A stretch of DNA of 5,949 nucleotides from a virus, in the IMG/VR virus record IMGVR_UViG_3300045988_009401; one strand, given 5' to 3'. Shown one piece after another: positions 1-5,949 of this stretch; positions within the stretch are counted from its first letter, which is position 1; every line of letters starts with the position of its first letter. A program made the translations under genes and the position numbers. The notes under the pieces were generated by a model. The model ran no database searches, was not told the origin of the DNA, and worked only from the letters and a program-made list of their open reading frames with translations.

Positions 1-569
1 ATTTTTTTTGTAACATACCCTGCAACATATCTATATGTTTCAGGTGTTGCTTGTGCGATCTGAATTTGACCGTTTCCCCATAGCTTTTCTAGCCATTCAC
101 TTGTATAGTATCCGTTGTGATGGATTTTATATAGCTGTTTAAGATCTTCCGGTTTCCATCCGTACAGTATCATATGGTAGTGCGGCCTTGCTGTTTGCTC
201 TCCATATTCTCCTGCACAGAAGAATCTCAACTGCTTCTTGTATGCTTTTCTGAGCCTTTTCAAGAATTTTTGCACGTCTGTGTATAGTAATGTTTGTACA
301 CTTTCCGGCTTTTTTTCGCCCGGTTTCCATACATATTGTACTTTTCTTAATAACTCTCCTGTTTTGAGAATCATTCCCGGAACATGTTCATCGTCATATG
401 TCAGCGTAATAAACCAGACTTGATCTTTCGGCCATTGTCTCGCCTCTAGTTCAATTCTTGTTGCCCAGTCCTCCCTTTGTTGTATTCTACATCCGATGCA
501 TTGCCCGCAAGGTATTAACATAACTCTTGGGTTATACAACAAATCTTCATATTTCAGTTTTTTGCCCAT
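1..569 (-). CDS. VP4: Replication initiator protein (rolling-circle Rep, gokushovirus VP4), N-terminal 189 codons. The ORF continues across the circular junction into 5850..5493, giving about 308 aa in total.
   Basis: I translated the minus-strand frame whose codons sit at + positions 3-5, 6-8 and so on. It is open from the ATG at 569..567 down through position 3 and joins the 119-aa ORF 5852..5493 in frame. The translation carries the Microviridae Rep motifs: PCGQCIGCR (CxxCxxC), WFITLTYDDEH (motif 1), RPHYHMILYG (motif 2, HxH), and YRYVAGYVTKK (motif 3, the catalytic Tyr pair). The first in-frame ATG is at 569; the next in-frame stop upstream is at 833..831. Confidence 0.9.
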   Translation of the reverse strand, partial: MGKKLKYEDLLYNPRVMLIPCGQCIGCRIQQREDWATRIELEARQWPKDQVWFITLTYDDEHVPGMILKTGELLRKVQYVWKPGEKKPESVQTLLYTDVQKFLKRLRKAYKKQLRFFCAGEYGEQTARPHYHMILYGWKPEDLKQLYKIHHNGYYTSEWLEKLWGNGQIQIAQATPETYRYVAGYVTKK

Positions 570-608
570 TCTTTCAGAAAACCGGGCAAGTGAATATACT
601 TGCCCGGT
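570..608 (-). terminator. Hairpin plus U-tract between the VP2 stop and the VP4 start, a candidate intrinsic terminator or attenuator.
   Basis: The arms ccgggcaagt (582..591) and acttgcccgg (598..607) form a perfect 10-11-bp stem with a 6-nt loop. On the minus-strand RNA the stem is followed by UUUUCUGAAAGA and then the VP4 AUG at 569. Confidence 0.5.
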
Positions 609-664
609 AATTTCTTTGTCGTCTGGGCTGTATATCCGAATTAACGGCTTATAACAGCTCACTT

Positions 665-1558
665 TTATTTTCTCCTTCCTGCACCGCCACCGGCTTTGTT
701 CCTGTTGCCTGTGATGTTGTCGAGTCCGTGGCCGCTTCTTACGTTGTCCATGGCTTTGTTTACGTTTCCCCTTAATTTTTTGCCTTCTTTTCTTCCTGCT
801 CCTACGGCGTCGTTGATCGCGTTGCCTGTTTTACTGCCGATTTTGGACAGTGTTTCCTGCAATCCAAGCGGTGTCATTCCTGTACTGCTTAACATCTGAT
901 TCCAGCTTTGCGCGGCGTTGTACCAGTCACTTTGCGACCAGCTTTCACTTGAATAGGAGTTAGGCACGAAACCGGATGCTCTGCTTACTCCCAGCGCACT
1001 TGACGATGGTGCACCCATGCTTGCGCCTGAGATCGTTCCTGCGCTGCCTCCCGGCGTGCTTGCGCCGCCGTTCTGGAATGCTAATATAGGATTAAGCCCT
1101 GCTTTTTTCATGTCTTCTACGGCCCTCTGATATGCCGTGTTGGACATGTGTTCTTGCCATTCCCTATCTTTCATGGCTTCTGTGCTGTTAAAATTCATTG
1201 CTGCCGCGTTTTCGATGTGGTTATATATTCCCTGCATGATTGCGCCTAGGGTGTTATAACCCATCTGCTCCAGCATAGACCTTTGGTTAAATTGGCTCTG
1301 TCGTGCTCCTTCTGCGCCCTGGTATTGGTATGCACCTTTCAGATACTGCATTACTAGTTCGTCATTGGTTCCGGATTTGCTCATGCTTAGGCTTTGCCCG
1401 CCGCCCTGCTGTGTGCTTCCTCCCTGGCTCTGGCTTTGTCCTACCTGACCCCATGCACCGAATGCGCTTCCCAGTGATCCTATCGCATTTCCTACGGTTC
1501 CGATTGTTCCGGCCACTTTTCCGATTGTTCCCAGTGCTCCTAATAGTGATAGTGCCAT
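665..1558 (-). CDS. VP2: Minor capsid / DNA pilot-like protein (gokushovirus VP2-like), 297 aa, Gly- and Gln-rich.
   Basis: The ORF lies immediately downstream of VP1, which is the canonical gokushovirus VP1-VP2 order. It starts with ATG at 1558..1556. The composition is Gly/Ser/Gln-rich and low in complexity, as expected for a VP2/pilot protein. The stop is TAA at 667..665. Confidence 0.7.
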   Translation of the reverse strand: MALSLLGALGTIGKVAGTIGTVGNAIGSLGSAFGAWGQVGQSQSQGGSTQQGGGQSLSMSKSGTNDELVMQYLKGAYQYQGAEGARQSQFNQRSMLEQMGYNTLGAIMQGIYNHIENAAAMNFNSTEAMKDREWQEHMSNTAYQRAVEDMKKAGLNPILAFQNGGASTPGGSAGTISGASMGAPSSSALGVSRASGFVPNSYSSESWSQSDWYNAAQSWNQMLSSTGMTPLGLQETLSKIGSKTGNAINDAVGAGRKEGKKLRGNVNKAMDNVRSGHGLDNITGNRNKAGGGAGRRK

Positions 1559-1586
1559 TTAAAAAATAGCCGGGATTTCTCCCGGC
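1559..1586 (-). terminator. GC-rich hairpin with a GAAA tetraloop and a U6 tract between VP1 and VP2, a candidate attenuator or terminator.
   Basis: On the + strand, gccggga (1569..1575), tttc, tcccggc (1580..1586) form a 7-bp stem with 6 GC pairs. The minus-strand RNA reads GCCGGGA-GAAA-UCCCGGC followed by UAUUUUUUAA and then the VP2 AUG. The SD-like GAAAGGAGGA at 1588..1597 lies 5' of the hairpin. Confidence 0.55.
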
Positions 1587-1597
1587 ATCCTCCTTTC

Positions 1598-3262
1598 TTA
1601 CAGCTTATACAGTCCCGGCACGCTATAAAGCGGCATTCTGCGCGTGGTATTGTTTGCTACGCGGATTGCACCGAAAAATTGTGGTTCATTCTGTTCGATC
1701 AGTGTTCTTGCAATCTCTGCTTTTCCTTCTACCATCCATTCTTGCGACAGTGTAGGAACGGTTGCGTAGTTATCAGCGTAGTGCCAGAAGTCCAACGTAC
1801 CTTCTGCGTTGCTTCTCATAAGGCCGCTAACGCGGTTCGGTTTCATCCGGTAGTCTGCCCATGCTTCCTGATAGCCGAATGTCTCTTCGTCGGTCGCATC
1901 ACCTGTGAGCATGATCTCCTTCTTTTTTACCGGCTGTTCGCCTAGATTTGCAAACTGCGGCACGTAATAGTCTAGCCTGTCTTGTCTGCTCCAAAAGCGC
2001 TCAAGACCCTGCTGATAGCTGTGATTGTGTCTCACACATGCAACGCCAATTACGAAACCGTGCTCTTCAAAACTTTTTGTGAAAGAGCTTTCGTTGATAG
2101 GTGTAACGGACATTGCGCCTGTTTCACCGATAGGCGTGTCGTTGTTTGCCTGTTGGCCGCTGGTCTGCACGATCTGGTTGATGTTGACATGATATCTGCC
2201 TCCGCCTAGATACTCAGGCACCTGTACCGTTTTATCCGAAATGACAACGTCCCAAATTGCCTGTACCTGCTCACGATATCTGGAACCGCCCCGTGCCAGC
2301 GCCTCATAGTACTGTTGCACGCTGATGGCCTGTCGTAACTGGTTGACAGTTGTTTTTGCTCCTGTTGCTGTTTTGTCTCCTGTAAGATTTACGTACAGAT
2401 TGCCTTGATTTACTTGTGTTCCGCCTGATGTTGTTGCGCCTGTTACTGTTGCCGCACTGCCGCCGCCGCCGTCAATTGTACCTGTTGCAAATCCACTACC
2501 GTTCATGAAGATTGTGCCTTTTGGGTTCAGTCCGGCTAGATCTCTTAATTCTACCGGGTACAATCCACCTAACTGAATTGTCACCTCTGGTCCACGCTGA
2601 GGATAAGGTAAACAGGATGTGAAATAGTCATGAAACTTGTTCACCGGTAAAAGATTACCGCCTGTTACCGCTTCCTGCAGTTCTTTTTCCATCGTGTCTT
2701 TTTCGCCGGTGCTCATGGCGTATATCACATCTTCATCGTCACTTTTCAGGACTGCAGCGTTGCCTACGTTTTCGTCCCTGAAGAACTCGTTCCAGATTTT
2801 CACATACGCTCTGATAGGCAGTGCGTTGATGCTGAAAGGCTTTTTCACCTTCGTAGGTACGCCCATGTAGTCCAGAATGGACTTTTCATCCGGTGCCGGT
2901 TTTTCATTCGTCCCGTTGATTTTGATTTGCGGTACCGTGTAGTTTTTTGTTGGCATCCACGGCCTTTCTTCCACTTCGCCCATGAAATGCTTGAAATTGT
3001 CCCACAGGATCCGGTTAGGACAGTAGAAATAATAGAAATCGATAAAGCTATCGTCCATTACCGGATATTTGGGAGTCGTCATACGGATAATGGCCTGTGT
3101 GTCAACGCTGAACGTATCGCCCGGTAGGACTTCATCCACGTAAAATGGAATTAGTTTTCCTGCGTCAAATGTGGTCAGGATAATTTGGTCTCGATTGAAT
3201 CGCGTTCGGCTTGCTTTCATCTGTGGAATTTGATTAAAATGCCGCTCGTTATTCCTGTTCAT
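1598..3262 (-). CDS. VP1: Major capsid protein VP1 (Microviridae F-like, gokushovirus type), 554 aa.
   Basis: The N-terminal region reads RFNRDQIILTTFDAGKLIPFYVDEVLPGDTF, matching the conserved gokushovirus VP1 signature (TTFDAG.LIP...DEVLPGDTF). The length is typical. The start is ATG at 3262..3260, preceded by GGAAGGAGA eight nt upstream. The stop is TAA at 1600..1598. Confidence 0.95.
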   Translation of the reverse strand: MNRNNERHFNQIPQMKASRTRFNRDQIILTTFDAGKLIPFYVDEVLPGDTFSVDTQAIIRMTTPKYPVMDDSFIDFYYFYCPNRILWDNFKHFMGEVEERPWMPTKNYTVPQIKINGTNEKPAPDEKSILDYMGVPTKVKKPFSINALPIRAYVKIWNEFFRDENVGNAAVLKSDDEDVIYAMSTGEKDTMEKELQEAVTGGNLLPVNKFHDYFTSCLPYPQRGPEVTIQLGGLYPVELRDLAGLNPKGTIFMNGSGFATGTIDGGGGSAATVTGATTSGGTQVNQGNLYVNLTGDKTATGAKTTVNQLRQAISVQQYYEALARGGSRYREQVQAIWDVVISDKTVQVPEYLGGGRYHVNINQIVQTSGQQANNDTPIGETGAMSVTPINESSFTKSFEEHGFVIGVACVRHNHSYQQGLERFWSRQDRLDYYVPQFANLGEQPVKKKEIMLTGDATDEETFGYQEAWADYRMKPNRVSGLMRSNAEGTLDFWHYADNYATVPTLSQEWMVEGKAEIARTLIEQNEPQFFGAIRVANNTTRRMPLYSVPGLYKL

Positions 3263-3647
3263 TTTTCATGTCTCCTTCCTTCGCTGCTTCTTCCGGTGCT
3301 TTCTCCTGCATTTCCTGCAGTGCCAGTGCGTTTGCCTGCGCTGTTGCGATCATTCTGTGATACTCGTGGATGTTCTGCGGCCATTCCGTGATATCTACCT
3401 CTGTGCCGTCCAGCGCTCCCTGTGAAAGACTCTGCATAAACTGCGGGTCAAATGATGCTTTTCGGACAATGTTTTTAATGTCGCATTCATCTGCATAGCT
3501 CTCGATTTCGCCCTGGATGTCGATGCTTTCAGTCTCCTGAAGGTATTCCTCATTTTCTTTGTTTTTTGCCCATACGTATTGTTTACGCTGGGTTTCGCCT
3601 GATGCAGAAAAGAGGGGCGTGCGCCCCTCTTCATATCTCTTATTCAT
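3249..3647 (-). CDS. VP3-like protein (putative internal scaffolding protein), acidic, about 132 aa from the ATG at 3647. The track's longer form starts at TTG 3707.
   Basis: The ORF lies immediately upstream of VP1 and overlaps it by 14 nt. It has an acidic, Glu-rich C-terminus. The ATG at 3647..3645 has the SD GGGAGGG eight nt upstream and sits 2 nt after the stop of the preceding 79-aa gene. The 152-aa form in the ORF track begins with TTG (3707..3705) and would overlap the upstream gene by 68 nt. I do not recognise any motif in it. Confidence 0.5.
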   Translation of the reverse strand: MNKRYEEGRTPLFSASGETQRKQYVWAKNKENEEYLQETESIDIQGEIESYADECDIKNIVRKASFDPQFMQSLSQGALDGTEVDITEWPQNIHEYHRMIATAQANALALQEMQEKAPEEAAKEGDMKNEQE

Positions 3648-3879
3648 GCGGCTTGCCCTCCCATGCCTTTTCCTTGTCGTTCTGAAATTCGCCGGTTTCG
3701 TCTTCAAACTGTGCCAGCTTGTAACCCACGTAATCGGCTGGGGACTGCCCGATGAACGTGTTCTCGTCCTTCTGCATTACGTTGCACATCCGTGCGAATG
3801 TTTCATTGTTTTTGCTTTCACCTACCCATGCGTAGCACTTCGCTACTTTGTCGTAGATACCATAGTAATTGCTAATCAT
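3640..3879 (-). CDS. Hypothetical acidic protein, 79 aa.
   Basis: ATG at 3879..3877. Lys codons of the upstream gene form an AAAGGA SD 7 nt upstream. The stop is TAA at 3642..3640. The gene is tightly coupled to its neighbours. It has no transmembrane segment and no recognisable motif. Confidence 0.5.
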   Translation of the reverse strand: MISNYYGIYDKVAKCYAWVGESKNNETFARMCNVMQKDENTFIGQSPADYVGYKLAQFEDETGEFQNDKEKAWEGKPHE

Positions 3880-4018
3880 CTTTTTTTCCTTTCTTTTAGA
3901 GCCGAATCCCGCCGCGCATAGGTTTCTGGCTCAAGTTGATGCTTTTGGTTTTCCGCGCGGTTACGTTAAACATGCGCTTATCTTTGTTGCCGTTCATGAC
4001 TTTACGATGTCGTGCCAT
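3872..4018 (-). CDS. Small, highly basic Arg/Lys-rich peptide, 48 aa. It is a candidate DNA-binding/packaging protein, analogous to phiX174 J or gokushovirus ORF8.
   Basis: This ORF is absent from the ORF track because it is shorter than 60 aa. I translated it by hand as MARHRKVMNGNKDKRMFNVTRRKTKSINLSQKPMRGGIRLKKKGKKDD. ATG at 4018..4016 with a strong SD, GAGGAGAGGG, 7 nt upstream. The stop TAG at 3874..3872 overlaps the next gene's start region. It fills the otherwise empty 122-nt gap between two genes. Confidence 0.6.
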
Positions 4019-4229
4019 TATAGTACCCTCTCCTCATCAGCTCTAGCTCGATAGCGTTGGCAAAGTTTTTGCACTGCCAGATCTCATCAATCATTTTCTT
4101 TGCGGTTTCTTTTTCGTTAATTTCTCGCAGGAGCTTGTAATCGTTTTGGATTTCTTTATATTTCTTCTCAAGCAGTTCGGATAAATTTTTTTCGGTCTGG
4201 TCTCTGACATTCCATGGTTTTGCAATCAT
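4002..4229 (-). CDS. Hypothetical protein, 75 aa, predicted helical/coiled-coil, Lys/Glu-rich.
   Basis: ATG at 4229..4227 with SD AAGGAG 9 nt upstream. The stop is TAA at 4004..4002. It is tightly packed against its neighbours. No motif recognised. Confidence 0.5.
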   Translation of the reverse strand: MIAKPWNVRDQTEKNLSELLEKKYKEIQNDYKLLREINEKETAKKMIDEIWQCKNFANAIELELMRRGYYNGTTS

Positions 4230-4235
4230 CTTTGT

Positions 4236-4352
4236 TTACTCCTTTTCGTTCGGCTGGTCGTGTAGGGCATGGTAGATCTCGTCCAGCTTTTCCAGAATCT
4301 GCATCATGATTTTGATAGCCTGTTTGACGTCTTTAATACTGATAAGAGCCAT
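4236..4352 (-). CDS. Small hypothetical peptide, 38 aa (MALISIKDVKQAIKIMMQILEKLDEIYHALHDQPNEKE). Alternatively a 65-aa form from the ATG at 4433, which overlaps the peptidase gene.
   Basis: The ATG at 4352..4350 lies 4 nt after the peptidase stop codon (4359..4357), with SD AAGGGGGT 8 nt upstream. The 65-aa form in the track starts at the ATG at 4433, which sits inside the peptidase coding sequence in another frame. Confidence 0.4.
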   Translation of the reverse strand: MALISIKDVKQAIKIMMQILEKLDEIYHALHDQPNEKE

Positions 4353-4356
4353 TTGC

Positions 4357-4746
4357 TTACACCCCCTTTCTGTATGTTTTGGTGCGCGTGTCGATGTGCA
4401 CCCATGTATTGTATACGATGATGCCGCATCCATTTGGGATGATTTTCTTCAGTTTGTTGGCAATTTCTTTTGCGGTCATGCCATCAACTCGAATGTCTGC
4501 GGCCATTCCCCGCATGTGATATGAGTATTTTGCACCGCCCACCGCTTTATTCCTTGTCGGTGTCCGGTATCCGCTGTTTATGTGTACCGGCTTTCCAACT
4601 TGGTTTCTGAGAATGTCCAGAATCGATACAAGGTAGTCATCTATGAAAACTATCTGAGAACCGTCTCTGCAAGCAAATTCCTTTACTTTGAAGTGCTTTC
4701 CAACGTTTTCGTTTGCGTCTGTGTCCATGATATAGCATTTAATCAT
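4357..4746 (-). CDS. Zinc metallopeptidase of the Peptidase_M15_3 / M15A family (VanY/YcbK-like peptidoglycan peptidase, a putative endolysin). About 129 aa from the ATG at 4746; the track form starts at TTG 4755.
   Basis: The translation contains the family signature SGYRTPTRNKAVGGAKYSYHMRGMAADI ... WVHIDTR. That is an SxHxxGxAxD zinc-binding block plus a C-terminal HxD/H ligand, preceded by FACRDG. The ATG at 4746..4744 follows AAAGGA. The track ORF starts 9 nt upstream at TTG 4755..4753. The stop is TAA at 4359..4357. Confidence 0.85.
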   Translation of the reverse strand: MIKCYIMDTDANENVGKHFKVKEFACRDGSQIVFIDDYLVSILDILRNQVGKPVHINSGYRTPTRNKAVGGAKYSYHMRGMAADIRVDGMTAKEIANKLKKIIPNGCGIIVYNTWVHIDTRTKTYRKGV

Positions 4747-4751
4747 TCTTG

Positions 4752-4970
4752 TCAATTCCTTTTTACTACAGCTACGTCTTCTAAGAATTTTTTTTCTACC
4801 TTGTACAGTCCATCTTCGTCTAGCTCATTTCCTAACTCGAATGCGTATTTTCTGCAGATGATTTTATCACTCTTCCTGTATAGCTTTTCGTAGTTGTACT
4901 TTTTTCCCATCATGTATCCGAAAAAATCGAGTTCTATATAATTTTGTTCGCGCACGTAGACTTTTTTCAT
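4752..4970 (-). CDS. Hypothetical protein, 72 aa, the first gene downstream of the promoter.
   Basis: ATG at 4970..4968 with GGAAGG SD 8 nt upstream, lying 33 nt downstream of the predicted -10. The stop is TGA at 4754..4752, 6 nt before the peptidase ATG. The protein is Lys/Tyr/Glu-rich with no transmembrane segment and no recognised motif. Confidence 0.5.
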   Translation of the reverse strand: MKKVYVREQNYIELDFFGYMMGKKYNYEKLYRKSDKIICRKYAFELGNELDEDGLYKVEKKFLEDVAVVKRN

Positions 4971-5002
4971 GGTGTTTACCTTCCTTTCTTTTCTGTGACT
5001 TA

Positions 5003-5031
5003 ATTATATCACATGTCAATACCTTTTTCAA
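5003..5031 (-). promoter_or_regulatory. Sigma70-type promoter on the minus strand that drives the gene cassette.
   Basis: On the minus strand the -35 is TTGAAA (5031..5026). A 17-nt spacer ending in TGA supplies the TGn of an extended -10. The -10 is a perfect TATAAT (5008..5003). The predicted start lies near 4996, and the first ATG is at 4970 behind a GGAAGG SD. Confidence 0.55.
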
Positions 5032-5076
5032 TCTTTTCGTCTCTTTGTAATAATTTGTAACCTTTCCTAGGACAGG

Positions 5077-5160
5077 AGCGCCGTTAGACTCCCGCCCTCA
5101 GGCGCTCATTTTGATAAGACCGGCAAGGCCGGTCAGACTGTCGGCGCGCTCCGTCAGACT
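5077..5160. repeat. GC-rich cluster of inverted and direct repeats upstream of the promoter, operator-like.
   Basis: An inverted repeat gagcgcc (5077..5083) / ggcgctc (5101..5107) has a 17-bp spacer. A second inverted repeat gaccggc-aag-gccggtc spans 5118..5134. Direct repeats GTCAGACT occur at 5132..5139 and 5153..5160, 21 bp apart, and a related GTTAGACT at 5083..5090. Confidence 0.6.
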
Positions 5161-5196
5161 TTGTCGTCTCCGCTCACCCTACTTTATTTGCCGTTC

Positions 5197-5352
5197 TTTC
5201 AACAGTTTCCACCGACTTTTCAACATTTCAACATTGTTAAACTTTATCACAACAGAGTGTTTCAACATTTCAACAAGTTTTCAACAAATCTTTCAACGTT
5301 TGTTTTTACCTTTTTCTAACGTTTTAACGTTCAAATTTATCTGTTTTCAACT
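5197..5352. repeat. Iteron-like array of about 9 TTTCAAC(A/G) octamers.
   Basis: TTTCAACA occurs at 5197, 5218 and 5226 (a tandem pair), at 5260 and 5268 (a tandem pair), and at 5279. TTTCAACG occurs at 5291, degenerate TTTTAACG and TTCAAA at 5322-5336, and TTTCAACT at 5345. The pattern is not CRISPR-like: the units are 8 bp and there are no spacers. Confidence 0.7.
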
Positions 5353-5397
5353 TTTCCACGTACTCTACTACTACGGCTACAACAAGTTATATAATAT

Positions 5398-5443
5398 TAC
5401 GCGTGCGCGTGTGCGCGCGTCTACGCGTGCGCGTGTGCGCGCG
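5398..5443. repeat. Tandem direct repeat, 2 x 21 nt, of perfectly alternating purine-pyrimidine CG/TG sequence (Z-DNA-prone) separated by tct.
   Basis: acgcgtgcgcgtgtgcgcgcg appears at 5399..5419 and again at 5423..5443. Each copy alternates Pu-Py strictly over 21-22 nt. The AT-rich ttatataatatt lies immediately 5' at 5387..5398. Confidence 0.8.
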
Positions 5444-5481
5444 AATAAAGCCCAGTACCTTACTTGATAGGTACTGGGCTT
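5443..5481 (-). terminator. 13-bp hairpin 11 nt after the VP4 stop. It is a candidate terminator and/or an origin hairpin.
   Basis: aagcccagtacct (5448..5460) and aggtactgggctt (5469..5481) form a perfect stem with an 8-nt loop, tacttgat. On the minus-strand RNA the stem is followed by UAUUCG, which gives a weak U-run, UUUAUU. The loop together with the adjacent base reads ACTTGATA on the + strand. Confidence 0.4.
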
Positions 5482-5492
5482 GGTGACACCGA

Positions 5493-5949
5493 TTAGAGTA
5501 TACCGCTTTTTTTCGTTTGTTTTTTGGTAACGCGTTCTTTTGCTTCTAATTGTGTTTTGTAATCTTGTCCTTCCAACTGCAGTCTTTTCTGCTCTATGGC
5601 TTTTCTCTGTCTGTTTTGCTTGATCCTCCACAGCCTTTCCGGGTTTTCTTTTTCCATCATCTTTTCATAGTATCGCGGTATTTGCGCCTTTTTGCCATTA
5701 GTGCATTGAATGTAGCCTTGTCTCCATATTTCTTCTTTGTGCTCTTGATAGTAAAGATCACCCAGTCCCGGCTTAAGTGACATACACGCGAACGGTTTTT
5801 GTTGACCTAGATCATAATATGCATTTGCTTTCTTTCCGTCAATTTCATACATTTTTTTTGTAACATACCCTGCAACATATCTATATGTTTCAGGTGTTGC
5901 TTGTGCGATCTGAATTTGACCGTTTCCCCATAGCTTTTCTAGCCATTCA
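5493..5949 (-). CDS. VP4: Replication initiator VP4, C-terminal part. Positions 5851..5949 duplicate 1..99, so this is the same gene as feature 1..569 read through the circular junction. The stop codon TAA is at 5495..5493.
   Basis: The 119-aa ORF 5493..5852 of the track extends in frame, with no stop, through the 99-bp terminal redundancy. It contains KPFACMSLKPGLG, typical of Microviridae Rep C-termini. The ATG at 5852 that the track used as a start is an internal Met. Confidence 0.88.
   Translation of the reverse strand, partial: EWLEKLWGNGQIQIAQATPETYRYVAGYVTKKMYEIDGKKANAYYDLGQQKPFACMSLKPGLGDLYYQEHKEEIWRQGYIQCTNGKKAQIPRYYEKMMEKENPERLWRIKQNRQRKAIEQKRLQLEGQDYKTQLEAKERVTKKQTKKSGIL
5851..5949. 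repeat. 99-bp terminal redundancy, an exact copy of 1..99. It marks the circular genome closure.
   Basis: I compared the two ends base by base: 5851..5949 is identical to 1..99. Confidence 0.97.

Follow-up and report, generated by a model that had tools for sequence, protein, structure and literature searches.

A conserved origin-like cassette of variable orientation in the intergenic region of a gut gokushovirus genome

Introduction

The viral DNA of IMG/VR record IMGVR_UViG_3300045988_009401, analysed here over its full length of 5949 nucleotides (the window), raises two questions: whether it represents an atypical, expanded lineage of the Microviridae with a novel six-gene accessory cassette, as a preliminary description had proposed, and what the long non-coding region beside its replication gene may do.

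Genome closure and classification

Bases 1–99 (first copy, inside the VP4 gene) are repeated exactly and directly at 5851–5949 (second copy; 100% identity over 99 nt, spacing 5850). This repeat is the assembly overlap of a circular 5850 bp genome: the sequence was circularized at position 5850, whereupon a single VP4 ORF of 339 amino acids spans the junction with the Rep intact. Concatemeric or chimeric microvirus contigs do occur in public assemblies (L211 and L212), but the window holds exactly one unit plus 99 nt and is colinear over its whole length with 5.6–5.9 kb records deposited as circular. Neither flanking host DNA nor other non-phage sequence is present, and a search of 185 579 species-representative bacterial genomes gave no integrated copy. 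A linear concatemer or prophage artefact, which the preliminary description had named as the case against a circular replicon, is thus exceedingly improbable.

VP1 matched the capsid profile PF02305 (E = 8e-135) and VP4 matched PF23343 (E = 7e-18) and phrog_942 (E = 1e-113). The signatures quoted earlier for a Gokushovirinae-type microvirus were all found, TTFDAGKLIPFYVDEVLPGDTF in VP1 and FITLTY, HYHMILYG and YVAGYVTKK in VP4. VP1 is 35–38% identical to VP1 of Chp2, phiMH2K and SpV4 (E of 1e-93 to 1e-114), and VP4 is 29–32% identical to their VP4; phiX174 F aligns with VP1 at 22% identity over 173 residues. The window is almost certainly one complete, circularly closed 5850 bp genome of a gut-associated member of the Gokushovirinae (Microviridae), from an abundant and already sequenced clade of 5.3–6.2 kb.

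The relatives include MG945430, MG945753, MG945383 and MG945781 (Microviridae sp.; pig and rhesus faeces), MZ821031 (human blood), Gokushovirus WZ-2015a (KT264793) and Human gut gokushovirus (KX513876 and KX513877); the intergenic motif of this genome recurs in more than 120 IMG/VR genomes. The gut relatives share the gene order, a length of 5.6–5.9 kb, the M15 peptidase (annotated in the first five records) and the intergenic layout with hairpin, GC-rich repeat, cassette and promoter; they differ in that orf72 is missing from almost all of them, and the intergenic elements are annotated in none of these records. For VP4, full-length alignments to its counterparts in circular GenBank relatives give 88–93% identity. 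At the DNA level the identity is 83–86% over 73–92% of the genome and, being below 90%, sets this genome apart at species level as a new member of a very abundant gut clade.

Gene content

The gene order is VP4, control region, a variable ORF, M15 peptidase, orf38, orf75, J-like basic protein, VP5, VP3, VP1 and VP2; all credible genes lie on the minus strand, as first described, and the gene coordinates below refer to that strand. The rolling-circle Rep VP4 is split by the window ends: its N-terminal 220 codons (1–662; GTG start at 662, Shine–Dalgarno sequence GGAAGGAG upstream) contain FITLTY and the HUH motif HYHMILYG, its C-terminal part occupies 5493–5850 (stop codon 5495–5493) and YVAGYVTKK spans the junction. 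VP2, the DNA pilot or minor capsid protein (665–1558, 297 residues; phrog_8742, E = 3e-107), and the major capsid protein VP1 (1598–3262, 554 residues) are followed by the internal scaffolding protein VP3 (3249–3647, 132 residues; PF09675, E = 6e-8). VP3 was assigned the ATG at 3647; in the longer ORF, the phrog_24309 match starts at residue 21. The 8 nt overlap of VP3 with VP5 (3640–3879, 79 residues; PF20577, E = 8e-12; phrog_1670), a core non-structural gokushovirus protein, is also present in relatives. A 40-residue basic protein (MARHRK...RGGIRL; 3896–4018; phrog_10695, E = 4e-10) is the ORF8 or protein-J-like DNA-binding core protein, present in 126 of 131 relatives.

orf75 (4002–4229) encodes a conserved coiled-coil-like protein with no assigned function, found in 85 relatives and annotated there as 'hypothetical protein'. 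The 65-residue ORF next to it is, as a real gene, the 38-residue orf38 (MALISIKDV...; 4236–4352), which starts from the ATG at 4352, has the Shine–Dalgarno sequence AAAGGGGG and lies 5 nt past the peptidase stop codon; its C-terminal part is conserved in 129 genomes and its N-terminal part in 49. The peptidase itself (4357–4746, 129 residues) is an endolysin-type zinc peptidase of family M15_3 (PF08291, E = 6e-24; phrog_894 endolysin, E = 8e-45; 1LBU) with the motifs SGYR...N..VGGA..S.HM.G.AAD and VHID. It has 1587 homologues, and the best 120 of these lie on contigs of at most 6.2 kb, bar two longer assembly artefacts. The first slot after the promoter is variable: here it holds the lineage-specific orf72 (4752–4970), matched in one relative only, and in relatives it holds other ORFs. 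Shine–Dalgarno sites are strong on nearly all genes.

With Chp2, phiMH2K and SpV4 the genome shares VP2, VP3, VP5 and the J-like protein, the lack of an external scaffold or spike gene and intergenic hairpins with ACTTG(A/T)T; those phages differ in size (4563, 4594 and 4421 bp, respectively), in gene order and in having no peptidase, box array or GAT-trio cassette, and phiMH2K has only the 10-mer ACTTGTTGTA in common with the cassette. An endolysin-type peptidase acquired horizontally, three small ORFs and the 522 nt control region make up the extra 1.3 kb relative to Chp2-type phages. This excess and the ORFs that have no Pfam match would speak for an atypical lineage. However, many colinear gut gokushoviruses of 5.3–6.2 kb with the same gene order and M15 peptidase are already public, M15_3 peptidases were reported in human-gut Gokushovirinae in 2012 and the assembled microvirus genomes of that study range from 3989 to 6723 bp (Roux et al., 2012; PMC3394797). 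Neither is the proposed accessory cassette one unit: two of its six ORFs (VP5 and the J-like protein) are core gokushovirus genes, three (peptidase, orf75 and orf38) are common across the clade and only orf72 is lineage-specific. Of its AT-rich character, a moderate bias at 4650–5100 stands (GC 0.36–0.37 versus about 0.45 overall). The atypical-lineage reading is refuted by the colinear relatives, the gene survey and the 2012 report, and we regard it as very unlikely.

Transcription signals and the control region

The best promoter match of the window is a sigma-70-type site, TTGAAA-17-TATAAT with a TG-extended −10 element (5003–5031, minus strand), conserved in relatives. This one strong promoter (5031–5003) would drive the gene train, and an intrinsic-terminator-like hairpin between VP1 and VP2 (GCCGGGA/TCCCGGC followed by TATTTTTT; 1569–1586, minus strand), reached past VP1 at 1586–1569, would lower VP2 and VP4 expression.

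The non-coding region extends over 522 nt (4971–5492). It is modular, comprising a gene-polarized hairpin, a GC-rich alternating repeat and a 200 nt non-coding cassette, for which functions are proposed below, and it also holds a GC-rich block and the near-consensus promoter. The preliminary description of a structured non-coding region of 520 bp held as to extent and lack of coding but not as to structure throughout. Folded as single-stranded DNA, the region is more stable than its shuffles (gene strand, z = −6.6; other strand, z = −4.5), a signal that comes from one hairpin and GC-rich repeats. The GC-rich block (5063–5191, minus strand), with AGTCTGAC repeats and small hairpins, is 80–91% conserved in many relatives and always kept in direct orientation; its own folding does not differ significantly from shuffles (z = −1.6). 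The alternating purine–pyrimidine GC-rich repeat (5398–5443, two 24 nt tandem copies) is of a type always positioned between hairpin and cassette.

The hairpin is perfect (5448–5481; 13 bp stem, 8 nt loop) and lies 11 nt past the VP4 stop codon. The loop sequence is ATCAAGTA on the gene strand and TACTTGAT on its complement, and the stem shows compensatory changes. In about 110 genomes the hairpin either follows the VP4 stop or precedes the start of VP4, with loop polarity fixed relative to the genes; the opposite polarity occurred in none of the 110.

The 200 nt cassette

The cassette (5197–5398) is 200 nt of non-coding DNA. It begins with an array of ten TTTC(A/C)AC boxes on the plus strand (5197–5360), which resemble DnaA boxes (TTTTCAACA and TTTTCCACG); the box nearest the trios is at 5352–5360. 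Next comes the near-invariant 22 nt motif CTTGTTGTAGCCGTAGTAGTAG (5365–5386, minus strand), in which three 3'-GAT-5' trios (5365–5373) adjoin the box and which also contains a phiX174-like AACTTG|TTG, a candidate for nicking of the minus strand between 5383 and 5382. An AT-rich stretch, AATATTATATAA (5387–5398), then occupies the position of a DNA unwinding element; the upstream AT-rich flank is 88% AT across 131 genomes.

In an unbiased VP1-based sample the exact 19-base motif was present in 65 of 73 genomes, and three of five genomes without the motif were contigs ending inside the cassette; in a box-anchored sample it was exact at 78 of 82 sites. The cassette is 75–83% identical where VP1 protein identity is as low as 45–55%. 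Boxes number 7.7 per cassette on one strand (mean) versus 0.22 on the other, with 1.6 outside the cassette, over 5.5 kb per genome. At the proximal position TTTTCCACA is the most frequent box, and the spacer between box and trios is 4 nt in 92 of 126 copies. Two features speak against a DnaA model: most boxes have A rather than C at position 6, and many are spaced by just 8–9 nt, tighter than in classical DnaA-box arrays.

Could the cassette instead be a gene? A plus-strand ORF (5111–5467, 118 residues) spans it in the window, and one relative (L135) has a promoter-like site, TTGACA-16-TATTAA, aimed into it. Of 131 copies, however, at most 7.6% are open in any one reading frame, the conservation is at the nucleotide level with would-be synonymous sites included and the upstream promoter-like site is not conserved; for a small RNA, there is no Rfam match and the cassette is essentially unstructured in the fold. 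An antisense small protein, largely refuted by the closed frames, or a small RNA has a very low probability.

Judged from its sequence, the cassette is organized like a bacterial DnaA-dependent basal unwinding system (BUS), strand polarity included. Such systems consist of DnaA boxes, DnaA-trios and an AT-rich element (Richardson et al., 2016 and 2019; Pelliciari et al., 2021), and the cassette agrees with their published definitions and examples. Both have tandem boxes aimed at the trios across a 4 nt spacer, further boxes upstream, and AT-rich DNA beyond the three consensus 3'-GAT-5' trios, which lie on the opposite strand. A strict pattern (a box with at most two mismatches, 0–16 nt, then three GAT) matched once in the window and in none of 300 shuffles; the published BUS search rule is permissive, with about 8.7 matches per shuffled genome. 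Box–box–4 nt–GATGATGAT arrangements are described for S. aureus, L. ruminis and S. coelicolor, and for C. pneumoniae AR39 the standard box is listed as TTTTCAACA (PMC8287927, PMC6669920).

Unlike a bacterial BUS, the cassette resides in a 5.85 kb single-stranded-DNA phage rather than beside dnaA/dnaN, its predicted DnaA boxes are packed at 8–12 nt, its near-invariant trio region overlaps a phiX174-like nick motif, and it occurs in both orientations and at two genomic positions. Iteron-type theta plasmid origins also have clustered short repeats in one orientation beside an AT-rich region; they differ in repeat length (17–22 nt versus 8–9 nt), and this genome has no gene for an iteron-binding initiator. 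Among the 185 579 bacterial genomes the cassette motif was found only in a mis-binned phage contig and one chance match, and PLSDB plasmids gave no match to the cassette, so nothing connects it directly with a host origin.

Orientation and strand

Of 130 genomes, 99 have the cassette on the gene strand and 31 (24%) have it reversed, with at least four independent flips; one relative (L011) shows a clean inversion between unchanged flanks. Composition at fourfold-degenerate sites does not flip with cassette orientation.

These observations bear on the possibility that the cassette is the phage's own plus-strand origin, at which VP4 would nick AACTTG|TTG as phiX174 gpA nicks CAACTTG|ATA, with DnaA uninvolved and with the TAG and GTTGAAA repeats as Rep recognition sequences or iterons. 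The candidate VP4 cleavage sequence is TATAACTTGTTGTAG. The phiX174 origin was verified as CCCCCAACTTG|ATATTAATAAC, and the cassette, with an AACTTG core beside AT-rich DNA, agrees with that decamer at 7 of 10 positions. phiMH2K carries the shared 10-mer in an intergenic hairpin loop on the coding strand, Chp2 and SpV4 carry intergenic ACTTGAT on the coding strand, and VP4 has the same HUH and Y-x3-Y-x-KK (double-tyrosine) motifs as gpA. The entire 22 nt motif is near-invariant, beyond what DnaA-trios need. HUH Reps of other single-stranded-DNA replicons are generally known to have iterons beside their nick sites. Yet the AT-rich DNA is 5' rather than 3' of the site, the site is intergenic rather than within the Rep gene, and the 31 of 130 phages with a reversed cassette would package the antisense strand, while their fourfold-site composition is unchanged and the neighbouring hairpin keeps its polarity. 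The repeat is invariant across Rep lineages (VP4 identity 37–93%), unlike Rep-specific iterons, and is a DnaA-box variant predicted in tandem (TTTTCAACA) in the oriC of Ruminococcus albus (PMC8287927, PMC6669920); one natural variant has ATTTG in place of ACTTG. A plus-strand origin is a serious contender, perhaps one chance in three. It is not fully exclusive of a DnaA-recruiting module.

A true Rep nick site might alternatively be the gene-locked hairpin (5448–5481), homologous to the Chp2 hairpin: TACTTG|AT would be cut on the strand complementary to the genes, the clade would package the antisense strand and the cassette would be an accessory duplex element. The loop on the window plus strand matches 8 of 10 positions of the phiX174 decamer, the same 8-mer is present in the loop of the 12 bp Chp2 hairpin (TCTACTTGAT), and the constant loop polarity and compensatory stem changes fit. 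So does composition, as the coding strand is T-poor and A-rich at fourfold sites (T 0.17, A 0.38) whereas phiX174, Chp2 and SpV4 have T-rich virion strands (0.51–0.65); phiMH2K, taken as positive-sense, is also A-rich, however, and composition is not decisive. The Chp2 ACTTGAT loop lies on the coding strand, that of this genome on the opposite strand. Moreover, the 8 nt match was noticed post hoc, and the hairpin, followed by TTTATT in the window, could simply be a VP4 terminator or an mRNA-stabilizing hairpin. To our knowledge, all characterized Microviridae are described as packaging the coding-sense strand. A nick in the hairpin is considered improbable. The initial statement that the window represents the strand complementary to the virion DNA follows family convention only and is complicated by candidate nick motifs on different strands and the T-poor coding strand.

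Discussion

We infer that the cassette recruits host DnaA and serves as a replication-origin module. DnaA would bind the boxes on the double-stranded replicative form, polymerize onto the trios and melt the adjoining AT-rich DNA, which also holds AACTTG|TTG; melting would then either give the HUH Rep access to the nick site or allow the host helicase to load. We give this mechanism an even chance. A self-contained unit acting on duplex DNA would explain why the cassette tolerates inversion and relocation. The 22 nt motif is far more invariant than DnaA-trios need, which suggests a second, sequence-specific reader such as the Rep.

The host is probably a Firmicute of the Ruminococcaceae type that uses Shine–Dalgarno sites, to judge from these sites, the extended −10 promoter and the affinity of gut Gokushovirinae peptidases, which are nearest to those of Faecalibacterium (PMC3394797). 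Taken together, we regard the account of identity, transcription, control region, mechanism and host given here as quite probable. The genome is ordinary; its novelty is a 522 nt intergenic region with a very conserved 200 nt origin-like cassette, the orientation of which differs among relatives.

Genome map and classification

Positions 1–99 of the window are identical to 5851–5949 over 99 nt at a spacing of 5850, and the Rep gene reads continuously over the junction. The genome unit is a small circle of 5850 bp with an exact 99-bp overlap, as proposed in the preliminary description, and after circularization each sizeable open reading frame was found on the minus strand, as was also stated there. 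The gene for VP4, a rolling-circle Rep of 339 residues, runs from a GTG at 662 over the junction to a stop at 5493 (PF23343, E = 7e-18; phrog_942, E = 1e-113), and its product contains both the HUH motif HYHMILYG and the paired-tyrosine motif YVAGYVTKK. The other minus-strand genes encode the pilot protein VP2 (1558–665; phrog_8742, E = 3e-107), the major capsid protein VP1 (3262–1598; PF02305, the Phage_F fold family, E = 8e-135), the internal scaffold VP3 (3647–3249; PF09675), VP5 (3879–3640; PF20577), a basic J/ORF8-like protein of 40 residues and DNA-binding type (4018–3896; phrog_10695), orf75 (4229–4002) and orf38 (4352–4236), both of which are kept in relatives, a peptidase (4746–4357; PF08291, E = 6e-24; phrog_894 endolysin) and orf72 (4970–4752). 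The 522 nt at 5492–4971 (minus strand) are non-coding and modular. A predicted intrinsic terminator of canonical form is located between VP1 and VP2 (1569–1586, minus strand). By reducing read-through into VP2 and VP4 it would fit a high level of capsid protein and a low level of Rep.

All of the gokushovirus peptide signatures cited in the preliminary description were found in the window. VP1 is 35–38% identical to the capsid proteins of the classical gokushoviruses Chp2, phiMH2K and SpV4 (E = 1e-93 to 1e-114), compared with 22% over 173 residues of phiX174 F, so that the placement in the Gokushovirinae (Microviridae) is secure. VP4 is 32% identical to Chp2 ORF4. No open reading frame matched the families of the phiX174-type external scaffold D or spike G in Pfam or PHROGs. 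When both strands were compared with Rfam at E ≤ 1, a chance match alone emerged (Termite-leu; 22 bits, gathering score 51), and no tRNA or tmRNA was found in the window.

Relatives and accessory genes

The genome had been assigned to an atypical or expanded lineage; this was not borne out, since relatives of equal layout are present in both GenBank and IMG/VR. Megablast against GenBank phages identified the circular genomes MG945430, MG945753, MG945383, MG945781 and MZ821031 (5.6–5.9 kb; pig, rhesus and human samples), which are 83–86% identical across 73–92% of the genome, have an equal gene order and carry an annotated peptidase. A VP1-based scan of IMG/VR yielded 170 relatives, of which the best 80 were 72–88% identical and mostly 5.3–6.2 kb in length.

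The peptidase scored 84.6 bits against PF08291 (gathering score 23.2) and contains the zinc-ligand motifs H-x6-D and H-x-D as SYHMRGMAAD and VHID, the first of which aligns with 1LBU. Profile and motifs together place the predicted product in family M15_3, a zinc D-Ala-D-Ala/L-Ala-D-Glu peptidase-type endolysin. At E ≤ 1e-10, 1587 homologues were retrieved; the top 120 lay on microvirus-sized contigs, with the exception of two longer assembly artefacts, a concatemer and a probable scaffold chimera, and as all were microvirus contigs these top matches gave no cellular signal for the host. M15_3 peptidases with nearest homologues in Faecalibacterium have been described in human-gut Gokushovirinae, in a study in which microvirus genomes of 3989–6723 bp were assembled (Roux et al., 2012; PMC3394797).

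What had been described as a six-gene accessory cassette resolved into two core genes, three clade-wide genes and a single lineage-specific gene. Among about 131 relatives, VP5 was present in 100 and the J-like protein in 126 (core), the peptidase in 92, orf75 in 85 and orf38 in 129 (clade-wide), and orf72 in one. The last of these occupies a variable slot directly after the promoter (4752–4970), which holds unrelated open reading frames in L019, L068 and L102 and none in L001. By analogy, a variable first slot after a conserved strong promoter is what moron or anti-defence-type loci show; no function was found for it. Another promoter-like site close to consensus (4727–4755, minus strand; TTGACA-17-TATCAT, 11 of 12 matches), also present in L001, overlaps both the last part of orf72 and the beginning of the peptidase gene. 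It may serve the lysis gene as an internal promoter, or it may simply result from the coding sequence.

The genome is a further species-level member of a well-sampled gut phage clade and alone changes little; the interest lies in the intergenic cassette.

Layout of the intergenic region

Read along the gene strand from the VP4 stop, the region consists of a hairpin with a perfect 13-bp stem and a loop of 8 nt (5481–5448), an alternating purine–pyrimidine GC-rich repeat in two 24-nt copies (5443–5398), an AT-rich cassette of 200 nt (5398–5197), a GC-rich block (5191–5063) and a promoter, TTGAAA-17-TATAAT with a TG extended −10 (5031–5003, minus strand). The promoter is the best sigma-70 match in the window and is followed by the Shine–Dalgarno sequence GGAAGG and the first ATG.

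The whole intergenic region folds better than its shuffles (z = −6.6 and −4.5 for the two strands). This signal comes from the hairpin and the GC-rich repeat, for which the earlier term 'structured' holds; the cassette lacks structure. Alone, the GC-rich block does not fold significantly (z = −1.6), and it was rejected as a structured element for that reason.

The GC-rich tract at 5398–5443 is of the (CG)n/(CA)n type and Z-DNA-prone. It always lies between hairpin and cassette, in either orientation of the cassette, and its exact sequence and copy number vary among relatives, with a G-run in its place in L006. The block at 5063–5191 contains three AGTCT(G/A)AC repeats and the small hairpins CCGGC-CTT-GCCGG and GAGCGCC...GGCGCTC; some genomes that are otherwise divergent have it conserved at 80–91%, and it is never inverted.

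Conservation and orientation of the cassette

A blastn search with the intergenic region matched 40 GenBank gokushovirus records, in nearly all of which the position is unannotated. The most widely shared part was the cassette core (5396–5197), which is 75–83% identical even where VP1 protein identity is down to 45–55%. The cassette was rejected as coding sequence, since in every frame at most 7.6% of the 131 copies are open. Within it, a 22-nt motif on the minus strand (5365–5386), CTTGTTGNAGNNGTAGTAGTAG, was found on at least 120 IMG/VR contigs, almost all of them microvirus-sized, and conservation runs past the searched bases into the AT-rich flank and the adjoining GTGGAAAAGTTGAAAA.

Two further samples served as ascertainment controls. 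In near-complete genomes selected by VP1 the motif was exact in 65 of 73, carried one or two mismatches in three and was absent from five, three of which are contigs cut within the cassette. The second sample was anchored on the box pair; the underlying 16-mer scan of IMG/VR gave mostly chance matches on long contigs, and the microvirus-sized matches alone were kept. Here, the motif was exact at 78 of 82 sites and the four variants were single substitutions (TAG to TAA twice, TAG to CAG and ACTTG to ATTTG).

In 185,579 species-representative bacterial genomes the motif was matched only by a mis-binned phage contig and one chance match, and a search for plasmid-origin homology of the cassette gave no match. 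A complete microvirus of 5739 bp (CAVKUS010000079.1) is deposited as a contig of the 'Bacteroides sp. CAG:545' MAG, most likely as a binning artefact rather than as host evidence. In ENA ERZ28660898 scaffold_2691 (10353 bp), a bacterial DUF2079 gene is fused within VP1 to a related microvirus that is present in about 1.6 tandem copies, and ERZ1305919 NODE_2598 (13193 bp) joins two different microviruses head-to-tail; both are probably assembly chimeras, though the former may represent an integration event.

Of 130 genomes, 99 have the cassette on the gene strand and 31 have it on the opposite one. In MG945388 only the 200 nt are flipped, with both flanks unchanged, and in the most distant clade the cassette is located just upstream of VP4, not downstream. 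Several clades include both orientations, from which a minimum of four independent inversions follows. Programmed invertible segments of the Hin/Gin/Cin type are bordered by inverted repeats of about 26 bp and come with an invertase gene; no inverted repeats flank 5197–5398 and the genome contains no recombinase gene. The inversions are evolutionary events, and nothing indicates a programmed switch.

The hairpin is an element separate from the cassette and is strand-locked. On the gene strand its loop always contains CAAG (ATCAAGTA or AGACAAGKA); it directly follows the VP4 stop in 82 of the 100 genomes with the same cassette orientation and is present in 28 of the 32 with the opposite orientation, mostly just before the VP4 ATG. 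The reverse loop polarity was never seen among these genomes. Changes in the stem are compensatory (CCC/GGG to CCA/TGG), and the loop opposite the genes reads TACTTGAT, an 8-mer equal to the Chp2 loop.

Resemblance to bacterial origins

On the plus strand of the window the cassette reads TTTTCAAC-TTTTCCACG-tact-CTA-CTA-CTA-cgg-CTA-CAA-CAA-G-TTATATAATATT, preceded on the same strand by eight further TTTC(A/C)AC boxes (ten in the window overall). This arrangement was compared with the bacterial basal unwinding system (BUS), which comprises DnaA boxes, DnaA-trios and an AT-rich element. The published definition calls for a box with at most two mismatches to TTATCCACA, 0–16 bp from the trios and pointing toward them (Pelliciari et al., 2021; PMC8287927). 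The proximal box TTTTCCACG (plus strand, 5352–5360) has two mismatches to TTATCCACA and a 4-nt spacer to the trios; the consensus and commonest proximal box among 131 cassettes, TTTTCCACA, has one mismatch and fits TT(A/T)TNCACA, and 92 of 126 cassettes share the 4-nt spacing. A tandem second box, TTTTCAACT, adjoins the proximal one and lies within the four mismatches allowed for this position. The trios, CTACTACTA at 5365–5373 of the plus strand, read as three GAT repeats on the other strand, in line with the minimum of three central-A repeats (consensus 3'-GAT-5') opposite the box strand; their natural variants are mostly GAT to AAT. Beyond them lies the AT-rich element TTATATAATATT (5387–5398); the upstream flank is 88% AT across 131 genomes.

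The published search rule was too permissive here (8.7 matches per shuffled genome) and a strict version was used instead (box with at most two mismatches, 0–16 nt, three GAT). It matched once in the window and in none of 300 shuffles. Exact TTTCMACA occurs six times in the window, all on one strand and within 90 nt, compared with 0.57 expected (0 of 200 shuffles). Across the 131 cassettes boxes average 7.7 on the motif strand versus 0.22 on the other, and 1.6 in the remaining 5.5 kb.

In the supplement to Pelliciari et al. (2021), Ruminococcus albus 7 is predicted to have tandem TTTTCAACA as its BUS boxes, TTTTCAACA is the standard box of Chlamydophila pneumoniae AR39, and the order box-box-4 nt-GATGATGAT is found in S. 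aureus, L. ruminis and S. coelicolor. The cassette thus shares with the BUS the layout of box, tandem boxes, spacer, trios and AT-rich element. Whereas the BUS of oriC is chromosomal and typically lies beside dnaA/dnaN, the cassette lies in a phage genome, and its motif is carried by none of the 185,579 species-representative bacterial genomes; it is therefore likened to a BUS and not classed as a member. The literature searched, which was incomplete so that a prior description is possible, contained no link of gokushoviruses or Microviridae to DnaA boxes or iterons.

Judged from sequence, the chances are about even that the cassette is a replication-origin module that recruits host DnaA and so acts on the replicative form while this is double-stranded. 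Melting by DnaA of the AT-rich DNA bearing the nick-like motif would serve Rep access or helicase loading. Such a module would explain the fixed box–spacer–trio geometry, the same-strand array, the host-type box and the tolerance of inversion. Strong Shine–Dalgarno sites, the extended −10 promoter and the Faecalibacterium-like peptidases of gut gokushoviruses hint at a Ruminococcaceae-type Firmicute host.

Candidate nick sites

The invariant stretch also includes TAACTTG/TTG, similar to the phiX174 origin CAACTTG/ATA (J02482), and a reading that overlaps with DnaA recruitment is that the cassette holds the nick site of Rep (VP4), the plus-strand origin. Near-invariance of all 22 nt exceeds the need of DnaA-trios and favours a sequence-specific reader such as Rep. 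Related sites are present on the coding strand, between genes, in the classical gokushoviruses: the 10-mer ACTTGTTGTA is found unchanged in a hairpin loop of phiMH2K, TCTACTTGAT in the loop above a 12-bp stem in Chp2, and AAACTTGATAAG in SpV4. These sites make ACTTG(A/T)T, by sequence comparison, a good candidate for a family-wide Rep nick site. However, the cassette flips, and if it were purely a Rep origin the packaged strand would switch with it; the composition of fourfold-degenerate sites is nevertheless equal in both orientations, and the repeat sequence is constant across Rep lineages. That the cassette holds the nick site is a tentative proposal, which we consider somewhat less probable than DnaA recruitment. 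Towards the phiX174 gpA decamer, a virion-strand sequence, the cassette site agrees at seven of ten positions and the opposite-strand loop of the hairpin at eight of ten, with a strand that is inconsistent among genomes. The conserved 30-nt origin of phiX174 lies within the Rep gene, inside gene A, whereas both candidates in the window are intergenic. Oligonucleotides representing the candidate nick sites are TATAACTTGTTGTAGCC, and CCTTACTTGATAGG with its complement CCTATCAAGTAAGG.

The ACTTG(A/T)T hairpins and sites of the reference phages are located at 3300–3360 in phiMH2K, where a second palindrome (CAGAAAC-TCAA-GTTTCTG) adjoins, at 2906–2940 in Chp2 and at about 1640 in SpV4; they are candidate origins, apparently unannotated in the records.

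VP4 itself contains a perfect hairpin of 11–12 bp at 581–608 (codons about 19–28), ACCGGGCAAGT-ATATTC-ACTTGCCCGGT, which is the only hairpin within the gene to include ACTTG and in which the sole, chance-level Rfam match falls. An ACTTG hairpin with a stem of at least 9 bp occurs here in only eight of 65 close relatives; L016 has a compensatory form (AGCGGG...CCCGCT), whereas the hairpins that other clades form at this position of VP4 are different ones.

As to which strand is packaged, base composition and the strands of the candidate motifs give ambiguous hints. At VP1 fourfold sites the coding strand is strongly A-rich and T-poor (A 0.38 and T 0.17; AT skew +0.33 to +0.62 in every clade), unlike the T-rich virion strands of phiX174, Chp2 and SpV4 (0.51–0.65), from which antisense packaging in this clade is given a low probability. 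However, phiMH2K is A-rich like the present clade, so that composition is not decisive. As a test of the packaged strand, fourfold composition was discarded as uninformative, given that it does not differ with cassette orientation and that the reference phages disagree. Host codon usage, or which strand spends time single-stranded, may underlie the A-rich bias.

In a large group of gut gokushoviruses both functions could be joined in a portable 200-nt oriC mimic fused to a Rep nick motif, with host DnaA opening the replicative form and with orientation setting the nicked and packaged strand, or with plasmid-like DnaA-driven maintenance. We consider this combination unlikely.

Biological implications

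To our knowledge, no gokushovirus replication origin has been defined experimentally. The cassette is a precise, conserved and testable candidate, offering two or three nick-site oligonucleotides, one box–spacer–trio geometry and natural inverted variants. If orientation decides packaging, about a quarter of the phages in the clade would be negative-sense microviruses; plasmid-like DnaA-driven maintenance of the replicative form, if it occurs, could explain long-term persistence without integration. If DnaA takes part, no single-stranded-DNA phage would have been shown before this one to draw on the origin-unwinding system of bacteria, and the box variant TTTTCAACA would serve as a marker to predict the hosts of phages lacking assigned ones. 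With a conserved, flipping, oriC-like cassette in hand, the origin of gokushovirus replication is now a directly testable question.

Follow-up and report, generated by a model that had tools for sequence, protein, structure and literature searches.

A conserved hairpin with a U-rich tail between the Shine-Dalgarno sequence and start codon of gokushovirus VP2: a candidate leaky terminator and split ribosome binding site

The stretch of DNA analysed here, hereafter the window, comprises 5,949 nt (IMG/VR record IMGVR_UViG_3300045988_009401) and holds a gokushovirus genome that is circular and 5850 nt long, window positions 1-99 being a repeat of 5851-5949. All genes of this genome are carried by the minus strand, and its source setting is the gut. 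The features relevant to the junction between the VP1 and VP2 genes are the following:

1598..3262, minus strand: VP1 major capsid gene (from the open reading frame list; Pfam Phage_F, E = 7.7e-135)
1600..1598, minus strand: VP1 stop codon TAA
1589..1597, minus strand: Shine-Dalgarno sequence (SD) GAAAGGAGG, directly 3′ of the VP1 stop and 2 nt 5′ of the stem
1569..1586, minus strand: hairpin, with arm GCCGGGA at 1586..1580, loop GAAA at 1579..1576 and arm UCCCGGC at 1575..1569
1559..1568, minus strand: U-rich tail UAUUUUUUAA (equal to TATTTTTTAA), with U at 7 of its first 8 positions, also forming the single-stranded spacer to the AUG
1558..1556, minus strand: VP2 AUG
665..1558, minus strand: VP2 gene (open reading frame; GenBank relatives have VP2 annotated at the same place)
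5003..5031, minus strand: top promoter-like candidate (TTGAAA, 17 nt, TG-TATAAT; 11/12), from a consensus scan only

Read along the minus strand, the junction is TAA-GAAAGGAGGA-U-[GCCGGGA GAAA UCCCGGC]-UAUUUUUUAA-AUG (window 1600..1556). The codon preceding the VP2 ATG is an in-frame TAA, and GAAAGGAGG is the only SD available to VP2; in most other genes of the window an SD-like motif is found 7-11 nt 5′ of the start. Two distances given in the original prediction are slightly revised: the AUG, placed 38 nt downstream, follows an intergenic gap of 39 nt, and the folded distance between SD and AUG, put at about 11 nt, is 12 nt when computed from the last G of GGAGG with the 18-nt hairpin folded out (30 nt in linear sequence). 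The candidate promoter lies upstream of the first gene in the long operon, and the consensus scan returned no strong promoter-like site between the VP1-VP2 hairpin and VP2/VP4, so any terminator at this junction must be leaky. The junction also sits at the border of VP2 module exchange.

The stem has 7 bp (8 bp in most relatives), six of them GC pairs, closes a 4-nt loop and begins 14 nt past the first base of the VP1 UAA. Folded alone, the hairpin reaches −13.7 kcal/mol as RNA and −8.3 kcal/mol as DNA; its 57-nt context folds at −17.8 kcal/mol (z −3.1, equalled by 0 of 200 shuffles), and a 111-nt fold, along with its centroid, still contains it. The element has the anatomy of an intrinsic terminator, that is, a GC stem-loop with the U tract UAUUUUUU immediately 3′ and conserved structure beyond the stop codon. 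It is the single gene-strand match of a terminator scan (7 pairs, six of them GC, with T at 7 of the 8 positions that follow), and a d'Aubenton-Carafa-type score gives it +15. An excess of terminator-like sites over the whole window (14 vs 7.4 ± 2.1 in shuffles) was set aside, most matches being weak or on the non-coding strand. A search of the entire window against Rfam, accepting matches up to E = 1, found nothing at 1556-1600; its sole hit was Termite-leu at 545-612, whose 22.4 bits fall short of the family's gathering score (51).

We also considered a mini-ORF, since GGAGGATG starts a 9-codon reading frame (1588..1559) that runs through the hairpin and ends in a TAA abutting the VP2 ATG. 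It was rejected as a general mechanism because this ATG is AAG in most relatives, one T-variant, L007, does not keep the register, and no spacing separates the SD from the mini-ORF ATG.

The motif occurs once per contig in at least 120 viral contigs (lengths of 4-9 kb among 80 matches listed); of 50 pattern matches in bacterial and archaeal genomes, none was confirmed as a prophage relative. The succession of SD, hairpin, U-run and AUG that had been described from this one genome is confirmed: with compensatory changes, it recurs in 143 or more of the 168 distinct VP1-VP2 junctions taken from contigs of related microviruses. Among 72 distinct SD-to-AUG modules, four stem pairs are altered on both sides, as in the variants GCCGGGA/UCCCGGC, GCCCGGA/UCCGGGC, GGCCGGA/UCCGGCC, GCCCGCA/UGCGGGC and GCCUGGG/CCCAGGC. 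Stem cells in these modules are paired in 92% of cases, against at most 48% with the partner slid, and the covariation score was matched by 0 of 500 shuffles. The non-coding junction has an identity of 0.968 (97%); third codon positions of VP1 reach 0.60, and the first 20 VP2 codons 0.54-0.59. In close relatives the SD part (junction nt 1-14) is 98% identical and the tail TATTTT 99.5%, while the bases that follow TATTTT, nearer the AUG, are variable. The U-run is itself interrupted (UAUUUU), and many relatives have just 4-5 U. Judged from these comparisons, the arrangement is not a chance one and the structure is under selection.

What is conserved does not include the loop. The GNRA tetraloop singled out by the original prediction is ruled out as a functional feature, since both sequence and length vary among relatives (GAAA, GAGA, UUUU, AAA, CAAAA, GCAAAA, ACAAAA). 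The VP1-VP2 stem itself does not distinguish RNA from DNA, almost all of its cells being Watson-Crick pairs.

Natural variants of the layout are informative about both transcription and translation. In the 143 distinct junctions with an upstream SD, the SD ends 0-4 nt 5′ of the stem and the AUG lies 8-11 nt 3′ of it, with no SD-like motif in the stem-to-AUG interval. Their linear SD-AUG distance of 27-34 nt becomes 8-13 nt upon folding (mode 9; one junction has 15 nt). Like the structure itself, its conservation and covariation and the constancy of the U-run, the SD position and these spacing limits are read directly from the junctions. An SD more than about 20 nt from the start, a hairpin that shortens this distance and compensatory upkeep of that hairpin together suggest a split ribosome binding site (RBS). 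The VP1 stop and the SD overlap in most relatives (UAAGAAAGGAGG), and the leader 5′ of the AUG is pure A/U; in L138, L157, L160, L179, L190, L200 and L225 there is an extra spacer after the VP1 stop, and the SD stays by the hairpin.

One subclade (L172, L184, L187, L189, L192, L196) keeps the homologous hairpin and tail, GCCGGGUCAAAACCCGGC UAUUCUUGU, with the SD now downstream, 5-7 nt from the AUG. The loss of the upstream SD and the rise of a new one downstream mean that exactly one SD is always kept, and only junctions with an upstream SD confine the stretch between stem and AUG to 8-11 nt. Other lineages (L209/L210, L223/L224, MG945566, NC_040329) have an unrelated hairpin followed by a run of T6-8 after VP1, ahead of a normal SD-AUG arrangement. 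Hairpin-less relatives (L083-L086, L214, L215, L222, L226) have their SD 6-7 nt from the AUG, with spacers that are also T/A-rich, e.g. TGTTTAA and TTTTGTT. A hairpin after VP1 is likewise missing from 5 of 8 randomly sampled distant gokushoviruses, and attenuation after VP1 is thus not essential to the family.

We propose, with a probability of about one half, that the conserved hairpin and its U-rich tail serve both as a leaky terminator after VP1 and as a split RBS for VP2. During transcription of the minus-strand operon, the hairpin and U-run would act as a weak Rho-independent terminator just past VP1, leaving fewer transcripts that extend into VP2 and VP4; VP1 mRNA ending here would keep the hairpin as a protective 3′ end. 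On read-through transcripts the same hairpin would have to fold, leaving about 9-12 nt between the sole SD and the VP2 AUG, in a split RBS like those of T4 genes 25 and 38, with the SD 5′ of the stem and 30 nt of linear sequence to the AUG. We infer termination, its partial extent and the dependence of VP2 initiation on the folded stem from different parts of the comparison. A role independent of translation, most simply that of a leaky intrinsic terminator like those of phiX174, is suggested by the retention of hairpin and T-rich tail where the SD has moved downstream, and by the unrelated hairpin and T-run elements that follow VP1 in other lineages. A structure-dependent RBS is suggested by the SD adjoining the stem, by the AUG 8-11 nt past it and by the absence of a second SD. 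The original prediction had offered terminator and structure-dependent RBS as alternatives; both fit the natural variants, and the two mechanisms are probably not mutually exclusive.

Several observations weigh against one or the other part of this proposal. With a stem of just 7-8 bp, there may be next to no termination; the U-run is broken and in many relatives no more than 4-5 U long, and the A/U-rich spacers of hairpin-less relatives imply that part of the T-richness may serve translation. In the minimum free energy fold, GGAGGAU is paired with AUUUUUU via G.U pairs, so that the SD would be hidden and not presented. Once folded, the spacing has a mode of 9 nt and reaches 13, to which the breadth of the helix end must be added; this exceeds the 6-7 nt of hairpin-less relatives.

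Precedents exist for each function. In T4, folding shortens the SD-AUG distance from 27 to 11 nt in gene 25 and from 22 to 5 nt in gene 38 (PMC3014915). The gokushovirus junction resembles both in that a linear distance too long for initiation (27-34 nt here, 27 and 22 nt in T4) is brought by an intervening hairpin to a usable gap (8-13 nt here, 11 and 5 nt in T4), and in that the element is kept within a clade and absent from distant relatives with an ordinary RBS. It differs in belonging to a ssDNA phage of the Microviridae and in having full terminator anatomy right after the stop codon of a gene with high expression; that review (PMC3014915) does not describe the T4 elements as terminators. 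As for termination, the intergenic terminators of phiX174, one of them after capsid gene F, block only 20-40% of transcription. The phiX174 terminators TJ, TF, TG and TH come from the same virus family, and the gokushovirus element has a like setting: a hairpin and U-run in a short gap after the major capsid gene, within a long multi-gene unit whose downstream genes still need expression. There is no sequence homology between them. The phiX174 terminators are intergenic, with none described between an SD and a start, whereas the gokushovirus SD precedes the putative terminator hairpin and a further two hairpin and U-run elements are inside coding sequence (VP3 and VP4). In the library covered, literature searches on gokushovirus terminators, hairpins, origins and VP1/VP2 intergenic stem-loops found no relevant paper, and a search on terminators between SD and start codon found general papers only.

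It is unlikely that the hairpin acts in translation only, presenting the upstream SD or tuning VP2 initiation while polymerase reads through essentially always and the U-rich tail serves as an unstructured A/U-rich spacer favouring 30S binding. The adjacency of SD and stem, the narrow stem-to-AUG range, the lack of any other SD, the T/A-rich spacers of hairpin-less relatives, the short and interrupted U-run of many relatives and the precedent of T4 genes 25 and 38 would all suit such a role. However, the subclade with a downstream SD retains hairpin and tail with nothing left to bridge, unrelated lineages carry a classical hairpin and T6-8 at the same junction before their SD, and the TATTTT directly 3′ of the stem is nearly invariant while AUG-proximal bases vary.

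We consider it quite improbable that the element is only a terminator or 3′-end stabiliser and that VP2 is translated without the upstream SD. VP2 would then be reached by re-initiation of VP1 ribosomes 40 nt further on or by SD-independent binding to the A/U leader, and the SD would be conserved for some other reason, e.g. holding terminating ribosomes. Canonical terminator anatomy, the overlap of SD and VP1 stop in most relatives and the pure A/U leader before the AUG are what this would lead one to see. Yet where stop codon and hairpin are separated by extra spacer the SD tracks the hairpin, not the stop; a lost upstream SD is replaced by a downstream one; and the 8-11 nt limit between stem and AUG applies only with an upstream SD.

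Other hairpins of the genome bear on this proposal:

3610..3631, minus strand: second conserved hairpin, AAGAGGGGC GCAC GCCCCUCUU followed by UUCU, at VP3 codons 6-13
581..608, minus strand: third conserved hairpin, ACCGGGCAAGU AUAUUC ACUUGCCCGGU followed by UUUCUG, at VP4 codons about 19-27
5448..5481, minus strand: post-VP4 hairpin with a 13-bp stem and an invariant 8-nt loop AUCAAGUA, the VP4 stop being at 5495..5493

The hairpin at 3610..3631 begins 9 nt past the stop of an ORF5-like gene, just inside VP3 and upstream of VP1, and carries UUUUC. Its arms alternate between GAAGAGGGGC/GCCCCTCTTT and GAAGAAGGGC/GCCCTTCTTT at the cost of a Leu to Phe change, and the Phe codon after it is TTT in all relatives listed. 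In the hairpin at 581..608 compensatory changes alter amino acids too (GQVYSLAR to GRVYSLSR), with 59 G.T vs 9 A.C cells and a variable loop sequence. Its loop ATATT resembles the phiX174 nick context; a role as plus-strand origin is unsupported, the loop varying freely among relatives. This hairpin had been thought to span 570..608 and to end 12 nt before the VP4 AUG, which does not hold. VP4 starts at GTG 662..660, immediately after the VP2 stop, so the hairpin is inside VP4, not upstream. The VP4 N-terminus (M/V)SCYKPLIR... is kept in 69 of 80 relatives and GenBank starts VP4 at the equivalent Met, while most relatives have Val, Ile, Leu or another residue at the place of the window's ATG 569.

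The element after VP4 (5443..5481 in the original prediction) had been grouped with the others. Its tail is not U-rich in most relatives, its terminator score by the same formula is −19, and the invariant loop and unconserved U-run set it apart from the other elements; it is an origin-like candidate and unlikely to be a simple terminator. As for the suggested attenuator after each major gene, hairpin and U-run elements occur after VP1, VP2 and the ORF5-like gene, with two lying inside the gene that follows (VP3, VP4). The overlooked hairpin at 3610..3631, upstream of VP1, does not fit a simple VP1 > VP2 > VP4 gradient; a hairpin and U-run before VP3 and VP1 does not sit easily with a role that only lowers expression.

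There is a small chance that the VP1-VP2 hairpin works in viral ssDNA, not RNA, as a signal for complementary-strand priming, packaging or genome folding. It is stable as DNA too, its Watson-Crick stem does not separate the two, and its position after the capsid gene of a ssDNA phage recalls G4 and phiX174, whose complementary-strand signals lie in the F-G intergenic regions. Those origins, however, are larger, multi-hairpin, sequence-specific DNA signals, whereas here a lone 18-20 nt hairpin varies in both loop and stem; it is also tied to SD, U-run and AUG in a fixed placement needless for a DNA signal, and the excess of G.T over A.C in the sister VP4 hairpin is expected of sense-strand RNA. 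An operator for a viral or host RNA-binding protein, repressing or activating VP2 translation, can be largely dismissed: small hairpins beside an RBS are the usual form of such operators, as in MS2, where coat protein acts on the replicase hairpin, but the freely varying loop and swapping stem pairs leave only a GC-rich helix conserved and no sequence-specific surface.

Returning to the dual function of the VP1-VP2 hairpin, a more tentative suggestion, which we hold at somewhat less than even odds, is that the RNA makes double use of one 18-20 nt hairpin, which would terminate some transcripts as it emerges from RNA polymerase and on the others would be the bridge that translation of VP2, the pilot-protein gene, requires, in a module that came about through insertion of a terminator into an existing RBS. 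The three layouts that may be its natural intermediates (SD before the hairpin, SD after it, no hairpin) are all extant. The VP1:VP2 ratio would thereby depend on the same stem both transcriptionally and translationally, and the SD-terminator-AUG module would be a compact, portable expression-ratio device.

Gokushoviruses are among the commonest phages of the animal gut. The VP1-VP2 junction provides a clear non-coding regulatory signal, far better conserved than nearby synonymous sites. It also carries a warning for annotation, as VP2 starts can be without a nearby SD and the VP4 start can lie upstream of the first ATG. If the dual role is true, a tiny genome nests a transcription attenuator within a ribosome binding site, and its natural variants, with the SD before the hairpin, the SD after it or no hairpin, would be a test bed for how structure rescues a long SD-AUG spacing.

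The window carries an exact 99-nt terminal redundancy (1..99 = 5851..5949) and thus represents a microvirus genome that is circular and 5850 nt long and has every gene on the minus strand. Its closest GenBank records, at 83-86% DNA identity, are Microviridae/Gokushovirinae of faecal origin (pig, human and monkey), and none of them annotates a regulatory feature at the VP1-VP2 junction. Genes assigned by protein domain, and one further hairpin discussed below, are as follows.

1598..3262, minus: VP1 major capsid protein (Pfam Phage_F, E 8e-135)
3249..3647, minus: scaffold protein, Chlamydia-phage type (Pfam)
3610..3631, minus: conserved hairpin AAGAGGGGC-GCAC-GCCCCUCUU followed by UUCU, in VP3 codons 6-13, 9 nt past the stop of the ORF5-like gene
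3640..3879, minus: ORF5-type protein (Pfam)
4357..4755, minus: M15 peptidase (Pfam)
662 down through 1, then 5850 to 5493 across the window ends, minus: VP4 replication protein (REP_ORF2-G2P domain)

From window 1600 to 1556, the gene-strand sequence of the junction is UAA GAAAGGAGGA U GCCGGGA GAAA UCCCGGC UAUUUUUUAA AUG. The original prediction described this order of stop, Shine-Dalgarno (SD), hairpin, U-run and AUG accurately. The isolated hairpin has a predicted folding energy of -13.7 kcal/mol in RNA and -8.3 kcal/mol in DNA, no shuffle of its 57-nt context is equally stable (z = -3.1), a 111-nt fold retains it in both the MFE and the centroid, and it is the sole terminator-like site that the scan placed on the gene strand. 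Measured from the final G of GGAGG, the VP2 AUG is 30 nt away along the unfolded strand and 12 nt away with the 18-nt hairpin folded out; most other window genes have an SD-like motif 7-11 nt upstream of the start. No SD nearer to VP2 was found, except a GGGAG within the stem and loop. In the window, as in a minority of relatives, GGAGGA is followed by T, which creates the ATG of a 9-codon mini-ORF (MPGEIPAIF; 1559..1588, minus) that crosses the hairpin and whose UAA stop immediately precedes the VP2 AUG. As a general mechanism this mini-ORF was ruled out because most relatives have AAG at that position.

Related loci were collected from IMG/VR with three VP1 queries, one from the window and two from more distant relatives, GenBank records were added, and the sequence 3' of the VP1 stop was inspected in every locus, giving 168 distinct junctions. 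Automatic classing assigned the layout of stop, SD, hairpin, U-run and AUG to 143 of them, so that the hairpin is kept in at least that number; inspection by eye added L128, L160, L087, L164 and L200, which a GTG start, a bulged stem or an in-stem ATG had kept out of that class. This layout reaches relatives with ~40-45% VP1 identity (L081 = KT264798, L082 = KT264784). Within the close clade, pairwise identity over the initial 38 junction nt is 96.8%, compared with 60% at third positions of the last 40 VP1 codons and 54-59% at all positions of the first 20 VP2 codons. All stem substitutions in this clade fall in matched pairs (13 G/C swaps at one pair, 2 at another). Among 72 distinct modules, two-sided changes occur at 4 of 8 stem pairs, 92% of stem cells are paired (23-48% when the 3' partner is slid) and no shuffle reaches the covariation score. 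The loop, singled out originally for its GNRA sequence, varies among relatives (GAAA, GAGA, UUUU, AAA, CAAAA, GCAAAA, ACAAAA), so that GNRA identity is incidental. A pattern scan found the motif in single copy in at least 120 viral contigs, the 80 among the matches listed being 4-9 kb long. On these comparisons, the junction element is genuine and strongly selected.

Past the junction (window 1450..1558; L001-L079), VP2 N-termini are of several unrelated types, e.g., MALSLLGA, MAFGIDDF, MSLLGT, MDPLSIMS and MSGLSGLL, in contrast to VP1 C-termini, which are ~90% identical across the same loci. The conserved junction resembles a boundary at which capsid and VP2 modules recombine.

Three natural layouts were found, with exactly one SD per junction in each. 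In layout A, seen in the window and the majority of junctions, the SD is upstream of the hairpin. In layout B, a hairpin and T-rich tail stand first and the SD after them, 5-8 nt upstream of the AUG. The homologous hairpin, UAAC(A/G)CAAAAACAAA GCCGGGU CAAA ACCCGGC UAUUCUUGUAAAGGAGA...AUG, is present with no SD upstream of it in six loci of the KT264798 clade, and L209/L210, L223/L224 (AAGAGGGC...GCCCUCUU + U8), MG945566 and NC_040329 have an unrelated hairpin and T-run at the same place. Layout C lacks the hairpin and has its SD 6-7 nt from the AUG, e.g., UAAGGGGGUGUUUAAAUG in MG945382, also L084-L086, L214/L215, L222, L226 and 5 of 8 distant GenBank genomes sampled irrespective of this feature.

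In upstream-SD junctions, 0-4 nt separate the SD end from the stem and 8-11 nt the stem from the AUG, and folding shortens the SD-AUG distance from 27-34 nt to 8-13 nt (mode 9; one junction 15 nt). Where extra sequence follows the VP1 stop, the SD remains with the hairpin (L138, L157, L160, L179, L190, L200, L225). A single SD, fixed stem spacings and an SD that stays with the hairpin are what a structure-dependent ribosome binding site predicts. A hairpin and U-run after a stop codon is, in turn, the anatomy of an intrinsic terminator; since hairpin and tail are retained where they could not bridge SD to AUG, and analogues arose independently after VP1, they would therefore have a role separate from that bridging.

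The original prediction also had VP1, VP2 and VP4 each followed by an intergenic attenuator. A string of hairpin and U-run elements does exist, but it does not map onto the genes in this way, and one element precedes VP3 and VP1. This hairpin, 3610..3631, absent from the original prediction and very similar to the junction element, looks terminator-like, yet precedes VP3 and VP1, the most abundant proteins. A two-sided change there from G-C to A-U gives Leu -> Phe, and all listed relatives have TTT as the Phe codon after the hairpin.

The VP4 start is not ATG 569, as had been proposed, but GTG 662..660 (minus), 2 bases past the VP2 stop and preceded by AGGAG. Of 80 relatives, 69 share the resulting N-terminus, (M/V)SCYKPLIRIYSP..EISGQVYSLARFS, with an ATG or GTG start, Met30 of the window protein is Val, Ile, Leu or others in relatives, and the KT264798 VP4 is annotated in GenBank from the homologous Met. 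The hairpin at 581..608 (minus), real, strongly conserved and followed by UUUCUG, is therefore within VP4 codons ~19-27 and not before the VP4 start. Its compensatory changes alter the protein (GQVYSLAR -> GRVYSLSR, Q/A to R/S), its loop sequence is variable, and 59 G.U-type cells against 9 A.C cells match the expectation for sense-strand pairing. Other gokushovirus clades have a hairpin at the same VP4 place with different stems, usually followed by UUUU. A match to Rfam Termite-leu over this region (545..612, minus; 22.4 bits against a gathering score of 51, E 0.21) was taken as chance.

The post-VP4 hairpin (5448..5481) does not behave as a similar attenuator. Across 67 distinct relatives its 12-13 bp stem covaries and its 8-nt loop never departs from AUCAAGUA, most of them lack a U-rich tail, and the terminator score is negative; the hairpin looks like a sequence-specific recognition site rather than an attenuator, possibly a replication origin. 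On the window + strand, antisense to the genes, the loop reads TTACTTGATAGG, matching 8 of 10 bases of CAACTTGATA, the decamer cleaved by the phiX174 gene A protein. The hairpin follows one or two copies of a GUGUCA repeat (5482..5492). Immediately past it, 5398..5443 is a 46-nt alternating purine-pyrimidine (Z-DNA-prone) tract in which the 22-nt sequence TACGCGTGCGCGTGTGCGCGCG occurs twice without mismatch, 24 nt apart; L003, L005, L007, L018, L023, L024, L071 and L075 have a similar tract and others unrelated sequence. The 400-nt non-coding region from VP4 to the first gene also contains many iteron-like copies of TTTCAAC(A) and TTTCCAC (5197..5371, + strand).

For the junction we favor, with a probability of about 0.5, a leaky terminator and a hairpin-dependent VP2 ribosome binding site in one stem. 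Transcription would probably start at a strong promoter-like site (5031..5003, minus; a consensus match only) and traverse the small ORFs, peptidase, ORF5-like gene, VP3 and VP1. A fraction of polymerases would terminate in the U-run, ~10 nt before the VP2 AUG, yielding VP1 mRNA with the hairpin at its 3' end, and the remainder would read through. The promoter-like scan returned no good site downstream of the junction, so VP2 and VP4 would depend on read-through and any terminator would be leaky. In read-through RNA, the refolded hairpin would set GGAGG ~9-12 single-stranded nt from the VP2 AUG. The weak points are a U-run that is short and interrupted in many relatives, a folded spacing exceeding the 6-7 nt of hairpin-less relatives, and a predicted G.U pairing of SD with U-run. 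A role in translation only fits the upstream-SD spacings but leaves the hairpins of layout B unexplained, and we consider it unlikely; a terminator or stabiliser only, for which the anatomy of the element speaks, does not account for an SD that stays with the stem and is rather improbable. For a junction whose stem covaries and whose loop varies, a DNA-level signal and a protein operator both seem highly improbable.

Both devices have precedents. In T4, an intervening hairpin brings the SD closer to the AUG, from 27 to 11 nt in gene 25 and from 22 to 5 nt in gene 38; initiation falls when mutations weaken the hairpin, and the design is confined to a clade (PMC3014915). In phiX174, Rho-independent terminators lie in the J-F, F-G, G-H and H-A gaps, with an efficiency of only 20-40% for TJ, TF and TG (bioRxiv 10.1101/2020.03.05.979765). 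The junction element would unite these designs in a single stem, a combination not described in the literature searched, which likewise held no gokushovirus terminator, hairpin or origin. Judged from sequence, the best description of the element is a terminator-type hairpin set into the VP2 ribosome binding site, a variant of two known devices, and the natural series of layouts makes the dual-role hypothesis directly testable.

Follow-up and report, generated by a model that had tools for sequence, protein, structure and literature searches.

What are the six small genes that lie between a predicted promoter and the structural genes of this microvirus? The original prediction saw in them a cassette of candidate host-takeover or anti-defence genes. 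The window, i.e. the whole 5,949-nt stretch of DNA that was analysed, consists of a circular gokushovirus genome of 5,850 nt plus a 99-nt terminal repeat, and the minus strand carries every gene of that genome. Gut gokushoviruses are abundant, and the window genome belongs to a common gut lineage. Six packed open reading frames are indeed present on the minus strand, flanked by the promoter and by VP3:

5003..5031, minus strand: predicted sigma-70-like promoter, TTGAAA-17-(TG)TATAAT, just 5' of ORF72; the top consensus match of the window (11/12)
4752..4970, minus strand: ORF72, an orphan 72-aa gene, putatively accessory, in a hypervariable promoter-proximal slot
4357..4746, minus strand: peptidase M15_3, a putative endolysin (Pfam PF08291, 6.2e-24; phrog_894, endolysin, 7.8e-45)
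4236..4352, minus strand: ORF38, a conserved 38-aa, apparently lineage-core protein with a coiled-coil heptad pattern
4002..4229, minus strand: ORF75, a conserved 75-aa, apparently lineage-core protein predicted to form a single long helix; its last 17 nt overlap the start of VP8
3896..4018, minus strand: ORF40, matched to VP8, a J-like basic DNA-binding/packaging peptide (phrog_10695, 4e-10)
3640..3879, minus strand: ORF79, matched to VP5 (ORF5 family), a non-structural protein of the gokushovirus core (Pfam PF20577 Phage_ORF5; phrog_1670)
3249..3647, minus strand: VP3, internal scaffolding protein (Pfam Chlamy_scaf, 6.3e-08; phrog_24309, 2.2e-66)

The phrog_24309 match begins at residue 21 of a longer TTG-initiated VP3 frame, the position of the ATG at 3647, and the VP3 start overlaps the end of ORF79 by 8 nt. 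In 57 of 100 relatives a promoter-like motif of the same kind is located after the VP4 stop and ahead of the ORF38 start.

Are frames as small as these translated? Their packing had been offered as an argument that they are, and comparison with relatives bears this out. Stop-to-start gaps are 5 nt (ORF72/peptidase), 4 nt (peptidase/ORF38) and 6 nt (ORF38/ORF75), ORF75 and ORF40 overlap (-17), and 16 nt separate ORF40 from ORF79; the spacing of 2-6 nt or overlap that had been described thus holds for four junctions but not for this last one. As predicted, each start has a Shine-Dalgarno of its own: purine-rich, Shine-Dalgarno-like stretches are present 5-12 nt upstream of all six (GAAAGGAAGG, AAAGGA, AAAGGGGGTG, AAAGGAG, GAGGAGAGGG and GAAAGGA), and the final codons of the peptidase gene (..RKGV-stop, AGAAAGGGGGTGTAA) double as the ORF38 ribosome-binding site. 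The five ORFs downstream of ORF72 are of near-constant length in about 100 relatives, with 98-104 of 99-104 copies at 85-125% of the window length. Median NG86 dN/dS values of the small ORFs are 0.10-0.17, compared with 0.11 for VP1, 0.16 for VP3 and 0.23 for VP2. The conservation and dN/dS check proposed at the outset therefore finds intact frames; the small ORFs are genuinely coding and are under purifying selection, like VP1 and VP3. The AT-rich composition ascribed to the block applies to ORF72 (GC 0.35) and ORF75 (0.39) and not to the remaining small ORFs (0.44-0.49), VP1 being at 0.48. ORFs on the plus strand of the region were also considered as genes and were rejected, as many relatives have stop codons within them.

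Two of the six are standard gokushovirus genes. The J-like identity proposed for the 40-aa ORF is confirmed by the phrog_10695 match, and the family profile also matches Chp2 ORF8 (2.4e-5) and the phiMH2K J-like protein (1.2e-3). The peptide is strongly basic (pI 12.0, with 12 K+R per 40 aa) and its C-terminus, PMRGGIRL, hardly varies among 104 copies; by these sequence criteria it is VP8, the J-like DNA-binding protein. The 79-aa ORF had been counted among four ORFs without a recognisable motif. This description stands for ORF72, ORF38 and ORF75, but the 79-aa product matches Pfam PF20577 (7.8e-12, 45.1 bits, cut-off 27) and phrog_1670 (1.7e-18), its family profile matches phiMH2K Vp5 (1.2e-8) and Chp2 ORF5 (2.1e-5), and close relatives label the homologue 'similar to VP5'. 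On these matches the ORF is VP5, a core gokushovirus gene, whose role has been assigned by analogy in published work (PMC7062461, PMC11281519). The gut-type gene order VP4-VP5-VP3-VP1-VP2 has been described (PMC3394797).

The peptidase, likewise identified correctly from the start (PF08291 and phrog_894), is already known from gut gokushoviruses (Roux et al. 2012, PMC3394797). It is 129 aa long from its ATG, and a 132-aa reading begins at a TTG at 4755. The motifs SYHMRGMAAD and WVH(I/F)D, which carry the zinc-binding and catalytic pattern H-x6-D ... H, are kept in 29 of 29 alleles. The gene has an evolutionary history of its own. Across genomes with about 90% identical VP4, its identity to the window copy ranges from 42 to 94%, its divergence is uncorrelated with that of every other gene (rho <= 0.24), and seven relatives are without it. 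The peptidase gene is a horizontally mobile, mosaic cassette. Neither a partner holin nor an export signal was seen within the small-gene block, and no signal peptide was recognised by eye. As to the host, no relatives of the peptidase or of ORF38 were found among 185,579 species-representative genomes.

ORF38 and ORF75 behave otherwise. Searches for ORF38, made with a 40-aa extended query and an alignment in place of the 38-aa sequence, recover 481 protein-database clusters and 222 IMG/VR contigs; 31 GenBank records carry the gene and none of the 31 annotates it. ORF75 is represented by 1,413 clusters, is 75 aa long in all of the 120 matches listed (mostly from contigs of 5.4-6.2 kb) and is found, mostly unannotated, in 26 GenBank records. 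The complete peptidase-ORF38-ORF75-VP8-VP5 block is present in 88 of 105 loci. The seven relatives without a peptidase (L012 and L107-L112) retain ORF38, an ORF75-like gene, VP8 and VP5, with the first two directly 5' of VP8 in two different gene orders, and the 17-nt ORF75/VP8 overlap is maintained in L110-L112. ORF38 divergence tracks that of VP4, and ORF75 divergence correlates with VP4 (0.60), VP3 (0.57) and VP8 (0.51). The dN/dS of ORF75 is 0.15 and that of ORF38 is 0.14. ORF38 identity figures from 80 comparison loci are inflated, as these were picked as the best ORF38 matches; in the GenBank set, which is free of this bias, conservation of ORF38 is roughly on a level with that of VP4 and VP1 and not above it. 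Judged by distribution and co-divergence, ORF38 and ORF75 are lineage-core genes that behave as backbone, unlike patchy hot-spot anti-defence genes.

Both peptides would be largely helical. ORF38 (pI 5.5, with 7 D+E versus 5 K+R) has a heptad a/d pattern over residues 2-30, and the AF2 model of ORF75 (pI 7.8) is a single helix over residues 6-66 (pLDDT 87), a shape too simple for a fold search to be informative. Profiles of ORF72, ORF38 and ORF75 found nothing among PDB sequences, and scans of the three ORFs against Pfam, PHROGs, NCBIfam and PADLOC gave only noise, with no hit for ORF38. The noise matches, e.g. to Cas7 (15 bits over 25 residues) and to coiled-coil families, were rejected. So was a match of ORF75 to NCBIfam RepC_IncLM, which scored 17 bits where the cut-off is 80, occurs in 5 of 15 family members and is probably compositional.

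ORF72 is different again. It is rare, occurring in about 1% of relatives and in 19 clusters versus 1,413 for ORF75. The nine other copies are each 72 aa long, and all copies seen end 5-6 nt 5' of the peptidase start. It is found with three distinct peptidase alleles and also in a genome whose VP1 is just 39% identical, and it is absent from GenBank records of related gut gokushoviruses. A deep profile search of 1.84 billion representatives showed no relatives beyond the phage family; a 581-aa match to the profile was rejected as spurious, as it consists of repetitive sequence. Of 100 relatives, 59 have nothing in the slot that ORF72 occupies; each of the others carries one or two ORFs there, drawn from at least 10 unrelated families with a Shine-Dalgarno in front. 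Slot 'ORFs' of the MLKHSVVLKFNNVEMLK.. type, which lack a Shine-Dalgarno and represent translation of a conserved, repeat-rich non-coding region, were discarded.

The region is thus, on balance, probably a composite of three evolutionary layers and not a uniform cassette, with ORF38 and ORF75 as helpers and ORF72 as an optional gene. It would constitute the promoter-proximal half of a single long minus-strand gene array. The first layer would be the variable slot, which directly follows the promoter and a conserved leader with a Shine-Dalgarno and holds here the orphan ORF72; the second, the mobile M15_3 peptidase gene; and the third, a core quartet of ORF38, ORF75, VP8 and VP5, closely spaced or overlapping, that runs into VP3 and VP1. 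ORF38, with a helix of about 30 residues and heptad periodicity, and ORF75, with one of about 60 residues, are most likely small non-structural helper proteins, a putative role suggested by synteny, by close or overlapping frames and by co-divergence, all of which are weak discriminators in a single-array genome. As the reading frames are closely spaced or overlap, the two would be co-produced with VP8 (J-like), VP5 (C-like) and VP3 (B-like), and might act beside these in genome replication, packaging or procapsid assembly. Because they are syntenic even where the peptidase is missing and co-diverge with VP4 (ORF75 also with VP3 and VP8), replication or assembly helpers fit better than anti-defence proteins. 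Among the six genes only ORF72 behaves as a swappable accessory gene, and it is plausibly the sole candidate for host interaction. Most likely it is an optional gene of this kind, serving e.g. in superinfection exclusion, anti-defence or host-range tuning.

Could ORF38 and ORF75 instead be conserved host-takeover factors that bind the replisome, RNA polymerase or division apparatus? Helical coiled-coil peptides are typical binders, both proteins are highly conserved under strong purifying selection, and the evolutionary pattern seen here is one that a factor directed at a conserved host component would likewise produce; absence of the pair from minimal gokushoviruses might also reflect adaptation of the gut lineage to its particular hosts. 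However, there is no similarity to known host-targeting phage proteins in Pfam, PHROGs or PDB, and the two genes keep their place just ahead of VP8 whichever gene order is present, which points to a virion/DNA-packaging module. A takeover role is considered rather unlikely.

A broader role for the slot can be proposed, but only tentatively. In gut gokushoviruses the site flanked by the conserved leader and the peptidase may be a true hot spot for accessory genes, whose cargo (ORF72 and at least 10 unrelated families of 50-130 aa) would act in anti-defence, superinfection exclusion or host range; the chances of this are rather low. If true, the slot would be the first such accessory island described in ssDNA microviruses.

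Alternatively, ORF72 may not be an independent accessory and may be tied functionally to the peptidase, as an inhibitor, a chaperone or a wall-targeting partner. Its constant position immediately 5' of the peptidase start is consistent with such a tie, as is the finding that unknown ORFs adjoin 5 of 11 microvirus peptidase genes (Roux et al., PMC3394797). Yet about 99% of peptidase-bearing relatives do without ORF72, the alleles that accompany it are of three distinct kinds, and the same position is taken by unrelated ORF families. The tie is improbable.

The original prediction itself, which proposed early functions in host takeover or anti-defence for ORF72, ORF38, ORF75 and the 79-aa protein, is doubtful to a similar degree. 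In its favour, the ORFs are small and near the promoter, three lack any functionally characterised homologue and ORF72 is in a hypervariable slot; accessory methyltransferases, thought to evade restriction, are also known in some microviruses (PMC9239249). The patchy, hot-spot distribution of anti-defence genes is seen with ORF72, but ORF38 and ORF75 occur almost universally, in conserved synteny, and diverge in step with backbone genes, and the 79-aa protein is assigned to VP5. No known anti-defence family is resembled in Pfam, PHROGs, NCBIfam or PADLOC. A DNA-mimic character finds no support, since none of ORF72, ORF38 and ORF75 (pI 8.9, 5.5 and 7.8) is strongly acidic. The reasoning from first position to early function also transfers poorly, because microvirus expression, as known from phiX174, has no early/late temporal programme.

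Still more doubtful is a role of ORF38 and/or ORF75 as lysis accessories of the M15 peptidase, i.e. as holin substitute, membrane disruptor or timing regulator. Both lie directly 3' of the putative endolysin gene in the window genome, and no holin-like gene was recognised anywhere in the genome that would give the peptidase a route to the wall. But all seven peptidase-less genomes keep the two genes, peptidase divergence is uncorrelated with either, and neither product has a transmembrane segment or cationic amphipathic character. Among coding-strand ORFs of at least 25 aa in the block there is no hydrophobic segment (the top Kyte-Doolittle 19-residue mean is 1.09). A phiX174 E-like lysis or holin identity also finds no support, with no transmembrane helix in ORF72, ORF38 or ORF75 and no match to Pfam microvirus lysis families. 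That some of the tiny ORFs, ORF38 especially, arose by chance on sequence conserved as a cis-acting DNA or RNA element is extremely improbable: ORF38 is very short and unannotated in GenBank, but its synonymous divergence is normal (pS 0.67) with low non-synonymous divergence, its length and start are constant in 101 of 102 copies, it has its own Shine-Dalgarno, opposite-strand frames decay, and an Rfam search gave no match.

With the three-layer reading, most of the supposed mystery cassette turns out to be backbone or already-described genes, and a false lead is removed. The results overturn nothing in current understanding; on the whole the region is ordinary and offers a modest lead.

How does the region compare with known systems? 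The leading regions of plasmids (PMC11541004) are first-expressed hot spots for accessory and anti-defence genes. By analogy, the slot is promoter-proximal and unrelated small ORFs come and go there; the slot ORFs differ in that they match no known anti-defence family. Chlamydia phage Chp2 (ORF5, ORF8) and Bdellovibrio phage phiMH2K (Vp5, J-like) have homologues of ORF79 and ORF40 but none of ORF38, ORF75, ORF72 or the peptidase. Because these two phages and six-gene E. coli prophages (PMC7062461) are without both ORF38 and ORF75, the pair would be dispensable for the basic gokushovirus cycle. The Chp2 and phiMH2K genomes measure about 4.6 kb, against 5.85 kb here.

In phiX174, genes C-D-(E)-J lie directly 5' of capsid gene F. 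The likeness is that replication-switch, helical non-structural, lysis and DNA-packaging genes are grouped just 5' of the capsid gene, and phiX174-gokushovirus gene analogies are restated in PMC11281519. There are also differences. ORF38 and ORF75 have no similarity to D, C, K or E in Pfam, nor to D, C and K in PHROG (E <= 1), and where phiX174 lyses with an MraY inhibitor carrying a membrane helix, the window genome has a putative peptidase.

The closest systems are M15_3-bearing mammalian-gut gokushoviruses (PMC3394797; MG945430, MG945383, MZ821031, KX513877, KT264791-3), with 73-85% nucleotide identity over 80-93% of the query. They have the same order, VP4-(peptidase)-VP5-VP3-VP1-VP2, and share the peptidase, ORF38, ORF75, VP8 and VP5; to this set the window genome adds ORF72.

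The promoter-proximal region consists of three layers: a variable slot, a mobile peptidase and a core quartet of genes. Bases 1-99 and 5851-5949 form a perfect 99-nt direct terminal repeat, and the replication-initiator (VP4) frame leaves the window at the low end and resumes at the high end; these two features show the window to be a 5,850-nt circular genome plus an assembly overlap. All long open reading frames (ORFs) in the window are on the minus strand, where the 5' to 3' order is non-coding region, promoter, ORF72, peptidase, ORF38, ORF75, ORF40, ORF79, VP3, VP1, VP2 and VP4 (small ORFs are named by length in amino acids).

Features of the window
~610 down to 1, then 5949 down to 5493, minus strand: VP4, split by the window ends
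~5480-5032, minus strand: repeat-rich non-coding region
5445-5478, minus strand: GC-rich terminator-like hairpin 3' of the VP4 stop, found by eye
5398-5443, non-coding region: two tandem copies of a 22-nt CG-rich unit, TACGCGTGCGCGTGTGCGCGCG
5218-5233, 5260-5275 and 5345-5360, non-coding region: TTTCAACATTTCAACA-type (GTTGAAA) iterons
5031-5003, minus strand: predicted sigma-70-like promoter, near-consensus
4970-4752, minus strand: ORF72
4727-4755, minus strand: second promoter-like site, TTGACA-17-TATCAT, 11/12 matches, spanning the ORF72/peptidase junction
4746-4357, minus strand: peptidase
4352-4236, minus strand: ORF38
4229-4002, minus strand: ORF75
4018-3896, minus strand: ORF40 (VP8)
3879-3640, minus strand: ORF79 (VP5)
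3610-3631: GC-rich terminator-like hairpin, GAAGAGGGGCGCACGCCCCTCTTTTCT, directly past the VP5 stop, within the first VP3 codons
1569-1586, minus strand: GC-rich terminator-like hairpin 3' of VP1, followed by TATTTTTT, found by scan

Are the small ORFs real? The original prediction described six tightly packed ORFs with purine-rich ribosome-binding sites, and these are present. Adjacent frames are closely spaced or overlapping, with distances of 5, 4, 6, -17 and 16 nt and then an 8-nt overlap into VP3; the packing is thus tight but for the one 16-nt spacer. The AT-richness ascribed to the set holds for ORF72 (GC 0.35) and ORF75 (0.39) but not for the other small ORFs. For the peptidase, the ATG at 4746 is the most likely start and yields a product of 129 aa. 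Coding status was assessed with 105 related loci drawn from GenBank, IMG/VR and public assemblies. ORF lengths are preserved in nearly all copies, and median pairwise dN/dS (Nei-Gojobori) is 0.165 for ORF72, 0.17 for the peptidase, 0.14 for ORF38, 0.15 for ORF75, 0.10 for ORF40 and 0.12 for ORF79; the same test gives 0.11 for VP1, 0.16 for VP3 and 0.23 for VP2. Translation, as predicted, and conservation across relatives are borne out by this purifying selection (dN/dS 0.10-0.17) and the constant lengths. ORF38 shows ordinary synonymous divergence (pS 0.67), and its conservation therefore lies in the protein rather than in a hidden cis element. Opposite-strand ORFs were rejected as genes, their frames being broken by stops in many relatives. 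The observation is therefore sound, but its interpretation as a host-takeover or anti-defence cassette is only partly supported.

The 79-aa acidic protein, said to be without recognisable motifs, proves to be a known gene. ORF79 has a Pfam Phage_ORF5 match above threshold and a PHROG match annotated as DNA-binding protein, and its profile (~90 copies) matches phiMH2K Vp5 and Chp2 ORF5; these similarities identify it as VP5, a core gokushovirus gene. Published work regards VP5 and phiX174 protein C as analogous (PMC7062461, PMC11281519). By its profile matches to Chp2 ORF8 and the phiMH2K J-like protein, its pI of 12.0 and its conserved C-terminus, ORF40 is assigned to VP8, a J-like basic DNA-binding peptide. 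GenBank KT264799 carries a misannotation of this gene set (intervals 2813-3019 and 3232-3474): the CDS annotated 'VP5' is in fact a 68-aa ORF75-like helical protein, and the real VP5 (80 aa, profile E = 6.6e-34) lacks an annotation, hidden beneath the 5' part of a 'VP3' CDS that extends too far.

The peptidase is a member of family M15_3 with intact metal-binding motifs. The same peptidase is found in human-gut gokushoviruses, where it was proposed to be an endolysin (Roux et al. 2012, PMC3394797). The peptidase phylogeny of that study, taken with the strong Shine-Dalgarno sites, suggests hosts among Firmicutes such as Faecalibacterium. In genomes with VP4 ~90% identical, peptidase alleles share as little as 42% and as much as 94% identity. 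Pairwise divergence was correlated over the 63 genomes possessing all nine genes, and that of the peptidase tracks no other gene (rho <= 0.24) despite physical adjacency, while ORF75 tracks VP4 (0.60), VP3 (0.57) and VP8 (0.51), and ORF38 tracks VP4 (0.52). Since peptidase divergence is uncorrelated with that of its neighbours, this gene is a mobile, mosaic cassette placed ahead of a vertically inherited quartet. Almost all alleles in related loci L001-L029 end ..YRKGV-stop, those of L002 and L014 being slightly different, and the last peptidase codons (AGAAAGGGGGTGTAA) double as the ORF38 Shine-Dalgarno sequence. No signal sequence or other export signal was found in the peptidase, nor a holin, and the minus-strand ORFs show no hydrophobic transmembrane-like segment alongside it; no route to the cell wall is apparent for it.

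ORF38 and ORF75 behave differently from the peptidase. The complete block peptidase-ORF38-ORF75-VP8-VP5 is present in 88 of the 105 loci, and all seven more distant, peptidase-less genomes (KT264799, MG945157, KT264798, MG945135, KT264788, MG945780, MG945382) keep a single block made up of ORF38, an ORF75 homologue, VP8 and VP5. The order there is ORF38-ORF75-VP8 or ORF75-ORF38-VP8, always immediately 5' of VP8 and usually overlapping. Inheritance of this kind points to lineage-core backbone genes, neither accessories nor part of the peptidase cassette. ORF75 forms 1,413 clusters at 90% identity in a 5.8-billion-protein collection; the 120 clusters listed are all 75 aa and mostly from 5.4-6.2 kb contigs, and an identical sequence is recorded in nr as a hypothetical protein of Microviridae. 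ORF38 forms 481 clusters and occurs in 222 IMG/VR contigs. Neither has a homologue in Chp2 or phiMH2K, and neither was found in a scan of 185,579 species genomes of bacteria and archaea; both are specific to a mammalian-gut gokushovirus clade. The median ORF38 identity of 89% is inflated, as the 80 IMG/VR loci were picked as best ORF38 matches. For the GenBank genomes, which were chosen on similarity over the whole genome, the medians are 85% for ORF38, 89% for VP4, 82% for VP1 and 73% for ORF75, so that ORF38 is about as conserved as VP4 and VP1, and ORF75 is more variable. ORF38 is conserved in 31 GenBank gokushovirus records and annotated as a gene in none (0/31); any feature listed beneath the match is an overlapping neighbour.

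What might these two proteins do? Searches of Pfam, PHROGs, NCBIfam, PADLOC and PDB sequences gave no significant match for either of them, nor for ORF72. ORF75 is predicted by AlphaFold2 to be a single uninterrupted helix (residues 6-66, mean pLDDT 87), with conserved motifs WN(V/I)RDQ at the N-terminus, KYKEI in the centre and AKK.I.EIW..K.FAN.IE.E..RR at the C-terminus. ORF38 has a nearly invariant core, ..KLD.IYHAL.D, a variable tail and, in residues 2-30, a clear heptad pattern of a/d positions (I6, V9, I13, M16, L20, L23, Y27, L30). Neither has a membrane segment or is cationic or strongly acidic, and both are helices that probably oligomerise or bind partners. Tentatively, they may be small non-structural proteins that assist replication, packaging or procapsid assembly; this role is favoured because, whichever the gene order, both adjoin the 5' side of VP8, and because they diverge in step with backbone genes. 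In phiX174, the block C-D-(E)-J, which lies upstream of F, offers a parallel. The evolutionary signature of a conserved host-takeover function would be identical. A lysis-accessory role is disfavoured, as peptidase-less genomes retain both genes.

ORF72 is the sole part of the region with the evolutionary behaviour of an accessory, host-interaction-like gene. It is a real gene, every copy being 72 aa, and it is rare: there are 19 clusters at 90% identity, no match in GenBank phages, and only three real 50% clusters in a profile search of 1.84 billion representatives. It always lies 5-6 nt upstream of the peptidase and is paired with three different peptidase alleles. It is also present in a distant microvirus (L021, IMGVR_UViG_3300045988_053242, 3763-4645), where identity to the window is just 39% for VP1 and 41% for VP4. 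The order in L021 is ORF72-peptidase-VP8-ORF38, with identities of 73% for ORF72, 61% for the peptidase and 74% for ORF38, and suggests recombinational transfer of this genome part between divergent gokushoviruses. The slot, from the VP4 stop to the first conserved gene, was surveyed in 100 relatives for Shine-Dalgarno-led ORFs of at least 40 aa. It holds none in 59; in the other 41 there are one or two ORFs from at least 10 unrelated families, usually preceded by a common AGAAAGGAAGGTG-type leader. The promoter-proximal slot is therefore hypervariable, with ORF72 as one of its cargoes, and an optional host-interaction gene is a plausible candidate role for ORF72. The slot is unlikely to be a hot spot of anti-defence or exclusion functions in an ssDNA phage.

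Promoter-proximal position had been taken as typical of early genes. Transcription would run from the 5031-5003 promoter through the entire array, with terminator-like hairpins after VP1 and after VP4. Microvirus expression, as in phiX174, proceeds without a temporal early/late programme, and levels are set by how strong the promoter, terminators and ribosome-binding sites are; a place close to the promoter thus means abundance, not 'early' function. The 4727-4755 site, if functional, would initiate transcription within the first peptidase codons, and it may be a chance match. The 3610-3631 hairpin was flagged by the scan on the plus strand only; all three hairpins may be attenuators or mRNA-stability elements. 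The iterons and the 22-nt unit are both found again in relatives, and the non-coding region may be an origin or regulatory region. Its repeats also generate the 'MLKHSVVLKFNNVEMLK' ORFs of relatives, which are spurious.

How much of this is new? Many faecal gokushoviruses in GenBank, from pigs, monkeys and humans, have 73-85% nucleotide identity to the window genome, and five of the six genes are already known: the peptidase, VP5 and VP8 have been described, and the others are large public hypothetical-protein families. Modest new points are that ORF38 is a conserved gene missed in the annotation of 31/31 GenBank records, that ORF38 and ORF75 are part of the backbone and not of the peptidase cassette, and that a cargo slot of variable content lies behind the promoter. 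Microviruses have small accessory repertoires, which include peptidases and putative anti-restriction methyltransferases, and small proteins of unknown function (mean 65 aa) connect genomes across families (Kirchberger et al. 2022, PMC9239249). The gut-type order VP4-VP5-VP3-VP1-VP2 (Roux et al. 2012, PMC3394797) is also that of the window genome.

Follow-up and report, generated by a model that had tools for sequence, protein, structure and literature searches.

A short basic open reading frame of a 5.85-kb gut phage is very probably the VP8/ORF8 gene of a gokushovirus

Which protein, if any, is encoded by the short, strongly basic open reading frame that is located between a 75-aa ORF and the VP5 gene of this viral genome? 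The window, i.e., the whole stretch of 5,949 nucleotides that was analysed, carries all its genes on the minus strand. The genome is circular and comprises 5850 nt: positions 1-99 are identical (100%, 99 nt) to positions 5851-5949, a terminal redundancy which originated in the assembly. The gokushovirus identity is evident from VP1 (Phage_F, 7.7e-135), VP3 (Chlamy_scaf), and VP5 (Phage_ORF5); VP2 and VP4 were recognized by PHROGs. A preliminary description had ascribed the short frame to a DNA-binding protein of the J/ORF8 type of ssDNA microviruses. The core of this reading is supported by homology; phiX174 J is to be seen as an analogue. As judged from the sequence, positions 3896-4018 of the minus strand very probably represent VP8/ORF8 of a gokushovirus from the gut whose circular genome has about 5850 nt. 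The genes and open reading frames of the window are:

665-1558, minus strand: VP2, PHROG match
1598-3262, minus strand: VP1, Phage_F 7.7e-135
3249-3707, minus strand: VP3, Chlamy_scaf
3640-3879, minus strand: VP5, directly downstream of VP8; PF20577 Phage_ORF5 (E=7.8e-12), phrog_1670 (E=1.7e-18)
3896-4018, minus strand: VP8/ORF8 CDS, 40 codons and the TAA stop (3898-3896); based on ORF listing, translation, full-length match to phrog_10695, and conservation
4002-4229, minus strand: 75-aa ORF, no convincing family match; homologues in 74 relatives with a mean identity of 65%
4236-4433, minus strand: 65-aa ORF, no convincing family match; shares 77 nt with the 3' end of the M15 gene
4357-4755, minus strand: Peptidase_M15_3/endolysin-like, PF08291 (6.2e-24), phrog_894 (7.8e-45)
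4752-4970, minus strand: 72-aa ORF, no convincing family match
5493-5949 continuing into 100 to ~690, minus strand: VP4 replication protein, spans the window ends

The M15 gene belongs to an accessory block which is missing from the classical gokushoviruses of 4.4-4.6 kb. VP4 is absent from the ORF lists because the gene crosses the ends of the window. The VP8 locus had been taken for the sole gap in the string of genes. This does not hold, as the 522 nt at 4971-5492, which separate the VP4 stop from the 72-aa ORF, are also without a family-matching ORF and contain no minus-strand ORF of at least 60 aa.

The ORF list and the translation agree on a product of 40 aa, MARHRKVMNGNKDKRMFNVTARKTKSINLSQKPMRGGIRL, which starts with the ATG at 4018. 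When the minus strand is read from 4018 down to 3860 this sequence is followed by a stop, KKGKKDD, and a second stop. The basic ORF had been placed at 3872-4018 with a product of 48 aa. Its start was correct; its end was not, since the TAA at 3898-3896 had been read through and eight non-existent residues had been added. Lysine and arginine account for 12 of the 40 residues (30%), half of them lysine, next to a single aspartate. The earlier figure of about 40% was too high, and residue 21, read as Arg, is Ala. The expectation of a pI above 11 was borne out: the computed value of 12.0 is the top of the Biopython range, and the net charge is approximately +10.6. With a GRAVY of -1.04 the protein, a peptide of 4.67 kDa, is devoid of a hydrophobic segment. 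A small lysis or membrane peptide like phiX174 E has next to no probability at this locus: such proteins do occur in microviruses, yet a peptide with a net charge of +11, this GRAVY, and no hydrophobic segment is hardly of that kind, and the genome possesses its own M15 peptidase/endolysin at 4357-4755. The VP8 product can be divided into two parts:

3923-4018, minus strand: residues 1-32, a basic, variable N-terminal stretch (MARHRKVMNGNKDKRM) followed by the midsection FNVTARKTKSINLSQK
3899-3922, minus strand: residues 33-40, the C-terminal motif PMRGGIRL, family signature and putative capsid anchor; invariant in nearly all relatives

Ten of the 12 basic residues are located in residues 1-32. 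The midsection FNVTARKTKSINLSQK is almost invariant within the clade.

By itself the ORF is no more than what chance provides; it is the conservation that makes it real. The window has 62 ORFs of at least 30 aa, and 20% of genome shuffles generate an ATG-initiated ORF with a length of 40 aa or more and a Lys+Arg content of 30% or more. Further, most close GenBank records leave the locus unannotated: in 16 of the 18 closest ones nothing is annotated under the VP8 match; of the remaining two, MG945430 has no feature in contact with the match apart from the adjacent 75-aa ORF. All this would be compatible with a chance open frame between the 75-aa ORF and VP5 that yields no protein. Against it stand the strong Shine-Dalgarno sequence (SD) at an ideal spacing and the homology to a protein seen in solved virions, both presented below, and above all the comparison with relatives. 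For this purpose 80 IMG/VR contigs were chosen by VP1 alone (72-88% identity), and all their stop-to-stop frames were searched with the 40-aa peptide. The ORF is present on the VP1 strand in 79 of the 80, the exception being a partial contig of 4241 nt. Intact copies with a called start are 39-42 aa long, all but three of them 39 or 40 aa, and they end right after PMRGGIR[LM]. Artefacts account for two shorter calls, one cut at the contig end (L031), the other due to a GTG start (L063). Insertions and deletions comprise whole codons only.

The pattern of substitutions is that of a coding sequence. Among 60 distinct 123-nt alleles the per-site entropy is 0.18, 0.20, and 0.78 at codon positions 1, 2, and 3, respectively, i.e., variation is concentrated at third positions. 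Measured against the window, pN/pS is 0.17 in the VP8 frame. Of the five other frames, four have values of 1.3-3.0; the fifth, the antisense frame which shares the wobble positions, has 0.38, as expected. Residues 17-40 are 97.5% identical across the relatives, residues 1-16 76.6%. VP1, VP3, and VP5 have mean identities of 74-78% (VP1, 75.8%), i.e., residues 17-40 of VP8 are better conserved than VP1, VP3, VP5, or the 75-aa ORF. Since the synonymous sites of VP8 vary freely, it is the protein that is constrained rather than an element of the nucleic acid. No family was returned when the window was scanned with Rfam over its full length, so no known RNA element resides at the VP8 locus. Thus, the VP8 ORF is genuine and conserved, its protein is subject to purifying selection, and the probability of a mere chance frame is minute, this reading being effectively refuted by the third-position bias and the pN/pS values.

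An antisense ORF of 61 aa (3869-4054, plus strand) was considered and rejected as non-coding based on its pN/pS of 1.3; that it remains open is mostly due to the scarcity of Leu and Ser codons in VP8. A protein of 49 aa (P0092) matches VP8 over 26 residues and then continues with a divergent, longer C-terminus, most likely due to a frameshift or sequencing error in one metagenomic contig.

To which family does the protein belong? Single-sequence similarity is weak: phmmer against the PDB gave a marginal match to the solved phiEC6098 VP8 (E=0.036). The assignment rests on profiles and the C-terminal motif. Residues 2-40 match positions 1-39 of phrog_10695, a profile of 39 positions, with E=4e-10. 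The classical ORF8/VP8 genes were translated from their GenBank records and scanned against the same profile; it is also matched by ORF8 of Chp2 (5.8e-19), the DNA-binding protein of phiMH2K (8e-8), and VP8 of phiEC6098 (1.6e-10). A profile built from 15 clade sequences and compared with all of the PDB had a single match, chain E of 8DES, in which positions 1-40 align to 1-39 (E=3e-4). Alignment of this clade profile with an alignment of four classical VP8s by hhalign yielded a probability of 96.4% and E=1.4e-9 over 36 columns. VP8 of SpV4 matched neither phrog_10695 nor the clade profile, for which it is too divergent, and is linked solely by an alignment of the C-terminal motif. The capsid partner is homologous as well, the VP1 of the window matching the VP1s of the solved virions (8DES_A, 5e-104; 9CGM_A, 3e-98).

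A tblastn search with the ORF retrieved 980 phage records, of which 733 cover at least 80% of the query; all organism names listed are microviruses, and some of the homologues, at 50-64% identity, are annotated as 'DNA binding protein'. Scans of the 40-aa protein against Pfam (E<=1) and NCBIfam gave no match, and there is no curated model for the family. The protein-database search returned only relatives of at least 60% identity, none with an informative name. In length and basicity the product (40 aa, 30% Lys+Arg) conforms to the known VP8s (38-44 aa, 32-44% Lys+Arg), it is encoded on the same minus strand as VP1-VP5, and it ends exactly at the MRGGIR[L/F] motif. By sequence it does not belong to the phiX174-type J proteins, as neither a Pfam match at E<=1 nor a J chain in the PDB (sequence and profile searches, E<=10) was found. 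The protein is an ordinary member of the already known gokushovirus VP8/ORF8 family, which is described as a core gokushovirus gene for a putative DNA-binding protein (PMC7062461).

The closest structurally characterized relative is VP8 of the Enterogokushovirus phiEC6098 (8DES chain E, 'Putative DNA binding protein'). It has 39 aa compared to 40 aa here and can be aligned end to end with the VP8 of the window; both proteins begin with MAR and end with MRGGIRL, the last seven residues being identical. They share the same PHROG and a homologous capsid partner. The differences are also clear. VP8 of phiEC6098 is more basic with 17 Lys+Arg (44%, mostly Arg) vs 12 (30%) and has the midsection FRKYAKTHKRNFKARS in place of the clade-invariant polar FNVTARKTKSINLSQKP. 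Its gene follows VP2 (PMC7062461) and is not positioned between accessory genes and VP5 as here, and the genome is about 4.5 kb vs 5.85 kb. Bajarodmic virus 100 has the order VP2-VP8-...-VP4 like phiEC6098 and unlike the window. Chp2 ORF8 is a small basic protein of 44 (or 40) aa which ends with IMRGGIRF and so differs in the last seven residues of the motif only at the final one; it is very Arg-rich (18 Arg; 43% Lys+Arg vs 30%), and the gene order is VP3-ORF8-ORF4 (VP4), unlike that of the window. The Bdellovibrio phage phiMH2K has a basic 38-aa protein which ends with AMRGGIRL and is annotated as 'putative DNA binding protein; similar to phiX174 J'; again the gene order, VP5-ORF8-VP4, is different. 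VP8 of SpV4 (virion 9CGM) is a basic protein of 38 aa with the C-terminus RGGRRF that can be aligned with other VP8s, yet shares with the VP8 of the window only the RGG.R[hydrophobic] C-terminus. The preliminary description had proposed conservation among gokushoviruses as a check and its absence as a refutation. The refutation did not come about: 79 of 80 relatives keep the ORF in frame, and the gene is conserved across the subfamily; an equivalent position is kept only within the clade.

What is known from virions gives an indication of how such a protein may operate. Only for SpV4 and phiEC6098 is VP8 known to be part of the virion, attached to the inside of VP1 and touching the ssDNA; cryo-EM places it on the capsid interior of both (PMC11281519). 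In SpV4, residues 9-38 line the interior, the N-terminus leads into the DNA, and the last residue is inserted in a hydrophobic pocket of VP1 close to the 2-fold axis (PMC11281519). The C-terminus of phiEC6098 VP8 is likewise buried in a hydrophobic VP1 pocket, and order is confined to its last 10 residues (PMC11281519). The last four residues of VP8 and J take up one common site throughout the Microviridae, and these are the only ones which are structurally conserved (PMC11281519). The analogue of VP8 is considered to be phiX174 J, a protein that goes into the procapsid along with the ssDNA (PMC11281519). The J proteins of phiX174, G4, and alpha3 (Bullavirinae) presumably have the same job as small basic peptides packaged with ssDNA, and their C-terminus and that of VP8 lie in the same hydrophobic part of the coat protein (PMC11281519). 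They have no detectable sequence similarity to the VP8 of the window; the resemblance extends to function and position only, and they are functional analogues and not demonstrated homologues.

From the homology of both VP8 and VP1, we expect the VP8 of the window to work like that of phiEC6098, with its C-terminus anchored in VP1 and the basic N-terminus facing the DNA. Unless attached to the capsid, such a 40-residue peptide would be largely disordered. It likely binds DNA in the interior of the virion, where it is attached to VP1. Its place in the particle, its copy number, its binding to DNA, and its part in packaging are inferred from the solved virions of SpV4 and phiEC6098 and from phiX174 J. 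In this scheme the 40-residue basic protein would be made in large amounts owing to the strongest SD of 10 gene starts, and would enter the procapsid with the ssDNA genome. The tail PMRGGIRL, a putative capsid anchor, would be fixed in a hydrophobic pocket at the inner face of VP1, probably with one copy per VP1 and, on this assumed copy number, 60 per virion. Residues 1-32 are presumably the DNA-facing and capsid-lining part, as modelled on SpV4 VP8 (PMC11281519); the Lys/Arg-rich N-terminal portion would touch the packaged DNA and partly neutralize its charge. At the assumed 60 copies, a net charge of +11 each would amount to about 660 positive charges vs about 5850 phosphates, or about 11%.

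Could VP8 instead act outside the virion, as a non-packaged basic DNA- or RNA-binding regulator, e.g., of replication or of a packaging switch? Basic peptides bind nucleic acids without sequence specificity, and a GenBank record labels Chp2 ORF8 a 'nonstructural protein'. Yet the invariant MRGGIRL corresponds to the phiEC6098 VP8 segment which is ordered in the capsid (PMC11281519), and the switch role has been assigned to VP5, which adjoins VP8 (PMC11281519, PMC7062461). We consider such a regulator highly improbable compared with a component of the virion interior.

The flanks of the VP8 gene deserve a separate consideration:

4026-4035, minus strand: SD GAGGAGAGGG of VP8, 7 nt (tactata) upstream of the ATG
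4002-4018, minus strand: 17-nt overlap of the 3' end of the upstream 75-aa ORF with the VP8 start, from the ORF coordinates
3880-3895, minus strand: 16-nt spacer aagaaaggaaaaaaag from the VP8 stop to the VP5 ATG; carries the VP5 SD GAAAGGA at 3893-3887

The SD with its 7-nt spacing had been correctly described: GAGGAGAGGG at 4035-4026 is followed by tactata and the ATG. It is situated within the last codons of the upstream 75-aa ORF (...MRRG...), and relatives have a purine-rich AGAAGGGAG/GGGGG element at this place. If the host has a canonical anti-SD, as assumed here, the duplex has -12.4 kcal/mol and is the strongest of 10 gene starts, the next one reaching -9.2. The claim of the strongest SD in the genome is borne out among these starts; over the whole minus strand, only two other places attain this value. 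The strongest SD among the tested starts fits a protein which is needed in capsid-like amounts.

On the upstream side, the homologue match of the 75-aa ORF extends 7-19 nt beyond the VP8 start in 70 of 74 relatives. On the downstream side, VP5 matches were obtained in 78 relatives, and in 70 of these VP5 starts 14-21 nt after the VP8 stop. A stop that overlaps the SD and start of the next gene, as had been reported, is an artefact of the read-through; there is no ATGA overlap, and the case for translational coupling that was built on it lapses with the misread stop. A 48-aa read-through product was likewise discarded, since the spacer of 14-21 nt across relatives is not a multiple of 3, and there is no conserved extension. 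In two relatives the VP8 stop is followed by unrelated sequence, cgttactcgcaacagc... in L010 (from ~3255 on) and cactcctcacaacagc... in L012 (from ~1227 on), without a VP5 SD or start; this suggests an insertion between VP8 and VP5.

Judging by the arrangement of the reading frames, translation of VP8 may nevertheless be coupled on both sides, to the 75-aa ORF by the overlap and to VP5 by the spacing. One might go further and regard the VP8 ORF mainly as a translated leader that controls VP5 by coupling, with a peptide lacking a structural role. The VP8 stop is located 16 nt ahead of the VP5 ATG and abuts the VP5 SD, the spacing of 14-21 nt is conserved, and 17 nt at the VP8 start are shared with the upstream ORF. 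A leader of this kind would not call for an amino acid identity of 97.5% at residues 17-40 despite freely varying synonymous sites. Moreover, the homologous gene is not adjacent to VP5 in Chp2, bajarodmic virus 100, and phiEC6098 (PMC7062461), and the homologues are structural components (PMC11281519). A mere leader is thus very unlikely; coupling to VP5 may exist in addition to the structural role of VP8.

A variant of the structural reading concerns the midsection. In it, FNVTARKTKSINLSQKP would touch the inside of VP1 over an extended length and in a sequence-specific way, similar to SpV4 but not to phiEC6098, and VP8 would be more of a lining or assembly factor than a charge neutralizer; its embedding between the 75-aa ORF and VP5 might set the stoichiometry by coupling. 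This variant is put forward because the genome is about 30% larger than that of phiEC6098 with a homologous VP1, yet its VP8 is markedly less basic (12 vs 17 Lys+Arg) and has an almost invariant polar midsection. We regard it as rather unlikely.

The main value of identifying VP8 is in annotation: the gene map of a 5.85-kb gut phage is completed. Database proteins which are 80-98% identical to VP8 are unnamed or called 'hypothetical protein', and phrog_10695 carries the label 'unknown function'. The gene is often missed by annotators because it is so short and falls under common ORF length cut-offs. An ORF of about 40 aa that ends with PMRGGIRL is a simple VP8 signature for metagenomic microviruses. 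Our understanding of how gokushoviruses work is left unchanged by this identification.

Several further observations concern the remainder of the genome. The VP4 start is likely a GTG (VSCYKPL...) beside the VP2 stop; a naive joining of the window ends duplicates 'EWLEKLWGNGQIQIAQATPETYRYVAGYVTKK' in VP4. In an alternative frame inside VP3 (3395-3634, minus strand) there is an ORF of 79 aa with 27% Lys+Arg (MKRGARPSFLHQ...) which is probably spurious. The segment 4971-5492 might serve as an origin or in regulation. Between about 5240 and 5492 the nucleotide identity is about 90% in more than 70 of the 80 relatives, above that of the coding genes. Directly after the VP4 stop (5495-5493), an 11-bp hairpin, AGCCCAGTACC/GGTACTGGGCT, is located at 5480-5443 of the minus strand. 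Its loop comprises 10 nt, and TTTATT comes after the second arm; the hairpin looks like a terminator and was missed by the automatic scan, the loop being longer than 8 nt. Positions 5398-5443 contain two exact tandem copies of a 22-nt unit, TACGCGTGCGCGTGTGCGCGCG (plus strand), 24 nt from start to start. The unit consists nearly entirely of alternating purines and pyrimidines, resembles Z-DNA-prone sequence, and is conserved in many relatives. At about 5200-5350 of the minus strand at least 8 copies of (T)GTTGAAA are present with irregular spacing; they are iteron-like and partly conserved in relatives. The best sigma-70-like site of the window is found at 5031-5003 of the minus strand, TTGAAA-17 nt-TATAAT with an upstream TG, in which 11 of the 12 positions match. 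The site is positioned 33 nt upstream of the start of the 72-aa ORF and could drive the whole string, i.e., the 72-aa ORF, the M15 peptidase, VP8, VP5, VP3, VP1, and VP2.

Follow-up and report, generated by a model that had tools for sequence, protein, structure and literature searches.

The stretch of DNA analysed here (the window, 5949 nt) carries a 99-nt terminal direct repeat, positions 1–99 being the same as 5851–5949, and therefore represents a complete circular genome of 5850 nt. Every gene of this genome is encoded on the minus strand, to which the gene coordinates below refer unless marked (+). Taking as gokushovirus-type a circle of ~4.5–6.5 kb with the VP1–VP5 set on one strand, we found the window to be a gokushovirus-type member of the Microviridae, in agreement with an earlier note made from the letters of this DNA that had placed the gene discussed here in a microvirus. 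The set comprises VP1 (major capsid protein, 1598–3262; Phage_F, E = 8e-135), VP2 (pilot protein, 665–1558; E = 3e-107), the VP3 scaffold (3249–3707; Chlamy_scaf), VP5 (3640–3879; Phage_ORF5) and rep (VP4), which runs from about 662 to 1 and then from 5850 to 5493. Since rep crosses the junction of the circle, mechanical ORF lists give only a 119-aa piece of its C-terminus. A J-like basic protein of 40 aa is encoded at 3896–4018. The relatives found by Megablast, gut gokushoviruses from the faeces of pigs, humans and monkeys, show 83–86% identity over 73–92% of the genome.

Just past the rep stop lies a terminator-like 13-bp perfect hairpin followed by a T-run (5448..5481, minus strand), which stands between rep and the peptidase cassette promoter. 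This near-consensus sigma-70/sigmaA promoter (5003..5031, minus strand; TTGAAA, a 17-nt spacer and TG-n-TATAAT, with 11/12 matches and an extended −10) is predicted by consensus match and would head a string of genes beginning with orf72, the peptidase and orf38. The 72-aa product of orf72 (4752..4970), directly upstream of the peptidase and preceded by a strong Shine–Dalgarno sequence (AAAGGAAGG), has no transmembrane (TM) segment. It is present in only one of 88 relatives, unrelated small ORFs filling the slot elsewhere, and this is a hypervariable accessory position. The 38-aa orf38 (MALISIKDVKQAIKIMMQILEKLDEIYHALHDQPNEKE; 4236..4352) starts 4 nt past the peptidase stop and has a very strong Shine–Dalgarno sequence (AAAGGGGGTG). 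The sizes given for the neighbouring proteins in the earlier note stand for those of 72, 38, 75 and 79 aa, whilst the one listed as 48 aa is actually 40 aa.

The maximal peptidase ORF (4357–4755) extends to a TTG at 4755 that is merely a mechanical ORF start. The ATG at 4746 is most likely the true start, since an AGGA Shine–Dalgarno motif (4757..4760) lies 10 nt upstream of it and most gene calls of homologues are 129 aa long. So defined, the gene (4357..4746) encodes 129 aa plus a stop, a single-domain Peptidase_M15_3/M15A protein of 14.6 kDa with a pI of 9.6 and a charge of +9. The earlier note had read an M15 peptidase with a full signature at 4357–4755, and a Pfam search bore this out, the protein matching the whole PF08291 (Peptidase_M15_3) profile (1–108 of 108; 84.6 bits against a cut-off of 23.2; E = 6.2e-24) with all three motifs found. 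It also matched PHROG 894 ‘endolysin’ (E = 7.8e-45) and, more weakly, PF05951 (Peptidase_M15_2; E = 1.3e-9), a related domain that is found in the Escherichia coli L,D-endopeptidase MepK (YcbK, Peptidase_M15_2/DUF882). MepK is an exported housekeeping enzyme, of which the microviral peptidase is not an orthologue, its score against the NCBIfam MepK model (E = 2e-14, 53.8 bits) being far under the equivalog cut-off of 185 bits.

The active-site motifs were located by HMMER alignment to the zinc DD-peptidase of Streptomyces albus (1LBU), a bacterial enzyme of 213 aa that is secreted and bears an additional N-terminal peptidoglycan-binding domain, and the substrate specificity of which may differ from that of the microviral peptidase. 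R61, H77 and D84 pair with R138, H154 and D161 of 1LBU. The SGYR motif (S58-G-Y-R61, codons 4564–4575) thus supplies the counterpart of the substrate-carboxylate-binding R138, the SxHxxGxAxD motif (SYHMRGMAAD, S75 to D84, codons 4495–4524) the predicted Zn ligands H77 and D84, and the WVHID motif (W115-V-H117-I-D119, codons 4390–4404), a (W/F)xH motif, the predicted third ligand H117 and the conserved acidic D119. These are the motifs set out for LysPM1, an experimentally characterised single-domain M15_3 endolysin, the description of which also defined the (W/F)xH motif and explained what R138 and the acidic residue do (PMC13461873). S58, R61, N66, S75, H77, G80, A82, D84, H117 and D119 show no variation in any of 56 diverse homologues or 109 unique microviral copies, so that the proposed His/Asp/His triad survives alignment, and W115 is likewise invariant in the 109 microviral copies. 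Amongst these copies dN/dS is ~0.14, i.e. the gene is under purifying selection. The protein has the LAS/Hedgehog-DD-peptidase fold; a first structure prediction, from a shallow alignment of near-identical sequences, reached a pLDDT of 60 and was left unused. From its sequence we assign the gene product as a Zn peptidoglycan peptidase of the M15_3/M15A type with an intact active site and with predicted hydrolytic activity. The M15 family spans DD-carboxypeptidases and LD-endopeptidases, and the predicted target of cleavage is a stem-peptide bond.

Such genes had been described in the earlier note as uncommon and only sporadically seen in microviruses, a view that the search results contradict. 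At E ≤ 1e-5 we recovered 2194 protein clusters, the best 120 of which were >80% identical and nearly all on contigs of ~6 kb or less. In a set of 80 relatives selected by VP1 (at least 72% identical), and hence unbiased with respect to the peptidase, 77 carried the gene, including 71/71 contigs of at least 5400 nt. Within this clade of gut gokushoviruses, which is very abundant, the peptidase is fixed. Nor is it new. Roux et al. (2012; PMC3394797) found an M15_3 peptidase in six Alpavirinae and in five Gokushovirinae of the human gut; they inferred its horizontal acquisition, noted that it was linked to Faecalibacterium and that its homologues lay next to holins, and suggested that it acts as an endolysin and that the hosts are Gram-positive. 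In GenBank relatives it is annotated as ‘peptidase M15’ (KX513876) or ‘similar to peptidase’ (MG945383, MG945430). Against these the window shows 81–94% protein identity and 83–86% genome nucleotide identity, the same position after rep and the same Faecalibacterium/Clostridiales affinity, and nothing essential differs. Peptidases are regarded as the chief lysis-associated accessory genes of microviruses (Kirchberger, 2020, 2022), a peptidase region of ~700 nt is described as recombining between families (Kirchberger and co-workers), and marine microvirus isolates with M15 peptidases are on record. As an established, recurrent accessory gene the peptidase by itself thus adds nothing new, the window being one more member of a published group. 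Base composition, which the earlier note had read as a sign of horizontal acquisition, the gene being ‘much more AT-rich than the capsid genes’, gives no indication of a recent transfer: the G+C content is 44.4% for the peptidase, 45.2% for the genome, 47.7% for VP1 and about 40% for rep, and the GC3 of the peptidase is 52% as compared with 51% for VP1.

The closest homologue in a dsDNA phage is the endolysin of Faecalibacterium phage FP_Toutatis (46% identity), which is directly adjoined by two TM proteins. When a 10-sequence alignment was searched against species-representative genomes, ~75 of the 80 nearest homologues were from Bacillota/Clostridia. A small TM ORF was present within 1.2 kb in 62 of the 73 homologues examined, mostly adjacent, and signal-like N-termini in four. 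Judged by these matches, the cellular sequences closest to the peptidase are endolysins of Clostridia prophages with putative holins beside them, and its lineage traces back to the single-domain endolysins carried by (pro)phages of Clostridia, which makes a Clostridia-class bacterium the probable host. The Shine–Dalgarno sequences of the cassette are strong and purine-rich, and these, together with the extended −10 of the promoter, would fit a Firmicute-like host. A VP1 search of 185,579 species genomes found no prophage or host. The single-domain M15_3 enzymes of tailed phages (FP_Toutatis, LysPM1 and ST79) have the same domain, a length of 116–139 aa, no cell-wall-binding domain, and the SxHxxGxAxD and (W/F)xH-x-D motifs in common with the microviral protein. 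For two of them, LysPM1 of Proteus phage Homer (PMC13461873) and the endolysin of Burkholderia phage ST79, Zn-dependent muralytic activity was demonstrated by experiment, whilst no experiment on any microviral peptidase was found in the literature searched.

Enzymes of the FP_Toutatis, LysPM1 and ST79 type adjoin TM holin-type proteins, whereas the microviral gene has no such neighbour. Every ORF of at least 20 aa was scanned in all frames by the Kyte–Doolittle method, with KD19 ≥ 1.5 taken as TM-like, and on the coding strand of the window none was TM-like, the VP2 N-terminus excepted. The same absence of a TM partner was seen in eight GenBank relatives, in 80 peptidase-selected IMG/VR relatives and, at a laxer threshold and again excepting the VP2 N-terminus, in about 144 related genomes, so that a missed holin on the coding strand can be set aside. 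The peptidase itself has neither a signal peptide nor a TM segment (KD19 maximum 1.09), and its N-terminus (MIKCYIMDTDANENVGKH) is polar and part of the predicted folded domain (pLDDT 98); N-terminal signal peptides do occur in 21 of 150 representatives of the wider family. There is hence no small membrane protein encoded beside the peptidase, as in a canonical holin–endolysin cassette, and no signal peptide or signal-anchor-release (SAR) domain on it, as in secreted or SAR endolysins. On the complementary strand ~30 hydrophobic ORFs are spread over the whole genome because that strand is T-rich. One of them, a 72-aa antisense ORF at 4306–4524 (+), was considered as a gene and rejected, since it is open at full length in 22 of 127 relatives and interrupted by internal stops in 31. 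What the earlier note had said of the lack of a holin, pinholin or signal-anchor neighbour thus applies to the coding strand and extends to the related genomes. Holins were not surveyed by Roux et al. (2012; PMC3394797), and the contribution made here to the published picture is the documented absence of a TM partner over about 144 genomes, with the gene fixed in the clade. How the peptidase would reach the murein without a holin, as asked in the earlier note, is a real question, and one that has already been recognised.

The reading that we favour, and consider rather probable, is that the peptidase is a soluble Zn endolysin of the phage, acting after another factor has breached the membrane, in a host that is probably a member of the Clostridia. 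The enzyme would be made in the cytoplasm and accumulate there in soluble form, another factor would compromise the cytoplasmic membrane late in infection, and the breach would let the peptidase reach the murein and cut stem-peptide bonds at the end of infection. The absence of holin, pinholin, SAR domain and signal sequence, i.e. of the canonical endolysin route, is a point against an endolysin, and because of it the murein would most likely be reached only after membrane damage. The membrane factor might be a core exit mechanism shared with relatives that have no peptidase, or the glycine-zipper N-terminus of VP2.

The missing export route would suit a peptidase that is not lytic, serving in wall remodelling, superinfection exclusion or release through host-controlled autolysis, or one that is a decaying passenger, and persistence in a carrier state is possible for microviruses (Kirchberger, 2020). 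We regard this as very improbable. Decay is contradicted by the strength of purifying selection, by catalytic residues that do not vary and by the fixation of the gene in the clade, a murein peptidase in the cytoplasm would be without substrate until released, and the characterised close phage members of the family are all endolysins.

Neither a holin nor an export signal would be needed if the enzyme acted at entry, packaged inside the T = 1 capsid or attached to it and opening a thick monoderm wall at one spot, through which the DNA-delivery tube of VP2 could get to the membrane. Virion-associated wall enzymes have precedents in P5 of phage phi6 and P15 of PRD1, and like phi6 P5 an entry enzyme may give additional help at lysis. 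Dual use of one enzyme as a virion-associated peptidoglycan hydrolase and an endolysin has been mentioned for dsRNA phages (PMC10707117). The protein is small and very basic, which makes packaging with the DNA conceivable, its Clostridia-derived homologues suggest a thick-walled host whose wall must be digested, and the gene is fixed in the clade. Its closest relatives, however, are free-standing endolysins in holin–endolysin cassettes and not virion proteins; the gene lies in a non-structural accessory cluster, and no fusion to VP1, VP2 or VP3 occurs in 109 unique copies. Moreover, cassette turnover has replaced the peptidase in an otherwise near-identical genome (MG945781.1, ~85% identical genome-wide, its peptidase at 1386–1766 only 48% identical), an exchange that would be easy for a soluble enzyme and harder for one fitted to a capsid. 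We know of no microvirus that packages an enzyme. We therefore consider an entry function unlikely, and the endolysin role is better supported than either this or a non-lytic function.

Amongst the small proteins of the cassette, orf38 is one candidate for a partner that makes a hole without a TM segment, the other being the 75-aa coiled-coil protein; with either, the peptidase would be a classical endolysin and the partner a new kind of holin substitute. The orf38 product is a strongly amphipathic heptad helix (muH up to 0.64) and not a TM protein, has no match to any family and has been left without annotation in nearly all GenBank records. For most members of the clade to which the window belongs, 1–5 nt separate the peptidase stop from the start of orf38, and intact copies of it occur in 88/88 loci selected by the peptidase and in 78 of 80 relatives selected by VP1. 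This co-occurrence had made it a candidate for a dedicated partner, a status which it loses because it is equally conserved in six gokushoviruses that have no peptidase, and in a different place in the gene order: the peptidase is followed by orf38, the orf75-like gene and the J-like gene in the window (4002–4352), as against orf75-like, orf38 and J-like in the peptidase-less genomes (1617–1969 in one of them, locus L093). In a clade with VP1 ~40% identical, orf38 and the peptidase are 150–417 nt apart. The protein is also acidic (pI 5.5), and its heptads are those expected of a coiled coil, not of a peptide that lyses membranes. A hole made by such a non-TM partner is thus improbable, and orf38 is, from its distribution, a small gene that belongs to the conserved core of this gokushovirus group.

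The six peptidase-less gokushoviruses (VP1 44% identical) have orf38 and the genes for the J-like and orf75-like proteins, as well as the intergenic element described below, with VP5 annotated in five of the six. As they hold the same core small genes, an exit route independent of the peptidase exists in the group, and the peptidase may have been added onto it. A candidate for the membrane lesion that the endolysin reading calls for is the N-terminus of VP2, the ~37 residues of which (MALSLLGALGTIGKVAGTIGTVGNAIGSLGSAFGAWG; 1448..1558) are glycine-rich, hydrophobic and glycine-zipper-like, and form the sole hydrophobic stretch on the coding strand (KD 1.47); a role for it in lysis is speculation. 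In the Dulem-virus clade, which bears the peptidase, a conserved single-TM ORF of 35–69 aa with a basic C-terminus follows immediately after VP2 and overlaps the VP2 stop (2593–2700 in locus L009, 2621–2728 in L234, 2607–2783 in L233 and ~2577–2786 in L232), and its product is a holin- or Sgl-like candidate. The VP2 N-terminus is non-hydrophobic in that clade, the reverse of the clade of the window, where VP2 is hydrophobic and the small TM ORF is missing. This reciprocal pattern points to a membrane role for VP2, but it is only a hint. That the peptidase is a true endolysin without any phage TM holin, its lesion being made by the VP2 glycine zipper or by a small non-TM core protein such as orf38, seems to us doubtful; if true, minimal phages would have a new way of lysing their hosts with two components, the hosts probably being Gram-positive (Clostridia).

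Comparison with the lysis system of phiX174 sets the question in context. The E protein of this phage, a small TM protein encoded by an overprinted gene, blocks MraY and does not itself attack murein enzymatically. E and other single-gene lysis (Sgl) proteins, like the peptidase on the reading favoured here, are lysis solutions of very small genomes without room for a full cassette. Unlike the phiX174 E type, the window encodes a murein hydrolase and has no TM ORF in any coding-strand frame, which speaks against single-gene lysis of that type here; E was also treated in the discussion of Roux et al. (2012; PMC3394797). Reviews still have ssDNA phages lysing via single non-enzymatic proteins, whereas this clade has fixed a murein hydrolase without holin, signal peptide or SAR domain. 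The release mechanism and the suspected Clostridia host would clarify lysis, and perhaps entry, by the smallest DNA phages in thick-walled bacteria. The peptidase, as a compact single-domain lysin of 14.6 kDa, could also serve against gut Firmicutes.

Several further elements of the locus deserve mention. A second promoter-like pair (TTGACA, 17 nt, TATCAT; 11/12 matches) at 4727–4755 (minus strand) overlaps the peptidase start codon, and may be a coding by-product because its −10 hexamer falls in conserved Tyr-Ile-Met codons. The ORF-free stretch 4971–5492 contains a conserved non-coding element (~5261–5393) packed with GTTGAAA-type repeats, which was found in 136 of 148 related loci and which in distant relatives is more conserved than coding DNA (81–82% in MT135259 and MG945382). 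Its position is between VP2 and rep, and its orientation relative to the genes is reversed, in 14 loci of the clade with VP1 ~40% identical. Folding of the element as ssDNA gave no significant structure, and an Rfam search of the window found no family, the sole match being at chance level (E = 0.21). The element could be an origin, a set of iterons or a regulatory region. In 69 of 148 relatives the intergenic repeats encode an intact Lys/Leu-rich, cationic amphipathic ORF of 43–75 aa (MTKIIVQHFVENLLKVLKVLKTRTALK...; e.g. 4854–5012 in locus L022 and 207–374 in L141). This ORF may arise as a side effect of the repeats, or it may be a genuine but polymorphic gene whose product might act on membranes. 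As a partner of the peptidase in the window it was rejected, since stop codons break it and a remnant, VERFVENLLKC followed by a stop, is left at 5265–5297 (minus strand). Directly after the rep hairpin two exact 22-nt copies of TACGCGTGCGCGTGTGCGCGCG (+ strand), 24 nt apart, occupy 5398–5443; the unit is G+C-rich, with alternating purines and pyrimidines, in A+T-rich surroundings. Finally, some relatives (L026, L108, L122 and L144), on contigs of 6.7–10.7 kb, are oversized for microviruses, the first with an unassigned 603-aa ORF at 96–1907, and these may be chimeric assemblies or may carry unusual accessory genes.

Follow-up and report, generated by a model that had tools for sequence, protein, structure and literature searches.

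A putative replication-origin region of a gut gokushovirus: a conserved nick-type hairpin beside an oriC-like block

The intergenic region 4971-5492 of this gut gokushovirus is probably composite. Judging from the sequence, a hairpin that would act as rolling-circle origin stands next to a block (5197-5399) captured from the oriC of a bacterial host, and the virion would be antisense to the genes.

The window, i.e., the whole stretch of 5,949 nucleotides that was analysed, has identical bases at 1-99 and 5851-5949 and thus represents a circular genome of 5850 nt. Every gene is on the - strand. Rep/VP4, which carries HUH (PHYHMIL) and YxxxY (YVAGY) motifs, has its stop codon at 5493-5495 (- strand), and the next gene (72 aa, - strand) starts at 4970; 4971-5492 is thus intergenic. 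The first-pass annotation had described a non-coding, replication-origin region, and both descriptions are supported for 4971-5492. Of 86 relatives, at most 11 keep any given reading frame open across the core, and Rfam and tRNA scans of 4971-5492 gave zero matches. All the features then listed are present, far beyond chance and with coordinates good to a few bases, except that the repeat array ends at 5359 and not at 5352.

It is extremely improbable that an assembly chimera, host contamination, a small protein or an ncRNA explains the region. The block does have homology to bacterial DNA, and an ORF of 118 aa is present on the + strand (5111-5467). However, the same block is found at the same genomic position in more than 80 independent assemblies (pig, human, monkey and other samples). 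The 118-aa ORF was rejected as a protein, no frame being conserved among the relatives. An ncRNA is further opposed by the missing Rfam match and by the repeat/AT core, which is unstructured as ssDNA. The features are the following.

4979-4985, - strand: Shine-Dalgarno sequence AGGAAGG ahead of the 72-aa ORF
5003..5031, - strand: predicted sigma-70-type promoter TTGAAA-17-TGaTATAAT, serving the 72-aa ORF and downstream genes
5063..5196, unstranded: GC-rich nest of nested inverted repeats, with a predicted three-way ssDNA structure
5197..5343, + strand: distal DnaA-box-like cluster, TTTCAAC x7 and TTTCCAC x1 in a single orientation
5344..5360, + strand: tandem DnaA-box pair, TTTTCAACT (5344-5352) and TTTCCACG (5353-5360), next to the trios
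5361..5386, + strand: DnaA-trio-like stretch, spacer TACT and seven in-phase trinucleotides CTA CTA CTA CGG CTA CAA CAA
5387..5399, unstranded: AT-only block TTATATAATATTA, putative DNA unwinding element, conserved and directly after the trios
5398-5420 (23 nt) and 5422-5443 (22 nt), unstranded: two perfectly alternating purine/pyrimidine (CG/TG) runs with Z-DNA-forming potential
5443..5492, + strand: putative rolling-circle (Rep/VP4) origin, from conservation, covariation, a covariance model and the match to the phiX174 core

The leader 4971-5062 is kept in some relatives. The hexamers of its promoter match 11 of 12 positions, with a TG-extended -10 in addition, and a promoter role would follow from this match. 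A search of the core for Bacteroides-type or further sigma-70 promoters gave no convincing candidate.

The hairpin next to the rep stop codon

The hairpin is perfect and has 13 bp, as the first-pass annotation had reported, with arms at 5448-5460 and 5469-5481 and an 8-nt loop, TACTTGAT, at 5461-5468. Its folding energy is -14.9 kcal/mol (z -5.6). On its 3' side the flank GGTGACACC (5482-5490) is invariant and ends 2 nt short of the Rep stop. Conservation of the loop among relatives, proposed earlier as a check, is confirmed: about 88 of 90 relatives carry the loop TACTTGAT and the 3' flank GGTGACAC almost unchanged. At 88-100%, the conservation of loop, 3' arm and flank exceeds that of the adjoining Rep coding sequence (68-89%). 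Seven of nine stem pairs show covariation, a level reached by none of 500 shuffles. The covariance model (R1) gives 65.9 bits (E 1.5e-15) for the hairpin on the + strand of the window and 12.3 bits on the - strand.

The same element, i.e., hairpin-(Y)ACTTGAT-stem-TAGGTGAC, is also found in the VP3-ORF8 intergenic region of Chp2 (2902-2951) and in dozens of divergent gokushoviruses, metagenomic genomes included, with 20-55 bits across clades. A shorter, related form is located near 1641 in SpV4; phiMH2K gave no match with the hairpin covariance model. The window has the characters of the Gokushovirinae hairpin: ACTTGAT in the loop, a covarying stem and a 3' flank (T/A)(G/A)GTGAC. Two L011-type relatives have another loop, AGCCTTGTCA.

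Protein A of phiX174 nicks CAACTTG^ATA, within a 30-bp ori in gene A. The claim that the loop carries this core holds: the bases at 5462-5469, ACTTGATA, are those of phiX174 4301-4308, and the phiX174 record annotates rep_origin at 4306. The comparison with the phiX174/G4 origin (CAACTTG^ATATTAATAACACTATAGACCAC) leads to the following likenesses: (i) the same eight bases, ACTTGATA, surrounding the cleavage site, i.e., the core ACTTG^ATA; (ii) a second conserved block ending in CACC at the same 21-nt distance; (iii) a Rep with HUH and YxxxY motifs. The differences are that (i) the core is in the loop of a 13-bp hairpin here and in an AT-rich linear site there; (ii) the site is outside any gene, 2 nt away from the stop codon of rep, whereas that of phiX174 is inside the rep gene, so that instead of a tripartite 30-bp site with an AT-rich spacer in rep, the spacer is a GC-containing hairpin arm; (iii) the origin is not on the gene-sense strand, the genes being on the - strand and both motif and model match on the + strand. 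The last point had been raised as a caveat in the first-pass annotation, correctly.

The hairpin is most likely the Rep nick site, for which it is the best candidate, and the predicted nick is putatively located at G5466|A5467 on the + strand. It had been suggested that the motif is a coincidence or the hairpin a plain Rep terminator. Both suggestions fail because the loop and the one-sided flank are invariant across the subfamily; the tail, in addition, is not T-rich in some clades. We know of no experimental definition of the Gokushovirinae plus-strand origin, and a literature search for a published gokushovirus origin or a paper on the hairpin element returned nothing relevant.

The repeat and AT block and its bacterial counterparts

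TTTCMAC occurs 10 times in the whole window, both strands being searched, and all copies are on the + strand within 5197-5359 (163 nt). The expected number is 2.3, and none of 200 shuffles reached 10. Tandem pairs are found at 5218/5226 and 5260/5268. Conservation of these repeats, another check proposed earlier, is verified, since their positions are conserved columns among 89 relatives. Of 94 clade loci, 80 retain the tandem pair beside the trios, and the whole module is kept in the same proportion (80/94); its spacer differs between loci, its boxes and trios do not.

In bacteria, the basal unwinding system (BUS) of oriC is composed of a DnaA-box pair, DnaA-trios and an AT-rich DUE (Richardson/Murray; PMC8287927, PMC6669920). 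By its rules, one box deviates from TTATCCACA at no more than 2 positions and is located 0-16 bp from the trios, and another box in tandem may have up to 4 mismatches (PMC8287927). DnaA-box6/7 of B. subtilis is TTATCCACA-AATCCACA, abutting as 9+8 nt (PMC8287927 supplement); its spacer and trios are GGCC-CTACTATTACTTCTACTA. The trio sequence of C. difficile is CACCTACTACTATTACTACTATGA.

The two scaffolds are comparable: TTATCCACA AATCCACA GGCC CTACTA... for B. subtilis and TTTTCAACT TTTCCACG TACT CTACTACTA for the window. Thus (i) TTTTCCACG has 2 mismatches (only 1 in most relatives, TTTTCCACA) and TTTTCAACT has 3; (ii) the abutting tandem boxes read as TTATCCACA on the strand with 5'-CTA-3', with a spacer of about 4 nt, as in bacteria; (iii) three or more trios with a central A (3'-GAT-5') follow one another and lead to the AT-only stretch 5387-5399; (iv) a distal box cluster lies upstream, also as in bacteria. 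The complement of 5365-5385 reads 3'-GAT GAT GAT GCC GAT GTT GTT-5', i.e., the trio strand is the - strand. The trio module of the window also fits the C. difficile trio.

Unlike a bacterial BUS, the block is on a 5.85-kb ssDNA phage genome, away from dnaA: it lies between rep and the 72-aa ORF and not next to dnaA/dnaN, whereas the dnaA-dnaN interval is where its bacterial homologues are found. In addition, the orientation of the phage block varies among relatives, and after it comes a (CG/TG)n tract, which was not regularly observed in the bacterial origins.

The pattern TTTCMACNTTTCMACN{3,7}CTACTACTA, with a chance expectation <1, matched at least 120 bacterial genomes, once each. The flanks were readable in 8 loci. 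DnaN- and RecF-like ORFs are found downstream in all 8, and a DnaA-like ORF upstream wherever the locus extends; Pfam confirmed this arrangement for L343. The core is colinear with the Clostridia oriC regions L400 and L344 (score 135 vs. 47 +/- 7 for shuffles), and the colinear Clostridia loci are dnaA-dnaN origins of gut MAGs. Among the bacterial origins compared, only those of gut Clostridia have a majority of TTTCAAC boxes, as in the phage.

The TTTC(A/C)AC repeats are thus best read as host DnaA boxes, since box type, orientation, spacing, trios, unwinding element and colinearity all match oriC. The first-pass annotation had counted about nine iteron-like TTTCAAC octamers; the repeats are real, but their reading as Rep iterons does not stand. 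It must be noticed that a scan of the whole window for the canonical DnaA box TTWTNCACA (up to 1 mismatch) revealed no enrichment. TTTTCAACA deviates from the canonical box at position 6. A literature search for DnaA boxes in Microviridae found nothing relevant, no virus copies were found in GTDB representative genomes, and plasmid database searches with the GC nest and with the core gave no match.

Iterons, AT block and hairpin had been taken together as a single rolling-circle double-strand origin, comparable to those of pMV158 or geminiviruses, where Rep iterons (TTTCAAC), unwinding element (AT block) and nick site (hairpin) would work as one. Repeats, AT block and nick-type hairpin are indeed located within 300 nt and are all conserved; pMV158 bind/nic loci and geminivirus/CRESS origins also have direct repeats near a hairpin with a nick motif in its loop. 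In contrast to these origins, the repeats of the phage are separable from the hairpin, invertible relative to it and homologous to host DnaA boxes. The cassette of repeats and AT block is inverted relative to hairpin and genes in four relatives (L011, L071, L090 and L014), i.e., the repeats are not fixed in position and orientation with respect to the nick hairpin. It is absent from other gokushovirus clades which have the same hairpin and related Reps, and it is colinear with bacterial dnaA-dnaN origins, with trios at canonical spacing. A single origin of this type is thus very improbable.

No bounding inverted repeats were found at the inversion junctions, and an invertible promoter (inverton) was rejected on this basis. 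Enterogokushoviruses are known as prophages, and a XerCD/dif-type attachment site at the AT block was considered on that ground. It was also rejected: the AT block belongs to the trio/unwinding module, and no prophage copies were found.

The block might bind DnaA without being used as an origin, either as a sponge against host initiation or as a DnaA-dependent switch of transcription or timing. Ten boxes on a multicopy replicon, and the position of the block upstream of the main promoter, are in agreement with this; the orientation independence suits titration, and extra DnaA-box regions perturb initiation in Bacillus. Titration alone is nevertheless insufficient: it would leave unaccounted for why trios, 4-nt spacing and AT block are so strictly conserved, all three being features for single-strand binding and unwinding. 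DnaA binding without origin use is therefore considered unlikely, and the captured oriC block is preferred.

The GC nest and the CG/TG tract also belong to the origin region. The GC nest contains inverted repeats (GAGCGCC/GGCGCTC, GACCGGC/GCCGGTC and GGAGCGC/GCGCTCC) and direct repeats (GT(C/T)AGACT), and its ssDNA folding is better than that of shuffles (z -3.4 and -3.05). As a variable cassette, the nest is limited to about 12 relatives; in L011 its orientation relative to the hairpin is unchanged. One possibility is that it is a complementary-strand priming signal. The CG/TG runs form a 2 x 22-nt direct repeat and have, at the sequence level, the long perfect alternation of a Z-DNA tract, while their ssDNA folding is no better than that of shuffles. 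Runs of this type are found within 450 nt 5' of the hairpin loop in 86 of 90 clade loci (median total 45 nt), with only 3 elsewhere in 430 kb. In L011 the sequence of the tract differs and the alternation is retained.

Strand polarity of the virion

Of the genomes with the hairpin motif, 59 have it on the coding strand and 72, from about 3 lineages, on the antisense strand; the orientation flip thus rests on only about 3 independent lineages. Most clades have the intergenic element on the coding strand, and so do the Chp2-like and most phiMH2K-like genomes, whereas the window clade, L216, L249 and L275 have it on the antisense strand.

Synonymous sites of ssDNA phages gain T by deamination (PMC3278643). 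At the 4-fold sites of 40 independent close gene pairs of the window clade, where G and C are equally frequent, A/G differences amount to 339 vs. 87 for C/T. The rates give about 3.7 for G>A : C>T and 0.86 for A>G : T>C, i.e., there is a 3.7-fold C>T excess on the strand which bears ACTTGAT (hairpin, antisense). The control from sense clades is small: two Chp2-like pairs with a sense hairpin show the reverse asymmetry (C/T 21 vs. A/G 3), and nine phiMH2K-like pairs an asymmetry of about 1.0. These results suggest that the virion of the window clade would be antisense.

The 4-fold composition of the window mirrors that of phiX174. Base composition alone is not decisive on the strand, because the A/T skew at 4-fold sites overlaps between groups and exceeds +0.2 in 20 of 59 sense genomes; genome-wide and 4-fold A/T skews were thus only suggestive and were not retained as a strand test. 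Polarised singleton substitution spectra were also abandoned, the clades being too divergent and the usable sites too few, and counts in close pairs were used instead.

It is rather doubtful that the virion is the coding strand, with the hairpin acting there as TATCAAGTA, i.e., as complementary-strand origin or Rep terminator, and with the + strand ACTTGATA irrelevant. To our knowledge, all characterised Microviridae are described as positive-sense. Moreover, the hairpin is nearly palindromic and folds equally on both strands; on the - strand it comes directly after the Rep stop, with a short T-rich tail in many relatives; and some genomes with a sense hairpin are also A-rich at synonymous sites. 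On the contrary, the loop ACTTGAT and the one-sided flank TAGGTGACAC, both invariant, change strand together from clade to clade, and the substitution asymmetry puts the deamination load on the + strand. No canonical terminator was called either: a scan of 4900-5560 found no intrinsic terminator (GC-rich stem, then at least 5 T within 8 nt), the - strand tail after the hairpin is TTTATTCG, and the tail of sense clades is not T-rich. The hairpin may still serve partly as Rep terminator. The antisense virion is the preferred reading.

Proposed mechanism and significance

From conservation, covariation, architecture, oriC homology, cassette inversion and strand-asymmetric substitutions, we infer nicking, the packaged strand, DnaA binding, unwinding and downstream use; the use made of the oriC module by the phage is the speculative part. 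Two separable origins are proposed. At the first one, Rep/VP4 would recognise the extruded loop and the flank GGTGACACC and would nick the + strand at G5466|A5467, like phiX174 protein A; the nicked strand would then be displaced, recircularised and packaged. Since this strand is complementary to all mRNAs, the virion of the window clade would be antisense. The second one, 5197-5399, would be a captured copy of the unwinding region between dnaA and dnaN of a gut Clostridia host (Oscillospirales-type). On the replicative form, which is double-stranded, host DnaA would occupy the TTTC(A/C)AC boxes, oligomerise from the tandem pair onto the trios and melt the adjoining AT block. Once opened, the AT block may give entry to the helicase and primosome of the host, either to replicate the replicative form or to synthesise the complementary strand, and the box array may also titrate DnaA.

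In its widest form the proposal is more tentative: the gokushovirus clade, which is widespread in mammalian guts, could consist of negative-sense microviruses with a captured Clostridial oriC, in which a DnaA-fired replicative form would possibly ensure plasmid-like amplification or persistence besides Rep rolling-circle replication.

No other ssDNA phages are as abundant in guts and oceans as the Gokushovirinae, and the hairpin provides a concrete, family-wide origin candidate with a predicted nick position. If the orientation of the origin sets the packaged strand, some gokushovirus clades have antisense virions. This, if true, would mean that Microviridae can no longer be assumed to be positive-sense throughout, and it would affect strand-aware virome methods and mutational models. 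No description of a colinear host oriC unwinding module was found for ssDNA phages in the literature searched; the captured oriC points to DnaA-dependent replication, or to hijacked host initiation, by a 5.8-kb virus. The taxon-specific type of DnaA box (TTTCAAC) could also be a new route to host prediction for uncultured phages, here Oscillospirales. In the negative-sense reading, the host of the captured oriC would be of Oscillospirales type and possibly Gram-positive.

Genome layout and modules of the non-coding region

Positions 1-99 of the window are identical to 5851-5949 (99-nt exact terminal direct repeat, i.e., an assembly overlap), and the window therefore represents a whole gokushovirus genome, a circle of 5850 nt. 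Its nearest GenBank relatives are faecal Microviridae of pig, human and monkey (82-85% identity). Every gene is carried by the − strand, and the sole long intergenic region (4971-5492) separates the rep stop from the beginning of a 72-aa ORF.

Genes and expression signals of the window
GTG at 660, across the junction, to stop 5493-5495, − strand: Rep/VP4 (PF23343, phrog_942; HUH motif PHYHMIL and motif YVAGY)
665-1558, − strand: VP2 pilot protein
1598-3262, − strand: VP1 capsid protein
− strand: VP3 scaffold, VP5 and several small ORFs
4357-4746, − strand: M15 peptidase endolysin (Peptidase_M15_3 / phrog_894)
4752-4970, − strand: 72-aa ORF
5031-5003, − strand: strong promoter TTGAAA-17-TGaTATAAT, preceding the 72-aa ORF
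− strand: ribosome-binding site AGGAAGG, preceding the 72-aa ORF

In 4971-5492, neither Rfam nor tRNA scans gave a match, and no reading frame is conserved. A weak Rfam match to Termite-leu RNA at 545-612 (−), inside the rep coding sequence, is almost certainly due to chance (22.4 bits vs. a gathering score of 51, E 0.21). A palindrome at 4994-5013 (TGTGACTTAATTA/TAATTATATCACA) shares positions with the promoter's −10 region and is a possible operator. Related sequence also occurs in inverted form at 5382-5395.

The elements of the first-pass annotation (GC nest, repeats, AT-rich block, alternating CG/TG tract and hairpin) are all present where that annotation placed them. The non-coding region alone matched 48 GenBank microviruses (blastn), and 80 further IMG/VR relatives were collected via Rep. 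The hairpin is found in about 88 of 94 loci with 88-100% identity, i.e., above the 68-89% of the neighbouring Rep coding sequence. The 200-nt repeat block (5197-5396, hereafter the core) is found in 85 of them, the alternating tract in most and the GC nest in only about 12. The region is modular and variable in length. An extra insert of ~150-200 nt between the origin hairpin and the alternating tract was seen in the IMG/VR relatives L017-L021, L024, L029, L031 and L056. The proposal that this is an origin region holds, but its elements point to two origins of different ancestry and not to a single rolling-circle origin.

The putative origin hairpin and its strand

The two 13-bp arms of the hairpin (5448-5460 and 5469-5481) pair perfectly around the loop TACTTGAT, with a free energy of −14.9 kcal/mol (z −5.6). 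As noticed at first pass, the loop shares the phiX174 origin core: ACTTGATA at 5462-5469 is identical to phiX174 4301-4308, the GenBank record placing the phiX174 origin at 4306. Conservation in relatives, proposed as a check, is marked: loop, 3' arm and 3' flank (CTTACTTGATAGGTACTnnnCT(A/T)GGTGACAC) are nearly invariant inside the clade of the window (the window clade). Compensatory changes are seen in the outer stem (GCCCAG/CTGGGC, GCCAAG/CTTGGC, GGCCAG/CTGGCC, GTCCAG/CTGGAC, GCCTAG/CTAGGC). In a 28-sequence alignment, double changes occur at 7 of 9 stem pairs (0/500 shuffles reach 7), and ACTTGAT plus the T and GTGA flank positions are invariant.

In a pattern scan of IMG/VR, stem-(Y)ACTTGAT-stem-TAGGTGACAC was matched by 30 microvirus contigs. 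Of 80 phiMH2K-related genomes, most have the element according to a covariance model built from the 28 sequences. Chlamydia phage Chp2 shares this architecture in its VP3-ORF8 intergenic region (CTAGCGTATAACAG-TCTACTTGAT-CTGTTATACGCTAG-GTGATAGC) and SpV4 has a shorter version. Judged from these sequences, the hairpin is a family-wide origin-type element. It is probably the Rep/VP4 origin, with a predicted nick between G5466 and A5467, since an invariant loop and a one-sided invariant flank on a covarying stem suit a sequence-specific nicking protein, and since the phiX174 cleavage core recurs in the loop. A simple Rep terminator does not account for this pattern: no terminator is called and the tail is not T-rich in the sense-strand clades.

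The model gave no match in phiMH2K (L098/L218) and its closest relatives (L219-L223, L233), the coding strands of which are strongly A-rich and C-rich (A/T skew +0.29); their origin may be divergent. In L011 (549-597) and one further sequence, a variant hairpin has an 18-bp stem, both sides of which include GTGAC, and its loop is AGCCTTGTCA in place of TACTTGAT. Between this hairpin and the CG tract, L011 further carries two additional GC hairpins and a canonical terminator with a T tail.

Chp2, SpV4 and the majority of the genomes compared have ACTTGAT on the coding strand. The window clade has it antisense (covariance model 65.9 bits on + vs. 12.3 on −), in agreement with the initial caveat that the motif is on the non-coding strand; the same holds for L216 and L249/L275. 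In phiX174-type replication the nicked strand is displaced and packaged, the flipped origin therefore predicting an antisense virion.

Base composition agrees with this prediction but is not decisive. The coding strand of the window has 36% A and 19% T, and its 4-fold sites (A.43, C.21, G.22, T.14) mirror those of phiX174 (T.55, C.19, G.16, A.10). The 4-fold A/T skew ranges from +0.25 to +0.72 in antisense-hairpin genomes (n=72) and from −0.92 to +0.50 in sense-hairpin ones (n=59). Substitutions at 4-fold sites were counted in 40 independent pairs of close relatives of the window clade (genes 90-99.5% identical). There are 339 A/G vs. 87 C/T differences while G and C are equally frequent (0.17, 0.16), thus G>A on the coding strand is ~3.7 times C>T; A>G and T>C differ little (ratio 0.86). 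This implies a specific C>T excess on the + strand. The only two Chp2-like sense pairs have the opposite pattern (C/T 21, A/G 3), and phiMH2K-like pairs are neutral. An enrichment in C>T on the strand that forms the single-stranded genome has been published as the hallmark of ssDNA phages (PMC3278643). On balance, we lean towards an antisense virion in the window clade. The turkey-gut microphage PhiCA82 (HQ264138) is reported to have 38.6% A and 21.6% T (PMC3135560), an A-rich coding strand as in the window clade, and may share the flipped origin.

The repeat block and a probable host oriC

TTTC(A/C)AC occurs 10 times in the window, both strands counted (expected number 2.3; 0/200 shuffles reach 10). 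All 10 copies (8 TTTCAAC and 2 TTTCCAC) are on the + strand within 5197-5359, and an AT-only block follows at 5387-5399. The conserved columns of the core are these repeats and the block CTACTACTAC..CTACAACAAGTTATATAAT.

Box-trio-AT arrangement in the window and in B. subtilis
Window, 3' part of the core: TTTTCAACT / TTTCCACG / TACT / CTA CTA CTA CGG CTA CAA CAA / G / TTATATAATATTA
B. subtilis basal unwinding scaffold (PMC8287927 supplement): TTATCCACA / AATCCACA / GGCC / CTA CTA TTA CTT CTA CTA, then the AT-rich unwinding element

Both have the same box orientation, abutting boxes of 9+8 nt, a 4-nt spacer, at least three 3'-GAT-5' trios and an AT block; the window conforms to the published search rules for the basal unwinding system. 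Among 80 clade genomes, boxes and trios are unvarying and the spacer is variable. In C. difficile oriC2, CACCTACTACTATTACTACTATGA precedes the unwinding element (PMC7561715), and for some taxa DoriC-derived tables include both TTTTCCACA and TTTTCAACA among the variants of the DnaA box.

The pattern TTTCMACNTTTCMACN{3,7}CTACTACTA was searched in 185,579 bacterial species genomes (chance expectation <1) and gave at least 120 matches (contigs L298-L417), one per genome. Among 10 loci listed, 8 have readable flanking ORFs: DnaN- and RecF-like ORFs are downstream of the motif in all 8, and a DnaA-like ORF is upstream wherever the locus reaches far enough (DnaA, DnaN and RecF confirmed by Pfam in L343). 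Most matches listed have TTTCCAC boxes (Acidobacteriota, Selenomonadaceae, others). Mostly TTTCAAC boxes, as in the phage, are found in a gut Clostridia subset of the matches listed (Oscillospiraceae, Ruminococcus, "Eubacteriales" Hadza-gut MAGs, Ca. Faeciplasma, an uncultured Clostridia MAG), and boxes of this type appear specific to such a subset (Oscillospirales). Together with the endolysin, sigma-70-type promoters and strong Shine-Dalgarno sites, the Clostridia-type oriC hints at a Bacillota (Oscillospirales) host.

The whole 215-nt core is colinear with the oriC of two of these bacterial contigs, L400 and L344 (63-68% identity over 186-220 nt, E down to 6e-14; local alignment score 135 vs. 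47 +/- 7 for shuffles). The comparison speaks for capture from the chromosome of a host, not for convergence. As ssDNA, the core shows no structure, which fits a duplex protein-binding role. It is a separable cassette: in a minority of relatives, L011 and three others, the core aligns in the orientation opposite to that of flanks, hairpin and genes. No obvious bounding inverted repeats were seen at these four cassettes.

Inverted box-trio-AT cassettes
L011 (MG945388): 745-1128
L071: 4296-4428
L090: 2348-2483
L014 (KT264800): 739-961

Such inversion relative to the hairpin counts against a fixed geometry from Rep iterons to nick, and the TTTCAAC repeats, first taken for Rep iterons, are better read as host DnaA boxes. 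Host DnaA would bind the box cluster on the double-stranded replicative form, oligomerise from the tandem pair onto the − strand trios and open 5387-5399, allowing helicase and primosome loading. This may serve to amplify the replicative form (theta-type) or to maintain it or, alternatively, to prime complementary-strand synthesis in rolling-circle replication. The tolerated inversion fits a self-contained duplex module. Titration of DnaA by the multicopy replicon would also depress host initiation.

In the non-subscription literature searched, no description was found of (i) a gokushovirus origin hairpin; (ii) antisense packaging in Microviridae; (iii) DnaA boxes or oriC modules in this family. 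Subscription papers, e.g., the original ones on Chp2 or SpV4, may carry an earlier mention. Taken singly, an HUH-Rep nick hairpin and an oriC unwinding system are of known kinds; what seems new is their combination on a microvirus, together with the flipped strand of the origin and the host-specific type of box. The pattern and the TTTCAAC box type may help origin annotation and phage-host prediction.

The GC nest and the alternating tract

The GC nest folds better as ssDNA than shuffles (z ~ −3.2) and has no match in plasmids. It is a variable structured cassette, replaced in relatives by other GC-rich hairpins, and could be a complementary-strand priming signal.

The tract consists of two perfectly alternating purine/pyrimidine runs (5398-5420 and 5422-5443), and its ssDNA folding is not special. 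Sequence and length vary (~85 nt in L011), but the CG/TG alternation itself is kept in 86 of 90 clade genomes (median 45 nt); elsewhere, runs of this kind are nearly absent (3 in 430 kb). The tract may form Z-DNA or respond to supercoiling, or else separate the two origins as a GC clamp. As a rule it adjoins the AT block; in inverted genomes it is on the hairpin side. In L014, alternating CG tracts flank the inverted cassette on both sides.

Follow-up and report, generated by a model that had tools for sequence, protein, structure and literature searches.

The window, the 5949-nt stretch of DNA analysed here at its full length, carries an exact terminal redundancy of 99 nt (positions 1-99 = 5851-5949) and is therefore a complete circular genome of 5850 nt, identified from its sequence as that of a gokushovirus. 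Its long open reading frames all lie on the minus strand and encode the standard gokushovirus protein set, and its relatives in GenBank are gut Gokushovirinae of pig, human and monkey. Microviridae package the coding-sense strand, so the minus strand of the window is taken to be the virion strand. The sole long non-coding region (4971-5492) houses an alternating purine–pyrimidine element, and the genes and features of the genome are arranged as follows.

Minus strand: major capsid protein VP1 (PF02305, E 8e-135)
Minus strand: Chlamydia-phage-type scaffold protein, VP5 and M15 peptidase
5031-5003, minus strand: best sigma-70-like promoter candidate of the intergenic region (TTGAAA, 17-nt spacer, TATAAT, upstream TG; 11/12 matches)
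5197-5351, plus strand: iteron-like array of eight TTTCAAC on one strand (8 observed, 1.2 expected)
5361-5397, plus strand: conserved AT-rich flank, tactCTACTACTACggCTACAACAAGTTATATAATAT, which abuts the tract in most relatives
5398-5443: whole element, 46 nt of alternating purine–pyrimidine CG/TG with one break, at C5421
5398-5419: first copy (arm 1), TACGCGTGCGCGTGTGCGCGCG
5420-5421: centre, TC, which with the first T of the second copy reads TCT
5422-5443: second copy (arm 2), TACGCGTGCGCGTGTGCGCGCG, identical to the first
5448-5481, minus strand: perfect 13-bp hairpin with an 8-nt loop, AAGCCCAGTACCT / AGGTACTGGGCTT, directly behind the VP4 stop
5493-5949, minus strand: 3' part of VP4/Rep (PF23343 REP_ORF2-G2P, E 5e-18), with its stop at 5493; the gene runs across the circular junction into 1-~585

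An earlier note on this DNA had described two exact copies of a strictly alternating unit in AT-rich, non-coding surroundings, between an AT-rich block and a Rep-proximal hairpin, and in these respects its account holds: a repeat search (Tandem Repeats Finder) returned TACGCGTGCGCGTGTGCGCGCG twice, at 100% identity (period 24, 1.9 copies, score 92), the GC content of 5250-5399 is 0.28, and the element is situated between the TTTCAAC-repeat block (5197-5351) and the 13-bp hairpin (5448-5481) behind the VP4/Rep stop. Two details required adjustment: the 21-mer begins at 5399, a start at 5398 fitting with the preceding T counted in, and the unit is GC-rich as claimed, but at 81% (17/21 G+C) rather than above 85%. 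The alternating runs within the element, of 23 nt (5398-5420) and 22 nt (5422-5443), share one phase, such that only C5421 is out of alternation over 46 nt; the element holds 14 CG steps. Elsewhere in the genome, alternation extends over 11 nt at most, and in 2000 first-order Markov simulations the longest run always stayed below 22 nt (maximum 21, mean 13). MluI, BssHII and HhaI sites are contained within the tract, and the proposal that such sites are avoided elsewhere in the genome was not borne out, since outside the tract CGCG, GCGC, ACGCGT and GCGCGC occur near their expected numbers (CGCG 16, with 17.5 expected; GCGC 26, with 20.7; CpG 303, with 290). A protein-coding repeat was likewise rejected: core lengths in relatives range over 37-53 nt (with one of 68 nt) and fall into every residue class modulo 3, indels in the centre amounting to 0-9 nt, and because these length differences are not multiples of 3 the block is non-coding. 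A covariance-model scan of the window tract (E up to 1) gave no match in Rfam 15, no terminator-like site was detected on either strand within 4900-5600, and no promoter or terminator signal coincides with the tract itself. No earlier description of the tract in Microviridae was found in the searchable literature.

Beyond the tract, the plus strand continues with AATAAAG and the minus strand with TAATATT. The hairpin at 5448-5481, followed on the minus strand by TTTATT, is kept in relatives by compensatory changes, transversions included, as in the stem variants GCCCAG/CTGGGC, GGCCAG/CTGGCC, GCCAAG/CTTGGC and GTCCAG/CTGGAC. Different extra hairpin modules have been inserted at the right edge of the tract in relatives, marking this edge as an indel hotspot. 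To the left, the flank is conserved as CTACTACTAC...CAACAAGTTATATAATAT, with CAACAAGTTA no more than 40 nt from the tract in 62 of 71 relatives, and 5361-5397 is among the best conserved non-coding stretches of the lineage. Flank and tract together form TAATATTAC (5392-5400) in the window, the geminivirus/circovirus nonanucleotide; it is located on the non-packaged strand and is unconserved in relatives. A phiX174-like Rep nick site (TAACTTG/AACTTG) in the flank was considered and dismissed, as it is unconserved in other gokushoviruses and strand-flipped in relatives with an inverted block. The TTTCAAC block, ~200 nt in length, stands in the opposite orientation to the genes in L132, L243/MG945388 and L244/KX513864, and thus appears to work in either orientation; a reading of its TTTCAAC/TTTTCCAC repeats (TTTTCCACA in relatives) as DnaA boxes was rejected (20 matches, 13.5 expected, not significant). 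Elsewhere in the intergenic region, a GC-rich island at 5119-5160 includes a small hairpin (GACCGGCAAGGCCGGTC) as well as two imperfect direct repeats of 19 nt (5121-5139 and 5142-5160) that end in GTCAGACT. The promoter candidate at 5031-5003 is positioned just upstream of the first small ORF (4970-4752), ~370 bp from the alternating tract.

Conservation was assessed in 92 relatives, comprising 18 GenBank genomes and 74 IMG/VR genomes with enough sequence, the latter found via VP4 and sharing 80-94% amino-acid identity with the window in this protein. The element is present at the homologous position in 90 of the 92, with two adjacent alternating CG-rich tracts in 88 (72 IMG/VR, 16 GenBank) and one continuous alternating tract of 44-45 nt in two GenBank genomes. 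A single copy of the unit in the same context is found in one IMG/VR relative (L084), from which it follows that copy number varies in nature (1 or 2), and one odd 8.8-kb contig (L141) has no tract; nor do more distant gokushoviruses (VP4 30-39% identical, phiMH2K among them). The tract accompanies the TTTCAAC intergenic module in either orientation, and in one genome is located upstream of VP4.

Counting the window, 91 genomes yield 66 distinct core sequences, in which 2730 of 2901 steps alternate, compared with 2804 of 5518 (51%) in the left flanks. The arms measure ~20 nt each (about 18-24 nt) across relatives and are separated by a short T/C-rich break of 1-7 nt on the plus strand, of which there are 27 types, A/G-rich on the coding strand (TAGA, TAAA, GATAG, GAAAC, GAAGC and others); the phase of alternation between the two arms varies. 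Within the window-like subclade, 11 of the 46 tract columns are variable, none with transversions, and in the flanks transversions are seen in 23 of 37 and 17 of 29 variable columns. Several variants in this subclade (GCGCATGTG, GTGCACGTG and GTGCACGCG) appear identically in both copies, indicating homogenisation by slippage. On the sequences compared, what is conserved is the alternation, the length and the short T-rich centre, and not the exact sequence; with alternation and length kept in ~90 relatives in this manner, the locus is probably a structural DNA element, forming Z-DNA in its double-stranded form and a hairpin in its single-stranded form.

Z-DNA propensity was calculated for the 5850-bp circle using a SIBZ-type partition function with published dinucleotide, junction and supercoiling energies (PMC3024258) and up to two runs, a calculation that leaves out competition from strand melting and cruciform extrusion. 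The tract was the sole site with P>0.05 from sigma -0.035 to -0.055, with a predicted B-to-Z onset near -0.035 and P ~0.9 by -0.045, the flip being predicted as one run of 44-46 bp; every other site in the genome remained at P <=0.26 even at sigma -0.07. A 46-bp flip would take away ~9 superhelical turns (delta sigma ~0.016), or ~27% at sigma -0.06. By rough estimate, cruciform extrusion and the Z flip would be similarly costly, but the cruciform would relax only ~4.4 turns, so Z should win in duplex DNA. The onset sigma is uninformative as a conserved quantity, because in a circle of 5.85 kb it is hardly changed by shortening the tract, with -0.0355 predicted for a 14-bp (CG)7 tract; Z-forming sites of up to 14 bp have been reported in pBR322, phiX174 and the gokushovirus phiMH2K (PMC3024258). 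Both in its sequence, which exceeds the ~12-14 bp of alternating CG and TG/CA steps asked of such DNA, and in its predicted transition, the window tract is a candidate Z-DNA-forming sequence. The Z-DNA propensity proposed in the earlier note is thereby supported, this being by far the most Z-prone site of the genome in the SIBZ-type calculation; absence or lack of conservation in close relatives, which that note had held would count against the idea, is the opposite of what was found, the property being kept where the sequence is not, and its suggestion of a hotspot for recombination or deletion fits the slippage-like dynamics seen in the one-copy relative and in variants identical in both copies.

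The exact 21-mer was also found in 34 IMG/VR contigs and 23 GTDB bacterial genomes, whereas two permuted control 21-mers gave one IMG/VR match each; by these controls, the abundance of the real 21-mer is due only to its being the most frequent variant in the prophages. Most matches belong to a large proteobacterial prophage family with a D5_N/DUF5906/Toprim primase-helicase, comprising L005/L158 and ~600 IMG/VR relatives (e.g. L158:3040-3180) and the GTDB loci L036, L038, L042, L043 and L053. An alternating tract of at least 14 nt is present in 77 of 80 prophage loci, in 40 variants; it is single, 21, 23 or 25 bp in length, and located ~50-60 bp downstream of the primase-helicase gene, within a dyad in the order CTGACGCAGCTGACGCAG - CGTAACTCC - alternating tract - CTCATGGA..GTTTCGA - CAGCTGCGTCAG. 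The outer inverted repeats of this dyad co-vary between subfamilies, and its repeats include TGACGCAG; the tracts themselves have no self-complementarity beyond alternation (z ~0). In its organisation the dyad resembles an origin or operator whose centre is Z-prone; the prophage tract had no Rfam match, and no description of the dyad was found in the searchable literature. The commonest prophage variant is the window unit TACGCGTGCGCGTGTGCGCGCG, and another variant, TACGCGTGCGCGCGTGCGCGCG, is also shared with a microvirus relative. As the flanks are unrelated, this identity is attributed to a small sequence space and similar constraints rather than to homology; homology or horizontal transfer of the exact 21-mer was rejected on the same grounds, both lineages drifting among many alternating variants.

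The remaining scattered matches (Streptomyces, Verrucomicrobia and others) occupy varied intergenic contexts, often between short inverted repeats. In unrelated genomes, the 21-mer is also embedded within longer alternating tracts (L047:5830-5970, L049:290-360, L050:4700-4760, L015:6540-6660), flanked by direct repeats in L047 (CTACTGAGATAAAnTATATCTTGTTA twice) and by perfect short inverted repeats in L049 and L050. There are hints here that alternating tracts beside repeats recur more widely. L047, a Clostridia MAG contig, was considered as an integrated relative on account of its 21-mer and rejected, as it has no similarity to the window.

The most likely reading of the tract, put forward tentatively, is that it may act as a supercoil-driven Z-DNA switch or sink. 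In the negatively supercoiled replicative form, it would constitute the one predicted B-to-Z site of the 5850-bp circle, with a flip that would begin near a superhelical density of -0.035 and be essentially complete by -0.045. The tract is placed where the single transcription unit ends (at the hairpin after VP4) and where the AT-rich repeats and main promoter region begin, and it is this position at the border between the two that suggests a torsional sink or switch, which could set the stress passed to the adjoining AT-rich control DNA. Several observations favour such a role: alternation is what stays constant among the 66 sequences in 91 genomes; the tract varies without transversions, whereas the adjacent ordinary hairpin has compensated ones; no other site in the genome rivals it as a predicted B-to-Z site; and the parallel tract of unrelated dsDNA prophages is without self-complementarity beyond its alternation. 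On the packaged strand, ~22% of arm positions are C.A mismatches and the fold is no better than that of alternation-preserving shuffles, and T outnumbers A in the arms (ratio 2.3) much as it does genome-wide (1.9), as a function at the level of the duplex predicts. Z-forming tracts are deletion hotspots in bacteria, according to work cited in PMC13174585, so that this tract has persisted implies selection. Established here are the sequence property, its conservation as a property rather than a sequence, and the thermodynamic prediction; that the Z form is taken up in the cell, and that selection maintains it, we infer. Three features are not predicted by a pure Z role: the break conserved at the centre, the complementarity of the arms in excess of shuffles, and the loop-like character of the centre, A/G-rich on the packaged strand. 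The phase of alternation between the arms is not conserved. The onset is, moreover, barely length-dependent in so small a circle, and the conservation of length must therefore rest, by assumption, on the amount of supercoiling absorbed, while dinucleotide slippage could restore alternation without selection for Z-DNA.

The main rival of the Z-DNA switch, doubtful yet by no means negligible, is a function in the single-stranded genome: the two arms and the 13-bp hairpin would form a GC-rich hairpin cluster in the packaged ssDNA, uncoatable by single-strand binding protein, that marks the start of the complementary strand by host primase, RNA polymerase or primosome, as at the complementary-strand origins of G4, St-1, alpha3 and phiX174, with alternating CG merely the easiest self-complementary sequence for slippage growth. 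Folds of 5385-5495 are much more stable than those of dinucleotide shuffles on either strand (-35.4/-35.7 kcal/mol, z ~-7; -35.4 kcal/mol and z -7.2 on the minus strand), and the arms are approximately equal (~20 nt each) around a short centre. Folding of the arms was compared with arms-only shuffles keeping alternation and composition, and the comparison repeated with the AT ends trimmed. Arm complementarity exceeds that of these alternation-preserving shuffles, the trimmed arms having more Watson-Crick pairs (982 vs 889) and fewer true mismatches (14 vs 58), in 61 of 64 cores; the element is on this evidence a genuine quasi-palindrome, not mentioned in the earlier note, to which phylogenetic non-independence and template-switch 'correction' could contribute. 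The additional stability, however, belongs to the non-packaged plus strand, where each T opposes a G (mean z -1.39, negative in 61 of 66 cores), the packaged minus strand being no stabler than the shuffles (mean z -0.19) with the same positions as C.A mismatches, a product of tolerated transitions that counts against the hairpin reading. No compensated transversion is seen in ~2900 nt of arms, although the adjacent hairpin has them; strict alternation is unneeded for a hairpin, and a like tract exists in dsDNA prophages without any hairpin signal. More in keeping with complementary-strand priming, all centre types but one are rich in A/G on the packaged strand, CGNAG occurs on that strand in 25 of 66 cores and on the other in 1 of 66, and GCGNAGC or GCGNNAGC mini-hairpin motifs are found on the packaged strand in 13 of 66. 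In G4, St-1 and alpha3, motifs of the GCGNAGC/GCGNNAGC type lie at the sites where primase starts, and they exclude SSB (PMC13037366); intergenic hairpins of microviruses are in general suspected of serving as complementary-strand origins (PMC9865509). The canonical motif is absent from the window, which has only CGTAG, a point against this reading, and a correlation between arm lengths, as a test of the hairpin, was not significant without one outlier. A rolling-circle origin stem-loop is not supported: no Rep nick motif was found at the element, whose centre is variable, and on the packaged strand neither the loop nor the DNA beside the stem has a conserved one. The Z-DNA switch and the single-strand hairpin are not mutually exclusive.

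The ~20-25 bp unit, present in two unrelated phage families and adjoined in both by iteron-like repeats, could alternatively be a duplex site, ~22 bp of alternating CG/TG, whose sequence or shape is recognised by a protein of the host or the phage, the two copies being two adjacent sites for a topoisomerase such as gyrase, a nucleoid protein or a replication initiator. This is improbable: the sharing of preferred variants by both families (TACGCGTGCGCGTGTGCGCGCG and TACGCGTGCGCGCGTGCGCGCG) and the excess of matches to the real 21-mer over the permuted controls (34 vs 1 each in IMG/VR) are compatible with such a site, yet shared variants are expected when only a few C/T choices vary, nothing except alternation is invariant among the 66 and the 40 variants, and the phage proteins, a standard gokushovirus set, offer no candidate. 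The two copies of the tract evolve in concert, a one-copy variant exists, changes are restricted to transitions and prophage tract length shifts in steps of 2, all of which would also be seen in a neutral or selfish (CG)n microsatellite that is expanded, contracted and homogenised by slippage, decays by transitions and is functionless for the phage. Such a microsatellite is nonetheless quite improbable at the same position with ~20-nt arms in 90 of 92 relatives, to ~80% VP4 identity and across rearranged flanks, all the more so in compact small ssDNA phage genomes and for a tract of the deletion-prone Z-forming kind, and the element goes along with its intergenic module even when this is inverted or relocated. 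The G.U-tolerant pairing of the plus strand, nearly throughout as G-C or G.T (z -1.39, negative in 61 of 66 cores), together with a TATAAT hexamer just upstream (5390-5395), would suit an RNA element, either a hairpin in a plus-direction transcript antisense to the genes or a terminator or attenuator; this we consider very improbable indeed, as the genes all lie on the opposite strand, the plus strand has no predicted sigma-70-like promoter upstream of the tract, no terminator-like site was found on either strand, no U-run lies behind the hairpin in either direction, and no Rfam family matched.

To our knowledge, the function of Z-DNA in bacteria and their viruses is an old open question, for which the evidence comes nearly all from engineered inserts. 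The present tract is long, natural and Z-prone, and is kept for a physical property across ~90 small phage genomes, with a parallel in hundreds of unrelated prophages. That one or two Z-prone tracts of ~22 bp beside or between initiator-type repeats might represent an unrecognised phage replication-control module, a torsional switch for origin or promoter firing that exists in parallel in gokushoviruses and prophages, is a speculative and rather unlikely generalisation; if true, it would supply bacterial examples of functional Z-DNA that are natural and under evolutionary constraint. Should the hairpin reading hold instead, the element marks the complementary-strand origin of gut gokushoviruses. 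MluI, BssHII and HhaI sites are classical reporters of Z formation, and because the tract contains all three and a 5.85-kb phage is synthesisable, the Z-DNA switch and the hairpin should be separable by a few designed variants.

Among known systems, the tract resembles the Z-forming (CG)n/(TG)n tracts of plasmids and SIBZ sites in its strict alternation, mainly of CG and TG/CA steps, in its predicted supercoil-driven B-to-Z flip at moderate negative superhelicity, and in its location upstream of a promoter region in a small circle. It differs from the Z sites of pBR322, phiX174 and phiMH2K (<=14 bp) as a natural bipartite tract of 46 bp with a T-rich centre, and from plasmid and SIBZ sites in its conservation by property in ~90 phage genomes, the Z form being in this case predicted. 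The complementary-strand origins of G4, St-1 and alpha3 are primase-dependent hairpins with GCGAAAGC or GCGTTAGC mini-hairpins, and that of phiX174 is a primosome assembly hairpin. With these Microviridae origins the element shares a stable intergenic hairpin cluster in an ssDNA phage and a loop-like centre that is rich in purines on the packaged strand, and exact copies of GCGAAGC, GCGTAGC or GCGATAGC are present in some relatives; it has no sequence similarity to them, however, and the arms in the window are strictly alternating, with ~22% C.A, no compensatory transversion and no canonical motif. In CRESS-DNA viruses and pT181-type plasmids, Rep nicks a conserved loop in a stem-loop origin, whereas phiX-type Rep proteins nick a non-hairpin site. 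The element resembles the stem-loop origins as a GC-rich inverted repeat beside the Rep gene of a small circular ssDNA replicon, but its loop of 1-7 nt is variable and without a conserved nick motif. A further likeness is in the centre of the prophage dyad, a CG/TG tract of ~21-25 bp whose alternation and length, but not sequence, are conserved, with an identical commonest variant, and which likewise adjoins iteron-like repeats and a replication gene; the prophages, dsDNA phages of 40-50 kb and 62-71% GC, nevertheless carry a single tract in place of the window's two, held between co-varying inverted repeats (CTGACGCAGCTGACGCAG ... CAGCTGCGTCAG) and, unlike the window's, lacking a dyad symmetry of its own.
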